From: Sandaracinaceae bacterium
Lineage (GTDB): Bacteria; Myxococcota_A; Polyangia; Polyangiales; Houyiibacteriaceae
DNA: 64,000 nt
Assembly (NCBI GenBank): GCA_020633075.1
Contig: JACKEI010000008.1
Span: 21,360-85,359 of the forward strand
Direction of reading: 5' to 3'
Shown: piece by piece, positions 1-64,000 of the stretch
How the letters are laid out: every line of letters starts with the position of its first letter
How positions within the stretch are numbered: position 1 is the stretch's first letter
The notes under the pieces: generated by a model
What the model saw: only the letters and a program-made list of their open reading frames with translations
Told to the model about the DNA's origin: nothing
Databases searched by the model: none
Position numbers and translations under genes: made by a program

Positions 1-693
1 GCTGCGCGGCATGTGCAGCCTCTCGCCGCTGGCCGAGAGCAACGGATAGCGCGCCACCAGCGCGCCGCGCGTGTCCAGCACGAAGACCTCTGCGAGCCCT
101 GCGTCCAAGACCAGCAGGCGCCCCTGCGGGTCCAGCGCCAGCGAGCGCGGCAGGTTCCAGTCCGCGTGCGTGAACGAGGCCGACGCGGCGCCGCCGGCGA
201 TGGTCGCCGCTCCACCACGATAGACCTGCACGCGCTGGTTGAGCGCGTCGCTGACGTAGAGGGTGCCGTCCGCCCCCACCACCGCGTCGGAGGGGTAGTT
301 CAGCGCGTCACCGGAGGTACCATGCCCGCCGAGCTCGAAGACCAGCTCACCGCGGCTGTCGAAGTACAGGACGCGGGAGCTACCGCGGTCCACGACGAAG
401 ACGCCCCCGCGCGCGTCGAGCGCCGCCGCAATGGGGTAGTTGAAGCCGTCGCGCTCGCCGGAAGCCGCGCTGAGTGTGCGGGTGAAGCCGCCTGCGTCCG
501 TCAGCTGTACGCGGTTGCGCAGCGGGTCCAGGAGCGCACGACCGCCGAGCTCACCAAACACCTGGAACCCCTGGCTGGCGTCCGCCAGGACCGGCGCGGC
601 CAGCCCGTGGTGGCTCTCGCTGCAGCCCCATGCGGGCAGAAAGACGGAGGCCGCGCCGGCCGCCGAGAGCTTGAAGAAACTACGTCGTTCCAT
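1..693 (-). CDS. NHL-repeat beta-propeller protein with a twin-arginine (Tat) signal peptide. Partial: the 3' end runs off the window.
   Basis: Absent from the ORF track because no stop codon lies inside the window. My own reverse translation from the ATG at comp(693..691) gives MERRSFFKLSAAGAASVFLPAWG (an RRxFFK Tat motif plus hydrophobic core). This is followed by repeated YPxxxAxDxxGxxxVxDxxNxRV units typical of NHL blades. The frame stays open to position 1. Confidence 0.7.
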   Translation of the reverse strand, partial: MERRSFFKLSAAGAASVFLPAWGCSESHHGLAAPVLADASQGFQVFGELGGRALLDPLRNRVQLTDAGGFTRTLSAASGERDGFNYPIAAALDARGGVFVVDRGSSRVLYFDSRGELVFELGGHGTSGDALNYPSDAVVGADGTLYVSDALNQRVQVYRGGAATIAGGAASASFTHADWNLPRSLALDPQGRLLVLDAGLAEVFVLDTRGALVARYPLLSASGERLHMPRS

Positions 694-791
694 GTTCTTG
701 GACCCAATCGCGCTGCACTGAGGGTCCACTTTCACCGCCACGGGAGAAAGATGCAAGCATTTCCCCGCAGAATTGGGGCATGTACGGCTCG

Positions 792-1805
792 TCAGAGGCT
801 GCCGGGCGCGCTCTGCAGGGGGCAGTTCAGCAGGACGCCGGTCTCTTCGTGGCTCACGATGGCCCCAGGAATGGGCGTGATGCTGTAGTCCGCGATGTCG
901 ACGTCGAACATGTCGTGTGCCTCGCGGTAGTCCGACTGCCCCTGGTCTCCGAAGGTGTCGATCCCCTGGTACGCATCCGACACTTCGACCTGCACCACCT
1001 GCCACAGCGGGGTGTAGTCGAAGTCGTCGAGGTCGACCCCGAAGATGTTGCTGCTGTCGCGTTGGTCGCCGTCGCCGGTCAGGTCCAGCTCGCGCATGGG
1101 CTCACTGATGGGCAGCGCCTCGCCGCTGCGGCGCAGCACGTACACGTTGCGGACCGGCACGTCGGACTCCTCCAACAGACGGGCGCCGTGCGTCTCCGTG
1201 AAGTCGAAGGCGGTCACCTGGAACCCGCGCGCATAGACGCGCGTGGGCGCCGCGTACACGTCCTGATCCACCTCGAGACGGACGTCGTCGCCCACCACGA
1301 CAACGTGCGTGTAGCGCCCCGAGTCTTGCGGCGCCTCCAACAGGCCGCGCCGGACGCCCTCGCTGACCGCGTCGAAGCTGGGGAAGTGCCTGTCCATTCC
1401 CGAGCGACGCACCAGCACGCGCTCGAGCCGCACGAAGGGGGTGTAGCCGGGCTCACCGGGGAGGGTCTCCAACACCAGCGGATGCGGCGCGGGCGCACAC
1501 CCGGCGGCGCTCAGGGTCGTGCACAGCTGGTAGGCGCGCGCCGGGGCTCGGGTGTCGCCGGGCAGCGCCCAGTAGCGGACGTTCTCGCCGTTCGCGAACG
1601 CGGTGAAGCGCGGTTGATCGCCTTCGAGCGCGTCGCTGTCCCGCAGCTGCGTCGCGAGCGCAGGGTCGCTCTCGACAAAGGGAACGTCCCCTGCCGAGTC
1701 GCGGATCAACTCGCTCGAGGTCTCTTGGCAGCCCATGACCCCGCCCGCGAGCGCGAAGGTCGACAAGAACGCGAGTCTGAGACGAAGGGGCATCGGGCGG
1801 CTCAC
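792..1805 (-). CDS. Putative lipoprotein of unknown function
   Basis: 337-aa ORF. The N-terminus MSRPMPLRLRLAFLSTFALAGGVMGC has a signal peptide and a lipobox Cys. The codon at 1805 is GTG and overlaps the upstream stop. An alternative ATG at 1793 (MPLRLRL...) is equally plausible. I recognised no catalytic motifs. Confidence 0.7.
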   Translation of the reverse strand: MSRPMPLRLRLAFLSTFALAGGVMGCQETSSELIRDSAGDVPFVESDPALATQLRDSDALEGDQPRFTAFANGENVRYWALPGDTRAPARAYQLCTTLSAAGCAPAPHPLVLETLPGEPGYTPFVRLERVLVRRSGMDRHFPSFDAVSEGVRRGLLEAPQDSGRYTHVVVVGDDVRLEVDQDVYAAPTRVYARGFQVTAFDFTETHGARLLEESDVPVRNVYVLRRSGEALPISEPMRELDLTGDGDQRDSSNIFGVDLDDFDYTPLWQVVQVEVSDAYQGIDTFGDQGQSDYREAHDMFDVDIADYSITPIPGAIVSHEETGVLLNCPLQSAPGSL

Positions 1806-2713
1806 TCGGCCACTATAGACCGGTCTCTGCCCTCTTGCTTCGCGCGGTAGAGCGCTTGGTCCGCGCGCGCGAGCACGGCCTTGGCGGTCTCACCCGCCTC
1901 GATGACGGGCGCGATGCCACAAGAGAGGGTCTGTGCCCCGGCCGCCGTCGACGCGCTGAGCCGCGCGAACTCGGCGCGCAGGCGCTCCGCGAGCACCAGC
2001 GCTCCCTCCCCGGTCGTCTCGGGCAGGATCACCACGAACTCCTCGCCACCGAAGCGGAACGCGAGATCGCAGGTACGGATACGCGTGCGGAAGGTCTCGC
2101 CCGCCGCGCGCAAGACGTCGTCGCCCACTTCGTGGCCGTGCTCGTCGTTGACACGCTTGAAGTGGTCCGCGTCGAACAGAGCCAGCGACCACGGCCGTCG
2201 ATAGCGCCCACCTTCGGCCACGCGCTGCTGGAGGGCCGTCTCGAGCGCGTGGCGATTGCCGACGCCGGTGAGCGCGTCGACGGTGGCCTGCCGGTGCAGC
2301 GCCTCCGTCAGCCGCCGGATGCGCAGCATGGCGGTCACGCGCACACGCAGATCCAGGGTCGAGATGGGCTTCACCAAGAAGTCGTCCCCCCCCGCCTCCA
2401 GCGCCTTCTGCCTGGCCTGGTCGTCCGCACGGCCGGTGAGAAACACGATGGGCGTGTAAATGGTCCCGCGGGCGCGCACGAGCCGCGCCAGCTTGAAACC
2501 GTCGACCTTGGGCATGATCAAGTCCAGCAGCACCAGGTCGATGGTGTGGTCATAGGCCTGCAGCGCGCTGCTCCAGTCGTGCGCGACCACGGCCACGTGC
2601 CCCAGCTCCGCGAGCATCTCGGCGACGCGGGCGGTGATGAGCGGTTCGTCGTCGACGATGAGAATGCGCGCCCCTTGCTGATCGCGGGTGGCATCATCCA
2701 TGAGTGGAACCAT
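1802..2713 (-). CDS. Response regulator receiver - GGDEF diguanylate cyclase
   Basis: The receiver domain is ILIVDDEP...LVLLDLIMPKVDG...VFLTG...FLVKP. The GGDEF domain has an intact GGEEF motif, with an RxxD I-site (RTCD) 5 residues upstream. The 563-aa ORF-track entry is a read-through extension. I chose the ATG at 2713 (MVPLMDD...). Confidence 0.9.
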   Translation of the reverse strand: MVPLMDDATRDQQGARILIVDDEPLITARVAEMLAELGHVAVVAHDWSSALQAYDHTIDLVLLDLIMPKVDGFKLARLVRARGTIYTPIVFLTGRADDQARQKALEAGGDDFLVKPISTLDLRVRVTAMLRIRRLTEALHRQATVDALTGVGNRHALETALQQRVAEGGRYRRPWSLALFDADHFKRVNDEHGHEVGDDVLRAAGETFRTRIRTCDLAFRFGGEEFVVILPETTGEGALVLAERLRAEFARLSASTAAGAQTLSCGIAPVIEAGETAKAVLARADQALYRAKQEGRDRSIVAE

Positions 2714-2851
2714 GACCCCGCTTTTCTCATGCGCAGGCGATTCTAGATAGTGTTGCTTGCCAGGCGCGCCGCCGCGCTTGACCGGAGCCTCGCGCAGCCT
2801 CATTCCTGCGCGGCGTCTCTCACCCAGGGCCCTCCACCCCCCACCCCCGCG

Positions 2852-4084
2852 ATGACCGCACCCGAACTCAAAGCCTCCCGACACCTTGCCGACGTCAAAT
2901 ACGAGATCCGCGGGGCGCTGGCGCGGCGTGCCGACGAGCTCGAGCGCGACGGCTACGACATCGTGAAGCTGAACATCGGCAACCCCGGGGCGTTCGGCTT
3001 TCGGATGCCCGACACGATGCGCGTGGCCATGGTGCAGAACCTGCACCAGGCGGACCCCTACTCGCACCAGAAGGGCATCTTCCCGGCGCGTGAGGCCGTG
3101 GTCATGCAGCAGCAAGACCGAGGGATCATGGATGCCTCGGCCGACGACGTGTTCATCGGCAACGGCGTGTCCGAGCTGATCATGATGACCATGCGGGCGC
3201 TGCTGAACCCGGACGACGAGGTGCTGGTCCCCAGCCCGGACTATCCGCTGTGGACGGCCTCGGTGGTCATCCACGGCGCCAAGGCCGTGCACTACCCCTG
3301 CCGCCCCGAGAACGGCTTCGTGCCCGACCCGGCCGAGCTGGCCGCCCTGGTCACGCCGCGCACGCGCGCGATCGTGGTGATCAACCCCAACAACCCCACG
3401 GGCGCGGTCTACCCCCGTGCGGTGCTCACGCAGATCGCGGCGCTCGCGGAGCGCCACCACCTCGTGGTGTGCGCGGACGAGATCTACGACCACATGCTCT
3501 ACGACGACGCGGAGTACATCCCGCTCGCGACGCTGACGGACAAGACGCTCTGCATGACCTTCGGCGGGCTGAGCAAGATCTACCGCGCGTGCGGTCTGCG
3601 CGTGGGCTGGGTCTCGTTCACGGGCGAGAAGTCACGCGCGCGTGAGTACCTGCGCGCCGTGGACCTCCTGGCGAGCCTGCGGCTGTGCGCCAACGTTCCG
3701 GGGCAGTTCGCCGTCCAGACGGCGCTCGGCGGACGGCAGTCCATCGAGGACCTCATCCGGCCGGGGGGGCGCCTCTACGAGACGCGGCGCGCCATCCTCG
3801 AGTCGGTGGCCAAGAGCCCCTACATGTCCGTCGTGGCGCCTGCAGGCTCCATGTACGCGTTCATCCGGGTGGACACCGCGGCCTTCCCCGCAGGCTTCGA
3901 CGACGAGGAGTTCGCGCTCGCGCTGCTGGAGGAGAAGCACGTGCTGGTGGCTCCGGGCACCAGCTTCAACGTGCCCTACAAAGACCACTTCCGCGTGACG
4001 CTGCTGCCGCAACCAGACCAGATGCGCGAGGTGATGGGGCAGATCGACGCGCTCCTGGCCGACATGGCCGCAGAGCAGCGCTAG
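2852..4084 (+). CDS. alaA: Class I/II pyridoxal-phosphate aminotransferase, AlaA-type (glutamate-pyruvate aminotransferase)
   Basis: Collinear along its length with E. coli AlaA as I recall it: KYEIRG, LNIGNP..FGF, GNGVSELI, PSPDYPLWTA, INPNNPTGAVY, DEIYD, GLSK.YR.CG.R.GW, MRLCANVP.Q.A.QTALGG.QSI. The start is the ATG at 2852 (MTAPELK). The upstream part of the ORF is a GC-rich extension. Confidence 0.9.
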   Translation: MTAPELKASRHLADVKYEIRGALARRADELERDGYDIVKLNIGNPGAFGFRMPDTMRVAMVQNLHQADPYSHQKGIFPAREAVVMQQQDRGIMDASADDVFIGNGVSELIMMTMRALLNPDDEVLVPSPDYPLWTASVVIHGAKAVHYPCRPENGFVPDPAELAALVTPRTRAIVVINPNNPTGAVYPRAVLTQIAALAERHHLVVCADEIYDHMLYDDAEYIPLATLTDKTLCMTFGGLSKIYRACGLRVGWVSFTGEKSRAREYLRAVDLLASLRLCANVPGQFAVQTALGGRQSIEDLIRPGGRLYETRRAILESVAKSPYMSVVAPAGSMYAFIRVDTAAFPAGFDDEEFALALLEEKHVLVAPGTSFNVPYKDHFRVTLLPQPDQMREVMGQIDALLADMAAEQR

Positions 4085-4210
4085 CGCGGAGCGTCTCGTC
4101 CACAGGGCGCAGCCGCTGGCGATTTCCGCATCCGGCAGTGCCGTTGACACTGGATTATCACACGAGATTCCGGCACCTTCGGGGAAATTCATCGTCCTGC
4201 GAGGAACCCC

Positions 4211-6412
4211 ATGACCCAGCCGAGCCTCCCCCGCCCCACGGGCCGCCTTCGCGCGCGCCTGACCTTCGGCTGTGTCGCACTCGCCCTGGGGCTGCCGGGC
4301 AGCCTCGTCCTCTCGCCAGCCATCACGGCGGCTCAGAGCATCGCCGATGGCCCCGTGCAGGTGCAGCTGCGCGTGCGGGAGATCCGCACCACGGGAACTT
4401 CCACCGACCTAGCTTTCTTCGGCGTCGTCGGCGTCCCCGACGAGCAGACGTACTTCGTGCGTGCGCGGGACGCGAGCGATCTCGACGGTGCCGACTGGAC
4501 GGCTGGCACGGGCTGCATCACGCACAACTTCGACCCCCCCACCGTGACGCCCGACATCGGGACGGTGCTCTTCGACCACGTGTACCCGAGCGCCACACCC
4601 GACCGGCTTCAGATCGCGGTGGACGCCTGGGAAGACGACGCGCCGGACCAGCTGCTGGGCATCGCCTGCGGCGGCACGCGCTGCAGCTACGACACGGGCT
4701 TCTGCTGCGGTGGGTTCTTGTTCGGGAGCTGCCTCGGCGCCATCGACGACGACGACCTGCACTGCAACGCCGCTCCCTTCGCCGACATCGACTACCGGCT
4801 CGGCGACGCCTGCACGATCTACGACCACGGGTTCGTCAGCTCGCCCGTCGGAGGAAACTGCAGCCTCTACCAGCCGCGCATCGAGACCTTCTGGCGCTAC
4901 GCCAACGGCGACACCTTCGCGGCCCCCGTGGAGCTGGGCGCGCTCGCCGAGCTCGGCACGATTACCCACCAAAACAGTACGTCGACGAACTGCTACAGCG
5001 ACACCGACGCTGGCTCGGCGACCCCGGACATGTTCGCAGCGGTCGACGTGCCGGCTTCGCGCAGCGTCCGCGTGCGGGTGTGCACGGCGGGCGCGGGTCC
5101 GGGCATCGCCGTGTTCGACGGAGGCGGAACTCTCCTGGCCAGCAGCGCGGATGGCTGCATGCAACCCGTCGAGCTGGTGGCGTGCGCGGGGCGCTTGGTG
5201 GTCCGCGTGGACGCGGTCTCCGCAGCGGGCGAAACGTTCACGCTCACCGTGAGTGACTTGCCGGGCGTCAGCTACCCACTGGCGCAGTGCTGCGGCGGTG
5301 GGACCCCGGACCGCGGCGAAGACTGCGACGACGGCAACGCGGACGACACGGACACCTGCCGCAACAACTGCGAGAGCGCGCGCTGCGGAGACGGCGTTAT
5401 CCAGGCCGGTGTCGACACCTGCGATGACGGCCCCCTCAATGGCCTCCCGAATCAGTGCAACCTGACTTGCACGGGGAACACCCCCGCCACGTGCGGCAAC
5501 GGCGCGGTCGAAGTTGGAGAGAGCTGCGATGACGGTGCGAACAACGGCATGCCCAACAGCTGCGCCGCGGACTGCGGCGGACTGACCCCAGCCGTGTGCG
5601 GCAACGGAGTGACCGAGGTCGGCGAGCCATGCGACGACGGGACCGCGACGGCTGCATGCGACGCAGACTGCAGCATGGTGGTGTGCGGCGACGGAACCGT
5701 GAACGCGGCGGCCGGCGAGAGCTGCGACGACGGCGTCGACAACGGCACTCCGACGAACTGCAACTCGAGCTGCACCGGCGCCACACCCGCAACTTGCGGA
5801 AACGGAGCCGTGGAGAGCGGTGAGGCGTGCGACGACGCAGGGGAGTCGGCGACCTGCAACAGCGACTGCAGCACGGCTGCGTGCGGCGACGGCGTCCTGA
5901 ACGCCAGCGCCAGCGAAACCTGCGATGACGGCGCGGACAACGGGATGCCCGCGCGCTGTGCGCTGGACTGCTCCGGCGTGACCGCCAGCAGCTGCGGCAA
6001 CGGCGTGGTCGAGGTGGGTGAGCTCTGCGACACCGCCGGTGCGAGCGCTACCTGTGACGCCGACTGCACCATGGTCGTCTGCGGCGACGCAGAGGTGAAC
6101 TCGGCCGCGGGGGAGCTCTGCGATGACGGATCGGACAACGGGATGCCCGGGCGCTGCGCGGTGGACTGCGCGGGTCGCACCGCCCCCCGCTGCGGCGACG
6201 GCGCGCTCGACGCAGGCGAGGCCTGTGACGAAGGCAGCGACAACGGCACCGCCGACGGCGCCTGCAGCAGCAGCTGTCAGCTGGTGCTGCCGGCGCGCCT
6301 GAGCGGAGGCGCGTGCGCGCTGGTGCCTGGGTCCGCGACGCCGGGGTGGCCGCTGGGGCTAGCCGGGCTCGTGGGCGTAGGCTTCGTGTGGCGCCGCCGC
6401 CGCGCGCGCTGA
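4211..6412 (+). CDS. Secreted Cys-rich repeat protein with a MYXO-CTERM-like C-terminal sorting tail
   Basis: It begins with a signal peptide (RLRARLTFGCVALALGLPGSLVLSPAITAAQS). A ~350-aa N-terminal region follows and ends in a PPC-like beta-sandwich segment. Next come about 10 copies of a CG(N/D)G..E.GE.CDDG..NG.P..C...C unit. The tail is GGACALVPGS...LAGLVGVGFVWRRRRAR (Cys, then a hydrophobic helix, then an Arg cluster). A GAGGAA Shine-Dalgarno lies 5 nt before the ATG. Confidence 0.85.
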   Translation: MTQPSLPRPTGRLRARLTFGCVALALGLPGSLVLSPAITAAQSIADGPVQVQLRVREIRTTGTSTDLAFFGVVGVPDEQTYFVRARDASDLDGADWTAGTGCITHNFDPPTVTPDIGTVLFDHVYPSATPDRLQIAVDAWEDDAPDQLLGIACGGTRCSYDTGFCCGGFLFGSCLGAIDDDDLHCNAAPFADIDYRLGDACTIYDHGFVSSPVGGNCSLYQPRIETFWRYANGDTFAAPVELGALAELGTITHQNSTSTNCYSDTDAGSATPDMFAAVDVPASRSVRVRVCTAGAGPGIAVFDGGGTLLASSADGCMQPVELVACAGRLVVRVDAVSAAGETFTLTVSDLPGVSYPLAQCCGGGTPDRGEDCDDGNADDTDTCRNNCESARCGDGVIQAGVDTCDDGPLNGLPNQCNLTCTGNTPATCGNGAVEVGESCDDGANNGMPNSCAADCGGLTPAVCGNGVTEVGEPCDDGTATAACDADCSMVVCGDGTVNAAAGESCDDGVDNGTPTNCNSSCTGATPATCGNGAVESGEACDDAGESATCNSDCSTAACGDGVLNASASETCDDGADNGMPARCALDCSGVTASSCGNGVVEVGELCDTAGASATCDADCTMVVCGDAEVNSAAGELCDDGSDNGMPGRCAVDCAGRTAPRCGDGALDAGEACDEGSDNGTADGACSSSCQLVLPARLSGGACALVPGSATPGWPLGLAGLVGVGFVWRRRRAR
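5288..6286 (+). repeat. In-frame coding array of ~10 imperfect 29-37-codon Cys-rich repeats (Myxococcus-type cysteine-rich repeat)
   Basis: The motif CGNGAVEVGESCDDGANNGMPNSCAADCGG and its variants recur through the translation of 4211..6412. The repeats are imperfect at the DNA level. Confidence 0.8.
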
Positions 6413-6476
6413 GCCGGCGCATGGTCGACGCCGCGCCCGCACGGTGGCTGCGAGCGCCGCCCGCTGCCCGCCGCGC

Positions 6477-9400
6477 TCACACCGCGAGCTCGCGCGCCAG
6501 CGTGCGGAGGGCGACGTGCGCCGGCACGCACGCGCGCATGCGCTCACGCGCGGAGGCGTCCGGCACGGCGGCGAGATAGATCTCGAGGCGTTCCAGCCCC
6601 GAGCGCACGGCGACCGCGGCGCCCGTGACGTCCCCCGCCGCCCGCCGCGCCTCGGCCAGCGTGACATCCACGATGGCGTCGCTGCTCTCGGCGACCGCGA
6701 CGGGCACCCTGTCGACCGCGGCGCGCTCCACCAGCGCGAGCGCCTGCTGGACGTGCGCGCGCGCCAGGCACACCCGCGCCTGCCCCGCCAGGGCCAACCC
6801 GCGATGAAACGGGCTCCCCGCGAACCCAGCGGCCGCGGCGTCTGCGCAGCGCTCGGCCTGCTCGACCTGACCCAGCGCCAAGAGCACCTCCGTCAGGTAG
6901 TAGCAGGCGCCGGCAACGACGCTCGCGTGGCCGTGCTCGGCCCCACGCGCCTCCGCGTTCCGCAGCGTGGCGTGCGCGAGCTGCAGGTCGCCGTGCCGCA
7001 GCTGCGCGAGCCCCAGGTTCTGCAGCGCGAAGCCCTCGATCAGCGGAACGCCGAGCTCGGCCGAGTCGTCGACGGCGCGCCGGAGGACGTCCACCGCGCG
7101 CGCGAACTCGCCGACCTCCACCAGCCCGTAGCCCAGCCGCACGCGCTGGTTGCAGGCGTGGCGCAGGTCGCGCGCTTGGTCGTAGGCCTGCACGGCCCGC
7201 TCGGACTCACGCACGTAGGCGACCCAGTCACCGGCCACGTGCGCCCGCGCCGCGAAGGTGGTGTGCAGCCAGGCGGCCACGACGGGCCCGTCCACCCCGA
7301 GCTGGGCGGCGAGCGTGTGGGCGAGCGCGAGGAGGGCGTCCGCGTCTTGCAGGCGGCGCTGCCCGAGCCGCTGATGCGCCCCGCGGCAGAGCGCGATCAG
7401 ACGCAAGAGCGCAGCAGCCTCGTCGACCGCGGGCGTGTGGATGAGCTCCCGCAGCGCAGCGTCGAGCTCGTCGATGGCCCCAGACTGCCCCGCCGCCACG
7501 ATGCAGCACCCCAGCGCCCGGAAGTAGGCCTCGTGCCCGCGGGGCAGGGCCGGCAGGGCCTCGCGCACGTGTGCGAGTGAGGCGGCGTACGCGCCCAGCC
7601 AGCGGTGGGCCTCCGCCGCAACCAGCCGCAGTCGAGCCTGCATTCTCTGACGCTCGGCGTCACTCGGCTCCTGCGCGGCTGCACCCACCAACGCGAGCGC
7701 CCGCGCCACGAGCTCCACGGCCGCGTGGTGGTCCCCCGCCTCGAGGGCGCGTTCGGCCGCCTGCACGAGCGCAGCGCCCGCGCGCAGCGGCTCTCCCGCG
7801 CCCTGGTGGTGCGCGGCCAAGGTCAGCGGGTCGTCGATGCCCTGCTCCAGCAGCCACTCGCCGGCCAGCTGGTGCCCCAGGGTCCGGTCCTCCGCGGTGA
7901 GCGTGGCGTAGGCGGCCTCGCGCGTGAGCTCCTGGCGAAAGCGCCACGTCCACTCCGCGGGCACGTCGCGTTCGTCCACCAGCTCGATGAGCTCTTGCTC
8001 TGCGAGGTGCTCGAGGGTCGCGTCGGGGGCATCGGAGCGACCCAAGAGCCTGCCCACGGCGCCGCCCCAGAAGCGCACGCCGAACACGCTGGCCGCTCGC
8101 AGGACGCGGCGGGCGTCGGTGTCGAGCGACGCGAAGCGCGCTTGGAGCATGGCCAAGACCGTCTCGGGAAGCGCCTGCTGTGGCTTCTCCAGCGCCGAGC
8201 GCAGCATCTCCTCGAGGAAGAAGGGATTGCCGTCCGCGCGCTCGACGATGGACGCAACGACCTCACGCGAGATCGCTCCTCGACCGGCACCTGCGACCTG
8301 CGCCAGCACGCCCGACACGAGGTCCTCGCTGGCGCGCTTGGTCAGCTTGGTCAGGCGCAACACCTGGGGATGCGCGTCCGCCCACAGCGCCGGGGCCATG
8401 GCCTCGAGCTCCGGGCGTCCCACGGCGACGACGACCAGCGGCGCGCTCTCGAGCTGGCGCAACGCGTGGTGCAAGAGCTCACGCGAGGGGTGGTCCCCGT
8501 GCTGGAAGTCGTCCAGTACCAGCACGAGGGGGCCCTGCTGCGTCGCTGCGCGCAGCAGCTGCAGGGCCGCGCCACGGATGGCGTCGGACATGCTGGTAAC
8601 GTCCGTGCGCGCCGCCGCGAGGACCTCGCTGGCCTCGTTGGGAAAGGGGGCGCGCACCATCTCGGCGAGAAAGAAGAGCGCGTTCTGCAGCGCGGCGCCG
8701 GACAGGAAGCGCCCCAAGAACTGCGCGAGCTTGAGCTGCTTCACGGCCACCGGGTCCGCCTCGCGCAGCCCCGCAGCCCGACGCAGGAGGTCACCCATCA
8801 GCCCGTAGGGCGCTCCCCCGCGTGTGGCGTCGGCGCGCCCCTCCCAACGCAGCGGACGCGCGGACCCTGCCCGCGGCGCGCGCTCGTGGGCCGCACATGC
8901 CTCGCGCAGCAGGCGCGTCTTGCCGCTCCCTGCGCCCCCCACTACCACCAGGGCGCGCGCGACGGACTCCTCGGCGCTCTCGCGAAAGAGCGCGGCGAGA
9001 CCTTCGAGCTCACGGCGCCTCCCCACACACGGCACCTCGACACCCAGCAGGCGCCGGCTGGCGGCGCGGTCGACGTGCACGTCCACCAGCTCGAAGCGGT
9101 CCCCCGCGAGCGCGCGACACTCGAAGCGCGGCCCGAGCAGCCCTTCGATGACGGCGTCCACCAGCACGTGAGCCGCCTCTCCGCGCGCCGTGGCCTCGCG
9201 CCCGACGAGCAGCAGGGCCCCTCGGTCGAGGGCCTCCCCCAGCGGGACCACGCTGCTGAGCAGCGATTGCCCGGCCACGACCGCGATGGGCTTGCCCGCC
9301 ACGACGCCCCGCAGCGCCAGCGCGCAGCGCGCAGCACGCTGTGCTTGGTCGGTCGGCAGCTCCGTCGGGAAAGTCGCCACGAGCGCGCCGTCGCCCAAGA

Positions 9401-10421
9401 GCTCCGCGTGCCCCCCGTGCTGGCGCACCACCTCCACCATCGGCGCGCGCGGGTCGAGCCCTGCCTCGGAGGCGAGCGTCGGCGCGAGCATGGCTGCCTC
9501 TGCGCCAGGGTCGGCGCCCACGAGCACCACGCAGGCCAGACGTCGCTCGGCCTCGCCCAGCGCCACCGGGCGCAGGTGCCTGCGTCGGAGCTCGGCACCC
9601 GCCACCGGGCGGAGCGTGTCGAGCGCCGCCAACACGGCACGAGCGTCGGCGAGGCGCAGGCGCGGATCACGCGCCAGCATGTGATGCACGAGCGCGCCGA
9701 GGTCGGCCGGCAGGTCCGCGACGAGCTCGTCGATCGGTGGCGGGTCTTCCAGCAAGATCTTCGCGAGCACCGCCAGCGCGCTCTGACCCTCGAGCGGCGG
9801 CCTGCCCGCGAGCAGCTGGTAGAGCACCGCCCCGAGCGAGTAGACGTCCACGCGGGCGTCCAGCTCCTTCGCGCCGCGGGCCTGCTCGGGCGCCATGAAG
9901 TGAGGCGTCCCGATGGTCTCACCGGTCGCCGTCAGCGTAATCGCCGCGTCACCCTCGAGCCCCCCGCGCGCGATGCCGAAGTCCAGCAGCTTCACGCGCT
10001 CTGGGTCGCCACTCACCAGCAGCAGGTTGCTGGGCTTGATGTCACGGTGGATGACGCCTCGCGCGTGTGCGGCGGCCAGCCCTCGCGCGGCGCCGCGGAT
10101 CACGCGCAGCACGTCCGCCACGCTCAGCTCGAGGTCGTCGGGCGCGCATCCGTCGAGCCACTCCATGGCCAGCCAGGGCGTCCCCTCGAGGGGCAGACCA
10201 TGCGCCACGTACCCGACGATGTTGGGGTGCTCGAGGGCCGCGAGGGTCTGCGCTTCACGCGCGAAGCGGGCGCGCGCGGCGTCCCCGCTGAGCGTCAGCG
10301 TCTTCAGTGCGACGAGCGCCCCGCTGCGCTCGTCGCGCGCCAGGTGCACCGCCCCCATCCCCCCAGCGCCCACACGGCGCTCGATCACGAAGCGGTCCGC
10401 GAACTTCTCACCGGGCGTCAT
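6477..10421 (-). CDS. Giant Ser/Thr protein kinase fused to a cyclase-homology-like segment, a STAND/AAA P-loop NTPase and TPR-like repeats
   Basis: The Hanks kinase motifs are present: GAGGMGAVHLA, VALK, HRDIKPSNLL, DFGIA, GTPHFMAPE. A segment follows that resembles a degenerate class III cyclase fold (LACVVLVGAD...LLGDGALVATFP). Then come the P-loop VVVGGAGSGKTRLL, the Walker B LVLVLDDFQ, and a long Ala/Leu-rich TPR-like C-terminus. The codon at 10424 is TTG; I chose the ATG at 10421. Confidence 0.9.
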   Translation of the reverse strand: MTPGEKFADRFVIERRVGAGGMGAVHLARDERSGALVALKTLTLSGDAARARFAREAQTLAALEHPNIVGYVAHGLPLEGTPWLAMEWLDGCAPDDLELSVADVLRVIRGAARGLAAAHARGVIHRDIKPSNLLLVSGDPERVKLLDFGIARGGLEGDAAITLTATGETIGTPHFMAPEQARGAKELDARVDVYSLGAVLYQLLAGRPPLEGQSALAVLAKILLEDPPPIDELVADLPADLGALVHHMLARDPRLRLADARAVLAALDTLRPVAGAELRRRHLRPVALGEAERRLACVVLVGADPGAEAAMLAPTLASEAGLDPRAPMVEVVRQHGGHAELLGDGALVATFPTELPTDQAQRAARCALALRGVVAGKPIAVVAGQSLLSSVVPLGEALDRGALLLVGREATARGEAAHVLVDAVIEGLLGPRFECRALAGDRFELVDVHVDRAASRRLLGVEVPCVGRRRELEGLAALFRESAEESVARALVVVGGAGSGKTRLLREACAAHERAPRAGSARPLRWEGRADATRGGAPYGLMGDLLRRAAGLREADPVAVKQLKLAQFLGRFLSGAALQNALFFLAEMVRAPFPNEASEVLAAARTDVTSMSDAIRGAALQLLRAATQQGPLVLVLDDFQHGDHPSRELLHHALRQLESAPLVVVAVGRPELEAMAPALWADAHPQVLRLTKLTKRASEDLVSGVLAQVAGAGRGAISREVVASIVERADGNPFFLEEMLRSALEKPQQALPETVLAMLQARFASLDTDARRVLRAASVFGVRFWGGAVGRLLGRSDAPDATLEHLAEQELIELVDERDVPAEWTWRFRQELTREAAYATLTAEDRTLGHQLAGEWLLEQGIDDPLTLAAHHQGAGEPLRAGAALVQAAERALEAGDHHAAVELVARALALVGAAAQEPSDAERQRMQARLRLVAAEAHRWLGAYAASLAHVREALPALPRGHEAYFRALGCCIVAAGQSGAIDELDAALRELIHTPAVDEAAALLRLIALCRGAHQRLGQRRLQDADALLALAHTLAAQLGVDGPVVAAWLHTTFAARAHVAGDWVAYVRESERAVQAYDQARDLRHACNQRVRLGYGLVEVGEFARAVDVLRRAVDDSAELGVPLIEGFALQNLGLAQLRHGDLQLAHATLRNAEARGAEHGHASVVAGACYYLTEVLLALGQVEQAERCADAAAAGFAGSPFHRGLALAGQARVCLARAHVQQALALVERAAVDRVPVAVAESSDAIVDVTLAEARRAAGDVTGAAVAVRSGLERLEIYLAAVPDASARERMRACVPAHVALRTLARELAV

Positions 10422-10477
10422 CAACCGGGGAGGCTACCACTTCGCTCGGCGCCGTGCGGCCACGACACTCGCTCAGC

Positions 10478-11032
10478 TCAGGGCATGACCTCCGACAGTT
10501 CGGTGATCAGGAGCTGGCCGGCGATGTTCTCGCTCGCGCTGTAGCTGCCGATCCAGATGTCGTACTGACCGGGAGGCGCGTCCGCGAGGTCGATCACCGG
10601 GTTGAGGCCCGACGCATCGTCATTGCAGTGCCAGTTACCCTGGCCGTCGTTGATCACCAGCGTGGCATCCTCGCCGTCGGTGTTGGGTCGGAAGGCAAAG
10701 CGGAGGAAGCCGGACATCTCGTCGAAGTTGACGATGACGTCGGGCTGCGCCGTGACCCAGCCGGCGCAGGCCACACCGCCCGTGTTCGCCGTGGACGCGT
10801 CCAGGTTTCCGCCGGAGACCACGTCGACGATGGCCGGGTCCGGCATGAAGCCGGTCGTGAGCGAGTGCGTCCCGAAGTTGGCGCTGTCGCCGCCGATGAC
10901 GAGGTGCGCGGGGACGCCGCTAGCGACGACTTCGGTGGACTCGGCCGTGGTGACGGTGCCGGTGGATGCGGCGCCTCCACAACCGGAGAGCAGGGCAAGA
11001 ACGGTCAGCAGAATGGAGGTCGAGCGGTTCAT
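10478..11032 (-). CDS. Putative lipoprotein of unknown function
   Basis: MNRSTSILLTVLALLSGCGG carries a signal peptide and lipobox. A GAGGAA Shine-Dalgarno lies 6 nt upstream of the ATG. The mature part is beta-rich with two conserved Cys. It lies 56 bp upstream of the kinase gene on the same strand. Confidence 0.75.
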   Translation of the reverse strand: MNRSTSILLTVLALLSGCGGAASTGTVTTAESTEVVASGVPAHLVIGGDSANFGTHSLTTGFMPDPAIVDVVSGGNLDASTANTGGVACAGWVTAQPDVIVNFDEMSGFLRFAFRPNTDGEDATLVINDGQGNWHCNDDASGLNPVIDLADAPPGQYDIWIGSYSASENIAGQLLITELSEVMP

Positions 11033-11148
11033 GAGGGTTCCTCTGTTTCAGGGGCACGACGGGGGGCCGCGTCGCGCGCCAGACGGTAGCGCGAAACGAC
11101 AGCGGACTCGAAGAAGTCCTCCTCGACGGGCCAGCACGAGCGTGTTAT

Positions 11149-11163
11149 TGAAAGTGACTTTCA
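11149..11163. promoter_or_regulatory. Perfect AT-rich 7-1-7 palindrome TGAAAGT-G-ACTTTCA, a candidate repressor operator at the TonB-receptor start
   Basis: Read directly from the sequence. It is 21 nt upstream of the ATG at 11184 and 9 nt from the alternative ATG at 11172. It sits in the only AT-rich patch of the divergent intergenic region 11033..11183. Confidence 0.45.
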
Positions 11164-11183
11164 TCTTCTTGATGACCTCTGCC

Positions 11184-13727
11184 ATGCGCCAACTACTCGT
11201 TCTGACTCTTGTTCTCGCTCTCGCGCCCGTTGCCGCCCGCGCCCAGACGTCGGCGCCACAGCCCGCAGAACCGCGAACCCCCCCGACGACCAACCAGGCC
11301 CCGAGCGCGGCGCCCGACGACGCGGCGCACGACGACGAGGCGACCGAACACGCGGACAGCGGCCCGCCCCCGGATGAGCAGGGTGACCCCGCAGCGCCCG
11401 ACGCCGGGGGGCCCGCAGGCGACGAAGCCGGTGAGGAAGACCCCGGTGACGAGCCCGGCACGATCGACCTCGGCGCGCTGTCCGACGAGCTGGCCGACGA
11501 GGCCGAGGCCGAAGAGGCCGCAGAGCGCGCTGAGCGGGGGCGCCGCAGCTCCGGCGAACCGGACGACGACGACAGCGCGGACTCCGAAGAGGATGAAGAC
11601 GACGACTGGGTGCTCGACGTCTACGAGGTGCGCGCCCCGGTCGACCCCTTCCGCACAGGGGGCTCGGTGCAGCAGCTGAGCGCGGAGGTGCTGGACGCGT
11701 ACGACTACGATGACATCAACAGCGCGCTTCAGCAGGTGCCTGGAGTCTACGTTCGCCAGGAAGACGGCTTCGGTCTGCGACCCAACATCGGTCTGCGCGG
11801 CACCACGCCGGACCGCAGCCGCAAGGTCACGCTCATGGAGGACGGCGTGCTCTTCGGGCCGGCGCCCTACTCCGCCCCGGCGGCCTACTACTTCCCGATC
11901 TTCTCGCGCATGGTCGGCGTGGACATCTACAAGGGACCTGCCGCGGTGCTCTTCGGACCCAACACCATCGCGGGCGCCATCAACCTGCGCACCCGCGAGG
12001 TCCCGACCGAACCGGAAGGGGCCTTCGAGCTCTCCTACGGGCGCTTCCAGTACCGGCGCGCGCACTTCCACTACGGCGGCAGCACGCGCCACGCCGGCAT
12101 CCTCTTCGAGGGCGTGCACCTTGGCACCACGGGCTTCCGCGACATCGACGCTGGCGACCCGGACACGGGCTTCAACCGCAGCGAGTTCATGCTGCGCAGC
12201 TTCGTGCAGACCACGCCGGGTGAAGCCGTGTTCAACCGCCTGGAGCTCAAGCTCGGCTTCTCCCGCGAGCGCAGCAACGAGACGTACACGGGGCTCTCCG
12301 ACGCGGACTTCCAGCAGAACCCGTACCGCCGCTACGCCGCGACCCAGCTGGACCGCATGACCTGGTGGCGGACGCAGGTGGAGCTGCGCCACCACCTCGT
12401 GATCGGCGAGCACGTGGACTTCGTGACCACCGCGTACCGGCACGACTTCCAGCGCACGTGGCGTCGCCTGAACCGCTTCGTGGGCGAGCGCGACGGAACG
12501 GGCCCCTCGCTCTTCGACGTGCTCACGAACCCCACCGGCGCGCGTGACAGCTACTACCGCGTGCTGTCTGGCCAGAGCGACTCGTCCGACTTCGGACCCG
12601 ACCACGACCTGCTGGTCGTCAGCAACGCGCGCGCGTTCATCTCCGAGGGCATTCAGACCGAGCTGCACGCCACCTTCGGTGAGAGCGTGGAGCAGGAGCT
12701 CACCATCGGCCTGCGCCTGCACCACGACGAGATCAACCGCGATCACGTCGAGCGCGCATACTCGCTGGAGGCTCTCCAGCTGGTGGCCAACGGTGACGAC
12801 CCCACGACCATCACGCGCAACATCGGCTCCGCCACGGCGCTCGCCGGGCACGCAGCCTACTCGATGACCTACCGGGGCCTCACCGTGAAGCCCGGGATCC
12901 GCCTCGAGAGCATCCGGGCGACGTTGCGCGACCTCCTGGCTGCGGGCGGGCCGCGGAGCTCGACGCAGACCTACGTGGTGGTGCTGCCGGGCCTGGGCCT
13001 CACCTACGCGTTCACGGACAGCTTCGCGGCGCTCGCGGGCATTCACCGCGGCTTCAGCCCCCTCGGCCCCGGGGCGGGCGCCGGGGTGGAAGTAGAGACC
13101 TCCATCGCCTACGAGGCTGGCGTGCGCTATCGCGACGAAGACGCTGGGCTCAACGCCGAGGTGATCGGCTTCGTCAACGACTACCAGCAGTTCGTGACCC
13201 AGTGCGGCGGCAGCGGAGGCTGCGACGCGGAGGACCTGGACCGGCAGTTCAACGCGGGGGACGTGCTCATCGGCGGCGTGGAGCTGCAAGCCACGTACAA
13301 CCTCGAGCTGGGGCGCGACCTCACGCTCCCCATGCACCTGTCGTACACGTACACGCACGCTGAGTTCCGCACCACCTTCACGGAGTCCGCGGACCCGCAG
13401 CTGGGCAACGTGCGCATCGGCGACCCGGTCCCCTACGTGCCGGAGCACCAGTGGTCGCTGCAGCTGGGCCTCGAGGCGGACGGCTGGGCCGTGCACACCT
13501 CGGGCACGTTCGTCGGCGAGATGCCGGAGATCGCGGACAACTCGATCCGCACCGACCGCTACCTGATCGTGGACGTGACGGGCAGCTATCGCGTGCTCGA
13601 CCGCTTCGACATCACGCTGCGCCTCGAGAACCTGACCAACGCGCAGCCGCTGGTGTCACGGCGTCCGTTCGGCGCGCGCCCCTACCGACCGTTCATGGTG
13701 CAGGTGGGGGTCGAGGTCGACCTCTGA
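11184..13727 (+). CDS. TonB-dependent outer-membrane receptor with a long acidic, Pro-rich N-terminal linker
   Basis: The signal peptide is MRQLLVLTLVLALAPVAARAQ. A ~125-aa disordered D/E/P/A-rich tract follows. Plug motifs are then recognisable (DVYEVRA...GGSVQQLSAEVL...VPGVYVRQEDGFGLRPNIGLRG...VTLMEDGV...YKGPAAVLFGPNTIAGAINL), followed by a long beta-barrel. The 1041-aa ORF-track entry is a 5' read-through. The ATG at 11172 is an alternative start. Confidence 0.85.
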   Translation: MRQLLVLTLVLALAPVAARAQTSAPQPAEPRTPPTTNQAPSAAPDDAAHDDEATEHADSGPPPDEQGDPAAPDAGGPAGDEAGEEDPGDEPGTIDLGALSDELADEAEAEEAAERAERGRRSSGEPDDDDSADSEEDEDDDWVLDVYEVRAPVDPFRTGGSVQQLSAEVLDAYDYDDINSALQQVPGVYVRQEDGFGLRPNIGLRGTTPDRSRKVTLMEDGVLFGPAPYSAPAAYYFPIFSRMVGVDIYKGPAAVLFGPNTIAGAINLRTREVPTEPEGAFELSYGRFQYRRAHFHYGGSTRHAGILFEGVHLGTTGFRDIDAGDPDTGFNRSEFMLRSFVQTTPGEAVFNRLELKLGFSRERSNETYTGLSDADFQQNPYRRYAATQLDRMTWWRTQVELRHHLVIGEHVDFVTTAYRHDFQRTWRRLNRFVGERDGTGPSLFDVLTNPTGARDSYYRVLSGQSDSSDFGPDHDLLVVSNARAFISEGIQTELHATFGESVEQELTIGLRLHHDEINRDHVERAYSLEALQLVANGDDPTTITRNIGSATALAGHAAYSMTYRGLTVKPGIRLESIRATLRDLLAAGGPRSSTQTYVVVLPGLGLTYAFTDSFAALAGIHRGFSPLGPGAGAGVEVETSIAYEAGVRYRDEDAGLNAEVIGFVNDYQQFVTQCGGSGGCDAEDLDRQFNAGDVLIGGVELQATYNLELGRDLTLPMHLSYTYTHAEFRTTFTESADPQLGNVRIGDPVPYVPEHQWSLQLGLEADGWAVHTSGTFVGEMPEIADNSIRTDRYLIVDVTGSYRVLDRFDITLRLENLTNAQPLVSRRPFGARPYRPFMVQVGVEVDL

Positions 13728-13775
13728 GCCCGGCCGGGGCTGCCCCATCCAACCGCTGCGCGAGCACCGCGCCGC

Positions 13776-14885
13776 TCAGTACTGGAAGCGGCGCATGGAG
13801 ATGTTCATCAAGAGCCCGATGCCCATCGCCACGGTCAGCACCGACGAGCCGCCGTAGCTGAACAGCGGCAGCGTCATGCCGACGACGGGCAGCATGCCGG
13901 ACACCATCCCGAGATTGATGACCGACTGCCAGAAGATGAGCGCCGACACTCCCACCGCGCACACGGCGCCGAAGCGGTCCTTGGCCTGGGACGCGATGCG
14001 CAGCCCCCAGAGCACCAAGAAGAGGTAGAGCCCCAGCAGCAGCATGGTCCCCAGCAGCCCCTGCTCCTCGGCCCAGACCGAGAAGGGGAAGTCGGAGTGC
14101 TGGTCGGGCAGGAAGCCGAACTGGTTCTGGGTGCCCTGCATGTAGCCCTTGCCCCAGAAGCCGCCGCTGCCGATGGAGACGAGGCTCTGGTGCGTGTGCC
14201 AGCCCGTGTCCTGGATGTCCTGCTCACCGGAGAACTGCGCCAAGAAGGCCGTGATGCGGTCCTTCTGGTAGCCGCGCAGCGCGTACTGCCAGGTGAGCGG
14301 CGCGCTGGCCACGAAGACGGCGAAGAGCGTGAAGAGCGAGCGCCACTTCAGCTGCGTGAGCACCATGATGGTGCCGAAGATGAACCCGCACATGAGCGCG
14401 GTGCCGAGGTCGGGCTGCGCCAGGATGAGCCCCATGGGCACGGCCAGGATCAGCCCCGGTATGACCAGGTCCTTGAGGGCGCGTCCGTCGGTCTTGGTGT
14501 CGTCGTGGAGGAACTTCGCCAGCGCGACGATGAGCGCGATCTTCATGAGCTCGCTGGGCTGCAGCGAGAAGGTGCCGATGGGGATCCAGCGCGTGCTGCC
14601 ACGGATGCTGCGCCCCAACAGGAACACCAGCACCAGCAGGATGATGCCGCCCCCATAGGCAAACCACCCGAAGCGCTCGAAGTGGCGGTAGTCCACCGCC
14701 GCGACCAGCGTCCCGACCCCCGCGCCCAGCGTGAGCCAGTAGATCTGCTGGATGTACAGGTCCGAGTACTGCCGGTTGGTGCTGGTGGCGCTGTACAGGT
14801 TGATGACGCCCAGGATGGCGATGGACGTCACGCACACGAAGAGCGGCCAATCGAAGGTCTCGCGGAGTCCGCGTCCGAGCGCCAT
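13776..14885 (-). CDS. rodA: Rod-shape-determining SEDS glycosyltransferase RodA
   Basis: FtsW/RodA family signatures are present: FSLQPSELMKIALIV, GTALM, SIGSGGFWGKG, LP..HSDF.FS, GMLPVVG..LPLFSYGGSS. It follows mrdA directly. The start is the ATG at 14885 (MALGRGL). Confidence 0.9.
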   Translation of the reverse strand: MALGRGLRETFDWPLFVCVTSIAILGVINLYSATSTNRQYSDLYIQQIYWLTLGAGVGTLVAAVDYRHFERFGWFAYGGGIILLVLVFLLGRSIRGSTRWIPIGTFSLQPSELMKIALIVALAKFLHDDTKTDGRALKDLVIPGLILAVPMGLILAQPDLGTALMCGFIFGTIMVLTQLKWRSLFTLFAVFVASAPLTWQYALRGYQKDRITAFLAQFSGEQDIQDTGWHTHQSLVSIGSGGFWGKGYMQGTQNQFGFLPDQHSDFPFSVWAEEQGLLGTMLLLGLYLFLVLWGLRIASQAKDRFGAVCAVGVSALIFWQSVINLGMVSGMLPVVGMTLPLFSYGGSSVLTVAMGIGLLMNISMRRFQY

Positions 14886-14886
14886 G

Positions 14887-16812
14887 TCAGTGCCCTCCTC
14901 GGGGGCGTCGCGCGCCACGACGACCGGCGGCGCCCCGCTCGGTCTCACGCGCAGGTTCGGTTCGGGGTACGCTGCCCGCCAGGTACTCCTGCAGGATGCG
15001 CGTCGCGATGGGCGCGGCGTTACGGCCACCGGCGCCGCCGTGCTCGACCAACACCACGATGGCCACTTGCGGGTCGTCCGAGGGCGCGAAGCCCGCAAAC
15101 CACGCGTGCGACTGCCGGAAGTACGCAGCTCGGCGCGCGTCGCCAGAGCGCTGACTCCCTGGCGCGACCTCGGCCGTGCCGGTCTTGCCGCTGATGGACA
15201 CGCCGCCCGCGATCATGGCGCTGAACGCGGTTCCGTCGTCCTCGTTGACGACGCCCCGCAAGGCGTCGGCGTTGAACGCGAGGTGCTCGGGGTCGATGCC
15301 CAGCCGGCGGCGCACGTGCGGCTCCGGCTCTTCGACGACCGCGCCATCGGGTGTCTCGATACGCTCGATGAGCTGCGGGGCGTAGAGCACGCCGCCGTTG
15401 GCCAGCGCCGCGTAGGCCAGCGCCAGCTGCAGCAGCGTGACGCGCGTGTTGCCCTGACCGATGGCCGTGTTGAGCGTGTAACCGACGCGGAACTGCCCGT
15501 AGTGCTCCTCGTACCACTCGCGCGACGCCAGGAAGCCGCGCGCCTCGCTGTTGATGCCGATGCCGGTGCGCTCCGCGAGCCCGAAGTCACGCGCGTAGCG
15601 GTTGAGGCGGTCGAGACCCACGCGCTCTGCGAGGGCCCAGAAGTACACGTTGCACGACCGCACGAGCGCCGTGCGCATGTCCACGTCTTCGTGACGCGCC
15701 GTACACCGCATGCGCTGACGACCGATGGTGAGAGAGCCCTCACAGAACACGCGCTCCCGCGGGTCCATGGCCCCCTCTTGCAGCGCGGACAGCGCGCTGA
15801 AGGGCTTGAAGGTCGAGCCCGGAAAGAAGGTGTCGTAGATGGTCTTGTCGATCAGCGGCCGGTGCGGGTTCTGGACGAGCTCGTCATAGCGCTCTTGCGA
15901 CATGCGCCCGGTGAGCTCGTTCAAGTCGTAGGCGGGCTTGGAGTACAGCGCCCGGATGCGGCCCGTGTGCACGTCCACCACCACGACGCCGCCCGATGGA
16001 TGCCCCTGGAACGCGCGCTGGGCCATGCGCATGAGCTCCATGTCGAGCGTGAGCACCACGTCGTGGCCGGGGACCGCGGGCCGGTGCATCTCGCCCTCGA
16101 TGGGCGGCGCCTCTTGCTCCGTGAGGCGCCGGCCGCGCGCGTTGACCATGACGTGACGGAAGCCACGGCGCCCACGCAGCACGCTCTCGAGGCTGCGCTC
16201 GATCCCCATGCGGCCCAGGCGGTCGCCCGCGCGGTAGTAGTTCTGGTCGGCCAGGCGCTCGAGGTCCTCGGCGCTGACCTCGTTCAAGTAGCCCACCGTG
16301 TGCGCGCCCAGCGCGCCAAAGGCGTACTGCCGCACGGGCCCGGCCACCACGTCGATGCCCGGCAGGTCGGGGCTGTGCTCCTCGAGCGCGGCCACCTGGT
16401 CGCGTGTGACGTCCGCGAAGGCCCGGATCTGATGTGAGCGCCGACGCACGTCCACCGTGTCGATGCGGCGTCGAAAGGCCTGCGCGTCCTCGGCGGTGAG
16501 GCCCATCAGGTTCGCGGTGAGCTCGATCTGCTCCGGCGAGAGCAGCGAGGGCGTGGCGTAGACCGTGTACGAGGCGCGGTTGGTCGCGATGGTCTGCCCG
16601 CGCGTGTCCCGGATGATCCCGCGGGTAGCCCTCTCCGTGAGCGTCTTGGTGATGTTGTCACGCGCGGCGCCGATCCACTGGTCCGCCTGGACCACTTGCA
16701 GCGTCAGCATGCGCGCCATCAGCGCGCCGTAGGCGAGCACCGCCACCAGCGCGAACCACTTGTAGCGCTTGCGGAACTCGCCGACCTCGCGGCGCTGGGA
16801 CAGCATGATCAT
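14887..16812 (-). CDS. mrdA: Penicillin-binding protein 2 (elongation-specific transpeptidase)
   Basis: The transpeptidase motifs are SxxK (PGSTFKPF), SxN (RSCNVYF) and KTG (SGKTGTA). It lies between mreD and rodA. The start ATG at 16812 (MIMLSQRR) overlaps the mreD stop by 4 bp. Confidence 0.9.
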   Translation of the reverse strand: MIMLSQRREVGEFRKRYKWFALVAVLAYGALMARMLTLQVVQADQWIGAARDNITKTLTERATRGIIRDTRGQTIATNRASYTVYATPSLLSPEQIELTANLMGLTAEDAQAFRRRIDTVDVRRRSHQIRAFADVTRDQVAALEEHSPDLPGIDVVAGPVRQYAFGALGAHTVGYLNEVSAEDLERLADQNYYRAGDRLGRMGIERSLESVLRGRRGFRHVMVNARGRRLTEQEAPPIEGEMHRPAVPGHDVVLTLDMELMRMAQRAFQGHPSGGVVVVDVHTGRIRALYSKPAYDLNELTGRMSQERYDELVQNPHRPLIDKTIYDTFFPGSTFKPFSALSALQEGAMDPRERVFCEGSLTIGRQRMRCTARHEDVDMRTALVRSCNVYFWALAERVGLDRLNRYARDFGLAERTGIGINSEARGFLASREWYEEHYGQFRVGYTLNTAIGQGNTRVTLLQLALAYAALANGGVLYAPQLIERIETPDGAVVEEPEPHVRRRLGIDPEHLAFNADALRGVVNEDDGTAFSAMIAGGVSISGKTGTAEVAPGSQRSGDARRAAYFRQSHAWFAGFAPSDDPQVAIVVLVEHGGAGGRNAAPIATRILQEYLAGSVPRTEPARETERGAAGRRGARRPRGGH

Positions 16813-17348
16813 GCGCTGGCCGACTCCCGACGACCCGTGGCGGTGTCCTCGATGGCGCGCATGCTGGCGAACACGAGCGGAGACACGACGGCCGTCATGG
16901 CGGCGGTGGCCAGCGTGCTGAAGAGCAACAAGCGCGAGCCGCCGTCGACCGCGAACGGCGCCTCCGCCTCGAAGACGGAGCGCACGCCGGTGGTGGCGAG
17001 ACCGAACAAGGCGGAGGCCACGAAGGTGAGGCCCACCTGGAACCACGGCCCGCGGAGGAAGACGCGCAGCCCCATGCCGCGCACGATGAGGTACGTGGCG
17101 ACGGTGAGGAAGGTGTGGACGCTCATGGGCAGCCCACAGAAGTGGTCGCTCAGGTAGCCGATCACGAAGGCGATGATGGCGCCGCGCAGCAGCTTCACAT
17201 CCGGGGAGACCCCGACGAAGATGGCGATGGGCAAGACCAGCTGAGGCGTGAAGGGACCGAGGGCCACCGCGCGCCACACGACCGAGCGGAGCAGGAGCAG
17301 CACGAAGCCCAGCGCCACGATCAGGACGCTGCGGGCGAGGACACTCAT
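16809..17348 (-). CDS. mreD: Rod shape-determining protein MreD
   Basis: A ~179-aa polytopic membrane protein located between mreC and mrdA. The start is the ATG at 17348 (MSVLARSVLIVALGF). Confidence 0.8.
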   Translation of the reverse strand: MSVLARSVLIVALGFVLLLLRSVVWRAVALGPFTPQLVLPIAIFVGVSPDVKLLRGAIIAFVIGYLSDHFCGLPMSVHTFLTVATYLIVRGMGLRVFLRGPWFQVGLTFVASALFGLATTGVRSVFEAEAPFAVDGGSRLLLFSTLATAAMTAVVSPLVFASMRAIEDTATGRRESASA

Positions 17349-17358
17349 CGCCGTCCCC

Positions 17359-18252
17359 TCATCGCCGCCCCTCGAGCTCGACCTCGGGCACGTCCGCAGA
17401 GCGCTCGTCGGCCGTCTGTTCGCGGGAGCCGCTGGTGAGGATGAGCACCTCCTCCAGCGAGGAGAAGTCCACCGAGGGCGTGACCTCCGCCTGCTGATAG
17501 AGGCCGAACTCGCGGCGCGTGACGGAGGTGACGCGGCCGACCAGGATGCTGGCGGGGAACCGGTGCCCCAAGCCGCTGGTGTACACGTCGTCACCCACGC
17601 GGATCTCGTCGGTGCGCTCCAGGTACTCGATGCGGGCCGCGTAGCGGTTGCGCTCGCCGGTGCCGCGCAACATGCCGCGGGTCCCGGTGCGCGGGATGAT
17701 GATGTCCACGGCGCTCTGCTGGTCCACCGTCAGGCGTACGTCCGCGCGGTGACCGGTCAGGCGGGAGACCTGGCCGACCAGCCCCTCGGAGGACACCACC
17801 GGCATACCCACGCGCACGCGGTCCCGCTCGCCGCGGTCCACCACCAAGCGCACGACGCGAAAGTACTCTGATGTGTCTTTGCCGATGACCTGCGCGCTCA
17901 CCGAGTCACCTCCGATGCGGGTGCGCAGCTCCAGCAGCTGCCGCAGACGCTCGTTCTCGTGACCCAACAGCCGGAGCTGGCGGTTTTCTTCCCTGTAGCG
18001 CGCGTTGTCGAGGCGCAGGCGCTCGTTCTCGCGCCCCACGTCCACCAGGTAGAAGTACTCCTGGATCACGGCGCCGACGGCATCCGCCGCGCTGACGCCC
18101 GCCTGCTGCAGCGTACCGCTCAGCTCGATGATGACCTTGTCGACCCCGTTGACCTTCGACGGGTCCTTCAAGTTGGCTTGCAGGACGAGGAACGGGAGGA
18201 TCAACAGCGCAATGGAGATCACCGCATCTCGAAACCGCCGAAGTGTATTCAT
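17359..18252 (-). CDS. mreC: Rod shape-determining protein MreC
   Basis: It has an N-terminal TM anchor, a coiled-coil (ENERLRLDNARYREENRQLRLL) and MreC beta-barrel motifs (VVSSEGLVGQV, GTRGMLRG, VYTSGLG.RFP..I.VG.V). Confidence 0.85.
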   Translation of the reverse strand: MNTLRRFRDAVISIALLILPFLVLQANLKDPSKVNGVDKVIIELSGTLQQAGVSAADAVGAVIQEYFYLVDVGRENERLRLDNARYREENRQLRLLGHENERLRQLLELRTRIGGDSVSAQVIGKDTSEYFRVVRLVVDRGERDRVRVGMPVVSSEGLVGQVSRLTGHRADVRLTVDQQSAVDIIIPRTGTRGMLRGTGERNRYAARIEYLERTDEIRVGDDVYTSGLGHRFPASILVGRVTSVTRREFGLYQQAEVTPSVDFSSLEEVLILTSGSREQTADERSADVPEVELEGRR

Positions 18253-18310
18253 GCGCCCTTCGGATCCCAGTCAGGAGCCCCGCCATCGCGTGAGCGAGCG
18301 AGGGCAGCGG

Positions 18311-19375
<1,065 letters not shown>

Positions 19376-19765
19376 TCAGAGGAGGGGACGAGGGGAGTGA
19401 AAGACCGGGGACTGCGGCAAGGGTGGGGTCAAGCCGACCTGAGGTCGACTCCAACCCGTCTCGCGCGTTCTTTCATCCGCGAACACGGGAGATTGGTCTT
19501 AACAGATCGGCTGGGGCCGATCAAGGAGCCGAGGGGGGAGGACAAGCGCCGAGGACCGTGGGTGTCGGCTACCCGACACCCCAAATAACGCAATTTTCGC
19601 GTATCGAGAGCCAGGGGACGCGAAGCAGCAATGATACCGGAGGTCCGCGCTCGGGTGCGAATATGTAGCATGAAGACCTCTATGTAGGGTCGCGTCGACT
19701 GAGCACCACCGGCATAGTGAGAGTCCAAACCCAAGGATGCTGGAGCTGATGGTTCGTATAGCCGT

Positions 19766-20488
19766 ATGACGTCCCGAGACGAACAGCGCCCCGGGGCCGG
19801 GGCCGAGGCCCGCGGCCGAGAGGCAGCGGAGCTTGTGGCGGCGGCCCAGAAAGGCGACCAGCGCGCCTTCGAGGCGCTGGTGGTGCGCTACCGCCCGCGC
19901 ATCTACGCGCTGGCGCTGCACCTCACGGGGAGCCCCTCCGACGCGGACGACATCACCCAGGACGCGTTCTTGCGGGCCTACGCACGGCTCGCGGAGTTCG
20001 AGGGCCGCAGTCAGTTCTTCACGTGGCTCTACCGCATCGCCTTGCACCGCGCCCTGAACATCAAGCGCAACCGGGGACGGCGCCCGACCACCCCGCTCGA
20101 CGACCCGCGCATCACGGCGGCCATCGCCGTGGACGCCGCCGGAGACCCGGCGCGCACCCTCGAGCTGCAAGAGTCGTACGGCCAGCTCCTGGCGGCGTTC
20201 GACCGCCTGAGCCCCACGCTGCGCACCACCGTCGTGCTGACCACCCTGCAGGGCCTCAACTACAGCGAGGCCGCCGTGGTGTTGGACACCACGGAGGGGA
20301 CCATCGCGTGGCGCGTGCACGAGGCGCGCAAGAAGCTGCGGGAAGAGATGAACCGGCTGCAGAAGGACCCCACTCCCGTGGAGATCAAGCGGCGCGCCCG
20401 ACGCATCAGCCACATGCGCGACAAGCCGGAGATGTGGGCCACCGCCATCGGTCAGCTGCTGGGTGACGGCGGCGGTCGCGTCGCGTAG
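19766..20488 (+). CDS. ECF-type RNA polymerase sigma factor (sigma-70 family, regions 2 and 4) with a short C-terminal extension
   Basis: Region 2 is FEALVVRYRPRIYALALHLTGSPSDADDITQDAFLRAY...FFTWLYRIALHRALN. Region 4 is LSPTLRTTVVLTTLQGLNYSEAAVVLDTTEGTIAWRVHEARKKLR. No adjacent anti-sigma factor is recognisable. Confidence 0.85.
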   Translation: MTSRDEQRPGAGAEARGREAAELVAAAQKGDQRAFEALVVRYRPRIYALALHLTGSPSDADDITQDAFLRAYARLAEFEGRSQFFTWLYRIALHRALNIKRNRGRRPTTPLDDPRITAAIAVDAAGDPARTLELQESYGQLLAAFDRLSPTLRTTVVLTTLQGLNYSEAAVVLDTTEGTIAWRVHEARKKLREEMNRLQKDPTPVEIKRRARRISHMRDKPEMWATAIGQLLGDGGGRVA

Positions 20489-20497
20489 CGTCCGGGC

Positions 20498-21196
20498 ATG
20501 CCCCAGCCCCCTGTGACCCGCGCTGCGCTGTTGGAGCGCATCGCGGCCGATCCGGCCCTCGAGACGATCCTGACGCGCGTGCGTCCACGCCTCGAAGGCG
20601 ACCCAGGCCACGACATCGAGCACGCGCTGCGCGTGGCGCGCACTGGTCTCCAGCTCGCGGGCCCCGAGGCCGACGGGCGGGAGATGATCGCGGCCGCGCT
20701 GCTGCACGACGTGGTCAACCTGCCCAAGGACCACCCCGACCGCGCGCGCGCGAGTGAGCAGAGCGAGGTCGTAGCCGTCGCATGGCTGCGCGAGCTGGGC
20801 TTCGACGACGACGCCGCCGTGCGCGTGGGGGCCGCAGTGCGCACGCACAGCTGGAGCCGCGGCGAGGCGCCTACCTCACCGCTGGGCGCGGCGCTCCAAG
20901 ACGCAGACCGGCTCGAGGCGTTGGGAGTGATTGGCGTCTTCCGCACCATCTCGACGGGCGCGCAGATGGGAGCGGAGTACTTCGACGCGGAAGACCCGTG
21001 GGCTGCCGCGCGAGACCTGGACGACAAGCGCTACAGCGTGGACCACTTCTTCACGAAGCTGTTCGCGCTGGCCGGCACCATGCGCACCGAAGCGGGGCGC
21101 GCCGAGGCCGAGCGCCGCACCCACGTCATGCGCGCGCTGCTCGTCGAGCTGGGAACGGAGCTGGGTGTGCCCCTCCCAGACCACGGCGTCCCGTGA
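20498..21196 (+). CDS. HD-domain metal-dependent phosphohydrolase
   Basis: The H...HD signature is present (IEHALRV...AALLHDVV) together with a downstream D (LQDADRLEALG). It starts 9 bp after the sigma factor stop. Confidence 0.8.
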   Translation: MPQPPVTRAALLERIAADPALETILTRVRPRLEGDPGHDIEHALRVARTGLQLAGPEADGREMIAAALLHDVVNLPKDHPDRARASEQSEVVAVAWLRELGFDDDAAVRVGAAVRTHSWSRGEAPTSPLGAALQDADRLEALGVIGVFRTISTGAQMGAEYFDAEDPWAAARDLDDKRYSVDHFFTKLFALAGTMRTEAGRAEAERRTHVMRALLVELGTELGVPLPDHGVP

Positions 21197-21296
21197 GCGG
21201 CCCCTAATCCCCGCTCTTGCTGCCGCAACGTTCGGCTGCGAGATGGTCGCGAGCGTCACGCTCAGGGGAGTGGATGGGGACAGGTTCCCCGAACGG

Positions 21297-23042
21297 CTAC
21301 GGTGCACAGACCACGGGGCGCTGCCCGCGGTAGTCCACACGCAGGTGCGCAGGGTCGAAGAGCGCCGGGTCGCGTCCGTCGACGCGGCCCCCACGCTGCT
21401 CCAGCAGCTCGGCGATGCGGTCCCGCATGGGCGGCCCGGCCTCGATGGCGATGGCCCCCTCGGCGCGCAGCCGCCCAAAGGCGTGACGGTCGCCCGTGGC
21501 CAGGAAGTCGTTGGTGACCATCTGCAGGACGCGCTCGTCGGGCACGGGCCGTCCGTGAGCGTCCTCGAGCGTGACCACCAGGTGCCCACCGTCGCAGCGC
21601 GCGCGCACACGCATCCCGCTCAGCAACAACAGCCCGTTGTCGAGGCTCAGGTTGGACTCGTACATCTCTCGCACTTCCCGCGCGGTCAGCCGCACCAGGG
21701 CGAAGCGGTTGTCGAAGGGGATGGCCTCGTAGAGTGCCCCGTAAGTGAGCGGCCCGGCGGGGATGGCGTGGCGCACGCCGCCGGCGTTGAGCACGGCGAG
21801 ATCCGCACCCGGGTAGAGCGCCAGCATCAGGTCGGTGAGCAGGTTCCCGAGCGGCCCCTCGTCGCGGTGGCGGCGCTCGAGGGGCACGGGCACGTCCACA
21901 CCCAGCGGCCGGGCGCGTAGTGCCTCCGCGCGCGCCAAGGCGTCTTCGGTAGCGGCGACCACCGCAGGGTCTGGCAGCACAGGCGCGCCCTCGTACTCGC
22001 CCGCGTCGCAGTCGCCGAGGGTGCCGTGGTCGTTCTCGCAAACGAAGCGCGGCGCGTGCAGGTGCACCTCCGGCCGTTGCCCCACCTGGCCCCCGACCGC
22101 GATGTCGGCCCGACCGAAGGCCGCCCCGTTGGCGTAGCTCTCGATGATGGGTACGCCGTTCACGACGTGCGCGACGCCAGCGTGCGAGTGACCAGCGACC
22201 ACGAGGTCCACCACGCCGGGCCCCAGCTCGCGGGCGAAGGCGAAGATCTCCTCACCTTGGTCGCACATGCTGAGGTCGTGCGGGTTCTCGAAGGCGCCGC
22301 AGCGCCCGCCCGCGTGCACCGCCAGCAGCACCACCTGGGCGCCTGCCGCGCGCAGCTGCTGGGCGGCCTCACGCACCGCGGGCACCAGCGGCGTCACCTG
22401 CAGGTCGCGCACGTTGTCGGCCAAGGTGGACTCGAGGGCCTCGGCCGTGGTGCCTCCGATCACGCCCACGCGAACGCCCGCGGTCCGCGCCGCGTCCAGC
22501 ATGACGAAGGGGCGCACGCCGGCCCAGTCGAGCGCGCGTCCGTCCCGATAGCGCAGGTTGGAGACCAAGAGGGGAAAGCGCATCTCGGCCACGCGCGCCA
22601 GCAGCGCGCCGCGTGGGTCTTGATCCGGGCTCGAGGGCGTGGCGTCGGGGCCCACCGGGCCGTAGTCGAACTCGTGGTTGCCCAGCGCCGCGGCGTCGTA
22701 GCGCAAGGCGTTGAAGGCGGCGACCATGGGCGCCCCCTCCGCCATGTTGGACTCGAGCGTGCCCTGGAAGATGTCCCCCGCGTCCAGCAGCACCACGGCG
22801 CCCCCGTCACGCGCGCGAGCGCTCCGCAGGTTGTTCACGTAGCCGCCGATGAGGGCCATGCGCCCCACCCGCCCGTGGACGTCGTTGGTGCCCACCACGC
22901 TCAGCGTGACCTCACGCTGCGGCAGGAGCGGATGGTGGGCACCTCCCTGCGCAGAGCCGCCCGCCTTGCACCCCGCGCCGAGCGCACCAGCGAGGGCGAC
23001 CGAGCAGAACAGGAAACCGAGGGCGTGGTGCGGCGCGCGCAT
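21297..23042 (-). CDS. Lipoprotein 5'-nucleotidase / metallophosphoesterase (UshA-like)
   Basis: The lipobox is MRAPHHALGFLFCSVALAGALGAGC. The calcineurin-like motifs are GTNDVHG, DAGDIFQG, GNHEFD and VAGHSH. A C-terminal 5'-nucleotidase substrate-binding domain follows. The 789-aa ORF-track entry is a read-through; the start is the ATG at 23042. Confidence 0.85.
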   Translation of the reverse strand: MRAPHHALGFLFCSVALAGALGAGCKAGGSAQGGAHHPLLPQREVTLSVVGTNDVHGRVGRMALIGGYVNNLRSARARDGGAVVLLDAGDIFQGTLESNMAEGAPMVAAFNALRYDAAALGNHEFDYGPVGPDATPSSPDQDPRGALLARVAEMRFPLLVSNLRYRDGRALDWAGVRPFVMLDAARTAGVRVGVIGGTTAEALESTLADNVRDLQVTPLVPAVREAAQQLRAAGAQVVLLAVHAGGRCGAFENPHDLSMCDQGEEIFAFARELGPGVVDLVVAGHSHAGVAHVVNGVPIIESYANGAAFGRADIAVGGQVGQRPEVHLHAPRFVCENDHGTLGDCDAGEYEGAPVLPDPAVVAATEDALARAEALRARPLGVDVPVPLERRHRDEGPLGNLLTDLMLALYPGADLAVLNAGGVRHAIPAGPLTYGALYEAIPFDNRFALVRLTAREVREMYESNLSLDNGLLLLSGMRVRARCDGGHLVVTLEDAHGRPVPDERVLQMVTNDFLATGDRHAFGRLRAEGAIAIEAGPPMRDRIAELLEQRGGRVDGRDPALFDPAHLRVDYRGQRPVVCAP

Positions 23043-23163
23043 GCGGCCCGATGGTAGCAGGTGGCGCAGGCACCGCCGCCCGCTCTCCGCGAGACGGGCG
23101 CGCCCCAGCCTGCCGCTGAGTGGCCCGAACAGCCGCAAAGCCCCGAGCGGGGCAGCGGCCGGC

Positions 23164-24213
23164 TCAGCGCGCCGCGGCGGGCGGACGCTGCGGGCTGTAG
23201 GCGCAGCACCCTGGGGCGCACTGCGCGGGAAGCGCGGGACCGGCACCCACGAAGCGCGGGGCAGCGACCCGGCCCAGGCCCTCTTCCACGAGCTCGCGCA
23301 GCGCGGCGACGAAGCTCGGGTGCGTGCCCACGGTGCCGGCCCGCACGAAGCGCAGCCCCAGGGCCTCTGCCTTGACGCGCGCCTCCTCGTCCAGATCCCA
23401 GAGCACCTCGACGTGGTCCGACAGGAAGCCGATGGGAACCACCACGACCGGACCCACGCCACGCGCCGCGAGGACCTCGAGGTGGTCGCAGACGTCGGGC
23501 TCCAACCAGGGCACCTGGGGCGGCCCGGAGCGGCTCTGGTAGACCACCTCGTGCGAGGCCACCCCGACCGCCTCCGCGACGAACGCCGCCGCCTCCTGCA
23601 GCTGGGCTTCGTAGGCGCACGTGGCGGCCATGGCCGTCGGGATGCTGTGAGCCGTGAAGAGAACATGTGCCTGGGCGCGTTGCTCGGCGTCCAGGGTGGA
23701 AAGGGCCTCGCGCGTACGCTCCACCACCGCGCCCAGGAAGCCCGGGTGGTTGTAGAAGGGGCGCACCTTCTCTACGCGAGGAGCGTGGGCGCCGACCTCG
23801 GCGCGCGCGGCCGCGATGTTCTCCTGGTACTGCCGGCAACCGCTGTAGCTGCTGAAGGCGCTCGTGAAGATGGCCAGCGCCCGTCGGACGCCGTCACGTT
23901 CCATGCTGCGCAGCGTGTCCGGCAAGAGCGGGTGCCAGTTGCGGTTGCCCCAGTAGATGGGCAGCGTCACCCCGTGGGCGTTCAGCTCCGCGCGTAGCGC
24001 GGTGATGAGCTCACGGCAGTGATCGTTGATGGGGCTCTTCCCGCCAAAGTGCTGATAGTGCTCGGCCACGGCGAGCAAGCGCTCACGGGGCACGGGCTTG
24101 CCGCGCGTGACGTTCTCGAGGAAGGGCATGACGTCTTCGGGCCCCTCGGGTCCGCCGAAGGAGACGAGGAGGATGGCGTCGAAGGGCATGGTGTCGGGGG
24201 CGTCAGTGGGCAT
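23164..24213 (-). CDS. hemH: Ferrochelatase with a Cys-containing C-terminal extension
   Basis: Motifs AILLVSFGGPEGPEDV.PFL, YWGNRNWHP, VLFTAHSIP and IGFLSDHVEVLWDLD are present. The C-terminal tail is ...AQCAPGCCAYS. The start is the ATG at 24213 (alternative at 24189), which overlaps the holB 3' end by 11 bp. Confidence 0.9.
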   Translation of the reverse strand: MPTDAPDTMPFDAILLVSFGGPEGPEDVMPFLENVTRGKPVPRERLLAVAEHYQHFGGKSPINDHCRELITALRAELNAHGVTLPIYWGNRNWHPLLPDTLRSMERDGVRRALAIFTSAFSSYSGCRQYQENIAAARAEVGAHAPRVEKVRPFYNHPGFLGAVVERTREALSTLDAEQRAQAHVLFTAHSIPTAMAATCAYEAQLQEAAAFVAEAVGVASHEVVYQSRSGPPQVPWLEPDVCDHLEVLAARGVGPVVVVPIGFLSDHVEVLWDLDEEARVKAEALGLRFVRAGTVGTHPSFVAALRELVEEGLGRVAAPRFVGAGPALPAQCAPGCCAYSPQRPPAAAR

Positions 24214-25222
24214 GGCGAAGCTCGTACACCAGCGCGTCCATGGTGACGCGAGGGTTGGCGTTGCGGTCGAGTCCCTCGAAGACCGAGGTGATGGCCGCGA
24301 CGCGAGCCGCCGCCTTGCGCGCGCCGAGCGTCCTTCCGCGGGCCTCGATCTCCTCGGCCACGTGCCGGAAGGCGAGCTCCTCGCGACGGGCTCCGAGGGC
24401 GCTGGCGGCCAGGTCACGGTAGAAGGCCACGAGCGTGTCGAGCCCCAGCTGCACGTCCGGCTCCGCCGCGAGCGCTGCGGCCGCGTCCACGTAGTCCCCC
24501 ACGCGCGCGCCGCGCGTCACGTCGTCCACCTGGAACGCGAGCTGCAGCAGACGCTCGGCGACCCCCTCCTCCGTGAGGCGCAGCGCGCGCTCCGCGCTAC
24601 CACCGGCCAACGCGATGGCTGGGCCACGCAGCGACTCGGCCACGTCGTGCTTTGCGAGGATGGCGTCCAGCTCCTCGTAGGGGAGCGGATAGAAGCGCAC
24701 GCGCTGACAACGGGAGCGAATGGTGGAGAGCAGCTTGTCGGGGCGCTCCGCCAGCAGGATGAAGTGCACTGCCGGGCGCGGCTCCTCCAGAGTCTTGAGC
24801 AGCGCGTTGGCAGCCCCCGGGTGGGTCTCGGGGAACGACACATCCGCGCGCGGAAAGATGAAGAAGGTGGCCTGGGCTTCGAAGGGCGCGTACTGGGCCA
24901 GCGGCAGGATCTCTTCGCGCAGGTAGGCCACCTGGACGTTGCCCTTGCCCTCGTCGCGAGGCTCGAAGACACGCACGTCGGGGTGGTTCCCGCTGGCCAC
25001 GCGCTCCATCGTGGCAGGCCCCGCCCCCAGCCGCGTGAGCTGTGACTTGGCCAGGGCCAGCGCCGCCAGCTGCTTGCCGACCCCCGCCGGTCCCTCGAAG
25101 AGATACGAAGACGCCACGCGGCCGTGGTCCAACGCGGAGGTCAGCACCGAGAGGGCGTGAGGCTGGGCGTGGATGCCCGCGAAGTAGCCATGGGCCCCGC
25201 CGGGCGCCGGCGTGCCGCTCAT
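24203..25222 (-). CDS. holB: DNA polymerase III delta-prime subunit
   Basis: Motifs YLFEGPAGVGK, ANALLKTLEEP and STIRSRCQ are present. The start ATG at 25222 (MSGTPAPGG) overlaps the upstream TetR stop by 4 bp. Confidence 0.85.
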   Translation of the reverse strand: MSGTPAPGGAHGYFAGIHAQPHALSVLTSALDHGRVASSYLFEGPAGVGKQLAALALAKSQLTRLGAGPATMERVASGNHPDVRVFEPRDEGKGNVQVAYLREEILPLAQYAPFEAQATFFIFPRADVSFPETHPGAANALLKTLEEPRPAVHFILLAERPDKLLSTIRSRCQRVRFYPLPYEELDAILAKHDVAESLRGPAIALAGGSAERALRLTEEGVAERLLQLAFQVDDVTRGARVGDYVDAAAALAAEPDVQLGLDTLVAFYRDLAASALGARREELAFRHVAEEIEARGRTLGARKAAARVAAITSVFEGLDRNANPRVTMDALVYELRHAH

Positions 25223-25827
25223 GCGGGGGGCCTCGCGACGCCGAACAAGGCGAGGCCCAGCGACTCCACGGCCCGCACCACGTCCGCGGCCTCCAGCACG
25301 TCCGGCTCCACGAAGGCCTGCATGACCAGGCCGTCCAACAGCCCGATGACGATGCGCGGGAGGATCTCCATGGGGATGGCCGGCTTGATGCCCATGCGGC
25401 TGAGCTCGGTGTTGAGGTACACGTAGATCTGCTCTGCGGCCAAGCGGTAGTAGTCCGCCAAGTGCGGGCGCAGGTTGTCGTCGTACAGGCTCTGGGCCAG
25501 CAGGTCGGCGACCACCAGGGCCTCGTCCGTGCGCTCGGCGCGCGCCTTCCACAGCTCTTCCAAGCTGTTGTGCAGCGACTGCAGCGGGTCGCCCCCCGAG
25601 CTCCAGGCCTCGATGGTGCGCTGCTGCACGGCGTCCGTGGCGGTGGTGAGGACCACCTCGATGAGGGACTCCTTGGTAGGGAAGTGGTAGTGAACCGCTC
25701 CTTTGCTCATGCCCGCTTCGCGCGCGATGTCCATGAGGCTGGTGCGCGCGTAGCCCTGCCGCGCCAACACCCGAATGGCCGCTTGCACGATCTGAGACGA
25801 GCTCACAGCCGACTTCTTGTACCGCAT
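25219..25827 (-). CDS. TetR-family transcriptional regulator
   Basis: The N-terminal HTH is SQIVQAAIRVLARQGYARTSLMDIAREAGMSKGAVHYHFPTKESL. The start is the ATG at 25827 (MRYKKS). Confidence 0.85.
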   Translation of the reverse strand: MRYKKSAVSSSQIVQAAIRVLARQGYARTSLMDIAREAGMSKGAVHYHFPTKESLIEVVLTTATDAVQQRTIEAWSSGGDPLQSLHNSLEELWKARAERTDEALVVADLLAQSLYDDNLRPHLADYYRLAAEQIYVYLNTELSRMGIKPAIPMEILPRIVIGLLDGLVMQAFVEPDVLEAADVVRAVESLGLALFGVARPPA

Positions 25828-25908
25828 GGCCCAAACCTGCCGCGCGAGCGGTGTCCACGTCAACCGAATCCACCCTGCGCGGAGCGGGGCGGTCGCCAAG
25901 CGGCAGAA

Positions 25909-25936
25909 TTGCTGATAACAGCCCGGCTCATAGAGT
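25909..25936 (+). promoter_or_regulatory. Candidate sigma-70-type promoter for metG (TTGCTG-16 nt-TAGAGT)
   Basis: The hexamers were read from the sequence. The -10 ends 9 nt before the metG ATG and there is no Shine-Dalgarno, so the mRNA would be near-leaderless. This is a weak match only. Confidence 0.25.
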
Positions 25937-25945
25937 GAGCCCACG

Positions 25946-28006
25946 ATGAAGCCCTTCTACGTCACCACCCCCATCTACTACGTCAACGACAAGCCCCACA
26001 TCGGGCACGCCTACAGCACGGCGGCGGCGGACATGTTGGCGCGCTACCACCGCCTACGCGGTCAGCCCACGCGCTTCCTGACGGGGCTGGACGAGCACGG
26101 GCTCAAGATCGAGCGGCGCGCCCAGGAGCTCGGACAGGAGCCGCAGGCCTTCGTGGACTCGATGGTGCCCCCCTTCGAGGAGGCCTGGCAGCAGCTGGAC
26201 ATCACGCACGACGACTTCATCCGCACCACGTCGGCGCGCCACAAAGAAGCCGTGCAGCGGCTGTGGAAGATGCTGGAGGCCAAGGGCGACATCTACCTGG
26301 CCGACTACGAGGACTGGTACTGCGTCGGGTGCGAGAGCTTCAAGACCGAGAAAGAGCTGCTGCCCGGGAACCTGTGCCCGGACCACAAGAAGCCGGTCGA
26401 GAAGATCAAGGAGCAGAGCTACTTCTTCAGGCTCAGCGCCTACGCGGAGCCTCTGCTGCGCTACTTCGACGCACACCCGGACTTCGTGAAGCCCGAGGGG
26501 CGCTTCAACGAGGTGAAGAGCTTCGTGCGGGCGGGCCTGCGTGACCTGAGCGTGTCGCGCTCGAGCTTCTCCTGGGGCATTCCCGTCCCGGAGCAGCCGG
26601 AGCACGTGATGTACGTCTGGCTGGACGCGCTCACGAACTACATCTCGGCGCTGGGCGGCCCCGCCGAGCCCGGGGTCGCACCGCTCTACGATCAGTTCTG
26701 GGGCGAGGACGCCAACGTCATCCACATCGTGGGCAAGGACATCCTGCGCTTCCACACGATCTACTGGCCCGCGTTTCTCATGAGCGCGGGCATCCGCCTG
26801 CCCTCGCAGGTCTGGGCGCACGGCTGGCTCACCGTCAACGGCGAGAAGATGAGCAAGGGGCTGGGCAATTTCCTGCCGCCCGCGCCGCTGGTGGAGGCGT
26901 TCGGCGCCGACGTGCTGCGCTACTACTTCCTGCGCGAGGTGAGCTTCGGGCAGGACGGGGACTTCAACCACAAGAACCTGATCGCCCGCTACAACAACGA
27001 GCTGGGCAACGGCCTCGGCAACCTGCTCAACCGCATCCTCCCGTTCTTGAAGAAGTTCGACGGCAAGGTCCCCGACGTGGGCCCGCTGGAGGGCGCCGAC
27101 GCGGCGCTGGCGAGCCTGGCCGAGGGGCTGGCCGCGCAGGTGCGCGACAACCTCGACGCCGTGCAGCTGAACCGCGCCCTCGACGCCATCAAGGAGCTGA
27201 TCGACGCGGCGAACAAGTACGTCAACGACGAGGAGCCGTGGAACCTCAGCAAGAGCGACGAGACCCTGGGGCGGCTGGCGCAGGTGGCCTACGTGACCCT
27301 CGAGTGCGTGCGCTTCCTGTCCGTGATGCTGGCGCCCGTGATGCCCAACAAGGCCAACGAGCTGCGCGCGCAGCTGGGCCTCGGCGCCCTCGAGCCGCAG
27401 GTGGGCGTGGACGCGTGGCCCAGCCGCTTTGGTGAGCTGCCCGCAGGGACCGCCGTGGTCGCGGGCAAGCCCGTCTTCCCCAAGATCGACGCAAAGCAGG
27501 AGGAAGCGCTGCTGGCGCGCCTGGTGCCTGTGCCCGAGGGCGTCGAGGGTGACGCCGAGAAGAGCTCCGGAGCAGACAAGAAGAGCGCGAAGAAGGCGCC
27601 CAAGGGGCAGGCCGATTCGGGCGGGGCAGGCGCGCCCTCGGGTGCCGACGCGGCGGAGGGCGGCGTGACGGACGGCCCGACGACCATCGAGTTCGACGAC
27701 TTCGCGAAGGTGGACTTGCGGGTTGGCTTGGTGCTGACGGCCGAGAAGGTGCCCAAGAAGGACCGCTTGCTGCGCCTCGAGGTGGACCTGGGCGAGCCCG
27801 CGCCGCGCCAGATCGTCGCGGGCATCGCGGAGCACTTCACGCCGGAGCAGATGGTCGGCCGGCGCGTGGTGGTGGTCGCCAACCTGGCTCCTCGCAAGCT
27901 GGCCGGCCTCGTGTCGCAGGGCATGGTGCTGGCGACCAACACGCCCACCGGGCTGCAGCTCCTCGCGGCCAGCGACGACGTCCCGCCGGGCACGCCGGCC
28001 AAGTAG
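25946..28006 (+). CDS. metG: Methionyl-tRNA synthetase with a C-terminal tRNA-binding (Trbp111/EMAP-like) domain
   Basis: The HIGH motif is YYVNDKPHIGHAYS and the KMSKS motif is GEKMSKGLGN. The C-terminal OB-fold is KVDLRVGLVLTAEKVPKKDRLLRLEVDLGE...IVAGIAEHF. Confidence 0.95.
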   Translation: MKPFYVTTPIYYVNDKPHIGHAYSTAAADMLARYHRLRGQPTRFLTGLDEHGLKIERRAQELGQEPQAFVDSMVPPFEEAWQQLDITHDDFIRTTSARHKEAVQRLWKMLEAKGDIYLADYEDWYCVGCESFKTEKELLPGNLCPDHKKPVEKIKEQSYFFRLSAYAEPLLRYFDAHPDFVKPEGRFNEVKSFVRAGLRDLSVSRSSFSWGIPVPEQPEHVMYVWLDALTNYISALGGPAEPGVAPLYDQFWGEDANVIHIVGKDILRFHTIYWPAFLMSAGIRLPSQVWAHGWLTVNGEKMSKGLGNFLPPAPLVEAFGADVLRYYFLREVSFGQDGDFNHKNLIARYNNELGNGLGNLLNRILPFLKKFDGKVPDVGPLEGADAALASLAEGLAAQVRDNLDAVQLNRALDAIKELIDAANKYVNDEEPWNLSKSDETLGRLAQVAYVTLECVRFLSVMLAPVMPNKANELRAQLGLGALEPQVGVDAWPSRFGELPAGTAVVAGKPVFPKIDAKQEEALLARLVPVPEGVEGDAEKSSGADKKSAKKAPKGQADSGGAGAPSGADAAEGGVTDGPTTIEFDDFAKVDLRVGLVLTAEKVPKKDRLLRLEVDLGEPAPRQIVAGIAEHFTPEQMVGRRVVVVANLAPRKLAGLVSQGMVLATNTPTGLQLLAASDDVPPGTPAK

Positions 28007-28019
28007 AGCGCGACACGAC

Positions 28020-28039
28020 AAGCGCGGGCGCTTCTTCTT
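28020..28039 (+). terminator. Weak hairpin plus pyrimidine tail after metG
   Basis: AAGCGC-GG-GCGCTT is followed by CTTCTTG, 14 nt after the metG stop. The stem is short, so confidence is low. Confidence 0.25.
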
Positions 28040-28083
28040 GACGCACATCCAGTCCGCGCTGGGGCAGTCGACACCACACCCCC

Positions 28084-29895
28084 TCAGCCGAGAGTTGGCG
28101 CGTAGCCCTGCTCCGCCCACAGGTCACCAAGGCTCGCCCGCAGCTCGCTGACCACCAGCTTCTCGATCTCGTCGGCGTCGGCGAGCGCGAGCGCGGCGCG
28201 GGCCACCTGCTGTACCGACGAGTGCGCCAAGCGGCGCACGATGGCCGCCGCGACGGGCAGCGCGGGCGGGGGCATGGACAAGTGACGCACCCCGAGACCC
28301 AGCAGCAGGGGGAGCGCGATGGGGTCCGCCGCCGCGTCACCGCACACCCGGACGTCCTTGTCCGCAGCGCGCGCTTGCTGGACCACGTGGTGCACGGCGC
28401 GCAAGAGGACGGGCTCGAACGGCCGCGCCCAGCGCGACGAGAGCGGGTCGGCGCGGTCCACGGCCAGGCTGTACTGCAGGAGGTCGTTGGTGCCGATGGC
28501 CACGAAGTCCACGTGCGGGAGGAGCGCGTCCACCATCACCACGGCCGCGGGCACCTCGATCATGGCGCCGACGCGCAGGGCGGGCAGCGTGACGCCTGCA
28601 GCGCGCAGCCCCGCGCGCTCGTCCGAGAGGAGCGCCAGCGCGCGCAGGAGCTCGCTGCGGCTGGTCACCATGGGGAACAACAGCTCCACCGGTACGTCCG
28701 GCACGTCGGCGCTGGCCCGGAGCACGGCGCGCAGCTGACGCTCGAGCAGCCCCCCCGACTGGAGCGCCAAGCGCAGGCCACGCGGAGCGAGCGCCGGGTT
28801 GGCGGCGCGGGGCGCAGAGCGCAGAGCGGCGGGCGCCGAGGGGCCACTCGGGAGCGCGCGCGCGAGCTCCTCGACGCCGAGGTCGAAGGTGCGAAAGGTC
28901 ACGGCGTGCGGCGCCACGTCGCGCAGCAGCTGCGCGTACGTCCGTGCCTGGCTGTCCTCCGTCAGTGACCCAGGGCTCGACAGAAAGAGGTACTCGGTCC
29001 GGAAGAGCCCGACCCCCTGGGCGCCACGCGCGAGCAGACCGCGGCCCTCCGAGGGCAGCTCGATGTTCGCGCGGAGCTCGATGGACACCTGGTCGGCCGT
29101 GCGCAGAGGCTCGCGAGCGCGCTCGACGAGGCCACGCACGAAGGTCTCGAAGCGGTTGGCGCGCGCCCGGGCGCGCGACTGCTCCTCGGCGCTGGGGCGG
29201 ACGTGGCAAGCGCCCGCGAAGCCGTCCACCTCCACGAGCGCACCGCTCTCGATGGTGGTCAGGGCGTCGCGCACCCCCACCACGGCGGGGATGCCGAGGG
29301 CGCGCGCCAGCAGCGCGGTGTGACTCGTCGCGCTGCCATGCGTCGCCACCAGTCCCACGACGCCACGCTCACGGAGACGCACGGCGTCGCGCGGGGGTAG
29401 ATCGCGCACGACGAGCACCACGCCCGCCGGGGGCTCTGTGGCTGGCCCGTGACCCGCCAGCGCGTCCAGCAGGTGCCCGGCGACTTGCTCCACGTCATGC
29501 GCGAGCTCGCGCAGGTGCGGGCCTCCGTTGCCTTCGAGCGAGCGCGCGAAGCCCTGCATGACGCGCACCACGGCGCTCTCGGCGCTCGCCAGCTCTTCCT
29601 CGATGAGCTGCTCGATGTGCGCGCGCACGGTGGTGTCGCAGGTGAGCTGGCGGTGGGCCTCGAGGATGTCGCGCAGCGGCCCGTTGGGCAGATCCGAGGC
29701 CATGGCAAGCGCCTCGACCAGCTCCGCGTGGGCCCGGTCGGCCGCAGCGCGCAGGCGCGCGAGCTCGTGCGGGACCTGCTCACGCGTGACGCGGCGCTGC
29801 CCCACCGGCGCGCCACGCGCGTCGATGACCCACGCAGGCCCGATGGCGACTCCGACCGACACCGCCACCCCGGCGAGCGTGAAGCTGGAGGTCAT
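28084..29895 (-). CDS. ptsI: PTS Enzyme I (phosphoenolpyruvate-protein phosphotransferase), no GAF domain
   Basis: The phospho-His region is GGATSHTALLARALGIPAVVG (read here as HGSATSHTALLARALGIPAVVG). The PEP-utilizer motifs are FRTEYLF and GTNDLLQYSLAVDR. Confidence 0.9.
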   Translation of the reverse strand: MTSSFTLAGVAVSVGVAIGPAWVIDARGAPVGQRRVTREQVPHELARLRAAADRAHAELVEALAMASDLPNGPLRDILEAHRQLTCDTTVRAHIEQLIEEELASAESAVVRVMQGFARSLEGNGGPHLRELAHDVEQVAGHLLDALAGHGPATEPPAGVVLVVRDLPPRDAVRLRERGVVGLVATHGSATSHTALLARALGIPAVVGVRDALTTIESGALVEVDGFAGACHVRPSAEEQSRARARANRFETFVRGLVERAREPLRTADQVSIELRANIELPSEGRGLLARGAQGVGLFRTEYLFLSSPGSLTEDSQARTYAQLLRDVAPHAVTFRTFDLGVEELARALPSGPSAPAALRSAPRAANPALAPRGLRLALQSGGLLERQLRAVLRASADVPDVPVELLFPMVTSRSELLRALALLSDERAGLRAAGVTLPALRVGAMIEVPAAVVMVDALLPHVDFVAIGTNDLLQYSLAVDRADPLSSRWARPFEPVLLRAVHHVVQQARAADKDVRVCGDAAADPIALPLLLGLGVRHLSMPPPALPVAAAIVRRLAHSSVQQVARAALALADADEIEKLVVSELRASLGDLWAEQGYAPTLG

Positions 29896-29902
29896 CGCGC
29901 GC

Positions 29903-30193
29903 TCACTCGGCTTCCCCGAAGCGCCCGGCCACCAGCTCCGCGATGGCCCGCACCGCCTCCTGGGCGTCCTCGCCCTCGGCCGTCACGGTGAGGGTGGAGC
30001 CGGGCGTCCCGCACAGCAGCAGCACCCCCATGATGCTCTTCGCGTCCACACGGTGGCCGTCCTTCTCGAGCTGCACCTGCGCTCGAAAGCGCACGGCGAG
30101 CGTCACCAGCTTGGACGCGGCACGCGCGTGGAGGCCAAGTCGGTTGACGATCACCACGTCCGCGCGCGCGGACTCGACCGAGGCTGCGATCAC
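29903..30193 (-). CDS. ptsH: HPr/NPr phosphocarrier protein
   Basis: A 96-aa protein. The His-15 site is NRLGLHARAA and the Ser-46 site is DAKSIMGVL. It overlaps the rapZ stop by 4 bp. Confidence 0.85.
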   Translation of the reverse strand: MIAASVESARADVVIVNRLGLHARAASKLVTLAVRFRAQVQLEKDGHRVDAKSIMGVLLLCGTPGSTLTVTAEGEDAQEAVRAIAELVAGRFGEAE

Positions 30194-31059
30194 GCCTTGA
30201 CGCGCTCCACGTCGCGGTGCGCGACAGCCGTCTCACGTCCCAGGCTGCGCAGCTCCGCGGCCAGCGCCTCGGCGGTAGCGACCGAGCGATGACGTCCACC
30301 CGTGCAGCCGAGCGCGATCGTCAGGTAGCTCTTGCCCTCCTTCTCGTAGCGAGGCAGCGCGTTGAGCAGCAGCTGTCGGATGTCTGCGTAGAACTCCTGG
30401 GTCGCCGGCGCGTCGAGCACGAACTTCGCGACCACCGGGTCGAGCCCACTCTGAGGACGCAGCGCGGGCTCGAAGTAGGGGTTGGGGAGGTGTCGCAGGT
30501 CGAACACCAGGTCTGCGTCTGTCGGGATGCCGTACTTGAAGCCGAAGGAGACCACACGCGTGACCATGCGCGCGCCCAGGCTGCCGCGCTCGATGAACTC
30601 CACGATGACGCGCCGCAAGTCGTGGACGTTCAGGCGGGTGGTGTCCACGACGTGCGTGGCGCGCGCGCGGAGCTTGGCCAGGCGCGCGCGCTCGGTCTGG
30701 ATGGCCTCCCAGAGCTCGCCGCCTGGAGCCAGCTTGTGTGGCCTGCGTGACTCGCTGAAGCGTCGCACCAGGATCTCGTCGGCGCAGTCCAGGAACAACA
30801 CCTCCACCTGATGACCGCTGCTGGCGAGCGAGTCCAGCACGCCACTGACGCCCTCCAAGAGCCCGCCGGTGCGCACGTCGATGCCCAGCCCGACACCGCG
30901 CGCAACCGCGTCCGCCGAGAGGGTCTCGAGCAGCGCGGGCGCGAGGCTGGGCGGGAGGTTGTCCACACAGAAGAAGTCGAGGTCCTCCAGCACGCGCAAG
31001 GCGGTGCTGCGCCCCGCTCCGGAGAGCCCAGTTACCACGACGACGTGCAAGCCCGACAC
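30190..31059 (-). CDS. rapZ: RNase adapter / nucleotide-binding protein RapZ (YhbJ)
   Basis: The P-loop is VVTGLSGAGRSTAL. FCVDNLP is present, and the C-terminal part has GCTGGRHRSV. It has a GTG start at 31059. Confidence 0.9.
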   Translation of the reverse strand: MSGLHVVVVTGLSGAGRSTALRVLEDLDFFCVDNLPPSLAPALLETLSADAVARGVGLGIDVRTGGLLEGVSGVLDSLASSGHQVEVLFLDCADEILVRRFSESRRPHKLAPGGELWEAIQTERARLAKLRARATHVVDTTRLNVHDLRRVIVEFIERGSLGARMVTRVVSFGFKYGIPTDADLVFDLRHLPNPYFEPALRPQSGLDPVVAKFVLDAPATQEFYADIRQLLLNALPRYEKEGKSYLTIALGCTGGRHRSVATAEALAAELRSLGRETAVAHRDVERVKA

Positions 31060-31151
31060 GGCACGAGTCTAGAGGGATTGCCCGCGGGCGGCTAGCGGCG
31101 CGGTGCGCCATGACCTTGCGCGCGACCGCCATCACGCCCTAGCCTCGCGCC

Positions 31152-32138
31152 ATGAGCGACCAAAAGCGCGCTGCGGAGAGCTCACCTCCTCCGAGGCAGA
31201 CCACCACGCGCGAGCTCCTGGCCATCCCGCGAGTCGCGGCGGAAATCGCGCTCGTGGCGGGTGAGGCGGGCGTGGTGCGGCGCATCGCTCACCCACGCGT
31301 CCAGAAGGCGGGGCTCGTGCTGGCGGGGCATCGCCACGGGCTCGTACCCACCCGCGTACAGCTCTTGGGCGAGACCGAGATGACCTACCTCGAGGGCTTC
31401 GGGGAGGCCGACCGCAAGAAGCGGCTGGGCGCGCTCTTCGCCATGGGACCGTGCCTCATCGTCGTCACGCGCGGCGCAGCGCCATTCCCCGAGCTGCTCG
31501 CCGCCGCAGAGGCCACGGGCACGCCGCTCGCGGTGTCCCAGCCGCGCTCCACCGGCACCATCGCGCTGCTGCACCACGCACTCGACGAGCTGCTCGCGCC
31601 GCGGGAGTCCGTGCACGGCGTGCTGGTCCAGGTCCACGGGGTGGGCTTGCTGCTCACGGGGCCGAGCGGCATCGGCAAGAGCGAGACCGCGCTGGCGCTG
31701 GTGGAGCGAGGCCACCGCTTGGTCGCCGACGACAACGTGCTGCTCACCAGGACGCCCACCAACGAGATCGTCGGGGCACCGCCGCCACGGCTGCGCTACC
31801 ACATCGAGCTGCGGGGCATCGGCATCGTGAACGTCCGCGACCTCTTCGGAGCGACCGCCGTGCGCGACCAGGCCCCGGTCGAGCTCGTGGTGGAGCTGTG
31901 CCCTTGGGACGAGGCCGATCACTTCGAGCGGCTGGGGCTGGACGACCTGCGACGCCCCCTGCTGGGCGTGGAGCTCTCGCTCGTGCGCATCCCCGTGCGG
32001 CCCGGACGCAACATGGCGGTCATCCTCGAGGTCGCGGCGCGCAATCAGCTGCTCAAGCGCGCCGGGCGCCACGCCGCGCGCAACTTCGTGCGCTCCCTGC
32101 ATCGTGACGCGGGCATCGAAGATCCGCGCGACGAATAG
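31152..32138 (+). CDS. hprK: HPr kinase/phosphorylase
   Basis: The Walker A is LLLTGPSGIGKSETALALVERGHRLVADD. The capping motif region is IELRGIGIVNV. Confidence 0.9.
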   Translation: MSDQKRAAESSPPPRQTTTRELLAIPRVAAEIALVAGEAGVVRRIAHPRVQKAGLVLAGHRHGLVPTRVQLLGETEMTYLEGFGEADRKKRLGALFAMGPCLIVVTRGAAPFPELLAAAEATGTPLAVSQPRSTGTIALLHHALDELLAPRESVHGVLVQVHGVGLLLTGPSGIGKSETALALVERGHRLVADDNVLLTRTPTNEIVGAPPPRLRYHIELRGIGIVNVRDLFGATAVRDQAPVELVVELCPWDEADHFERLGLDDLRRPLLGVELSLVRIPVRPGRNMAVILEVAARNQLLKRAGRHAARNFVRSLHRDAGIEDPRDE

Positions 32139-32150
32139 CGGGCACGTTGC

Positions 32151-32645
32151 GTGGAGCGCGACGCTGCGGTACTGCTGCGCCATCGCATGTTGGTCGAACT
32201 GCTGAGCGCGAACAGGGTCTTGGTGGGCGCGACGCCCAAGGACAAGCTCGCGCTGCTGCGGATCGTCGCGGAGGCCTTCGTCGCAGACGACCAGCGCCTC
32301 TCCGCTGCGGAGATCCTGCGCGTCCTCGAAGACCGCGAGCGCCTGGCGAGCACCGGTGCGGGCAGCGGCGTGGCCATCCCCCACGGTCGCCTCGGGTCCC
32401 TCGCGGAGATGCGGGCGGTCTTGGTCATCATCCCGCGCGGGGTGGACTTCGACGCCATCGACGGGGACCCCGTCACGTTGGCCGTCGCTCTCCTCGGTCC
32501 GCTCGACCAGCCCAGCGCCCACCTGAAGGCGCTGGCGCGCGTGAGCCGGACGGTCCGCGACGAGGGCATACGCGCGGCGCTCCTGGCAGCAGACAGCGTA
32601 GAGGCCGTGATCAGTACGCTGCGCGCTCAGGCTTCGCGCTTCTGA
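32151..32645 (+). CDS. ptsN: PTS IIA-Ntr-like regulatory protein
   Basis: It has a PTS_EIIA_2 fold with the phospho-His motif GSGVAIPHGRL. It uses a GTG start 13 bp after hprK. Confidence 0.8.
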   Translation: MERDAAVLLRHRMLVELLSANRVLVGATPKDKLALLRIVAEAFVADDQRLSAAEILRVLEDRERLASTGAGSGVAIPHGRLGSLAEMRAVLVIIPRGVDFDAIDGDPVTLAVALLGPLDQPSAHLKALARVSRTVRDEGIRAALLAADSVEAVISTLRAQASRF

Positions 32646-32664
32646 GCCTGGCAGCGCGCTCCCC

Positions 32665-32696
32665 CCACCGCCGGCGCTTGCTGCGTCCGGCGGTGG
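32665..32696. terminator. Perfect 10-bp GC stem with a 12-nt loop between the convergent ptsN and hpf genes; candidate bidirectional terminator
   Basis: CCACCGCCGG-cgcttgctgcgt-CCGGCGGTGG, read directly. It starts 20 nt after the ptsN stop and ends 77 nt before the hpf stop. There is no U-tract, which is common in high-GC genomes. Confidence 0.45.
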
Positions 32697-32772
32697 AGTG
32701 GAGAGGAGCTGGGCCGACGTGAGTCTCGACGTGCCGGCCAGACGTCGCGGCGAGGGCGCCGCTCACCGGCTA

Positions 32773-33105
32773 TCAGGCGCCGTGCTTGCCGAGGTGCACC
32801 GACTCGTGAGCGTGGCGCATCTTGGCGGTCTCCGCGTCCTTGCGACTGCGGACCTGACGGTCGATCTTGTCCAGGACCATGTCGATGGAGGCGTACATGT
32901 CCTCCGACTCCTCCGTGGCCGCGTAGCGCTGACCCTCACAGACGACGCTGATGTCGACTTGGTGCAGGTGTCTCTCTGTCGCGACGGTCACCTCGGCGGT
33001 CAGGGGCGCTCGCAGGAACTTCTGCAGGCGAGCGACCTTTTCGGTCGCGTAGGACTTGATGCCGTCTGACGGTTCGAGGTGGCGAAAGGTGAAGTTGATT
33101 CGCAT
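32773..33105 (-). CDS. hpf: Ribosome hibernation promoting factor (short HPF / sigma-54 modulation protein family)
   Basis: A 110-aa protein: MRINFTFRHLEPSDGIKSYATEKV..L.KF...... Its position directly downstream of rpoN is the classical context. Confidence 0.85.
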   Translation of the reverse strand: MRINFTFRHLEPSDGIKSYATEKVARLQKFLRAPLTAEVTVATERHLHQVDISVVCEGQRYAATEESEDMYASIDMVLDKIDRQVRSRKDAETAKMRHAHESVHLGKHGA

Positions 33106-33149
33106 CGTGCCTCCGGGGCGTGGCTGGGGTGTCGAGCTAAGAACAAGCG

Positions 33150-34628
33150 CTAAAAGTATTTCTTCCGTTTGCTGCTACTAAGAATGCCCAACATCTCGCG
33201 GTACTTCGCGACGGTGCGCCGAGCGATCTGAATCCCGTCCTGAGCGAGGACCTCGACGAGCTTCTGGTCGCTGTAGGGCGCCCGCTCGTCTTCCCCGCTG
33301 ACGATCTTCTTGATGGCCTGCTTGACGCTCTCGCTTGCGATGTCGGTGTCGTTGTCGCGCCGAATGGCGCTGTTGAAGAAGTACTTGAGCTCGAAGATGC
33401 CCCGCGGCGTGTGGACGTACTTGTTGCTCGTGACGCGTGAGATGGTGCTCTCGTGCATGCCGACGGCCTCGGCGACGTCACGCAGGATCATGGGCTTGAG
33501 GTGCTCGATACCCAGGTCGAAGAACTCGCGCTGCTTCTCGACGATGCACTCGGTGACCTTGAGGATGGTCTTGCGGCGCTGGTCGATGCTCCGGATGAGC
33601 CACTGCGCGCTGCGCATCTTGTTCTGGATGTACTCCTTGGCCTGCGGGTTCTCGGACATGGCCGAGCGGTAGAAGCCGCTGATCTTGAGGCGCGGCATCC
33701 CGTCGTCGTTGGCCACCACGAAGTACTCGTCGCCGACCTTGTGGACGTACACGTCCGGGGTGATGTAGCGCGGCTCTTCGGTGAAGTAGTTGCGGCCGGG
33801 CCGAGGCTCGAACTCCGCGATCATCTGCGCGATGTCGTAGACCTCTTCCACCGCGACATCGAGGTCCTTCGCGATGGCGCCGTAGTTCTTGCGCTCCAGG
33901 TTCCCGAGGTGATGCCGGATGACCCGGATGCACAGGTCGTCCATCCCGAAGTGCTTGGCTTGGACCTCCAAGCACTCCTCGAGCGTGCGCGAGCAGACCC
34001 CGAGCGGGTCGAACTGCTGCATCATGGAGAGCACCTCCTCGGCGTCCTCCGGGTGCAGACCCGCCTCTTGGGCGAGGCGGGGCACGATCTCTTCGGGCGG
34101 GACCCCCTCCATGGAGAGGTAGCCGCGCGTGTCCAGGTTGCCGATGACCAGCGCCCCGAAGCGCTGCTCGTCCTCGACGAAGTCTCCCATGCGGAGCTGC
34201 CACGCGAGGTGATCCACCAGGTCCTCGGCGCGCGTCAGCGTCTGCTCGAAGCCGGGCATCTCGTCGTCGCCGCCGCGTCCCCGATAGCCGGGCATCGCGG
34301 GCTGCGCCGCGTGCGCCTCCAGGTAGCGCTCCCAGTCGATCTCTTCGCGCTTGGAGTCCACGGCCTCGGTGTTGGCGCGGTTGGAGTCCTCCGGGCCCGT
34401 CGGCCCACCGTCCTCGCCGTGAGAGTGCTGCACCGCCTCGGTCGTCGGTGTCACCTCGCGCGCGTCACGGCCGTCCATGGAGTCCTCGAGAACCGGGTTC
34501 TCGAGCAGCTCTTCGTGGACCAGCTCCGTGAGCTCCATGCGGGACATCTGCAGCAGCTTGATGGCCTGTTGCAGCTGAGGGGTCATCACCAGCTGCTGCG
34601 AGAGCTTGAGCTGCTGTTTGATCTCCAT
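33150..34628 (-). CDS. rpoN: RNA polymerase sigma-54 factor
   Basis: Region I is MEIKQQLKLSQQLVMTPQLQQAIKLLQMS. The HTH and RpoN box are MHESTISRVTSNKYVHTPRGIFELKYFF at the C-terminus. Confidence 0.95.
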   Translation of the reverse strand: MEIKQQLKLSQQLVMTPQLQQAIKLLQMSRMELTELVHEELLENPVLEDSMDGRDAREVTPTTEAVQHSHGEDGGPTGPEDSNRANTEAVDSKREEIDWERYLEAHAAQPAMPGYRGRGGDDEMPGFEQTLTRAEDLVDHLAWQLRMGDFVEDEQRFGALVIGNLDTRGYLSMEGVPPEEIVPRLAQEAGLHPEDAEEVLSMMQQFDPLGVCSRTLEECLEVQAKHFGMDDLCIRVIRHHLGNLERKNYGAIAKDLDVAVEEVYDIAQMIAEFEPRPGRNYFTEEPRYITPDVYVHKVGDEYFVVANDDGMPRLKISGFYRSAMSENPQAKEYIQNKMRSAQWLIRSIDQRRKTILKVTECIVEKQREFFDLGIEHLKPMILRDVAEAVGMHESTISRVTSNKYVHTPRGIFELKYFFNSAIRRDNDTDIASESVKQAIKKIVSGEDERAPYSDQKLVEVLAQDGIQIARRTVAKYREMLGILSSSKRKKYF

Positions 34629-34661
34629 GAAGGCTCCGAGCCCGGGATTGGGCCAAGAGCG

Positions 34662-34667
34662 AGTATA
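34662..34667 (-). promoter_or_regulatory. Candidate -10 hexamer TATACT upstream of rpoN
   Basis: TATACT on the minus strand lies 34 nt upstream of the rpoN ATG, and a GGAGCC Shine-Dalgarno-like element sits between them. The only -35 is poor (TAGATT, 18-nt spacer). Confidence 0.25.
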
Positions 34668-34720
34668 GCGCCTCGCGCCGCTCCGAATCTAGCGACGCGA
34701 TGAGATTCTTGCGGCGGCCC

Positions 34721-37582
34721 TCAGCGGCTCTCGCCGCGCCCGACGCGCATCATCTCGGCCAGGACCTCTCGCAGCGCGCGCAGCGGCCCGAAGACCTCGC
34801 TGCTCAGCTGTTCACCATGCTGCTCGGCCGCGGCGGCCTCGGCGACCACCGCGCGCTCGAGCGAACCCACCAGCTCCGCGAGCACGTCGCGCAGAGAGCC
34901 CCCGAGCTCGCCCCGCGCATCCGCCCGGACGACGCCCAGCGCGGCCACCGCGCCCTGTCGGGAGGCCACGGCGCGTGGGAGCGAGTCTTCGAACAGCCGC
35001 CGCAGCGCGCCCCCGCGCAGCAGGCCGCGCTGGTAGCCCAGATAGGCGGAGAACGGGGACCCCAGCGCCGCGCGCACGCGCAGATCGAGATCAATGGGGG
35101 ACGCTTGTTCGTCCTCGGGTCGCGTGCCCGCCATGGCCTGCGCCAGCGCGCCGCGCACCTGCGCGACCAGGCGCCGCTCGGCTTGTTCGAGCGCGAGGGT
35201 GAAGCGACGCTCCAGCAGCTCTCCCAAGAACGCCTGATCGTCGGCGGAGAGGGCGCTCCGCCCAAAGGTCGCTCCGCGGGGCTTGAGCACGCTGAGCAGC
35301 TCGTCCGCTGCGGCTTCGAGGGCAGCCTCTTCACCAGCGACCACCGCGCGCACCGCATCGCGGGCTTGGTCCTGGAGCTCGGCGTGACGCGCGCCGATGC
35401 GCCCTGCGCGCGCGTTGAGGCGGGCCACCACGCGGGCCTGCCCCTCCACCAGCTCGCGCTCGGTCTCGAGCGCCTGGTCCAGGACCGCCAGCAAGCGGGA
35501 CGCACACGCGCGCCGCTTCAGCTCGCGCGAGCGCGAGAAGACCTCACGGTCCAGGTGGGCCAAGAAGTCCTCGAAGCCGCTGGCTGCGAGCGCGGCCTCG
35601 TCGCCGGCCAGCTTGGCTTTGAGGGCCGTGCGCCCCGAGACGGTGACCAAGGCCCCCATCGGCTCCCCCGGAGGAGCGCCCGCGGCGTCATCCACCCAGC
35701 TGGCGCGCACGACGGCGCTGACCCTCTCGAGGTCCTCCTCCGACAGCCGGTCACGCTTGTTCAGCACCGGGATGACCTTGCGACCCGAGCCACGAAACGC
35801 GGCGTAGAAGCTGGCCTCGGTCTTCTTGCCGGCCTGAGACGCGTCGAAGACCCACAGCACCGCGTCAGCGCGGCGCGCGGCCTCTCGCGCGAGCTTCTCG
35901 TGCGCGGGGTCGAGGGCGTTGGTGCCTGGCGCGTCCATGATCCAGACGCGCTCGAGGTCTTCACTGGGGAGCACGATCTCCACGTGGTCAACGGTCTCGT
36001 CGGCGGCGGCCGCGTCTGCCAACAGATCCCGGAGCGCGTCGTAGCCTCCCTCGCGCGTGCTCCCGTCCACGCGCACCAAGCGCACGCGCCGCGCGGCACC
36101 GCCGCGCAGGACGTTCAGGGTGGCGGTCGTGGGCACGATGCCCATGGGCGCGACCTCGGCGCCGATGATGGCGTTGATGAGCGTGCTCTTGCCGGCGTTG
36201 AATTCCCCGAGCACCGCGAGCAGGAGGGGCCTGTCCAGCTCGTCGCGCAGTCCGCGCGCAGCCCGCGCGACGTCTCCGAGGCCCTGCTTCTCGGCGAAGC
36301 GAGCGACCGCGTCGATCGCGCCGGCGAGGTCCACCTCGGCCGCGTTGGTGTCGGTCCAGCTGGCCTTGAGCGCGGCCTTGCGCAGCTCACCGACGCGCGC
36401 GCTGTCCACGCTGGCGTGCGGACGGCCACGGGAGACCCTGGGGAACGACTCCAGCTGCGCGAGCGCGTCTGCGGGGCGCCCCTGCCTGAGCGCCACCTGC
36501 GCGCGCAAGAGCACGCCGCGCGGCTCGTCGCCCGGGTCCAGCTGCGCGGCGGTCGCGACATCCCCTTGCGCGAGCGCGATCAACCCGCGCGCCAGCTGCT
36601 CGACCGGATCGCCCGGCGCCACCCGTGAGAGCGCGTCTGCGTAGCGAGTCAGCGCCGCGACGTCGTCTGGGTCCGCCACGCGGATGGCGCCCCGATGCAG
36701 CTCCACGTCGCCGCTGCCGTGCGCCGCCGCCGAGACCGCCTCGGCCGCAGCGGCCCCACGGCGCGCGGCGACCAACACGTCCGCCAGCGTCGCCAGGGCC
36801 TTCGGACCACCTCCCCGCGCGATGGCGGAGCGCGCATGCAGCTCGGCTTCGTCCACGCGGCCGGCCGCCAGCTGCCCCTCCGCGAGCGCGATGAGCGCGG
36901 TGGCGTCACCGGAGTCCGCGGCCCGGTGCAGCCAGCTCAAGGCCGGCTCGCTCAGCCCGGCGCGAGCCAGCGCCAGGCCCATGCGCGCGGCGTCGGAGGG
37001 TTTGAGGGCCTTGGGATCGAGCGACTCGGCGGCGCGCTCGGCGTCCGCGGCACGCCCAGCTGCCACCGACGCCTCGACCAGCCGCACCACGAGCGTGTGA
37101 TCCTGCGGCGTCGCGCTCAGCGCCTTGCGCAGCTCGCGCACCGCCCGGTCTGGACGCTCTCGCCGCCACTCGGCCTCCGCGCGCAAGCGACAGGCCTCCG
37201 CCAAGCGGGCCCCTCCTTCTTCGGCGAGGGCCCGTGAGGCGTCCCGCGCGGCGTCGGCCGCGAGCTGGATACGCCCCGCGTCCAACGCCAAGCGCGCGGC
37301 CCACAGCGACACGCTCGGGTCCAGCGTGGAGTGGGTGCGCGCCTCTTCGAGCGCGGCCAGGGCGCCCGCGTCGTCACGCATGCCTGCCCGCGCCCGCGCC
37401 AGCCCCAAGGCCGCGCGGCCGAGGCCGGGGCGCGTCGCGAGCACGTCCAGGAACAGCCGCTCGGCCTCTGGGAAGAGCTCCGCGCTGAGCGCCTCGTCGC
37501 CCGTGTCGAGCGCGTCACGCACGTCCTCCGGCAGCAGCAGGACGTCATCCAGGAAGCGCCCCACCCGGTCGAGCAGCCCCAC
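34721..37582 (-). CDS. Dynamin-family large GTPase with an N-terminal TPR-like domain
   Basis: An Ala/Leu-rich TPR-like N-terminal region of ~400 aa comes first. The GTPase motifs are G1 GEFNAGKST, G3 DAPGT and G4 NKRD. A long helical C-terminus follows. It has a GTG start at 37582. Confidence 0.75.
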   Translation of the reverse strand: MGLLDRVGRFLDDVLLLPEDVRDALDTGDEALSAELFPEAERLFLDVLATRPGLGRAALGLARARAGMRDDAGALAALEEARTHSTLDPSVSLWAARLALDAGRIQLAADAARDASRALAEEGGARLAEACRLRAEAEWRRERPDRAVRELRKALSATPQDHTLVVRLVEASVAAGRAADAERAAESLDPKALKPSDAARMGLALARAGLSEPALSWLHRAADSGDATALIALAEGQLAAGRVDEAELHARSAIARGGGPKALATLADVLVAARRGAAAAEAVSAAAHGSGDVELHRGAIRVADPDDVAALTRYADALSRVAPGDPVEQLARGLIALAQGDVATAAQLDPGDEPRGVLLRAQVALRQGRPADALAQLESFPRVSRGRPHASVDSARVGELRKAALKASWTDTNAAEVDLAGAIDAVARFAEKQGLGDVARAARGLRDELDRPLLLAVLGEFNAGKSTLINAIIGAEVAPMGIVPTTATLNVLRGGAARRVRLVRVDGSTREGGYDALRDLLADAAAADETVDHVEIVLPSEDLERVWIMDAPGTNALDPAHEKLAREAARRADAVLWVFDASQAGKKTEASFYAAFRGSGRKVIPVLNKRDRLSEEDLERVSAVVRASWVDDAAGAPPGEPMGALVTVSGRTALKAKLAGDEAALAASGFEDFLAHLDREVFSRSRELKRRACASRLLAVLDQALETERELVEGQARVVARLNARAGRIGARHAELQDQARDAVRAVVAGEEAALEAAADELLSVLKPRGATFGRSALSADDQAFLGELLERRFTLALEQAERRLVAQVRGALAQAMAGTRPEDEQASPIDLDLRVRAALGSPFSAYLGYQRGLLRGGALRRLFEDSLPRAVASRQGAVAALGVVRADARGELGGSLRDVLAELVGSLERAVVAEAAAAEQHGEQLSSEVFGPLRALREVLAEMMRVGRGESR

Positions 37583-37641
37583 CTAGCGCGCTCCTCTGTG
37601 GCGGCGCGGAGACGGCTGGACGCGCGGGGCAGACGTCACCG

Positions 37642-38826
37642 TCAGCTCGGACGGCGCGCGGGGTACGACCCCAGCACGCGCAGGAACGACGTGCATGCGC
37701 GCAGCTCCTCTAGCGCGGCCTGCGTCTCGGGGGTGGAGGTGTTGCCCTCGAAGTCCACGTAGAAGACGTACTCGAAGGGGGAGTCGGGCTGTGGCCGCGA
37801 CTCGAGCTTGGTCAGGTTGAGGCCGTGGTTGGCCAGGGTCTGGAGCACCTTCAGCAAGGCGCCCTCTTCGTGCTTGGTGGACAGGATCAGCGACGTCTTG
37901 CAGTGCAGCGCGGCGTCGTAGACCGCACGCTCCTTCGCCACCATCACCATGCGCGTGAAGTTGTCCTTCTGGTCCGCGATGCCGCGCGCCAGCACGGGCA
38001 GCCCGTACACCCGCGCCGCCTCTTCGCTCGCGATGGCGGCCTGCGAGAGGTCCTGCTCGTCTTTCACGCGCCGCACGGAGAGCGCGGTGTCGCTGAACGC
38101 CTCGGCGTGGCAGTTGGTCAGCGTCGCCAAGAACGCGCCGCACTGGGCGAGCGCCACCGGGTGCGAGAAGATGCGGCGGATCTTCGTGAGCGGGACCTCG
38201 GCCACCCCGATGAGGCAGTGCTCGACGCGCTGCATCTCTTCGCCGACCAGGTGCAGGTCCATCTTGGCGAGCAGGTCGTAGTTCTCGTTGATGGACCCCG
38301 CGATGCTGTTCTCGATAGGCAGCACGGCGTAGTCGGCCATGCCGTTCTTGACGGCCTCGAGCATGGACTTGAAGGAGGGGAAGCCCTCGTACAGCACCTT
38401 CGCGTCGCGCGCGCCGAAGTGTCGCGTCGCGGCGAGGTGACTGTAGGCCCCCTCGCCACCCTGGAACGCCACCACGATGGTGCGCCGGGGCTTGCCGTTG
38501 GGGTCGCCGGAGGTGGAGAAGTACTCCTGCTGCAAGCGCACGGAGTGGTCGATGATCTCGCGGAAGATGCGCGTGACGAAGTGCGAGTCCAGCCCGGCCG
38601 CCTCGCCCCGGGCCACCAGCTTCTCGAGCAGCTCTTGCTCGCGCTGCGGGTCGCGAATACCGCGGCCGTGCCCCACCTTGAAGCGCGCGACCTGCTTGAC
38701 GAGGTCACGGCGCTCTACGAGGGCGTCCACCAGCTTGCTGTCCACTGCGTCGAGGGCTGCTCGGAGGTCTTCCAGTTCTTGGTCCACGTGACCCCGAATG
38801 TGCCTCTTGCTGGTCGCGGCGTCCAC
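37642..38826 (-). CDS. pheA: Bifunctional chorismate mutase / prephenate dehydratase (P-protein)
   Basis: The chorismate mutase helix region is LRAALDAVDSKLVDALVERRDLVKQV. The prephenate dehydratase motifs are VAFQGGEGAYSH, AVLPIENS and TRF (FTRMV). The ACT domain is TSLILS...GAL...L...G.NLTKLESRP. I chose the GTG at 38826, which is preceded by GGAGGG 9 nt upstream. The longer ORF-track start at 38949 would overlap the upstream gene by ~100 nt. Confidence 0.88.
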   Translation of the reverse strand: MDAATSKRHIRGHVDQELEDLRAALDAVDSKLVDALVERRDLVKQVARFKVGHGRGIRDPQREQELLEKLVARGEAAGLDSHFVTRIFREIIDHSVRLQQEYFSTSGDPNGKPRRTIVVAFQGGEGAYSHLAATRHFGARDAKVLYEGFPSFKSMLEAVKNGMADYAVLPIENSIAGSINENYDLLAKMDLHLVGEEMQRVEHCLIGVAEVPLTKIRRIFSHPVALAQCGAFLATLTNCHAEAFSDTALSVRRVKDEQDLSQAAIASEEAARVYGLPVLARGIADQKDNFTRMVMVAKERAVYDAALHCKTSLILSTKHEEGALLKVLQTLANHGLNLTKLESRPQPDSPFEYVFYVDFEGNTSTPETQAALEELRACTSFLRVLGSYPARRPS

Positions 38827-38846
38827 CGCTTCGGTACCCTCCGTGC

Positions 38847-39404
38847 TCAGCGCGGGCGTGGCTCGACGCGGCGCAGCGCGCCCACGCGCTCCAGGGTGAA
38901 GAAGCTGGGCGTCATGACCGTGCGGCGGCCGAGGTCCAGGTAGGTACACCCCAACAACAGCTCCGCGCTGCCAGGGTTGAGCGCCACGAGCGGGTCGCGC
39001 GCCCGCGACGCTGGGTCGAAGGGGGAGTTCCCGCCCAGCCCGTAGTCGATCAGCAGCCCCTGGTACATGGGCGTGGGCATGGCGTAGCCGACGGGGCGCA
39101 CCACCTGATAGTGCCCGAAGCAGCGCTCACGACCGCCGCGCCGCTGCGGCGTCACGGGCGTGTCGTCTCCGTCCTGCTCCACGCGCACGTTCCAGCCGCG
39201 CAGCACCCCCGTGCGCGGCTCCCGGTGAAAGGTCTTCATGAACTTGCGCCAGGTCAACGCCACGACCGGCGCAGGCAGGCCCAAGCTGATGCCGCGGTAC
39301 TCACTGTCGTCGAGCGCGGCGGGTTCGATCGGGTGACCCGCCTGCATCAGGTCCAGCAGCGCGTGGCGATCGAGGGTCGCAACAGAGGCAGCGGTGTGAG
39401 ACAT
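38847..39404 (-). CDS. Conserved hypothetical protein (185 aa)
   Basis: A clean ORF packed tightly between the TetR gene (8-bp gap) and pheA. I could not assign a motif with confidence. The C-terminal ...SFFTLER ending loosely recalls DUF4334-type proteins, but that is unverified. Confidence 0.6.
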   Translation of the reverse strand: MSHTAASVATLDRHALLDLMQAGHPIEPAALDDSEYRGISLGLPAPVVALTWRKFMKTFHREPRTGVLRGWNVRVEQDGDDTPVTPQRRGGRERCFGHYQVVRPVGYAMPTPMYQGLLIDYGLGGNSPFDPASRARDPLVALNPGSAELLLGCTYLDLGRRTVMTPSFFTLERVGALRRVEPRPR

Positions 39405-39412
39405 GGCGCAGC

Positions 39413-40066
39413 CTACTCCCGCGTGATCCCCGCCGCCACGAGCAGCAGCTCGGCGAAGCGCTTCTGGAACCTCTCGCGTTGCTCTTCCACAGGCGTGTCG
39501 CGCAAGCGCGCGCGCACGTGGTCGCCCACCAGCAGGTCACCGAACATCACCAACGTGATGAGCTCGAGGCCGAACGCCGCGTCCTCGCTGCTGAGCTTGC
39601 CCTCCTTCATGAAGCCCGAAGCGAAGGCGGAGAGCCCCTGCGCGATGCGCTTGAGCCCCTGTTCGTTCGCGGCCGGAAACGGGTCACGGCCGTGGGCCAG
39701 GAGGTACGCCAACAGCGTGGCCCGCTGCGGGTCCGCGACGCGGGCATAGATCTCGGTGAGGAGGTCCCCAGGGTCGATTCGTCCGCCCGCCCACGCGCCG
39801 CCTACCGCAGCCAGCACGTCTTCGCGCAGGACGAGCGCCGCGCGCTGGAAGAGCGCCTCGAGCAGGCCCTCGCGCGACCCGAAGTGATAGAGCACGCCCG
39901 AGTGGGTGACGCCGGACGCCTCCGCGATCGGCTTCAGGCGCACGGCTTCGGGTCCGCCCTGCTCGAACGCCGCCTGGGCCGCGTCGAGAATGTCGGCGCG
40001 CGCCTCCTCGGCGGTCCGACGGGTGCGCGTGGGCGAGGGACTCGGGTCTTGCTGGTCTGCGGTCAT
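39413..40066 (-). CDS. TetR-family transcriptional regulator
   Basis: The HTH is ILDAAQAAFEQGGPEAVRLKPIAEASGVTHSGVLYHFGSREGL. I chose the ATG at 40066; the TTG at 40072 is the ORF-track start. It is divergent from the alkylsulfatase gene. Confidence 0.85.
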   Translation of the reverse strand: MTADQQDPSPSPTRTRRTAEEARADILDAAQAAFEQGGPEAVRLKPIAEASGVTHSGVLYHFGSREGLLEALFQRAALVLREDVLAAVGGAWAGGRIDPGDLLTEIYARVADPQRATLLAYLLAHGRDPFPAANEQGLKRIAQGLSAFASGFMKEGKLSSEDAAFGLELITLVMFGDLLVGDHVRARLRDTPVEEQRERFQKRFAELLLVAAGITRE

Positions 40067-40082
40067 TGACAACTTCGTGTTA

Positions 40083-40097
40083 CTGACACATTGTCAG
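40083..40097. promoter_or_regulatory. Inverted repeat CTGACA-cat-TGTCAG, candidate TetR operator
   Basis: A perfect 6-3-6 palindrome in the 34-bp gap between the divergent TetR gene (start 40066) and the sulfatase gene (ATG 40101). It ends 3 nt before the sulfatase start codon. Confidence 0.5.
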
Positions 40098-40100
40098 CGT

Positions 40101-41909
40101 ATGAATTCGGAACATGTGGGAGAGCTCCCGCCCAAGAAGAGTCACCGTGCGAAGCTGATCGCCTTGGTGCTGGTGTTGTTGGTGGCGGGCGGTGTGGCGG
40201 TGTTCGTGGCCGGGCGTCCCTCGCGGCGCGACGTAGTCACCACGCAGCCGGTGAGCACGCCCGAGGTCCTGGATGCCCACTGCGAGGAAGGCGTCGGACC
40301 GCCGCGGGTGCTGCGCATCACGGACAACGTGCTGGTGGCCGTGGGCTACGACCTGGCAAACACCATCCTGGTCACGAGCCCCGAAGGGCACGTGGTCATT
40401 GATGTCGGCATGAGCCCCGCGCGGGCCCGGCTGGCTCGCGAAGCGCTCCTGCGCGAGGCGCCTGGGGGGGTGCGCGCCATCGTGCTCACGCACAGTCACA
40501 TCGACCATATTGGCGGAGCGAGCGCTTGGATGGAAGAGGGAACCGAGGTCTGGGCCACGGACGCCTTCCGCGACCACTTCCTGAAGCAGTACGGCTCCTT
40601 CCGCATGGCCGAGACCGTGCGGGGCGCGCGGCAGTTCGGCTGGCACGTGGACGAAGAGAGCCTGCCTTGCTCCGCGCTCGGGCGGCGCGTGGACCTCGAG
40701 GCCGCGATGGAGTCCGGCATCGTGATGCCCACCCGCACCTTCAGCGGCGAGGCGTCCTTCGAGGTCGGTGGCGTGCGCGTGGAGCTGCACGAGGCGCACG
40801 GCGAGACGCACGACCAGCTGCTGGTGTGGCTACCCGAGTCGCGGGTGCTCATGCCGGGGGACAACTACTACCGCGCCTTCCCGAACCTCTACACCATCAG
40901 GGGCACCAGCCCGCGCCCGGTGGACGCGTGGATCGAGTCGCTCGACACCATGCGCGCGCTGCGCCCGCTGCACCTGGTCCCTTCGCACACGGTGCCCCTC
41001 GCGGGCGAAGACGTGATCGCAGGCGCCCTCACGCGCTACCGCGACGGCATCCAGTGGGTGCGCGACCGGGTCGTGTCCCAGGCGAACGCGGGGGTCTCGG
41101 TGGACCGCATCGCGCAGGAGATGGCGCTGCCCGCCGAGCTCTCGGCGGACCCCGCTCTGGCGCCCTTGTACGGACAGCTCGACTGGTCCGCGCGCGCCAT
41201 CTACGACTCGCATCTGGGGTGGTTCGACGGGCGGCCGGAGACCCTGTACCCCGTGCCGAGCGACGTGGTGGCGCGGCGCACGGTGCAGCTCATGGGCGGT
41301 CGTGACGCGGTCCGACAGGCCGCACAGCAGGCACGACAGCAAGGGGACCCGCGCTGGGCACTACACCTCCTGACGCTGCTCCGAGATGCGGGCGAGCTGG
41401 ATGCGAGCCCCGGCACCGAGGGCGCGGACGAGCTCGCTGACGTCCTCGGCGAGGTCGCGGCGGCCGTCGGCAACAGCAACGGGCGTGGCTACCTGCTCGA
41501 GAGCGCCTATGAGCTCCGCAACGGACCGGCCGAGCCGCTGGTCCCGCGCCCGGCGCCGAGCATGTTGGACACCATCCCCATCACGCAGTTCTTCGCGATC
41601 ATGGTCACGCGCCTGATCCCCGAGCTCTCGAGCGACGCGCACGAGAGCGTGCGCTTCGTGTTCGAGGACACGAACGAGACCTTCTTCATGACGGTGCGCC
41701 ATGGGGTGGCGGAGCTGGTCGCGGGCGAGACTCCGCTCCCCGGTACCCCAGAGCCCCTCGCCACGGTGCACAGCACGACGGGGACGTGGCGTCGCCTGGC
41801 GACCGACATGACGTCGCCGGTCAGCGCGCTGGCGTCCGGGGAGCTGCGCGTCGAGGGCGACGCCCTGGCGTTCCAGACCTTCACCAACCGCTTCCGCCGA
41901 GGCCTCTAG
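40101..41909 (+). CDS. Alkyl/aryl-sulfatase of the metallo-beta-lactamase superfamily (SdsA1/Bds1-like) with an N-terminal membrane anchor
   Basis: A TM/signal anchor (LIALVLVLLVAGGVAVFVAG) is followed by the MBL motif THSHIDHIGG. A dimerisation domain comes next (DWSARAIYDSHLGWFDG). The C-terminus is SCP2-like (...LASGELRVEGDALAFQTF). The start is the ATG at 40101. Confidence 0.8.
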   Translation: MNSEHVGELPPKKSHRAKLIALVLVLLVAGGVAVFVAGRPSRRDVVTTQPVSTPEVLDAHCEEGVGPPRVLRITDNVLVAVGYDLANTILVTSPEGHVVIDVGMSPARARLAREALLREAPGGVRAIVLTHSHIDHIGGASAWMEEGTEVWATDAFRDHFLKQYGSFRMAETVRGARQFGWHVDEESLPCSALGRRVDLEAAMESGIVMPTRTFSGEASFEVGGVRVELHEAHGETHDQLLVWLPESRVLMPGDNYYRAFPNLYTIRGTSPRPVDAWIESLDTMRALRPLHLVPSHTVPLAGEDVIAGALTRYRDGIQWVRDRVVSQANAGVSVDRIAQEMALPAELSADPALAPLYGQLDWSARAIYDSHLGWFDGRPETLYPVPSDVVARRTVQLMGGRDAVRQAAQQARQQGDPRWALHLLTLLRDAGELDASPGTEGADELADVLGEVAAAVGNSNGRGYLLESAYELRNGPAEPLVPRPAPSMLDTIPITQFFAIMVTRLIPELSSDAHESVRFVFEDTNETFFMTVRHGVAELVAGETPLPGTPEPLATVHSTTGTWRRLATDMTSPVSALASGELRVEGDALAFQTFTNRFRRGL

Positions 41910-41949
41910 ACGGCCCGCACCCTGGGCACGGTCGTGGGCTGAGGCTCCG

Positions 41950-43584
41950 CTACTGCTCCTCCGCCGCCGCCTCTGGGGGGCGCGACTGGCGCCTCTGTCG
42001 CCGACGCGCTCGCTCCGCGTCCACGGCGTCCGGATGCTCTTCACGGTCCTCGTCGCCTGCGTCCGTGTCGCCATCGCCCACCTGTCGTCCGCGGTTCTGC
42101 ACGCGATGCAGCGCGCTCTGCGCCAGGCGCGCCACGGAGCGCGTCGCCCCAGTCACGAAGACGTAGAGCACGCGCTCTTCGATACCCGTGCGGGCGTACG
42201 TGCCGCTCCCTACCGGGTCGGCGTCCACGGACAGCGCGGAGCCACGGCCGCGCGAGCCCGCGATGCCGAGGGTGAGGTGGTAGGCGCCCACGTGCAGGCC
42301 CAGCCCGAAGGACGCGCCGTAGTGATGGACACGCTCCAGCCGGTACGTGCTGGTGGTCTCGGGGACCCTGGGCGCGGCGCTGCGGTTGGTGAAGGCGCCC
42401 ACGCGGAAGGTCACGCCGTCGCGCATGACCCACTCCGCACCGAGGGCGGCGTCCACCGTGGTGCGCCGCTTGGTGTCGACGGGCATGAAGGGCGTGCGCC
42501 CGAGCGCCTCGGCGTCGCCCCCTGGCAGGATCTGGCGGCCGCGCGTGGGCCCGTGCACCGACGAGTCGAAGGCCAGGGTCAACGAGCGATTGACGTGCCA
42601 ACCGACACCCACCCGCACCATCCAGGGGATGGGCATGCGCACGCGGAGCCCGCGCTGCTCGATGGGGTCGAAGTAGGTCGTGGTCTCGCCCGTCGTCGGG
42701 TCCACCAGGGAGAGCGCGCTCTGCTGCGAGAGAGACGCGCGGCTGTGCAGCGGGATACCCGGAGGTTGGAACGTCAGCCCCACGGACACGTGCTGATTGG
42801 GCCGGTAGAAGAACCCTATGCGCGGCAGGACGCTGAAGGTGCGGCCGGAGATGCGGGTCAGCCCTGCGTGGCTCTCCACGCCCGTGAATCCGCCATCCGG
42901 GGTGGGCTCGCCGTTGGTCGCGACGAAGAGGGTCTCGCGGTGCATCATGCGCTGGGTCGCCAAGAACGCCGTGACGCCGAAGGCGATGGTGTGCGAGAGG
43001 TGCAGCGCGTAGCTCAGCCCGTACAGGGTCTGACGGTAGCTGTGGTCGATGCGCCCCGTGGACGGGATGCCCGTCATGGGGTTCACCAGATCCACGCGCA
43101 GACTCACGTCCGAGGTCGCGGGGTAGAGGGTGCTGAAGGCCACCGCGTGCCGCTTGAGGCCGTCCGCGCCGTGCGGACCAAAGCGCAAGAGCGCGGCGGA
43201 GAAGACCGGCAGCGAACCCGAGCTGGTCTGCGTGAGGTCCGCGACCGAGCCGGGGCCGCGCACGCCGCCGAGGATGCGCGTGCGCTCGAACGCGGTGAGG
43301 CCCAAGCTGGCGGAGAAGCTGCGGTTGGGGAGCTCGGCCAGCGCGCCCGGGTTGTAGAAGGTGCTGGAGGTGTCGGCCGCGAGGCCAGTGGCCGCGCCCC
43401 CCATACCAAAGGCGCGGTCCCCGATGAACACACTCTGGTAGTGCGTCTCGTCCGCCCGGACGGTGCGAGACAGGCCCAGGCACGAGAGCGCGCAGAGCCA
43501 CGCCGCGACGCCAGCCCCCGCGCGCCGCGCCGAGGTGCAGCGGCTGCGAGCTAGCGGATCAGTCGCTGAACAACGACTCCACAT
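41950..43584 (-). CDS. FadL/TodX-like outer-membrane beta-barrel protein with a 68-aa charged C-terminal tail
   Basis: It has a signal peptide (RRAGAGVAAWLCALSCLGLSRTVRA). The N-terminal signature FGMGGAATGLAADTSSTFYNPGALA is typical of hydrophobic-compound transport barrels. A beta-signal-like ...ERVLYVF is followed by an extra D/E/R-rich tail. The start overlaps the SNF2 gene end by 26 bp. Confidence 0.65.
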   Translation of the reverse strand: MWSRCSATDPLARSRCTSARRAGAGVAAWLCALSCLGLSRTVRADETHYQSVFIGDRAFGMGGAATGLAADTSSTFYNPGALAELPNRSFSASLGLTAFERTRILGGVRGPGSVADLTQTSSGSLPVFSAALLRFGPHGADGLKRHAVAFSTLYPATSDVSLRVDLVNPMTGIPSTGRIDHSYRQTLYGLSYALHLSHTIAFGVTAFLATQRMMHRETLFVATNGEPTPDGGFTGVESHAGLTRISGRTFSVLPRIGFFYRPNQHVSVGLTFQPPGIPLHSRASLSQQSALSLVDPTTGETTTYFDPIEQRGLRVRMPIPWMVRVGVGWHVNRSLTLAFDSSVHGPTRGRQILPGGDAEALGRTPFMPVDTKRRTTVDAALGAEWVMRDGVTFRVGAFTNRSAAPRVPETTSTYRLERVHHYGASFGLGLHVGAYHLTLGIAGSRGRGSALSVDADPVGSGTYARTGIEERVLYVFVTGATRSVARLAQSALHRVQNRGRQVGDGDTDAGDEDREEHPDAVDAERARRRQRRQSRPPEAAAEEQ

Positions 43585-46500
43585 CGGCTTTGGTCAGACC
43601 CTTGAGCGGGCTCCCCTCAGAGGACAGCACGTTGCTCACGAGGGCACGCTTCTTCTCGGAGAGGTCGAGGATCTTCTCTTCCACCGTGCCCGCTGCGATC
43701 AGGCGGTAGACGGTGACGACCTTGTCCTGCCCGATGCGGTGCGCGCGGTCCGTCGCCTGGTCCTCGACGGCCGGGTTCCACCACGGGTCGAAGTGCACGA
43801 CGGTGTCGGCGCCGGTGAGGTTGAGGCCGGTGCCGCCGGCCTTCAGCGAGATCAGGAAGACGGGGACGTCGCCGTCCGCGTTGAAGCGGTCCACGCGGTC
43901 CATGCGGTCCTGGGTGGACCCGTCCAGGTACTCGTAGCGCACGCCATCGGCGTCGAGCGCCGCGCGGATGAGCTGGAGCATCTGCACGAACTGGCTGAAC
44001 ACCAGCACGCGGTGGTCGCCGGCCACGGCCTCGCTGATGATCTCGCGCAGCGCGCCCAGCTTGCCGCTGTCGGCGTCCGTGAACTCCTGGTCCTCGAGCT
44101 TCATCAGGCGCGGGTCGCAAGCCACCTGACGCAGGCGCGTGAGGGCGGCCAGGATCTGGATGTGGGCCTTGGCCACGCCCTTGCTCTCGACCTCGCTGAG
44201 GACGCTCTTGCGCACCTGCTCGAGGATCTGCTTGTACAGACCCTGCTGCGAGTCCGCGAGCGGGACCACGATCTCCTGCTCGATCTTCTCGGGCAGGTCG
44301 AGGGCCACGTCCTTCTTGAGGCGCCGCAGCACGAAGGGCTGGATGGTGTTGCGCAGCTTGCGCGCCGTCTCGTCGTCGCCGCGGTCGATGGGCCGCGCGA
44401 CCTTCTCTTCGAAGGTCTTGAGCTGCCCCAATAGCCCCGGCGACACGAAGTCGAAGATGCTCCAGAGCTCGCTCAGGCGGTTCTCGATGGGCGTGCCCGT
44501 GAGCGCCAGGCGCCGCTCGCTGGCCAGCTTCTTGGCGGCGCGCGCCGTCTGGCTGAGGGGGTTCTTGATGTGCTGCGCCTCGTCCAGGATGACGTAGCGC
44601 AGGTCCAGCGACTGGAGGAACTCTTCGTCACGCCGGAGCAGCGCGTAGCTGGTGATGAGCACGTCCGCCTTCTGCAGCATGTCGCGCCGCTCGTGACGGT
44701 CCGAGCCCTGCCACACCACCGTCTCCAGCGATGGCGCGAACTTGCGGATCTCGCGCTCCCAGTTGGGCACCACCGAGGTGGGCGCCACGACCAGGCTGAG
44801 CTTGTCGTCCAGCTGCCCCTTGGCCCAGGCCAAGAGGCCAATGGTCTGGAGCGTCTTTCCGAGACCCATGTCGTCGGCCAGGATGCCGCCGCTGCCGAGC
44901 TCGTGCAGGAAAACCAACCACGAGAAGCCCAGCTTCTGGTAGGGGCGCAGCGTGGCCTTGAGCGTGCGGGGCTTGGGGATGCTGGGGATCTCGTCGATGT
45001 TGTGGAGCTTGGCGAAGAGCTCCTTGGCGGAGGTGCTGACCTTCGCGTTGGGCACAAGCTTCATCAGGTCGTTGATGCGCCCGGCCTGCGAGAGAGGGAT
45101 CTTGCCGGCGTCGGGGCCGAGCGTGATCTCCGCCATCCGCGCGAGGATGTCGCCCACTTCGTCCACGTCCACGGGCGCGTAGCTGCCGTCTTCGAGCTTG
45201 ACGAGCTTGCGCCCGCTCTCGAGGCACGCCAGCAGCTCGTCCTCGGCCACCACCAGCTTCCCGGCGCCGAAGACCATGTCCAGCGAGAGCCAGTCCACGC
45301 CGCTGGACACGCTCATGCGCGGCTGAACGGCCTCCTTGCGGATCTTGATGGCGCGCAGCCCCTCGGGGATGAGCTTGTCCCACTCGGCCGGGAGCTGGGC
45401 CACGCCCTGCGTCCAGAAGGTCACGGCCTCGTCGCCCACGGCCTCCATGTACTCGCCGTCGTCGTCGGGCTCGAAGCCCATGTTCGTGAGGTGCTGGATG
45501 GCGGTGAGCTCGAGGCCCACGTCGCGCCGCACGATGCGCGGCCGCCCACCCGGCTTCTTGGGCGCGAGGAAGGCGAGCGGAGGAGGCAGCCCGATGGAAG
45601 GCACCTCGAAGGTCTGCTGCCCGTAGATGACGTCGAACTTCACCTGCGCGTTGACGATGTCGCCGTGCGCCTTCATCCGGATCTGAGCGGACTCGTCCAC
45701 CAGGTCGGCGGCCGAGCTGAGGTCCGGCAGCTCCGACCCCAGCACCATGGCCACCCGCGGGATGAAGTCCGTGAGCAGGCGCGGGAGGTCGTCGTTGGGG
45801 TGCACCAGCGCCGACTGCTGGCGCAGGCGCGTGAGCATGGCGGGGCTGACGGAGTCCGCCAAGGGACGCGCCGTTCCGTCCGTCACGTCGATGTGCCAGC
45901 CCGGCGTGCCCTCGAACCAGCTGCCGCTGCCGATGGGGAAGCGACGCCCGTTGTCCAACGCGAAGGCCACCTTGACGCGCATGTGGTCCGCGTTCGCACG
46001 GTCGAGCTCCACACGCGGCTTGAGCACTTCGGTGGAGAAGCGCAGCTCCATGCTGGCGGGCTCCAGCAACACGCGGCGACCGCGCAGCATGCTGAGCACC
46101 TCCGACGCGTCCTCGCCGCGGATCTCGGCCGTGGCCGGCTGCGAGCGGTTGGCGTGGCGCGCGAGCGCACGAAAGAGCGGGCGGTCGGCCGACGTCACCA
46201 TGTTGAAGGCCTCGAGGGCCTCGATGATGGGCGCCGAGCGACGCGTGCCGGTGATGACGGGGGTCACCACGAACGACGTGGGGCGTACCGCCATGCGGTA
46301 CTCGAACTCGTAGGGGCGCTGCAGCGCCTCCGGGGGGAGCCACAGGTCGAAGAGGCCGCGCGACTCGCCGAGCGGGCCCTGCAGATCGCGCGCGGACAGC
46401 ACCTCGATCTTGCCGTCTGCGGCGGTCCCGCGGCGCCTGCGGCGGCTGCGGCGGCGCTTGGTGCCGCCTACGGAGACCGTCTGAGGCACGTGCACGAGCT

Positions 46501-47047
46501 CGGCCTTCGGCTCCTTCGGCTTCTTCTTTTTCTTCTTCTTGCCGTTGCCGTTGCCGTTGCTCGACGTGTCGCCGTCGCCGTCGCCGTCCGACTCCCCGTC
46601 CCCGCCCTGCGCGTCCTTGGTCTTTGGCGGGCGCACCTGGTCGCGCAGCGCGACCATGATGGCGGCGACGTGCTTGCAGTGACCGTCCGCGCCGCGCCAG
46701 CCCGGGCAGGTGCAGTGCGAGCTCCACACGTCGTCTTCGCTGACGGTGGCGGAGGTGGTGTAGGGCTCGTCGGACGAGCGCACGTTGATCTCGCCGGTGA
46801 CCGTGGCCCCGTCGGTCACCAGATCTTCGACGGACTTGCGCCGCGCGTAGAGGCGCCCGCGCAAGAAGGCGTTGCCGCCGGTGACGCGCTGAATCGCGCG
46901 GTCGCTCATCTTCGAGACCCTCTGCGCGACGAACGGAAGCTCGTCGAAGGGTACGTTCAAGCGATCGTCGTCTTGATCCTCGTCGTTGTCGTCGAGGTTG
47001 TCGTCGTTCATCTCATCAGTGAGGTCACTCACCGCGGTATCACCCAT
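43559..47047 (-). CDS. SNF2-family helicase/ATPase with an N-terminal SWIM zinc finger
   Basis: The SWIM finger is CTCPGWRGADGHCKHV. The SNF2 motifs are LADDMGLGKTLQ, VILDEAQHIKN, LTGTPIENRL, and in the helicase C-terminal domain LISLKAGGTGLNLT and WWNPAVEDQATDRAHRIGQ. I chose the ATG at 47047, preceded by GAGGAG 9 nt upstream; the ORF track starts at the GTG at 47086. Confidence 0.9.
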   Translation of the reverse strand: MGDTAVSDLTDEMNDDNLDDNDEDQDDDRLNVPFDELPFVAQRVSKMSDRAIQRVTGGNAFLRGRLYARRKSVEDLVTDGATVTGEINVRSSDEPYTTSATVSEDDVWSSHCTCPGWRGADGHCKHVAAIMVALRDQVRPPKTKDAQGGDGESDGDGDGDTSSNGNGNGKKKKKKKPKEPKAELVHVPQTVSVGGTKRRRSRRRRRGTAADGKIEVLSARDLQGPLGESRGLFDLWLPPEALQRPYEFEYRMAVRPTSFVVTPVITGTRRSAPIIEALEAFNMVTSADRPLFRALARHANRSQPATAEIRGEDASEVLSMLRGRRVLLEPASMELRFSTEVLKPRVELDRANADHMRVKVAFALDNGRRFPIGSGSWFEGTPGWHIDVTDGTARPLADSVSPAMLTRLRQQSALVHPNDDLPRLLTDFIPRVAMVLGSELPDLSSAADLVDESAQIRMKAHGDIVNAQVKFDVIYGQQTFEVPSIGLPPPLAFLAPKKPGGRPRIVRRDVGLELTAIQHLTNMGFEPDDDGEYMEAVGDEAVTFWTQGVAQLPAEWDKLIPEGLRAIKIRKEAVQPRMSVSSGVDWLSLDMVFGAGKLVVAEDELLACLESGRKLVKLEDGSYAPVDVDEVGDILARMAEITLGPDAGKIPLSQAGRINDLMKLVPNAKVSTSAKELFAKLHNIDEIPSIPKPRTLKATLRPYQKLGFSWLVFLHELGSGGILADDMGLGKTLQTIGLLAWAKGQLDDKLSLVVAPTSVVPNWEREIRKFAPSLETVVWQGSDRHERRDMLQKADVLITSYALLRRDEEFLQSLDLRYVILDEAQHIKNPLSQTARAAKKLASERRLALTGTPIENRLSELWSIFDFVSPGLLGQLKTFEEKVARPIDRGDDETARKLRNTIQPFVLRRLKKDVALDLPEKIEQEIVVPLADSQQGLYKQILEQVRKSVLSEVESKGVAKAHIQILAALTRLRQVACDPRLMKLEDQEFTDADSGKLGALREIISEAVAGDHRVLVFSQFVQMLQLIRAALDADGVRYEYLDGSTQDRMDRVDRFNADGDVPVFLISLKAGGTGLNLTGADTVVHFDPWWNPAVEDQATDRAHRIGQDKVVTVYRLIAAGTVEEKILDLSEKKRALVSNVLSSEGSPLKGLTKADVESLFSD

Positions 47048-47271
47048 TGAAGGCGTCTCCTCGGCCCCGCGTGGGATGCGGAGCACGAACTCGGCGTTGT
47101 GCGTGTGGGCTGGGCCGAGCCATCGCGACGGTGCTCCCGCCGTCGAGTCTGGAGCTGGGGTCAGGGGGGGCCCTGTGAGCTCGGCGCGTCACCTAGGCGC
47201 AAACCCAAAGCGACGCCTGCGGTATTACACGACACGCCGAGAACCGCAAGCCTCGCGAAATCGTGCGTCGC

Positions 47272-49176
47272 TCAGCGCCTCTTGCGCTTGGCCTTGGGAG
47301 GGGGCTTCGGCCGTGAGCGGGGCGCTCCCGCCGCCTTCTGGGCTGGCGCCGGGCGGGGCTGCATGCGGGCCACGTCCAGGTGCACCAAGCAGGACTTCAT
47401 GGTGGGGCCCCCGGGCGGGTCCGGGAAGTCCAGCGCGGGGGTGCAGTCCACCACACGGCCTTCGCGGCCAGCCTGGGTGAGGCCGTCCAGGATGTGCCGC
47501 CGGAACGCGCGCGGCGTCATGCGCCGGTCGTTGCTGCACAGGAGCAGCGTCCCGCCGCGCGCAGCGACGCCGGCCGAGAGCGCGGTCAGCTCCACCCAGT
47601 CGCTGCCGGAGGTCCAGCGGGTGCGCTTGGTCTTCGAGTACGTGGGCGGGTCCACCAGCACCAGGTCGAAGCGCGGCCCCTCCTTCTGGCGGCCGCGCAG
47701 CCAGGTGAACACGTCCGTTCGCACGAACTGGTGCGCGTCCGGCCGGCTCCTGAGCAGCGCGCGCACTTGCTCTTCCGCCCAGGTCAGCGCGGGGGCGGCC
47801 ACGTCCAGCGTGCAGGTCTCGGCCGCGCCGCCCGCCACCGCCGCCACCGTGAAGGGCCCCGTGTAGGCGAAGAGGTTCAGCACCGAGCGCCCGGCGGCCA
47901 GCTCACGCACGCGGCGTCGGTTGGCGCGCTGGTCCAGGAAGAGCCCCGTGCTCAGCCCGTCGGCCAGCCGCACGCGGTAGGGCACGCCCTCCTCGTGAAC
48001 CACCACCTCCGCAGCCTCCGTCGGCGCGCCGCGCGCGGGCAGCTCGGGGGCCAGCGCCTCGGTGCGGGTGTCGGCCAGCTCGTTGCTCTGCTTGGGGCGT
48101 CGCTTCAGGTACACGCCGCGCGCGCCCAGCTCGGCCAGCACGTCCAGCACGGTCTCCTCGTGCACACCCAGCGCTTCGTCGCGGAAGTGCACCAGCAGGT
48201 GCTCACCGTACACGTCCACGGCCAGCCCCGCAGCGCCGTCCCCCTCTTCATGGAGCAGACGAAAGGCCGTGGTCACCCCCCGCTCGTGGTCCTTGAACAG
48301 CCCGTAGCGCCGCGCCCCCGCGCGGCGAATGACGGCCCGCAGCGCGTCCGCGAACGGCCCCGGGGGCTGCGCCGGGTCCAGCCCCGGAAGCGCCAGCTCC
48401 GTGGGCAGCGCGGGGGCACGCAGGCGCAGGGGCTGCTGCGTGATGGGGTGCAGCAGCCGCAGCTCCTCGGCGTGCAGCATCAAGCGCGGGGCGGGCGGCC
48501 CGCCGTAGAGGGCGTCCCCCACCAGGGGCAGGCCACGCGCCGCGAGCTGCGCGCGGATCTGGTGCGTGCGCCCCGTCTCGATGCGCACGTCCACGAGCGC
48601 GTAGGCCCCCTCCACGCGCACGCGCCGCACGTTGGTGACGGCGCGCTGCCCCGCGGCGTCCCCCTTGCTCACTCCGGCGCGAACGACCATGCGCCCGTCG
48701 GGCCCCGGTGCGAGGGTGTCCTCCAGCCGCAGCGTCGCGGGGAGCTTGGCCAGGTCGCCGGCCACCCACGCCACGTAGCGCTTCTCCACGCGGCGCCCCT
48801 CGAACTGCTCGGCCAGGCCGGGGTTCGCGGCGCGCACCTTGCTGAACAGCAGCACGCCGGAGGTCTCTTGGTCCAGGCGCTGGTGGACGCCCAGGTAGGG
48901 CCGCCCGTCGCGCCCGAGCTCCATCTGCTCGGCCACGCGTCCCGGCGGCCGGTGTCCCCGCGCGTCGCCGTCCCCCGCCTGACCGTCGCCAACGCCGTCC
49001 GCCCCGCCGGCCCTCTCCGCCAGGTATTCGGACAGCCTGTGCCGGGCATCATCCGGCGCCTCCGGCCGAGCGCTCTGGCTGGGCATGCCAGCCAGCTTGT
49101 TCACGGCGATGAGCTGCGCGTCTTCGTACAGGATCCACGCGGGATCGAAGCGCGTGAAGGTGCGCGCGAGCCCCAC
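47272..49176 (-). CDS. Fusion protein: RluA-family pseudouridine synthase (N-terminal) + RlmI/RlmK-like SAM-dependent RNA methyltransferase (C-terminal)
   Basis: The N-terminal half has the catalytic HRLD motif (VHQRLDQETSGVLLFS), plus GRTHQIR and LHA. The C-terminal half has FRLLHEEGDG..GL.VD.YG, GLFLDQRANR, NLFAYTG and DPPTY. A basic tail PKPPPKAKRKRR ends the protein. It is a single uninterrupted 634-aa ORF. Confidence 0.85.
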   Translation of the reverse strand: MGLARTFTRFDPAWILYEDAQLIAVNKLAGMPSQSARPEAPDDARHRLSEYLAERAGGADGVGDGQAGDGDARGHRPPGRVAEQMELGRDGRPYLGVHQRLDQETSGVLLFSKVRAANPGLAEQFEGRRVEKRYVAWVAGDLAKLPATLRLEDTLAPGPDGRMVVRAGVSKGDAAGQRAVTNVRRVRVEGAYALVDVRIETGRTHQIRAQLAARGLPLVGDALYGGPPAPRLMLHAEELRLLHPITQQPLRLRAPALPTELALPGLDPAQPPGPFADALRAVIRRAGARRYGLFKDHERGVTTAFRLLHEEGDGAAGLAVDVYGEHLLVHFRDEALGVHEETVLDVLAELGARGVYLKRRPKQSNELADTRTEALAPELPARGAPTEAAEVVVHEEGVPYRVRLADGLSTGLFLDQRANRRRVRELAAGRSVLNLFAYTGPFTVAAVAGGAAETCTLDVAAPALTWAEEQVRALLRSRPDAHQFVRTDVFTWLRGRQKEGPRFDLVLVDPPTYSKTKRTRWTSGSDWVELTALSAGVAARGGTLLLCSNDRRMTPRAFRRHILDGLTQAGREGRVVDCTPALDFPDPPGGPTMKSCLVHLDVARMQPRPAPAQKAAGAPRSRPKPPPKAKRKRR

Positions 49177-49186
49177 GCGCCTCGCC

Positions 49187-51595
49187 TCAGCCAGCCTCGG
49201 CGCGCAGCGCCTCGGGCAGCAAGAGCGAGGGCGTGCCGCTGGACGTGACCCACAGCTGGTGCGCGGCGCGGGTGGCGGCGATGTGCAACAGGTGGCGCGC
49301 CTCGTCGTCCGCCGGGTAGGTCGTGGAGTTGCACTCCACCAGCACCACGTAGTCGAACTCCAGACCCTTCACCTGGCGCACGTCGGTGACGTCCACGCCG
49401 GGGCGGAAGGGGAAGTCCTGGTCCGCGATGCGCCGCAGGTTGGGCACCTCGCCGCGCCGCAGCCCGTCCGCGTACTCGTCCGCCTGCTCCGGGTAGCGCG
49501 TGATGACCGCCACCGACGCGAGTGGCTCCGCCAGCACCAGGTTGCGCAGCGCCTCCGACAGGAAGCCCACCGCCTCACCGCTGCTGCCGAAGCGGAACAG
49601 CTCCACCGGCGCGCCGTTGCGCGTGGCCTGCCCCGTCACCTCGTTGCGCAGGTGCCCCAGGATCTCCGTGGAGAACTCGATGATGGGCGCGGTGGAGCGG
49701 TAGCTCAGCTTGAGCGGCTCAATCTCCACATGCGACAGCCCCAGCTGGCCCAGCACGGTGCGCCAGTCGGTGAAGCCGTTGTCCATGTGCAGGCGCTGCG
49801 CCACGTCACCCGCGAACGTGATGCTCTTCTCGCCCGCGTAGCCCGCCACCGTGTCCAGCACCACGGACATCTCGACCGGGCTCAGGTCCTGCGCCTCGTC
49901 CACGAAGGCGTGCTCGTACACCAGCGCTTGCCGCTTCTTGGCGCGCAGCGGCCCCACCAGCCGCTGGTAGGCGTGCAGCAGCAGGGCGTCGTCCTCGCGG
50001 TCCAGCAGCGTGGTCTCCTTCTCCATCGCGCCGTCGATGCCGCGGTCGTGGTCGAGGGCCTCCTCGGGGGCCCCCTCCTCGTCGCGCTCCCGGTCCATGC
50101 GCTCCTCGCGGTAGCTGACGATGTCGCTGCAGCGTCGCGTGCAGTACGCGTGGCACCAGCTCAGCTCCGCATCGGAGAGCCCCGCCGTCTCGTCCTGATG
50201 GAACGCGTCGCGGATGAGGTTCGGGTCGGTGAGCACGTCAGCCCACAGCGCCACCACGTCGCCCGCGCGCTCCACCTCGTTGGCGATGCTGCGCACCAGC
50301 TCCAGGCGCCCGCTGGCGTTGACCATGCGGGACTCCCCCTCGGTGTCCTCGAGCCAGCTGGTGAGCATGCGCAGCCGTGTGATGATGGGCCGGCTCTCGG
50401 TCTCTGCGAAGGCGCGCAACACCCGGGCGCCGCCCTCGTAGCGCTTGGCGATGTCCACCACGCGGGCCGCCATCGCGGCAGCCATCTGGTCGATGCGCTC
50501 GTCGAAGACCTGCTTCAGCCGCGGGTGCTTCTTGAAGCGGATCACGTGCGCCGGCGTGTCGTCGGCCACACCGAGGGGCAGGTGCGGGAAGTGGCGGCGG
50601 CGCGCCTTCTCGGCCCAGCGCTCGTACGTGACCACCTGCACGCCCTCTGCCCCGAGGGACGGGAGCACGCGCGAGATGTAGCGCACCAGCGCGTCGTTGA
50701 AGACCACCACCAGCATGGCGTCCGGGGTGAAGCGCTGCTTGTCCTGAAAGGCCAGGTACGCCAGGCGGTGCAGGCCGATGGTGGTCTTGCCGCTGCCGGC
50801 GCCCCCCTGGATGACCACCACGCCCGAGGTCGGACGGCTGATCAGGTCGAACTGCCGCGGGTCGATCAGCGCGGTGATCTCGGAGAGGCTCTTGTCCTCG
50901 CGCGTGTCCGCGTCGCCCACGCCGAGCGTGCCGGGCTTGTGATACGACTCCGGCCGCATGGCGGCGCCCTGCCCTCCCGACAACGCCACGGCGCTCTGGC
51001 CCAGCCGCCGCCAGCTGCCGTCCGCGCGCAGCTGAAAGCTCCCCTGCGGCGAGCCCACGCGCTTGAGCTTGCCGTCCGAGATCCCGAGCGTGCGGCGCAG
51101 CAAGACCTCGCCCAGAACGTCGCGGTCCCCGAAGGTCTCTTCGTAGTCGTCGCCCTCTTCGTAGCGGTAGTAGATGCGGCTGACCGGCGCGTCCCGCCAG
51201 TCCACGATGCGGATGCCGGTCTTGGGGTCCAGGAAGGTGGCGCGCCCGATCAGCACCTCGCGGCGCTTCTCGTCTTCCTCGAGCACCAAGCGACCGAAGT
51301 AGGGCGAGCGCTTGTCGATCTGCCCCTCGCTGACCTGCGCGCGGCGCACGGCCACCTGCTGCAGGCGCTCCATCTCCTCCACCAGCGGGGGGATGTCCTC
51401 CAAGCGGGCGTCGCGGATCTGGTCGCGCAGGGCCACCAGGTCGGCGTCGTAGTCCGCCTGGCTCGTGGCACGGCGGGGGCCCTCTTCACGACCGGCCACC
51501 GTCCGCAACACGCGGGCGAGCACCTTCTGCTCCTCATCGACGATCTGATCGCGCTCGAGGTCCGATTCGGTCGCGGGTGAGGGAGGAGTCGTCAT
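49187..51595 (-). CDS. UvrD/Rep-superfamily helicase, HelD (helicase IV)-like
   Basis: The N-terminal HelD-type region is SPYFGRLVLEED...LIGRATF...IVDWRDAPVSRIYY. The Walker A is IQGGAGSGKTTIGLHRLAYL. Motifs FVDEAQD and the C-terminal HIAATRAAHQLWV are also present. The start is the ATG at 51595 (MTTPPSP); the 1127-aa ORF-track entry is a read-through. Confidence 0.8.
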   Translation of the reverse strand: MTTPPSPATESDLERDQIVDEEQKVLARVLRTVAGREEGPRRATSQADYDADLVALRDQIRDARLEDIPPLVEEMERLQQVAVRRAQVSEGQIDKRSPYFGRLVLEEDEKRREVLIGRATFLDPKTGIRIVDWRDAPVSRIYYRYEEGDDYEETFGDRDVLGEVLLRRTLGISDGKLKRVGSPQGSFQLRADGSWRRLGQSAVALSGGQGAAMRPESYHKPGTLGVGDADTREDKSLSEITALIDPRQFDLISRPTSGVVVIQGGAGSGKTTIGLHRLAYLAFQDKQRFTPDAMLVVVFNDALVRYISRVLPSLGAEGVQVVTYERWAEKARRRHFPHLPLGVADDTPAHVIRFKKHPRLKQVFDERIDQMAAAMAARVVDIAKRYEGGARVLRAFAETESRPIITRLRMLTSWLEDTEGESRMVNASGRLELVRSIANEVERAGDVVALWADVLTDPNLIRDAFHQDETAGLSDAELSWCHAYCTRRCSDIVSYREERMDRERDEEGAPEEALDHDRGIDGAMEKETTLLDREDDALLLHAYQRLVGPLRAKKRQALVYEHAFVDEAQDLSPVEMSVVLDTVAGYAGEKSITFAGDVAQRLHMDNGFTDWRTVLGQLGLSHVEIEPLKLSYRSTAPIIEFSTEILGHLRNEVTGQATRNGAPVELFRFGSSGEAVGFLSEALRNLVLAEPLASVAVITRYPEQADEYADGLRRGEVPNLRRIADQDFPFRPGVDVTDVRQVKGLEFDYVVLVECNSTTYPADDEARHLLHIAATRAAHQLWVTSSGTPSLLLPEALRAEAG

Positions 51596-51832
51596 GGGCG
51601 GGCCGAGGGGCAGGGGTTGGAGCGGAACGCAGGGTCGGACGGAGTAGCACGGTTCAGGGGTCGATCCAGCTGCTGACAAGCGCGAGCCTGGCCGCGGGGT
51701 CCAGGGATGCCTGTGCAAGGGTGCACGATGTGGGTGCAGGAACGAAACGTCGCACTGTCCATGCATGGGAGCGCGCGGACCCGCGATAAGAGAATCATTG
51801 AGTTTTGCGGCCGTCCCCCACCTGGCGCGGGG

Positions 51833-51849
51833 TGGCACGCGCGTCGCAT
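51833..51849 (+). promoter_or_regulatory. Near-consensus sigma-54 (-24/-12) promoter
   Basis: The sequence is TGGCACG-CGCG-TCGCAT. The consensus is TGGCACG-N4-TTGCW. The GG-to-GC spacing is exact and there is one mismatch. The GC dinucleotide lies 34 nt upstream of the GTG start at 51881, and a GGAAGCAAGGA Shine-Dalgarno region sits between them. Confidence 0.55.
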
Positions 51850-51880
51850 AAGGGCAGGCGCGAAGGAAGCAAGGAATCAC

Positions 51881-52666
51881 GTGCAAGCATCGGGAGTCAC
51901 CCACATCGGTCGCCGGCCGAACAACGAAGACAGCTACCGCATCGAGCCGGAGCTGGGGCTGTTCCTGGTAGCGGACGGGATGGGCGGGTACGAGGGCGGC
52001 GAGATCGCGAGCCGCCTGGTGGTGGACACGCTCGCCGAGTTCTTCGCGCGCCAGAGCGACCCGGACCTCGACCTCGGAACGCACGCGGCCACCGGCAGCA
52101 TCCGCGCCGACCTGCCCGGCGTTCTGCAGGACGCGGAGGGCGCCGACCTCTCCCTGGCCGAGCAGCGCATGGCGCTGGCCATCCGGATGGCGCACCGCGA
52201 GGTGCAGCAGGAGGCGCAGGGGCGCCTGCGCGAGATGGGCTCCACGCTGGCCGCCCTGCACGTGCACGACGGCAAGGTGCTCATCGCCCATGTCGGCGAC
52301 AGCCGCGTGTACCGCATCCGCAACGGCCACATCGAGCAGATGACACGCGACCACTCGCTCACGGCCGACCTCGAAGCGGCCGGCTGCGAGAACATGCTGG
52401 CGCACCTGCCTCCGCACTACCGTCACATGGTCACGCGCTGCATCGCCGCCAACGCCAACGCCCAGCCGGACTTCCGCGTGATGGACTCGCTCCCGGGCGA
52501 CACCTACGTGCTGTGCAGCGACGGCGTGCACGACGTGCTGGGCCGGGACGCGATCTTGGACGCCGTGCACGACGCGGGCTGCGACGAGGCCAGCGAGCGC
52601 GTGGTGGCCCGTGCGTTCGCCGAGGGCACGCAGGACAACATCACGGTCGTGGTGGTCCGCTTCTGA
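51881..52666 (+). CDS. PP2C-family Ser/Thr protein phosphatase
   Basis: Motifs THIGRRPNNEDSY, FLVADGMGGYEGGE, AHVGDSRVY, LCSDGV and DNITVVVV are present. I chose the GTG at 51881, preceded by AAGGAA 7 nt upstream. This fits the usual N-terminal distance to the xxGxRxxNED motif. Confidence 0.85.
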   Translation: MQASGVTHIGRRPNNEDSYRIEPELGLFLVADGMGGYEGGEIASRLVVDTLAEFFARQSDPDLDLGTHAATGSIRADLPGVLQDAEGADLSLAEQRMALAIRMAHREVQQEAQGRLREMGSTLAALHVHDGKVLIAHVGDSRVYRIRNGHIEQMTRDHSLTADLEAAGCENMLAHLPPHYRHMVTRCIAANANAQPDFRVMDSLPGDTYVLCSDGVHDVLGRDAILDAVHDAGCDEASERVVARAFAEGTQDNITVVVVRF

Positions 52667-52687
52667 AGAGCGCCGCCAGGCAGCGCT

Positions 52688-54016
52688 TCATTCGCCGCGC
52701 GGCAGCGTCTTCAGGAACACCTTGCTGCCGCGGCCTGGGTCCACCTTGGCGCGCTTCAGCGCGGGCAGATCGCTGCGCCGACCAGGCACGAAGCCGCGCT
52801 CGATGAACCAGTGCGCCGTCTGCGTGGTGAGCACGAAGACGCGCGTCAGGCCTCGGTCTCGGCAGCGCTTTTCCACGAAGGCCAAGAGCTCTTCGCCGCG
52901 CCCGGTGTGCCGGTACTCCTCGGCCACCACGACGCAGGCCAGCTCGGCCATCTTCTTCTCCGGGTACGGATAGAGGGCCGCGCAGGCGACGATCATTCCG
53001 TCGCGCTCGATGACCGTGAAGTGGTCGATGTCGTCCTCGAGCATCTCGCGCGAGCGCCGGATCAGCACCCCGCGCTCCTCGAGCGGCTCGATCAGCGCGT
53101 GGATGCCGCCCACGTCGGCGCGGCGGGCCTGGCGCACGTCCTCGAAGGCCTCCCCAGTCACCAGGGTGCCCACGCCGTCACGCGTGAAGAGCTCACGCAG
53201 CAGCGCCCCGTCGGCCGCGCGCTCCACCAGGTGACCGCGACGCACGCCGCGCCGCACCGCCGTCGCCGCCGCCTCGAGGTGCCGGCGCACGTCGCGCCCC
53301 AGCCGCCGCCCGCTGGCCACTAGCTTCTCGGCGTCGGACGGCGTGATCTCGTGCAGCGGGGAGCCGCGCCCGTCGGTCAGGGGCCGCCCCTCGATCAGGC
53401 AGATGATCTTGTCCGCCTTGAGCGCCACCGCCGCCGCCGAGGCCACGTCGGGGGTGCCCACGTTGAACGCGTCGCCCGTCAGCGAGTAGCCGATGCTGCT
53501 CAGGAGCACGACCGCCCCGTCGTCCAGGCGCTGCCCGATGGCCTCGGCGTCGATCTTGCGCACCAGGCCGCTGTGCTCGTAGTCCACGCCGTCGATGACG
53601 CCCACCGGCCGCGCCGTGACGAAGTTCCCGGACGCCACGCGCACGCGCGCCCCCGCCATGGGCGAGTTGGGCAAGCTGGTGGAGAACAGCGCCTCCAGCT
53701 CCACGTGGATGGTGCCGGCCGCCTCCTTCACGCAGGCGAGCGCCGTGTCGTCCGTGACGCGCATGCCCGCCACGTAGCGCGGCTCCGTCCCGCGCCGGGC
53801 CAGCGCGGCGTCGATCTGCGGGCGCGCGCCCGCCACCAACACCACGCGCACGCCCAGGCTCTGCAGCAGCGCCACGTCATGGATGAAGTCCCGTGCACCG
53901 CGCGACTGCAGCAGCTCACCCCCGAAGAGGATGACGAAGGTGCGGCCACGGTGCGCGTGGATGTAGGGCGCCGACGACCGGAACCACTGAACGAAGGGGT
54001 CGCTCGAGGCAGGCAT
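52688..54016 (-). CDS. argA: Amino-acid N-acetyltransferase (N-acetylglutamate synthase), kinase-like + GNAT domains
   Basis: Collinear with E. coli ArgA as I recall it: F..S.PYI..HRG.TFVI..GGE, GARPQID, SGNF..A.P.GV.DGVDY.HSG, VRR.HL......DGALL.ELF.RDG.GT, R.SRE.LE..ID.F..I.RD....ACAALYP. Confidence 0.9.
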
Positions 54017-54037
54017 GCCGCGACTCTATCAGGCCGA

Positions 54038-55516
<1,479 letters not shown>

Positions 55517-55544
55517 TCACTCCGTCGCGTTGGTAAGGCGCCGG

Positions 55545-55550
55545 AGTATA
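55545..55550 (-). promoter_or_regulatory. Candidate -10 hexamer TATACT upstream of guaB
   Basis: TATACT on the minus strand lies 35 nt upstream of the GTG start, with a GGAG about 10 nt before the start codon. There is no convincing -35. Confidence 0.25.
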
Positions 55551-55569
55551 CCCGGGATCGGGGGCGACG

Positions 55570-56730
55570 CTACGGGAGCCCCCCCGGCAGGATGCTGATG
55601 GGCGCGAGGCGCACGGCGCAGCGCGGGGCGTCGCCCGATACGTCGCAGTAGCCCATGAAGCCGGGCAAGTTGACGACGCAGGGGTCCACCCCCCCCACGC
55701 AGGTGTTGCCGAGGCAGATCGCCGGCGCGCAGGGGCTGCCGAAGTCCGCGCAGTTGTCGGGGCACCCCTCCGAGTAGTCGCAGTAGCCGGTGTCGACGTC
55801 GCAGACGCCTCCGTCCAAGCAGGGGAGCACCTGCACGCCGTCTTCGCAGCCTGTGGGAAGGCAGACGGGCGCGGTGCACTCCGTGTCGGTCGCGATGCTG
55901 CGACACACGCTGTCGCTCAGCTGTCGAACGCAGCCGGAGCCGTCGTCGCTGACGTTGGGATCTTCGGGCGCGCAGCGTTCGAGTGTGCACAGCACGCCGT
56001 CGTCACAGATGGCGTCCACGTTGCGCTTCATGCAGGTGCCGGTGCGCGTCTGCGTGTTGAGGACGCACGTGTTCTCCGTGCATTCGATGCCGTCCTCGCA
56101 GAGCTCGTCGTACGGGACGGGTGTGCCGCACATGCCGTTGGGCATGCACTCGGAGATGGCGCAGCTGGGGTTGGCCGTGCTGTTGCACCGGCGGCTGTCG
56201 GGCACGTACACGCACGCCCCGTTGGCGCATCCGCCGATCAGACACTGGCCGATTTGGTCGGCGCAGACGACGGCCGGGCCGCGCACACACATCTCGTCCA
56301 CGCACGAGAAGAGGCCTCCGCAGTCCGGTGGACCGCAGTCCCGCGCGGTGCTGCAGCTGCGCTGCTGGCAGCCCTCCCCGGCAACACACAGGCCCGTGTC
56401 GCAGGCGCTGTCGTCGGGAGTATAGCGGCAGCCGAGGACGGGGTGGCACTCGTCCACCGTGCAGTCCACGCCGTCGTCGCAGTTCATGATGGCGTCCGTG
56501 CTGACGCAGGCGTGGTCCACGCAGAGCTCGGCGCCGTTGCAGACGTTCCCGTCATCGCACTGGATGTCGTCCACGCAGCCGTTGACGCCGGTGTCGTTGC
56601 CTCCCGTGCCGGCGTCGCTGCCGCTCCCCTCGCGGGTCTGAGTGTCCAAGACCAGCCCGCAGCCTGAGGCCAAAATGGCACAGACAGAGGCAACCCACAT
56701 CCAAGTAAAGCGGTTCACAGCACCTTCCAT
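55570..56730 (-). CDS. Extremely Cys-rich putative lipoprotein
   Basis: The lipobox is MEGAVNRFTWMWVASVCAILASGC. The mature part has roughly one Cys every 6 residues, with recurring CDDG..C(N/T)..E.C-type units (CDDGNVCNGAELC, CDDGVDCTVDEC, CEDGIECTENTC, CDDGVLCTLERC). I chose the ATG at 56730; the ORF-track start at 56757 is TTG. Confidence 0.7.
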   Translation of the reverse strand: MEGAVNRFTWMWVASVCAILASGCGLVLDTQTREGSGSDAGTGGNDTGVNGCVDDIQCDDGNVCNGAELCVDHACVSTDAIMNCDDGVDCTVDECHPVLGCRYTPDDSACDTGLCVAGEGCQQRSCSTARDCGPPDCGGLFSCVDEMCVRGPAVVCADQIGQCLIGGCANGACVYVPDSRRCNSTANPSCAISECMPNGMCGTPVPYDELCEDGIECTENTCVLNTQTRTGTCMKRNVDAICDDGVLCTLERCAPEDPNVSDDGSGCVRQLSDSVCRSIATDTECTAPVCLPTGCEDGVQVLPCLDGGVCDVDTGYCDYSEGCPDNCADFGSPCAPAICLGNTCVGGVDPCVVNLPGFMGYCDVSGDAPRCAVRLAPISILPGGLP

Positions 56731-56776
56731 AATGCCGCTGTGGCGGGTCAACGCCAAGTGGGTGCCCCAAAATTGC

Positions 56777-57103
56777 TCAGTAGGCCTTCGGCAGCTTCGA
56801 CGTGTCCATGTGGTCGAGGGCGAAGCGAATCAGGCCGCTGCGGCTCATCTTGGTGTGCCCGGAGGCCTTCAGACGGGCCACCTCGGCGTCCAGGCGGCTC
56901 AGGTCGTCGCGGTACATGGAGATGCAGAGCACCTCGTAGTGCGTGGGCTTGGGCTTGGCCTTGCGCTTGGCCTTCACCAGCGGCTTCTGGACCGGCTTGG
57001 GGACTGCGGCGGGGCTGGGCTTGTAGAACGCCTCGCGGAGTACCTCGCGGACCTCGTCGCCCTCGAAGAGTTCGTCCATCGCGCGTGCCGGTTCGTTGCT
57101 CAT
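56777..57103 (-). CDS. Small basic-tailed ribbon-helix-helix-like DNA-binding protein (ParG-like partner of the upstream ATPase)
   Basis: 108 aa counted from the ATG at 57103, which is preceded by GAAGGAGAA. It starts 13 bp after the ATPase stop. An acidic N-terminus and a Lys/Pro tract (KPVQKPLVKAKRKAKPKP) are followed by an RHH pattern: beta strand VLCISMY, helix DDLSRLDAEVARLKASG, helix SRSGLIRFALDHM. Confidence 0.6.
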   Translation of the reverse strand: MSNEPARAMDELFEGDEVREVLREAFYKPSPAAVPKPVQKPLVKAKRKAKPKPTHYEVLCISMYRDDLSRLDAEVARLKASGHTKMSRSGLIRFALDHMDTSKLPKAY

Positions 57104-57116
57104 TCTGTTCTCCTTC

Positions 57117-58274
57117 TCAGGCCGAAGCGGCCATCCCGTGGAAGTCCGCTGGGCTGCCAAGGGCGGGACGCTCGGTCACGGCCATGACGTGCTGAACCAG
57201 CTGTCGGTAGTCCGTCGCGCCGTGGCACTCGGGGTCGTATTCAAAGATGCTCTGCTTGGCCGTGGGGGCCTCGCGTAGGCGCGTGTTCACCCGGATGGGC
57301 GGCAGACACTTCTCGCCGAAGTGCTTGCGCAGCGCCTCCACGGCGTCCCGCGCCACACGGTTGCGGGCGTCGTAGAAGGTGGGCAGCACACCCACGATGT
57401 CCACGTCGTGCTTCAAGAGCTCGCGCACGTTGCGCAGCGTCTTCAACACCTGCTTCACGCCCACCAGCGACAGGTAGTCGCACGACACGGGCACGATGAC
57501 GCTGTCCGCGTACACCAGCGCGTTCTGGTTCATGAGCGAGAGGGCCGGCGCGCAGTCCAGCACCACCACGTCATAGGCGTCGCCGAGCGTGCCGAGGCGC
57601 TCGCGCAGCACGCGGTCGCGGCCCGTGCGCTGAGCGAGGTGCAGCTCGGCCGCGGCCAGCGACTCGTTGGACGTGATCACGTCGAGGCCCTTGCGCACCG
57701 GGATGGCGGCCTCTTCGGGGGCCAGACCGTGCACCAGCACGTGGTAGAGGGTCTTCTCGCCGCGGATACCGAGCGACGCGCCAACGTTGCCCTGCCCGTC
57801 CGCGTCCACCAGCAAGACGTTGTAGCCAGCCTCGGCCAGCCCGGCCGCGAGGTTCACGGACGTGGTGGTCTTGCCCGTGCCGCCCTTGTGGTTGAACACC
57901 GCGATGCGACGCACCACACGGGGCGGCGCGATCAGCCCGCTGCCGGTCTCCTGGCGCTCGACCGCCGCGGTGCGGCACTCCGTGGAGCAGTAGTAGCGGC
58001 GCTCGCCGTCGGTGACGGCCGCCTGAAAGGGGTACTCCAGCTGGAAGCTGCGCGCGCACACGTCACACACGCAGCCGGGCTCGCTCGCTGCGGGGCCATG
58101 CCCGTCGTGGTGGTTGCCCGCCCGCTCGGCGTCGACCGCGCCGGAGAGCAGGCGCTGCTGGCAGACCATCGAGCACACGTACACGAACGAGCCAGCTTCC
58201 TCGCGGACCTGGTAGCGAAAGCGCACTTCGAAGTCGCGCTCGCACACGCGACAGACACCATGAGGTGACGACAT
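57117..58274 (-). CDS. ParA/MinD-family P-loop ATPase with two N-terminal TRASH/FCS-type zinc ribbons
   Basis: There are two copies of C-X2-C-X22-C-X3-C: CRVC...VCSMVC and CDVC...YCSTEC. The deviant Walker A is FNHKGGTGKTTT, Walker A' is LLVDADGQGN and Walker B is VVVLDCAP. The start is the ATG at 58274 (MSSPHGV); the 458-aa ORF-track entry is a read-through into the repeat field. Confidence 0.85.
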   Translation of the reverse strand: MSSPHGVCRVCERDFEVRFRYQVREEAGSFVYVCSMVCQQRLLSGAVDAERAGNHHDGHGPAASEPGCVCDVCARSFQLEYPFQAAVTDGERRYYCSTECRTAAVERQETGSGLIAPPRVVRRIAVFNHKGGTGKTTTSVNLAAGLAEAGYNVLLVDADGQGNVGASLGIRGEKTLYHVLVHGLAPEEAAIPVRKGLDVITSNESLAAAELHLAQRTGRDRVLRERLGTLGDAYDVVVLDCAPALSLMNQNALVYADSVIVPVSCDYLSLVGVKQVLKTLRNVRELLKHDVDIVGVLPTFYDARNRVARDAVEALRKHFGEKCLPPIRVNTRLREAPTAKQSIFEYDPECHGATDYRQLVQHVMAVTERPALGSPADFHGMAASA

Positions 58275-58380
58275 GAGTCCTCGTTGCTCCGTTGCAGAGG
58301 CAGTTAATGAAACGCCTCTCTCATCCGGTAGTTCACCCGGGGGGCGCTGGTCAAAAAACCTGCAAGCCCAACTGCGAGAC

Positions 58381-58521
58381 GCCGGCGGGGGGCGGGCCTC
58401 CGCGAGGGCCCGGTCGCGCAGGCGCTCCCTGCGGTGCCTCCGCCCAATTCGGCGTGTCGTTGCACGACACTTGAATTGGGGCCCCCCCGACACCCTTCGC
58501 CGAGGCCCGCCCCCCGCCGGC
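58381..58521. repeat. Palindromic GC-rich element, copy A (141 bp)
   Basis: The terminal arms are a perfect 20-bp inverted repeat: GCCGGCGGGGGGCGGGCCTC at 58381-58400 and its reverse complement at 58502-58521. The core is CCCAATTCGGCG-[GTGTCGT tgc ACGACAC]-TTGAATTGGGGCCCCCCC. Confidence 0.85.
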
Positions 58522-58549
58522 TCTCACCTGAGCCCATTGGTTGCTCGAC

Positions 58550-58676
58550 TGGCCTCGACGGGTGCTCTCCGGGGTCGTTCGTGCTCGGGTGGGGGGACAC
58601 GAGTGGCCTCGACGGGTGCGCTTGGTGCGTGCCGGGCTCGGAGGGCTTGGAGGGCTCGGCTGATGCGCTTGGTGCG
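58550..58676 (+). repeat. Short perfect direct repeats in non-coding DNA
   Basis: TGGCCTCGACGGGTGC occurs at 58550-58565 and 58604-58619. TGCGCTTGGTGCG occurs at 58617-58629 and 58664-58676. GGGCTCG occurs at 58634 and 58652. Confidence 0.8.
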
Positions 58677-58704
58677 CGCGAGGCGGCCCGTGGGCTCGCC
58701 CGAC

Positions 58705-58724
58705 CTCAGCTGAGCTCAGCTGAG
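58705..58724. repeat. Tandem duplication of the self-complementary decamer CTCAGCTGAG
   Basis: CTCAGCTGAGCTCAGCTGAG, read directly. Each unit is its own reverse complement and the period is 10 bp. Confidence 0.85.
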
Positions 58725-58794
58725 CACCCCCACGCGCCCGAGGACACGGACGGGCTCGACCCCGAGCCCCCCGCGCATCCTCCAGGCGCACGCG

Positions 58795-58941
58795 GGAGGG
58801 GGCGCGGGGGCAGGTCCCAGCAAGGGGATTGGGGGGGCCCTAATTCAAGCGTCGCTGCGCGACGCGCCGAATTGGGGGAGGAACCAGAGGGAGCGCCAGC
58901 GCGACCGGCCCCGCCGCGGGACCTGCCCCCGCGCCCCCTCC
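58795..58941. repeat. Palindromic GC-rich element, copy B (147 bp), inverted relative to copy A
   Basis: The terminal arms are a perfect 24-bp inverted repeat: GGAGGGGGCGCGGGGGCAGGTCCC at 58795-58818 and its reverse complement at 58918-58941. The reverse complement of the core reads CCCAATTCGGCG-[GCGTCGC gca GCGACGC]-TTGAATTAGGGCCCCCCC, which is collinear with copy A. Confidence 0.85.
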
Positions 58942-58972
58942 TCACGATCACGCCCGGATCACCCGGTGAGCC

Positions 58973-60876
58973 CTACAGGTCGAGCTCGTCCGCGTCCGCC
59001 TGTTGGGCGCGCTCCATGATGAACTCGTACCGGCTCTGCGGGTCCTTGCCCATCAGCTGGCTGATGACCGTCTCGGCCTCGAGCGCGTCCTCGATGGTCA
59101 CCCGCAGCGCGCGGCGCTGCCGCTTGTCCAGCGTGGTCTCCTTGAGGTCGCTGGCAGGCATCTCGCCCAATCCCTTGAAGCGGCTGATGTCGGGCTTCAC
59201 GTTGCGCGGCAGGCCCTTCAGGATCTTGTCGCGCTGCTGCTCGTCCAGAGCCCAGTAGGTCTCCTTGCCCGCGTCGATGCGGAAGAGGGGCGGCTGCGCC
59301 AGGAAGATGTGCCCGTTGCGGATGAGCGACGGCATCTTGCGGTAGAAGAAGGTCAGCAGCAGCGTGGCGATGTGGTGCCCGTCGCTGTCGGCGTCCATCA
59401 GCAGGAAGACGCGGCCGTAGCGCAGCTTGGTGATGTCGAAGCCCTTGCCGATGCCGGTGCCCAGGGCGCTGACGATGTTCTGCAGCTCCTTGTTGGCCAG
59501 CACCTGCGCGTCCGTGGCACGCTCGGCGTTCAACACCTTGCCGCGCAGCGGCAGGATGGCCTGCGTGCGCCGGTCGCGCGCGGCCTTGGCGTTGCCACCG
59601 GCCGAGTCACCCTCGACCAGGAACAGCTCGCAGTCCGCCGGGTCGGTGCTGGCGCAGTCGCTCAGCTTGCCGGGCAGGTTCAGGCGGTGACTGACCGCCG
59701 TCTTGCGGCTGACCTGCGCGCTGGCGGCGCGGCTGGCTTGACGCGCACGCGCCGAGATGATGATGCGCGCGACGATGGCCTCGGCAGCCGACGAGTTGTT
59801 GTGCAACCACTGCTCGAGGGCCGTGCGCACCGCGTTCTCGATGGGGGCCGTGACCTCGGCGTTGTTCAGGCGGTCCTTGGTCTGCCCCTGGAACTGCGGC
59901 TCGCTCACGTACGCGCTGACCAGCGCCACCACGCCCTCGCGGATGTCCTCCGCGACGATCTTGAGGCCCTTGGGCGCGATGTTGTGCGCGTCCATGTAGC
60001 CACGGATGGCCTTGTTCACGGCCTGCTTGAAGCCGTTCTCGTGCGTGCCGCCGTTGGTGGTGGGGATGCCGTTGGCGTAGCTCTTGATGAGCTCGTCGGT
60101 GCCCTCGGTCCACTGCAGCGCCACCTCGATGCGCGGGTCCCCCTCGCGCTCGTAGGTGAAGGCCACCGGGTGGATGGCGGGCTTCTTGCGCTGCGCCACC
60201 AGCTTGGTGAGGAAGTCCGCGATGCCGTTCGGGTGGTGGAACTCCTCGCGCGTGCCGTCCTTCTCGAAGCGCAGCACGATCTTGAGGCCGCGGTGCAGGT
60301 AGCTGGTGGCCTCCAGGCGCTCGCGGATGCGGTCGGGCTCGAAGGCCCCGCTCTTGCCGAAGATCTGCGGGTCCGGCTTGAAGTAGATCTCGGTGCCCTT
60401 CTTGCGCGCCTCGCCGATCCGCTTGACCGGCGCCTGCGGCACGCCCCGCTCGTACGTCTGGCGGTACTCGCTTCCGTCACGGCAGATGGTGGCCTCGAGG
60501 TGTTCGCTCAGCGCGTTCACCACCGACGAGCCCACGCCGTGCAGACCGCCCGACACCGCGTAGCCCTTGCCGCCGAACTTGCCGCCCGCGTGCAGCGTGC
60601 AGAGGATGAGCTCGAGCGCGCTCTTCTTGAACTTGGGGTGCTTGTCCACCGGGATGCCGCGGCCGTTGTCCGACACGCGCGCGCCCTTCCAGTCCGCGTC
60701 GATGGTGACCTCGATGCGCGAGGCGTGACCGTTGATGGCCTCGTCCACGGAGTTGTCCACGATCTCCCAGAGGAGGTGGTGGTAGCCCGTGCGGTCCGTG
60801 CCGCCGATGTACATGGCCGGGCGCTTGCGCACCGGCTCGAGCCCCTCGAGGACTTCGATCTGATCTGCGGAGTAAC

Positions 60877-60880
<4 letters not shown>
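58973..60880 (-). CDS. Type IIA DNA topoisomerase ATPase (B) subunit, ParE-sized (GyrB/ParE family)
   Basis: The GHKL ATPase motifs are [26 protein letters not shown] and GGLHGVG. The Toprim motifs are [12 protein letters not shown] and [16 protein letters not shown] is also present. At 635 aa it lacks the ~170-aa insert of proteobacterial GyrB. Its ATG overlaps the A-subunit stop (ATGA). Confidence 0.9.
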
Positions 60881-63309
<2,429 letters not shown>

Positions 63310-63367
63310 TCGCGTTCAGGAGTGCGGGGTGCGCAGATACCAAGGGCCACGCGCGGGAGCAAGCCCG

Positions 63368-64000
63368 TCAGTGGTCTTCGGTGCGCGGAGGCACGGGCGC
63401 GAAGTGGTTCAGAGGCCACACACCGGCCCCGCGCGGAGGCGCCGTGAGCAGGGCGCGGCGCACCCACTCTTTGGCCTGAATCACCGCGTGCAGGGGCTCT
63501 TCTCCCTGCGCCAGGCGGGCGGCGATCGCGCTCGCCAGGCTGCAGCCCGTGCCGTGCCCGGCGCCCGTGACCACGCGCTCGGCGTGCAGGTCGTGAAGCG
63601 ATCCGTCGAGGGCCAGCACGTCCACCGCAGGGCCCTCGAGGTGGCCGCCCTTGACCAGCACGGCGCGCGGGCCGAGGTCCAGCAGCGCTCGGGCGGCGTC
63701 GCGCGCCTGCGCCAGGGTGGTCACCTCGCGCCCCGTCAGCCAGGCGGCCTCGGCCAGGTTGGGGGTCAGCACGGTCACGTGAGGCAGCAGCTCGCGCAGC
63801 AGGACGTCGCGCGCGTCGTCGCTCAGCAGCGCGCCACCCGGCCCGGCCGACGCCAGGCGCACCGGGTCCACCACGGCCAGCAGGCGGCCGGGTGCCGCCC
63901 GCTCCCGCAGCGCTTCCGCCACCGCCTGCACGTTCTCCGCCGAGCCCAGCGCGCCGGTCTTGAGCACACGCACCGGGAGGTCCGTGAGCACGGCCCGTAG
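63368..64000 (-). CDS. thiD: Hydroxymethylpyrimidine/phosphomethylpyrimidine kinase. Partial: the N-terminus lies beyond the window.
   Basis: Motifs KTGALGSAE, VDPV, ITPNL.EA, VLVKGGHL and GTGCSLASAIAARLA are present. The frame is open to position 64000, and the usual N-terminal ~60 aa (AGSD.GGGAG) are missing. Confidence 0.85.
   Translation of the reverse strand, partial: LRAVLTDLPVRVLKTGALGSAENVQAVAEALRERAAPGRLLAVVDPVRLASAGPGGALLSDDARDVLLRELLPHVTVLTPNLAEAAWLTGREVTTLAQARDAARALLDLGPRAVLVKGGHLEGPAVDVLALDGSLHDLHAERVVTGAGHGTGCSLASAIAARLAQGEEPLHAVIQAKEWVRRALLTAPPRGAGVWPLNHFAPVPPRTEDH

What the first reader, a model, noticed from the sequence alone, without database searches (positions are those of the whole stretch)
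56777..58972. Orphan ParA-like ATPase with tandem TRASH zinc ribbons, a basic-tailed RHH partner and an upstream repeat field: candidate chromosomal type-Ib-like partition or cargo-positioning module
Three parts sit in a row on the minus strand.
1. A 700-bp non-coding field (58275-58972) is packed with palindromes and iterated motifs.
2. A ParA/MinD ATPase follows, with an intact deviant Walker A (KGGTGKT), A' and B motifs. It has an unusual ~115-aa N-terminal extension made of two C-X2-C-X22-C-X3-C zinc ribbons.
3. Thirteen bp later, behind a strong Shine-Dalgarno, comes a 108-aa protein with an acidic head, a Lys/Pro-rich tail and a C-terminal ribbon-helix-helix-like fold.

An ATPase, a small RHH centromere-binding protein with a flexible basic tail, and upstream iterated sites together make up the layout of plasmid type Ib systems (ParF/ParG/parH). 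The layout also resembles McdA/McdB-type cargo positioners.

Here there is no ParB, no plasmid or phage gene, and the neighbours are housekeeping genes. The module lies directly downstream of a topoisomerase IV-like operon and upstream of a very Cys-rich lipoprotein gene. I do not know of a described ParA-family system with a double TRASH N-terminus. The cargo (chromosome region, protein complex or other) is unknown.
Basis: partly seen in the sequence, partly recalled or inferred. Interest (0 to 1): 0.78.

Follow-up and report, generated by a model that had tools for sequence, protein, structure and literature searches.

The report
Zinc-ribbon ParA ATPase with RHH partner
A two-gene unit found across a whole order of myxobacteria pairs a Soj/ParA-type positioning ATPase that carries two N-terminal zinc ribbons with a small ribbon-helix-helix-like protein; nobody has studied it, but the 700-bp "repeat field" next to it belongs only to this lineage and is not part of the system.

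Summary
One is a 385-aa Soj-like ParA with two invariant C-X2-C-X22-C-X3-C ribbons. The other, 13 bp downstream, is a 108-aa protein with a conserved N-terminal helix motif, a basic linker and a C-terminal domain just under the Pfam RHH_1 threshold.

- **Pairing.** The two genes are adjacent in 81 of 81 assessable related loci (Sandaracinaceae/Polyangiales MAGs). They are also adjacent in a second, divergent subfamily that sits in a different gene neighbourhood. The pair is therefore the functional unit.
- **Annotation.** All homologues are named only "ParA family", "AAA ATPase" or "hypothetical". I found no paper on them.
- **Repeat field.** The 700-bp field is not conserved. Most of it is a ~550-bp foldback made of two ~155-bp inverted copies. 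The 91%-identical relative lacks it, and most relatives have only ~60-130 bp there.
- **Conserved cis element.** This is the proximal ~85 bp: a T-tract/TTGACC promoter box, then 2-5 tandem 12-bp boxes (~GCRCTTCNNNAA) around the likely transcription start.

My best reading is an autoregulated chromosomal ParA-plus-RHH positioning module. It works like type Ib or archaeal SegAB systems but is not a ParF/ParG member. The cargo is unknown. It is a new variant of a known kind.

The parts
57117..58274 (-). Zinc-ribbon ParA (ZnR-ParA) gene, 385 aa plus stop
   Evidence: Pfam AAA_31 1e-49 and CbiA 1.5e-23. Thermus Soj 1wcv E 1e-48 over residues 121-368. Full-length homologues at 58-91% identity in 80 fetched loci out of 191 tblastn-confirmed matches in the genome collection.
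58161..58253 (-). Zinc ribbon 1 (aa 8-38: C-X2-C-X22-C-X3-C, with invariant FRYQ)
   Evidence: Invariant or near-invariant Cys and F19 R20 Y21 Q22 in alignment A1. AlphaFold2 gives short beta-hairpins plus a helix at pLDDT 74-86.
57975..58067 (-). Zinc ribbon 2 (aa 70-100: C-X2-C-X22-C-X3-C)
   Evidence: C70 C73 C96 C100 are invariant. Pfam zf-FCS is sub-threshold at E 0.015. PF06467 is precomputed for about 20 of 120 homologues.
57171..57914 (-). Soj/ParA-type ATPase core (aa 121-368), with Walker A KGGTGKT, A' and B
   Evidence: Residue-by-residue alignment to Thermus Soj. The position matching the conserved Arg of Soj's NVRL motif is R here and R or K across the family.
56777..57103 (-). 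108-aa partner gene
   Evidence: Lies directly downstream of the ATPase in 81/81 assessable loci. The family has 3238 database clusters, all named 'hypothetical' and none with a Pfam domain among those listed.
57023..57064 (-). Conserved N-terminal motif of the partner (aa 14-27, EGDEVREVLREAFY); candidate ATPase-contact helix
   Evidence: D16 E17 V18 V21 L22 F26 are invariant among 19 close homologues. The (D/E)EVxxVLRxxFY pattern holds in 80 loci. AlphaFold2 predicts a helix at 16-27 with low confidence. The contact role is inferred.
56804..56941 (-). C-terminal RHH-like domain of the partner (aa 55-100)
   Evidence: Pfam RHH_1 matches 26 of 31 family members. The best score is 18.9 bits against a cut-off of 20.5, covering profile positions 4-34 of 39. 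AlphaFold2 gives helices 65-80 and 88-98 at pLDDT 85-94 after an extended segment.
58349..58358 (-). T-tract plus TTGACC: conserved -35/UP-like promoter box
   Evidence: TTTTTGAC occurs once in the 64-kb window, here. It is present upstream of the ATPase in 67 of 81 loci. It occurs only 72 times in 904 kb of fetched loci.
58280..58315 (-). Leader with three degenerate 12-bp boxes (GCGTTTCATTAA / CTGCCTCTGCAA / CGGAGCAACGAG); candidate operator or centromere-like site
   Evidence: In 23 non-redundant leaders, autocorrelation peaks only at shift 12 (0.395 against 0.254, z 9.6). The box pattern is about 17 times enriched in leaders. The proximal 85 nt are nearly identical in L086-L089 while the sequence upstream diverges. 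Binding is untested.
58376..58945 (.). Lineage-specific foldback, NOT part of the conserved module. Inverted ~155-bp copies at 58384-58534 and 58785-58935 flank a 250-bp centre with short direct repeats.
   Evidence: Absent in L086. Partly present in L088/L089, whose contigs end at (L088) or near (L089) its proximal copy. No other copy in the window or the loci. The metagenome scan gave only chance matches.

Best explanation
**What it is.** The two genes form a self-contained, vertically inherited ParA-type positioning module of Polyangiales chromosomes. It has its own conserved promoter.

**Proposed mechanism (inferred).**
1. The small protein dimerises through its RHH-like C-terminal domain.
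2. It binds the tandem 12-bp boxes that sit from just after the -10 region to about +40. This represses the operon and builds a small nucleoprotein complex.
3. Its flexible basic linker and conserved N-terminal helix reach ATP-bound dimers of the Soj-like ATPase, which are spread over the nucleoid.
4. The partner stimulates ATP hydrolysis, giving the usual ParA diffusion-ratchet that moves or positions whatever it is attached to.
5. The two zinc ribbons, tethered by variable linkers, add a function that ordinary Soj lacks. Most likely this is extra DNA or operator contact (by analogy with the N-terminal DNA-binding domain of type Ia ParA) or cargo contact.

**Shown here:** gene pairing, domain make-up, promoter and box conservation, and chromosomal, non-mobile context.

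**Inferred:** DNA binding by the partner, which protein reads the boxes, ATPase stimulation, and the cargo.
For: - **Pairing.** 81/81 assessable loci, and again in a divergent subfamily in a purH/pseudouridine-synthase context.
- **ATPase core.** About 45% identical to Thermus Soj over its whole length, with the signature Lys, catalytic Asp residues and a basic residue at the NVRL arginine position retained.
- **Partner.** Near-threshold RHH_1 matches in 26/31 members, a confident helix-helix model, a disordered basic linker and a conserved N-terminal motif.
- **Promoter box.** Present in 67/81 loci and almost unique to this position.
- **Boxes.** The 12-nt periodicity has z 9.6 across 23 non-redundant leaders, with 2-5 boxes per locus, including the perfect palindrome ATCGAAGCGCTTCGAT in L065/L068/L079.
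- **Zinc ribbons.** In a library of 1.84 billion representatives they occur almost only fused to ParA cores.
- **Context.** No ParB domain nearby. No plasmid counterpart.
Against: - No binding, ATPase or localisation data exist.
- The window's own protein does not reach RHH_1 at E <= 1, and Foldseek found no RHH match for the whole model.
- The exposed face of the predicted strand (Y-V-C-S-Y, invariant) has no basic residues, which is unusual for a DNA-reading RHH strand.
- The window has only one good box (12.7 bits) plus degenerate neighbours.
- One close relative, L006, lacks the boxed leader altogether.
- Two to five boxes look like an operator, not a full centromere. No second box cluster exists in the 64-kb window.
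- The boxes could equally be read by the zinc ribbons, or act in the 5' UTR RNA.
Confidence: 0.5

Rival explanations
1. The module positions a protein cargo or regulates cell division, like PomZ/PomXY, MipZ or McdAB. The ATPase patterns itself on the nucleoid, and the small protein is an adaptor between the ATPase and a protein complex. The 12-bp boxes would serve only for autoregulation.
For: - The pair is conserved order-wide as a housekeeping-like unit with few boxes per locus.
- The partner's strand face lacks basic residues.
- A tethered pair of zinc ribbons could be a protein-contact module; MYM/FCS fingers often are (own knowledge).
- No box cluster elsewhere in the window.
Against: - No candidate cargo gene is conserved next to the pair; neighbours differ between subfamilies.
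- McdA is a much weaker match than Soj (3e-13 against 1e-57).
- The RHH-like fold and promoter-proximal iterons point to DNA as the ligand.
Confidence: 0.2
2. The pair is purely regulatory. The RHH protein is a repressor, and the Soj-like ATPase is its co-regulator or a regulator of replication or transcription (as Soj acts on DnaA). Nothing is transported.
For: - The boxes overlap the probable transcription start, the classic repressor position.
- The ATPase core is closest to Soj, which has regulatory roles (own knowledge).
Against: - The conserved disordered tail and N-terminal motif on the partner are typical of ParA activators, not of plain repressors.
- Strict co-inheritance of an ATPase with a repressor over hundreds of species is hard to explain by autoregulation alone.
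Confidence: 0.15
3. One reading: the 700-bp repeat field (58275-58972, especially 58522-58794) is the parH-like centromere of a type Ib system.
For: - The field is highly structured (z -14).
- It contains two-copy direct repeats at 47- and 54-nt spacing.
Against: - Absent in the 91%-identical relative; the intergenic region upstream is only ~60-130 bp in the 26 parE-adjacent loci examined.
- No similarity to any other locus beyond L088/L089.
- Its repeats are explained by one inverted duplication.
- The conserved elements lie outside it.
Confidence: 0.05
4. The module has a metal-related function. The TRASH-type ribbons would sense or traffic a metal, the SIMIBI-class ATPase would act as a metallochaperone (as CooC or Mrp do), and the RHH protein would be a NikR-like metal-responsive repressor.
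For: - TRASH domains were first proposed as metal-handling modules (own knowledge).
- Cys residues are invariant across the family in the ATPase core (C241, C265, C323), as are Cys and His in the partner (C60, H83).
- Weak Pfam matches to NifH and NUBPL-type families.
Against: - The core is far closer to Soj than to any metallochaperone.
- There is no CxxC or CxC dimer-interface motif in the core.
- No metal transport or enzyme genes are conserved nearby.
Confidence: 0.05

Closest known systems
Chromosomal Soj/ParA (Thermus thermophilus Soj, PDB 1wcv; Helicobacter Soj 6iub)
   Same: The ATPase core aligns over its full length (E 1e-48 to 1e-57). The deviant Walker A, catalytic Asp residues and a basic residue at the NVRL arginine position are retained.
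   Different: It has a 115-aa N-terminal double zinc ribbon. Its partner is a ~100-aa RHH-like protein, not ParB/Spo0J. No parS or ParB lies in the neighbourhood.
Type Ib plasmid partition: ParF-ParG-parH (TP228) and delta-omega (pSM19035)
   Same: The layout matches: ATPase gene, then a small RHH-type protein with a disordered N-terminal tail, with short iterated sites in the promoter region that could serve as an operator (own knowledge of these systems). The delta protein (2oze) is a detectable relative at 1.6e-11.
   Different: - The ATPase is not ParF-like and has an extra N-terminal domain.
- The module is chromosomal and vertically inherited.
- It has only 2-5 boxes of 12 bp, rather than long arrays of 4-bp or 7-bp units.
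- There is no sequence similarity to ParG.
Type Ia ParA (P1 ParA, F SopA)
   Same: The ATPase carries an N-terminal extension. In type Ia that extension binds the operator and autoregulates the operon (own knowledge), which gives a plausible role for the zinc ribbons.
   Different: The extension is two zinc ribbons, not a helix-turn-helix. The partner is not a ParB/SopB-type protein.
Archaeal SegA-SegB (Sulfolobus); from own knowledge, not tested here
   Same: A chromosomal ParA-type ATPase is encoded with a small site-specific DNA-binding partner of RHH type. The partner's sites lie next to the operon.
   Different: It belongs to a different domain of life, shows no detectable sequence relation, and SegA has no zinc ribbons.
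CdbA of Myxococcus xanthus (PMC7156744)
   Same: It is a small, Myxococcales-restricted RHH protein involved in nucleoid organisation and segregation.
   Different: CdbA is 67 aa, tetrameric, binds c-di-GMP and is not encoded with a ParA. The PDB profile searches with the partner family returned no RHH protein at E <= 10.

Membership tests
ParA/Soj deviant Walker A ATPases | Deviant Walker A KGGxGK[ST] with the signature lysine | tested here: met
   NHKGGTGKTTT, invariant in 24 homologues.
ParA/Soj deviant Walker A ATPases | Walker A' and Walker B aspartates, and whole-domain homology to a solved Soj | tested here: met
   Aligned to Thermus Soj residues 6-247 at E 1e-48. VDADGQGN and VVLDCAP are conserved.
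ParA/Soj deviant Walker A ATPases | ATP-dependent dimerisation and non-specific DNA binding | not testable with these tools
   The only pointer is that the position matching the conserved Arg of Soj's NVRL motif stays R or K across the family.
Type Ib partition (ParF/ParG/parH, delta/omega) | Small ATPase (~200-300 aa) without an N-terminal accessory domain, of ParF or delta type | tested here: not met
   385 aa with a 115-aa double zinc ribbon. The nearest solved relative is Soj. ParF is absent from PDB matches at E <= 1e-10, and delta scores only 1.6e-11.
Type Ib partition (ParF/ParG/parH, delta/omega) | Partner is an RHH dimer with a flexible N-terminal tail | tested here: inconclusive
Type Ib partition (ParF/ParG/parH, delta/omega) | Iterated partner-binding sites upstream of the operon | tested here: inconclusive
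   Conserved 12-bp boxes in the leader (z 9.6), but only 2-5 per locus and weak in the window. Binding is untested. The 700-bp field is not conserved.
Type Ib partition (ParF/ParG/parH, delta/omega) | Carried on a plasmid or other mobile replicon that it stabilises | tested here: not met
   The context is chromosomal housekeeping genes, conserved over many species. tblastn of the N-terminus against 72,556 plasmids found nothing.
Type Ia partition (P1 ParA/ParB, F SopA/SopB) | N-terminal helix-turn-helix domain on the ATPase and a ParB/SopB-type partner | tested here: not met
   No HTH family matches the ATPase. No ParB domain in the annotated neighbours.
TRASH / zf-FCS (MYM) zinc ribbons | C-X2-C-X19-22-C-X3-C cysteine pattern | tested here: met
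   Present twice, each with X22 spacing, and conserved across the family.
TRASH / zf-FCS (MYM) zinc ribbons | Profile match above the curated threshold | tested here: not met
   zf-FCS scores 15.5 bits against 22.4 for ribbon 2 and gives no hit for ribbon 1. PF06467 is recorded for about 20 of 120 homologues.
TRASH / zf-FCS (MYM) zinc ribbons | Metal (zinc) coordination | not testable with these tools
   AlphaFold2 gives a hairpin-hairpin-helix unit at pLDDT 74-86 for each ribbon.
McdA/McdB cargo positioners | McdA-type ATPase with a McdB-type partner next to cargo (carboxysome) genes | tested here: not met
   McdA scores 3e-13 against 1e-57 for Soj. The partner is RHH-like. No conserved cargo genes lie nearby.

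The most novel reading that the evidence does not exclude
Polyangiales would carry, besides any canonical ParABS, a second order-wide chromosomal ParA machine. In it a zinc-ribbon-bearing Soj-like ATPase and an RHH adaptor actively position a specific chromosomal region or nucleoprotein body. That region would be ancestrally tied to the type IIA topoisomerase (decatenation) genes. Alternatively the machine sets the division site in lineages that lack Min/Pom-type systems. The zinc ribbons would be a new way of coupling a ParA to its target.
Probability: 0.12. Interest if true: 0.85.

Novelty: new variant of a known kind. Interest (0 to 1): 0.6.

Why it matters
ParA-family ATPases are the general bacterial solution for placing chromosomes, plasmids and large protein bodies. 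Each new partner type has revealed a new cargo or a new coupling rule. Here a large, strongly conserved and completely unannotated pair combines three things:
- a chromosomal Soj-like motor;
- a plasmid-style RHH partner;
- an N-terminal zinc-ribbon pair seen almost nowhere else.

The partner alone has thousands of database clusters and no Pfam family. Myxobacteria with very large genomes and complex cell cycles are poorly understood outside Myxococcus. A second positioning system conserved across Sandaracinaceae/Polyangiales would be a direct handle on how they organise or divide their nucleoids. The short conserved operator-like site gives an immediately testable DNA target.

Tried and rejected
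- **Rfam** on 55-60 kb at E <= 1: no RNA family.
- **hhalign** of the partner profile against CopG matched only helix B (15 columns, probability 5%).
- **PDB profile searches** with the partner returned only coiled-coil noise.
- **Foldback as a repeat family:** no other copy in the window or in 85 loci. A metagenome scan with its conserved core gave 8 unrelated low-GC chance matches. No target-site duplication was seen by eye, so I do not call it a MITE.
- **PADLOC:** only weak matches (2.2e-07, 1.2e-05) to one candidate-system family, PDC-M28B.
- **Plasmid search** with the N-terminus: no match.
- **Literature:** nothing on zinc-ribbon or TRASH ParA proteins. CdbA was considered and rejected.
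- **Withdrawn inference.** I briefly took locus L090 as a zinc-ribbon ParA without a partner, which would have assigned the boxes to the ribbons. tblastn showed that the partner is present but split over three frames.
- **GC skew** across the window shows no origin or terminus signal.
- **An RNA hairpin** around box 1 (AGAGGC...GCCUCU) is conserved only among the closest relatives, not across clades.
Full report
**Observation**

On the minus strand the window reads as follows:

| Feature | Coordinates |
|---|---|
| Type IIA topoisomerase A subunit | 63309-60877 |
| Type IIA topoisomerase B subunit | 60880-58973 |
| Intergenic region (698 bp) | 58972-58275 |
| 385-aa ATPase | 58274-57117 |
| 108-aa protein | 57103-56777 |
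| Cys-rich lipoprotein | 56757-55570 |
| guaB | 55510-54038 |
| N-acetylglutamate-synthase-like gene | 54016-52688 |

- The ATPase matches Pfam AAA_31 (1e-49) and CbiA.
- It has the deviant Walker A KGGTGKT and aligns end to end with Thermus Soj (residues 121-368 to 6-247, E 1e-48).
- The small gene starts 13 nt after the ATPase stop, behind AAGGAG.
- The topoisomerase pair passes only subfamily NCBIfam models. It fails the equivalog cut-offs for both gyrase and topo IV, so 'topo IV-like' is plausible but not shown.

**The ATPase family**

- Full-length homologues (58-91% identical, more than 90% coverage) are abundant.
- A scan of 185,579 species genomes found 191 tblastn-confirmed matches. 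The best 80 are all Sandaracinaceae, Polyangiales or Myxococcota MAGs.
- In 24 aligned members all eight ribbon cysteines and the motif FRYQ(V)REE are invariant or nearly so. The linkers between the ribbons, and between ribbon 2 and the core, vary freely.
- AlphaFold2 models each ribbon as short hairpins plus a helix at pLDDT 74-86.
- Pfam zf-FCS is sub-threshold in the window's protein but is recorded for about 20 of 120 homologues.
- I searched the 118-aa N-terminus against 1.84 billion cluster representatives. Only 63 matched, essentially all of them ParA fusions or their fragments.
- Sources name these proteins only 'ParA family', 'AAA family ATPase' or 'chromosome partitioning protein'.
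- The core's nearest solved relatives are chromosomal Soj proteins (1e-57 with the family profile). Delta of pSM19035 scores 1.6e-11 and McdA 3e-13, and ParF is absent at E <= 1e-10.

**The partner**

- The first search found 23 homologues, on the same contigs as the ATPase.
- A profile of the C-terminal domain then found 3238 clusters of ~90-105 aa. None of the listed hits has a name or a Pfam domain.
- tblastn over the fetched loci shows the partner directly downstream of the ATPase in 81 of 81 assessable, non-duplicate loci.
- A divergent subfamily (N-terminal motif FRYQMEERDGGF; the core is 42-62% identical) carries a 45%-identical partner in a different neighbourhood (sigma-factor-like gene, purH, the pair, pseudouridine synthase). 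In L090 the partner is present but split by frameshifts.
- A still more distant zinc-ribbon ParA (34% identical, L091) has no partner.
- The partner has three parts:
  - a conserved N-terminal motif, (D/E)EVxxVLRxxFY, often preceded by basic residues;
  - a variable Lys/Arg/Pro-rich linker;
  - a highly conserved C-terminus, HY-VICISxYxEDLxxLDxxVxxLKxxGHRKxSRSALIRFAL.
- Pfam RHH_1 matches 26 of 31 members just below threshold. The best score is 18.9 bits against 20.5, covering profile positions 4-34 of 39.
- AlphaFold2 gives two confident helices (65-80, 88-98) after an extended segment, and a low-confidence N-terminus.
- I therefore treat the RHH fold as likely but not proven.
- One caution: the invariant, presumably exposed strand face is Y-V-C-S-Y. 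It has no basic residue.

**The upstream region**

The 698-bp region folds far better than shuffles (z -14). That is because it holds two ~155-bp copies in inverted orientation (58384-58534 and 58785-58935, 79% identical). Each copy has an inner palindrome CCCAATTC...GAATTGGG, and together they flank 250 bp with two-copy direct repeats.

This structure is not conserved:
- In the 26 loci examined where the B-subunit gene is directly upstream, that gap is ~60-130 bp.
- The 91%-identical relative L086 has a cellulase gene upstream and a 146-bp gap.
- Only L088/L089 (88% identical) share part of the proximal copy. Their contigs end at (L088) or near (L089) it.
- No further copy exists in the window, the loci, or (by exact core pattern) a metagenome collection.

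What is conserved is the proximal ~85 nt:
- **Promoter box.** A T-tract plus TTGACC is present as exact TTTTTGAC in 67 of 81 loci. It occurs once in the 64-kb window and only 72 times in 904 kb of loci.
- **Spacing.** A ~17-nt spacer follows, then a weak, often TG-extended -10-like hexamer.
- **Boxes.** Next come 2-5 tandem 12-bp boxes of consensus GCRCTTCNNNAA. Examples are CCACTTCAGGAA-GTACTTCGATAA in the largest clade, five boxes in L061/L082, and the palindrome ATCGAAGCGCTTCGAT in L065/L068/L079.
- **Unbiased test.** Autocorrelation over 23 non-redundant leaders shows one peak, at shift 12 (0.395 against 0.254 expected, z 9.6).
- **Enrichment.** The box pattern is about 17 times enriched in leaders over background. 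That figure is partly circular, because I derived the pattern from these same leaders.
- **The window.** The boxes lie at 58315-58280. Only the first (GCGTTTCATTAA, 12.7 bits) is good. There is no other cluster in the 64 kb.
- **Exception.** L006 lacks the boxed leader.

**Context**

- The topoisomerase B-subunit gene is directly upstream in 42 loci, within 6 kb in 12, and absent in 23.
- guaB follows the partner closely in 40 loci.
- The likely ancestral order is therefore topoisomerase A, topoisomerase B, ATPase, partner, guaB. Because an unrelated gene shares the linkage and the second subfamily sits elsewhere, I read this as inherited synteny. At most it is a weak functional hint.
- The Cys-rich lipoprotein occurs only in the window's own clade (L003, L006, L086-L089) and has its own promoter-like TTGACC-N17-CATTAT. 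It is not part of the module.
- No ParB domain appears within +/-8 kb in the annotated relatives.
- PADLOC gives only weak matches (2.2e-07, 1.2e-05) to one candidate-system family, PDC-M28B.
- Plasmids hold nothing like the N-terminus.

**Interpretation**

The best-supported reading (confidence about 0.5) is an autoregulated, chromosomal, two-component ParA system.
- The RHH-like partner, or possibly the zinc ribbons, binds the 12-bp boxes on the promoter and leader.
- The partner's tail and N-terminal helix engage the nucleoid-bound Soj-like ATPase.
- ATP turnover then positions the partner-bound complex.

It works like type Ib plasmid systems and archaeal SegAB. It also borrows the type Ia idea of an N-terminal accessory domain on the ATPase.

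It is not a member of the ParF/ParG family. The ATPase type, its extra domain and its replicon context all fail the membership test.

**Novelty and verdict**

- Literature searches found no description of a zinc-ribbon or TRASH ParA, nor of this partner.
- The myxobacterial RHH protein CdbA is unrelated in sequence and in gene context.
- The finding is a real, conserved and unstudied variant of a known kind of system.
- Its most eye-catching feature in the raw sequence, the repeat field, is incidental.
- Interest: 0.6.

Noticed in passing
window 58376-58945: A ~550-bp foldback lies between the topoisomerase B-subunit stop and the ParA promoter. Two ~155-bp inverted copies (79% identical), each with an inner palindrome CCCAATTC..GAATTGGG, flank a centre with two-copy direct repeats and a perfect CTCAGCTGAG x2. 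It varies among close relatives, and its origin (mobile element or local duplication) is unresolved.
   Followed up: partly
L090 5761-5821 (and 5685-5848): About 200 nt upstream of a divergent zinc-ribbon ParA there is a 13-bp x 4.8 tandem array, GTGATCGTGCTTC, flanked by (CGCGCA)n and (CGTGCG)n runs. The unit shares GTGCTTCGTGA with the 12-bp boxes of L028 and L049, so the same recognition core may be used by both subfamilies.
   Followed up: partly
L090 7440-7720: The partner gene of this locus is readable only by joining three reading frames. This is either assembly frameshifts or a pseudogene.
   Followed up: no
window 58973-63309: The type IIA topoisomerase pair (A subunit 810 aa, then B subunit 635 aa) passes only subfamily NCBIfam models. 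It fails the equivalog cut-offs for gyrA/gyrB and for parC/parE, so its identity as topo IV or a second gyrase is open.
   Followed up: partly
window 57117-58274 and 56777-57103: Several cysteines outside the zinc ribbons are invariant across the family. They are C241 (next to Walker B), C265 and C323 in the ATPase core, and C60 on the exposed face of the partner's predicted beta-strand (with H83). No explanation was found.
   Followed up: no
window 4211-6412 (+) and 55570-56757 (-): Two Cys-rich secreted or lipoproteins. The first has 66-aa tandem repeats (CGNG..E.GE.CDDG) and a MYXO-CTERM-like tail. The second has a lipobox (LASGC) and a weak Dictyostelium CTDC-repeat match. The two share DNA-level similarity on opposite strands.
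   Followed up: partly
L006 100-142: In this 86%-identical relative the ~43-nt boxed leader is missing. The ATPase start codon follows the -10-like region almost directly, so the transcript may be leaderless or the operon deregulated.
   Followed up: no
L091 6001-7026: A more distant double-zinc-ribbon ParA (341 aa, 34% identical) is widespread in Myxococcota MAGs; one near-identical sequence in its 16-member cluster was seen on 119 contigs. It has no RHH-like partner next to it, so the ribbons are not strictly tied to the partner.
   Followed up: partly

Follow-up and report, generated by a model that had tools for sequence, protein, structure and literature searches.

What are the two palindromes that lie between the topoisomerase IV gene parE and a ParA-like gene in this uncultured Sandaracinaceae bacterium, and does the pairing that they keep despite sequence divergence belong to a regulator of this locus or to something more widespread? 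The first-pass annotation of the window (the whole 64,000-nt stretch of DNA analysed here) had described two related palindromic elements in inverted orientation and argued for selection on a folded structure, with terminators or insulators, protein-binding structures, a structured ncRNA or a MITE/REP-like repeat as possible roles. Both elements are real: copy A (58381-58521, plus strand) and copy B (58795-58941, minus strand) lie in opposite orientation, with coordinates checked, and A(+) aligns with B(-) at 80.6% identity over 139 nt (blastn, E = 4.5e-24), so that the similarity covers the whole element, beyond the core. The collinear core shared by A and reverse-complemented B, CCCAATTCGGCG-hairpin-CTTGAATT, occurs exactly twice in the window, where shuffles expect 0, and A and B rank above every other inverted repeat of the 64 kb. 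The finer description also held: the 7-bp central hairpins read GTGTCGT/ACGACAC in A and GCGTCGC/GCGACGC in B with both substitutions compensated, the terminal arms are perfectly self-complementary (20/20 bp in A, with extension to 28 nt at 93% possible, and 24/24 bp in B), and the pair lies between the topoisomerase stop and the ParA-like promoter region with short repeats in its spacer. The features of the locus are as follows.

58272-58274, minus strand: start of the ParA-like gene.
58349-58358, minus strand: TTTTTTGACC, probable -35 region of the ParA-like gene, outside the repeat.
58367-58380, plus strand: degenerate 5' tail of copy A, CCCAACTGCGAGAC (family tail: GATCGTGAGGAG).
58381-58521, plus strand (family orientation): copy A, type I subfamily, a 141-nt hairpin (covariance model (CM) R1, 113.5 bits, E ~1e-18).
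58381-58400, plus strand: outer arm of copy A, 5' side, 20/20 bp with 58502-58521.
58412-58430, plus strand: conserved block GGTCGCGCAGGCGCTCCCT of copy A, with invariant alignment columns, in predicted helices 3-4.
58443-58480, plus strand: core of copy A, a CCCAATTC / GAATTGGG stem around GGC, the 7-bp hairpin GTGTCGT-TGC-ACGACAC and TT.
58454-58460 and 58464-58470, plus strand: central hairpin arms of copy A.
58502-58521, plus strand: outer arm of copy A, 3' side, complement of 58381-58400.
58522-58751, no strand: A-B spacer with short direct repeats and a palindrome; its first ~40 nt are the 3' tail of A.
58752-58794, minus strand: 3' tail of copy B, ~43 nt, like that of copy L076a.
58795-58941, minus strand (family orientation; same as parE): copy B, type I subfamily, a 147-nt hairpin (CM R1, 131.1 bits, E ~5e-22).
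58795-58818, minus strand: outer arm of copy B, 3' side in family orientation, 24/24 bp with 58918-58941.
58839-58876, minus strand: core of copy B, a CCCAATTC / GAATTAGG stem with one mismatch around GCGTCGC-GCA-GCGACGC.
58888-58906, minus strand: conserved block of copy B, read on the plus strand as AGGGAGCGCCAGCGCGACC.
58918-58941, minus strand: outer arm of copy B, 5' side in family orientation, complement of 58795-58818.
58940-58951, minus strand: conserved 5' tail of copy B, GTGATCGTGAGG (minus strand), with a 2-nt arm overlap.
58973-58975, minus strand: stop codon of parE (topoisomerase IV B); the outer arm of B begins 31 nt downstream.

Each element forms a hairpin of ~145 nt. A perfect outer helix of 20-24 bp leads into a short second helix and then a large, asymmetric internal loop, which on its 5' side bears a small branch hairpin with an invariant block, TCGCGCWGGCGCTC; past the loop come an 8-bp stem, which in B contains a single A·C mismatch (GAATTAGG), and an apical hairpin of 6-7 bp. 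The GGTCGCGCAGGCGCTCCCT block of copy A, the family's most conserved sequence, is present on the 5' side only, without a 3' partner, and holds the small branch hairpin. Overall, variability is greatest at the termini and conservation greatest in the interior, and in both elements conserved sequence continues beyond the hairpin as a 5' tail, GATCGTGAGG, and a 3' tail of ~40 nt, which in B includes a further, incomplete copy of the arm (58768-58783). The GTGATCGTGAGG tail of B is common to the copies in L033, L034, L125, L076 and L136. Homology with relatives that have no element begins at 58366, and the orthologous flank common to L033 resumes at 58742-58751. The full A-B spacer is 273 bp with short repeats, and its 58522-58751 part is conserved neither in relatives nor in the inverted pair at L076. 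The TTTTTTGACC sequence lies 22 nt from the outer arm of A, and every relative, whether it has the element or lacks it, keeps this sequence upstream of the ParA-like gene; because this promoter region is conserved in element-less relatives, comparison of the flanks makes a role tied to the ParA-like gene unlikely.

All four strands of A and B outfold dinucleotide shuffles (RNA z -6.1 to -8.7, DNA z -5.7 to -8.0), and 0/200 shuffles fold as well. For copy A, the RNA minimum free energy is -105.7 kcal/mol (z = -8.7; DNA z = -7.95), and for copy B it is -104.9 kcal/mol on the minus strand and -111.3 kcal/mol on the plus strand (z = -6.1 and -8.5, respectively).

Search of related genomes for further copies, as the first-pass annotation had proposed, was productive. 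With members located by nhmmer and cmsearch (CM filters off in the window), B and A alone match in the window at 131 and 113 bits and everything else scores 18 bits or less; their reverse strands reach 18 and 15 bits, so the family is oriented. The conserved unpaired blocks and the defined orientation are also compatible with an RNA or a protein-binding site. Outside the window, a copy directly follows parE in a genome whose ParE is 92% identical (L033, 9035-9180) and another lies upstream of the ParA-like gene, in the position of A, in an 88% relative (L037, 1-110). Others occupy unrelated metagenome loci: ~190 nt upstream of infC (L136, 1-100), upstream of an unannotated ORF (L108, 1-77), as two direct copies on either side of an 84-aa ORF (L125) and as a convergent pair ~380 bp apart adjoining a Ser/Thr kinase gene (L076), where an IS3-family insertion sequence interrupts the apical hairpin of one copy (L076a). 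Copies occur at no fewer than 6 distinct loci in at least 6 assemblies, with L076 and L108 from one metagenome, and the hosts belong to an uncultured Polyangiales/Sandaracinaceae-like lineage of the Myxococcota. Contigs often end inside or at the element, as in L035, L036, L037, L108, L125 and L136. B and L033 have the direction of the upstream gene; A, L037, L076b, L108 and L136 are antisense to the downstream gene. A and B are therefore members of a small dispersed family of ~145-base palindromic intergenic repeats in related uncultured myxobacteria, not a locus-specific regulator.

The family has no further copies in the remaining 63 kb of the window or in ~18 kb of L033. A metagenome scan with a conserved 20-mer gave at least 120 loci, and the true members among the matches listed are L076, L108, L125 and L136; L066, L061, L095 and L130 have the motif only, without core or arms. 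The exact-core scan (CCCAATTCGGCGN{10,22}CTTGAATT) of 185,579 genomes returned 27 loci, all chance matches within coding sequence and without the hairpin; the source genome evidently does not serve as a species representative, and the core differs between subfamilies. The conserved 20-mer matched viral contigs three times, each by chance, and blastn found no match to the repeat in plasmids or phages. A six-frame pseudo-protein of B and L033 concatenated, meant to pick up spurious ORFs that cover other copies, had no match among 5.8 billion proteins, and the Rfam search suggested in the first-pass annotation (Rfam 15, window) gave no family match at the gathering threshold and only two chance miRNA hits at E ≤ 10.

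Two subfamilies exist, with A and B in type I. At the orthologous parE site, B and L033 are 62% identical and come from different subfamilies, while L033 and L125b, at different loci, are 90% identical; in the same pairwise comparison of family copies, A is 80% identical to L076b and 70% identical to B. Since same-site copies share 62% but different-locus copies up to 90%, the identity pattern indicates turnover, mobility or gene conversion. Decay is seen as well: all that L034 (ParE 96%) retains is a 29-nt piece of the 5' arm and second helix joined to a 3' arm, and with 29 nt of element interior kept it is an internal-deletion derivative and was discarded as a clean empty site, of which none was present among the sites examined. 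Relatives with parE 71-74% identical have no element after parE and carry unrelated hairpins instead, and the ParA-like loci of L028-L031 and L171 also have no element. Among the roles first listed, the evidence favours the REP/MITE-like repeat, with copies at unrelated loci, different subfamilies at an orthologous site and absence in the 71-74% parE relatives. The dozens of copies with target-site duplications that would mark a plain MITE were not found, and no duplication was seen: the flanks of full copies share no direct repeat, although the element ends are imprecisely defined.

The retention of pairing despite divergence extends from A and B to the family. In 9 family copies, standard pairs fill 94.3% of pair cells, a value somewhat inflated because the alignment was fitted to the model structure, compared with 78.8% in shuffles (0/500); slid controls reach 53% at most. 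Of the 51 pairs, 25 have changes on both sides. In the outer helix, all 19 pairs are paired in these copies and 14 of the 19 have changed on both sides, using GC, CG, AU and UA pairs only, with zero G·U. Beyond the outer helix, variable G·U mismatches are about as numerous as A·C ones; the apical hairpin is flanked by two invariant G·U pairs in family orientation. The lack of G·U in the outer helix together with the balance of G·U and A·C elsewhere argues for a foldback at the DNA level and against an RNA from one strand; thus, the constraint points to a DNA foldback rather than single-strand RNA. The family is a caution against taking covariation between two copies as evidence of a regulatory RNA.

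An alternative interpretation is that the elements are a multi-copy structured ncRNA or cis-acting RNA, for instance a hairpin in 3' or 5' UTRs that serves RNase III processing or stability, with selection on the folded transcript. The strong covariation, the conserved blocks in predicted loops with a defined orientation, the two invariant G·U pairs beside the apical hairpin and the position of B, in the direction of parE and 31 nt past its stop, are all consistent with this reading, and a perfect helix of 20-24 bp is of RNase III substrate size. We nevertheless consider it rather unlikely, and the structured ncRNA of the first-pass annotation is not favoured, because the outer helix, with its 14 covarying positions, contains no G·U at all, G·U is balanced by A·C elsewhere, Rfam has no match even at E ≤ 10, there is neither a conserved promoter nor a U-tract terminator, orientation relative to neighbouring genes is inconsistent among copies, and copies at orthologous sites come from different subfamilies.

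The elements might instead be protein-binding sites, either a centromere or operator for the ParA-like protein or a BIME-like site for nucleoid proteins or topoisomerase. All copies contain an invariant, partly palindromic block, GAGCGCCWGCGCGA, the pair lies between the topo IV genes and the ParA-like gene, and E. coli REP/BIME elements bind gyrase and IHF. However, copies adjoin various unrelated genes, infC and a kinase gene among them, the ParA-like loci of L028-L031 and L171 do without the element, and 145 nt of maintained hairpin would be left unexplained, so we regard such candidate sites as very unlikely. Scarcely probable, too, is a set of locus-specific terminators or insulators descending vertically in place, with A a local inverted duplication of B: every relative examined has a hairpin right after the parE stop, unrelated ones in distant relatives, and A and B are neighbouring and inverted, but members at unrelated loci on other contigs largely refute this reading, A is nearer L076b than B while B and the same-site L033 copy are only 62% identical, L037 also has a copy in the position of A, and a U tract is absent. 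Chance symmetry and similarity in GC-rich sequence, which the 70% G+C of the window might favour, can be dismissed as next to impossible, being refuted by shuffles that never fold as well and opposed by the E value of the A-B alignment, the rank of A and B among the inverted repeats in 64 kb and the homologous copies in other assemblies.

Compensatory changes are documented in REPIN hairpins (PMC3116915). The likeness to REPIN and REP-BIME elements lies in a non-coding, intergenic location, a long hairpin in ssDNA or mRNA, such compensatory changes, and occurrence singly, as inverted pairs and in clusters. REPIN ends are, however, highly conserved (REP 16-mers with a GTAG/CGTC tag) around a variable spacer, whereas here the ends are variable and the interior conserved, and the unit is ~145-200 nt rather than ~70-110 nt. 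The GTAG/CGTC tag is absent at both ends of A and B, where the arm-adjacent tail is GATCGTGAGG, and there is no conserved terminal REP sequence, as the outer arms differ in every copy. The 64-kb window, the genes of which are all housekeeping, contains no RAYT or other transposase gene, no RT and no integrase. REP loops are insertion targets of IS1397 and ISKpn1 of the IS3 family, to be compared with the IS3-family element in L076a.

ERIC/IRU, Correia (NEMIS), RUP and YPAL elements are MITE-like imperfect palindromes of 100-170 bp, which the present family resembles in size, in being non-coding, intergenic and often co-transcribed, in a long imperfect hairpin closed by terminal inverted repeats, and in being confined to a lineage, divided into subfamilies and accompanied by internal-deletion derivatives (compare L034). 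It differs in having no sequence similarity to them and no Rfam, plasmid or phage match. The MITE features present are perfect terminal arms of 20/24 bp, a length of 141-147 nt and no coding capacity; the terminal repeats of MITEs are normally the conserved, transposase-binding part, whereas here they differ between copies. The IS3 and IS21/Mu-like elements adjoining L076 have unrelated ends and were rejected as a parent IS. Also rejected was a single mobile unit of B, spacer and A with 145-bp terminal repeats: the spacers in the window and at L076 are unrelated past the ~40-nt tails, and the single copy in L033 and the direct copies in L125 are further evidence against it.

A stable GC-rich hairpin 31 nt past a stop codon, at a site where distant relatives have unrelated hairpins, resembles an intrinsic terminator. 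There is, however, no T/U run after the hairpin and no terminator-like site in 58100-59100, so that the terminator first proposed would not be of the canonical intrinsic type; the elements also differ from terminators in their 145-nt length, their conserved interior blocks and tails and their occurrence antisense upstream of genes. Insertion into pre-existing terminator stems was considered as a source of the variable arms, but type II copies have homologous arms even where their loci differ, and the idea was rejected. Integron attC sites (57-141 nt) likewise keep a hairpin while sequence varies, under constraint at the ssDNA level and with asymmetric unpaired features, and the direct copies around a small ORF in L125 recall them, but attC was rejected: the ends have no RYYYAAC / GTTRRRY core sites, copies form inverted pairs in the window and at L076, and no integrase is nearby. 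Retron msr-msd was excluded, as neither the window nor the surroundings of any copy contain an RT; the RVT_1 gene of L033 is 7 kb away and has a GIIM domain, which makes it a group II intron protein. parS and dif were also rejected, because their defining features are missing.

The best reading is a new, lineage-specific repeat of the REP/REPIN/ERIC/MITE kind; in the literature searched, no small palindromic repeat of these types has apparently been described for this myxobacterial lineage. We consider it probable that A and B are convergent, inverted members of a family of GC-rich, non-coding foldback elements that is restricted to one lineage, is constrained as DNA, spreads or converts between sites and serves here as a passive putative barrier. 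The family is dispersed over unrelated intergenic sites with Watson-Crick complementarity strictly maintained. The constrained foldback would be an ssDNA hairpin or a cruciform, kept up by arm-to-arm templated repair or gene conversion, and copies may spread or be replaced either through an enzyme acting in trans, in the manner of REPINs or MITEs, or by gene conversion between copies. At the junction of parCE and the ParA-like gene, the placement of the elements suggests that they probably form a putative transcription barrier: B, just past the parE stop, and A, upstream of the ParA-like -35 region, would be a passive pair that combines a U-tract-independent barrier with a 3'-end stabiliser between the parC-parE operon and the ParA-like operon.

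A bolder interpretation, which we offer with low confidence, is that the family is either a new kind of self-maintaining DNA foldback replicator with a functional interior and recopied arms or an undescribed structured RNA of ~200 nt, of which uncultured Polyangiales would carry several copies per genome. In such a replicator, the recognised part would be the branch hairpin TCGCGCWGGCGCTC with the CCTCC / GGGGCCCCCCC loops rather than the termini, and the outer arms would be regenerated, one copied from the other. Arm copying, if true, would account for perfect arms that differ in every copy and for the lack of G·U.

Small palindromic repeats such as REP, REPIN, ERIC and MITE elements influence transcription boundaries, mRNA stability, rearrangements and assembly quality. 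In these organisms, the family described here accounts for the 'empty' 700-bp spacer within a core region of the chromosome, for a synteny breakpoint 15 nt from copy A and for recurrent breaks in metagenome contigs. Its combination of variable yet perfectly paired ends with a conserved interior is mildly unusual and could indicate a different maintenance mechanism.

Copies A and B, which the first-pass annotation described as inverted palindromic repeats of about 145 nt, lie in a core-chromosome segment (70% G+C) of an uncultured myxobacterium, and a 21.9-kb locus of GCA_020430765.1 is identical to the window throughout the region. The other genes of the window are housekeeping genes (mreB-mreC-pbp2-rodA, metG, PTS/HPr kinase, rpoN, pheA, SNF2 helicase, uvrD and guaB), and no transposase, integrase or reverse transcriptase was found in its 64 kb. 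The immediate setting is as follows.

60877–63309, minus strand: parC
58973–60880, minus strand: parE
697 bp following parE: spacer, then the ParA/MinD-type ATPase gene
58795–58941, minus strand: copy B
58522–58751: short-repeat field (GGCCTCGACGGGTGC twice, GCGCTTGGTGCG twice, GGGCTCGGA 2.9 times and the palindrome CTCAGCTGAGCTCAGCTGAG)
58381–58521, plus strand: copy A
57117–58274, minus strand: ParA/MinD-type ATPase gene with a Cys-rich N-terminal extension

The sequence at both positions agrees with the earlier description: the outer arms are self-complementary (20 of 20 in A, 24 of 24 in B), A (plus) and B (minus) share 80.6% identity across an alignment of 139 nt (E = 4.5e-24), the shared core occurs twice in the window, both times in these copies, against 0 expected, and each of the two base differences in the 7-bp apical hairpin is matched by a compensating change. 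No other inverted repeat in the 64 kb is as strong, and each copy folds far better than its shuffles (z = −6.1 to −8.7 as RNA and −5.7 to −8.0 as DNA). An unfiltered covariance model run on the window matched B and A alone, with scores of 131 and 113 bits that fall to 18 and 15 bits in the reverse orientation; thus, the repeat is asymmetric and the two copies form a true inverted pair whose 3′ ends point toward each other. For a transcript of the entire spacer, long-range pairing of B with A is predicted to be thermodynamically preferred (−407.8 kcal/mol). A partial duplicate of the outer arm (58768–58783 versus 58926–58941; 16 nt, 88%) lies 11 nt past the copy B hairpin, and a partial arm duplication likewise follows the copy on L037, a contig from a relative (about 70–130); both could be left over from tandem or nested copies.

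The first-pass annotation also proposed selection on a folded structure and raised the possibility of a genome repeat; nhmmer and the covariance model indeed recovered members at other loci and on other contigs. Across nine copies in a model-guided alignment (five full, four cut by contig ends) pairing was kept, with 25 of 51 pairs changed on both sides, and standard pairs made up 94.3% of pair cells compared with 78.8% in column shuffles (0/500), percentages that call for caution because the alignment was fitted to the model’s own structure. Sliding partners by 1–3 columns lowered pairing to 40–53%, and RNAalifold, applied independently to a plain MAFFT alignment, gave 20 compensated pairs. 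All 19 pairs of the outer helix are 100% paired, 14 having changed on both sides, and are solely GC, CG, AU and UA; covariation between subfamilies (GG..CC versus GC..GC) also extends to a small branch hairpin within the conserved 5′ block. Outside the outer helix there are about five variable G·U and about five A·C events, including two A·C at a bulged arm position, and the only two consistent G·U pairs, both invariant, adjoin the apical hairpin and could equally be an internal loop. From these few sequences, strict Watson–Crick upkeep without strand bias appears to favour constraint at the DNA level, or templating of one arm by the other, over selection on a transcript of one strand. For the same reason we consider it unlikely that the repeat is a multi-copy structured RNA.

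Spacers of relatives were obtained by searching with ParE and the ParA-like protein and retrieving the encoding contigs. In L033 (ParE 92% identical) a single repeat lies directly 3′ of the parE stop, with no copy at the A position; in its inner stem GAAAAC/GTTTTC replaces the CAATTC/GAATT of the window, its arms are unlike those of copy B yet self-complementary, and the flank common to both at this site resumes at GTCCGTGTCC (window 58742–58751). In L037 (ParA-like 88%) the A position carries a copy, and the contig stops within its apical hairpin. The spacer of L034 (ParE 96%) measures 181 bp and holds 29 nt of the 5′ arm and second helix joined to a 3′ arm, marking it as an internal-deletion derivative. 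Upstream of the ParA-like gene in L028–L030 (91%, the nearest by this protein) is a GH5 cellulase gene, not parE (L028 83–1627), and homology to the window starts at 58366, 15 nt outside the outer arm of copy A, which makes the repeat a possible marker of a rearrangement there. Relatives with ParE at 71–74% identity have no repeat after parE, their short spacers carrying unrelated hairpins at that site. In place of the short-repeat field, relatives carry hexanucleotide microsatellites (GTCGTG, GACGGC, CCCACG; L033 9330–9400 and the first 100–200 nt of L039–L046); judged from these comparisons, the intergenic region is evolving very fast. L033 also encodes a group II intron-type reverse transcriptase (876–2183; RVT_1 and GIIM) about 5 kb upstream of parC, which is not in the window.

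Metagenomes were scanned with an invariant 20-mer from the repeat interior, and nhmmer and the covariance model separated true members from the matches listed, most of which were due to chance.

L136: copy about 190 nt upstream of infC
L108: copy upstream of an unannotated ORF
L125: copies in direct orientation, some 960 bp apart, on either side of an 84-aa ORF
L076: convergent pair about 380 bp apart, adjoining a Ser/Thr kinase gene

Two inverted, near-identical segments of about 130 nt on L066 (1140–1229, minus; 3345–3438, plus) contain the 20-mer without the core or arms and represent a different repeat. The L125 copies sit within a longer direct duplication (about 150–160 nt, 74% identity; 1–170 and 865–1115) containing a small hairpin motif, GAGTGCCAGCCCCTCTCGGGCRGGGCAA; the product of the intervening ORF has a hydrophobic, lipoprotein-like N terminus and no Pfam match. 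An insertion sequence of the IS3 family splits the apical hairpin of the left L076 copy; its OrfA has an HTH_Tnp_1 domain and its OrfB an rve domain, its 25-bp terminal repeats lie near 2126 and 3439, and an IS21/Mu-like transposase gene (419–2137) directly adjoins it. IS3-family elements target REP loops in enterobacteria, which this single case recalls. Six metagenome contigs terminate at the repeat or within it (the end of L035, at 3209, and the starts of L036, L037, L108, L125 and L136), the breaks falling at the parE stop codon or within the repeat, often in its conserved block or apical hairpin. Such breaks suggest that it disrupts short-read assemblies, as repeats or palindromes do, although they count as weak evidence. 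Conservation extends past the hairpin into tails on both sides, GATCGTGAGG at the 5′ end and some 35–45 nt at the 3′ end.

The copies form two subfamilies, type I (B, A, L076b and L037; 70–83% identity within) and type II (L033, L125a/b, L136 and L108; 75–93%), with 52–67% identity between them. Copy B and L033 occupy the same parE site but differ in type and share 62% identity, whereas L033 and L125b, at different loci, are 90% identical; copy A shares 80% with L076b and 70% with its neighbour B, so a recent inverted duplication of B does not by itself account for it. This pattern is expected of repeats that move or are homogenized by gene conversion, and not of a vertically inherited one-locus regulatory element. 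We give little credence to the copies being protein-binding sites, and terminators evolved in place are similarly improbable because same-site copies differ in type and A lies nearer L076b than B.

No U-tract terminator or sigma-70 consensus promoter was found in the parE/ParA-like spacer. The motif TTTTTTGACC (58349–58358, minus strand), some 85 nt before the start codon of the ParA-like gene, is conserved in every relative, with or without the repeat (same position in L028, L031, L033, L034 and L036–L047), and is followed at 17–18 nt by TA(C/G)(C/G)(C/G)N. Together they are probably the promoter of the ParA-like operon, which is independent of copy A, given its retention where the repeat is missing. 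The operon is kept across Polyangiales-like MAGs; the ATPase extension (about 115 aa; homologues P0001–P0120) has two Cys-rich CxxC...CxxxC modules, with a precomputed zf-FCS (PF06467) match in a few homologues, and two conserved proteins of about 106 and then 395 aa, neither with a Pfam match, are always encoded downstream. In L032, the NCBI call starts the ParA-like gene 690 nt too late (266 aa).

Copies A and B belong to a lineage-restricted family of non-coding foldback repeats, which is dispersed and keeps its complementarity. The hairpin would matter at the DNA level, for propagation or through arm-to-arm repair, and copies would be spread or replaced by an enzyme supplied in trans or by gene conversion. 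At this locus, the pair may act as a passive transcription barrier and 3′-end stabilizer between parCE and the ParA-like operon, a role that fits the position of B 31 nt after the parE stop and the unrelated hairpins there in distant relatives. Taken as a whole, we regard this reading as reasonably probable.

The Rfam search suggested in the first-pass annotation gave no match to the repeat, even at E ≤ 10, nor did plasmid and phage collections, and a six-frame query gave no protein match. The repeat lacks at least one defining feature of each of retrons, attC sites and classical MITEs, and its variable ends depart from the conserved ends expected of a REPIN. In REPINs the ends are conserved and the spacer varies (PMC3116915), a pattern reversed here. 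No description of such repeats in myxobacteria was found in the searchable literature, which is no more than absence of evidence. Elements of this kind are well known; the mildly unusual trait of this one is that the termini are variable yet perfectly paired while the interior is conserved.
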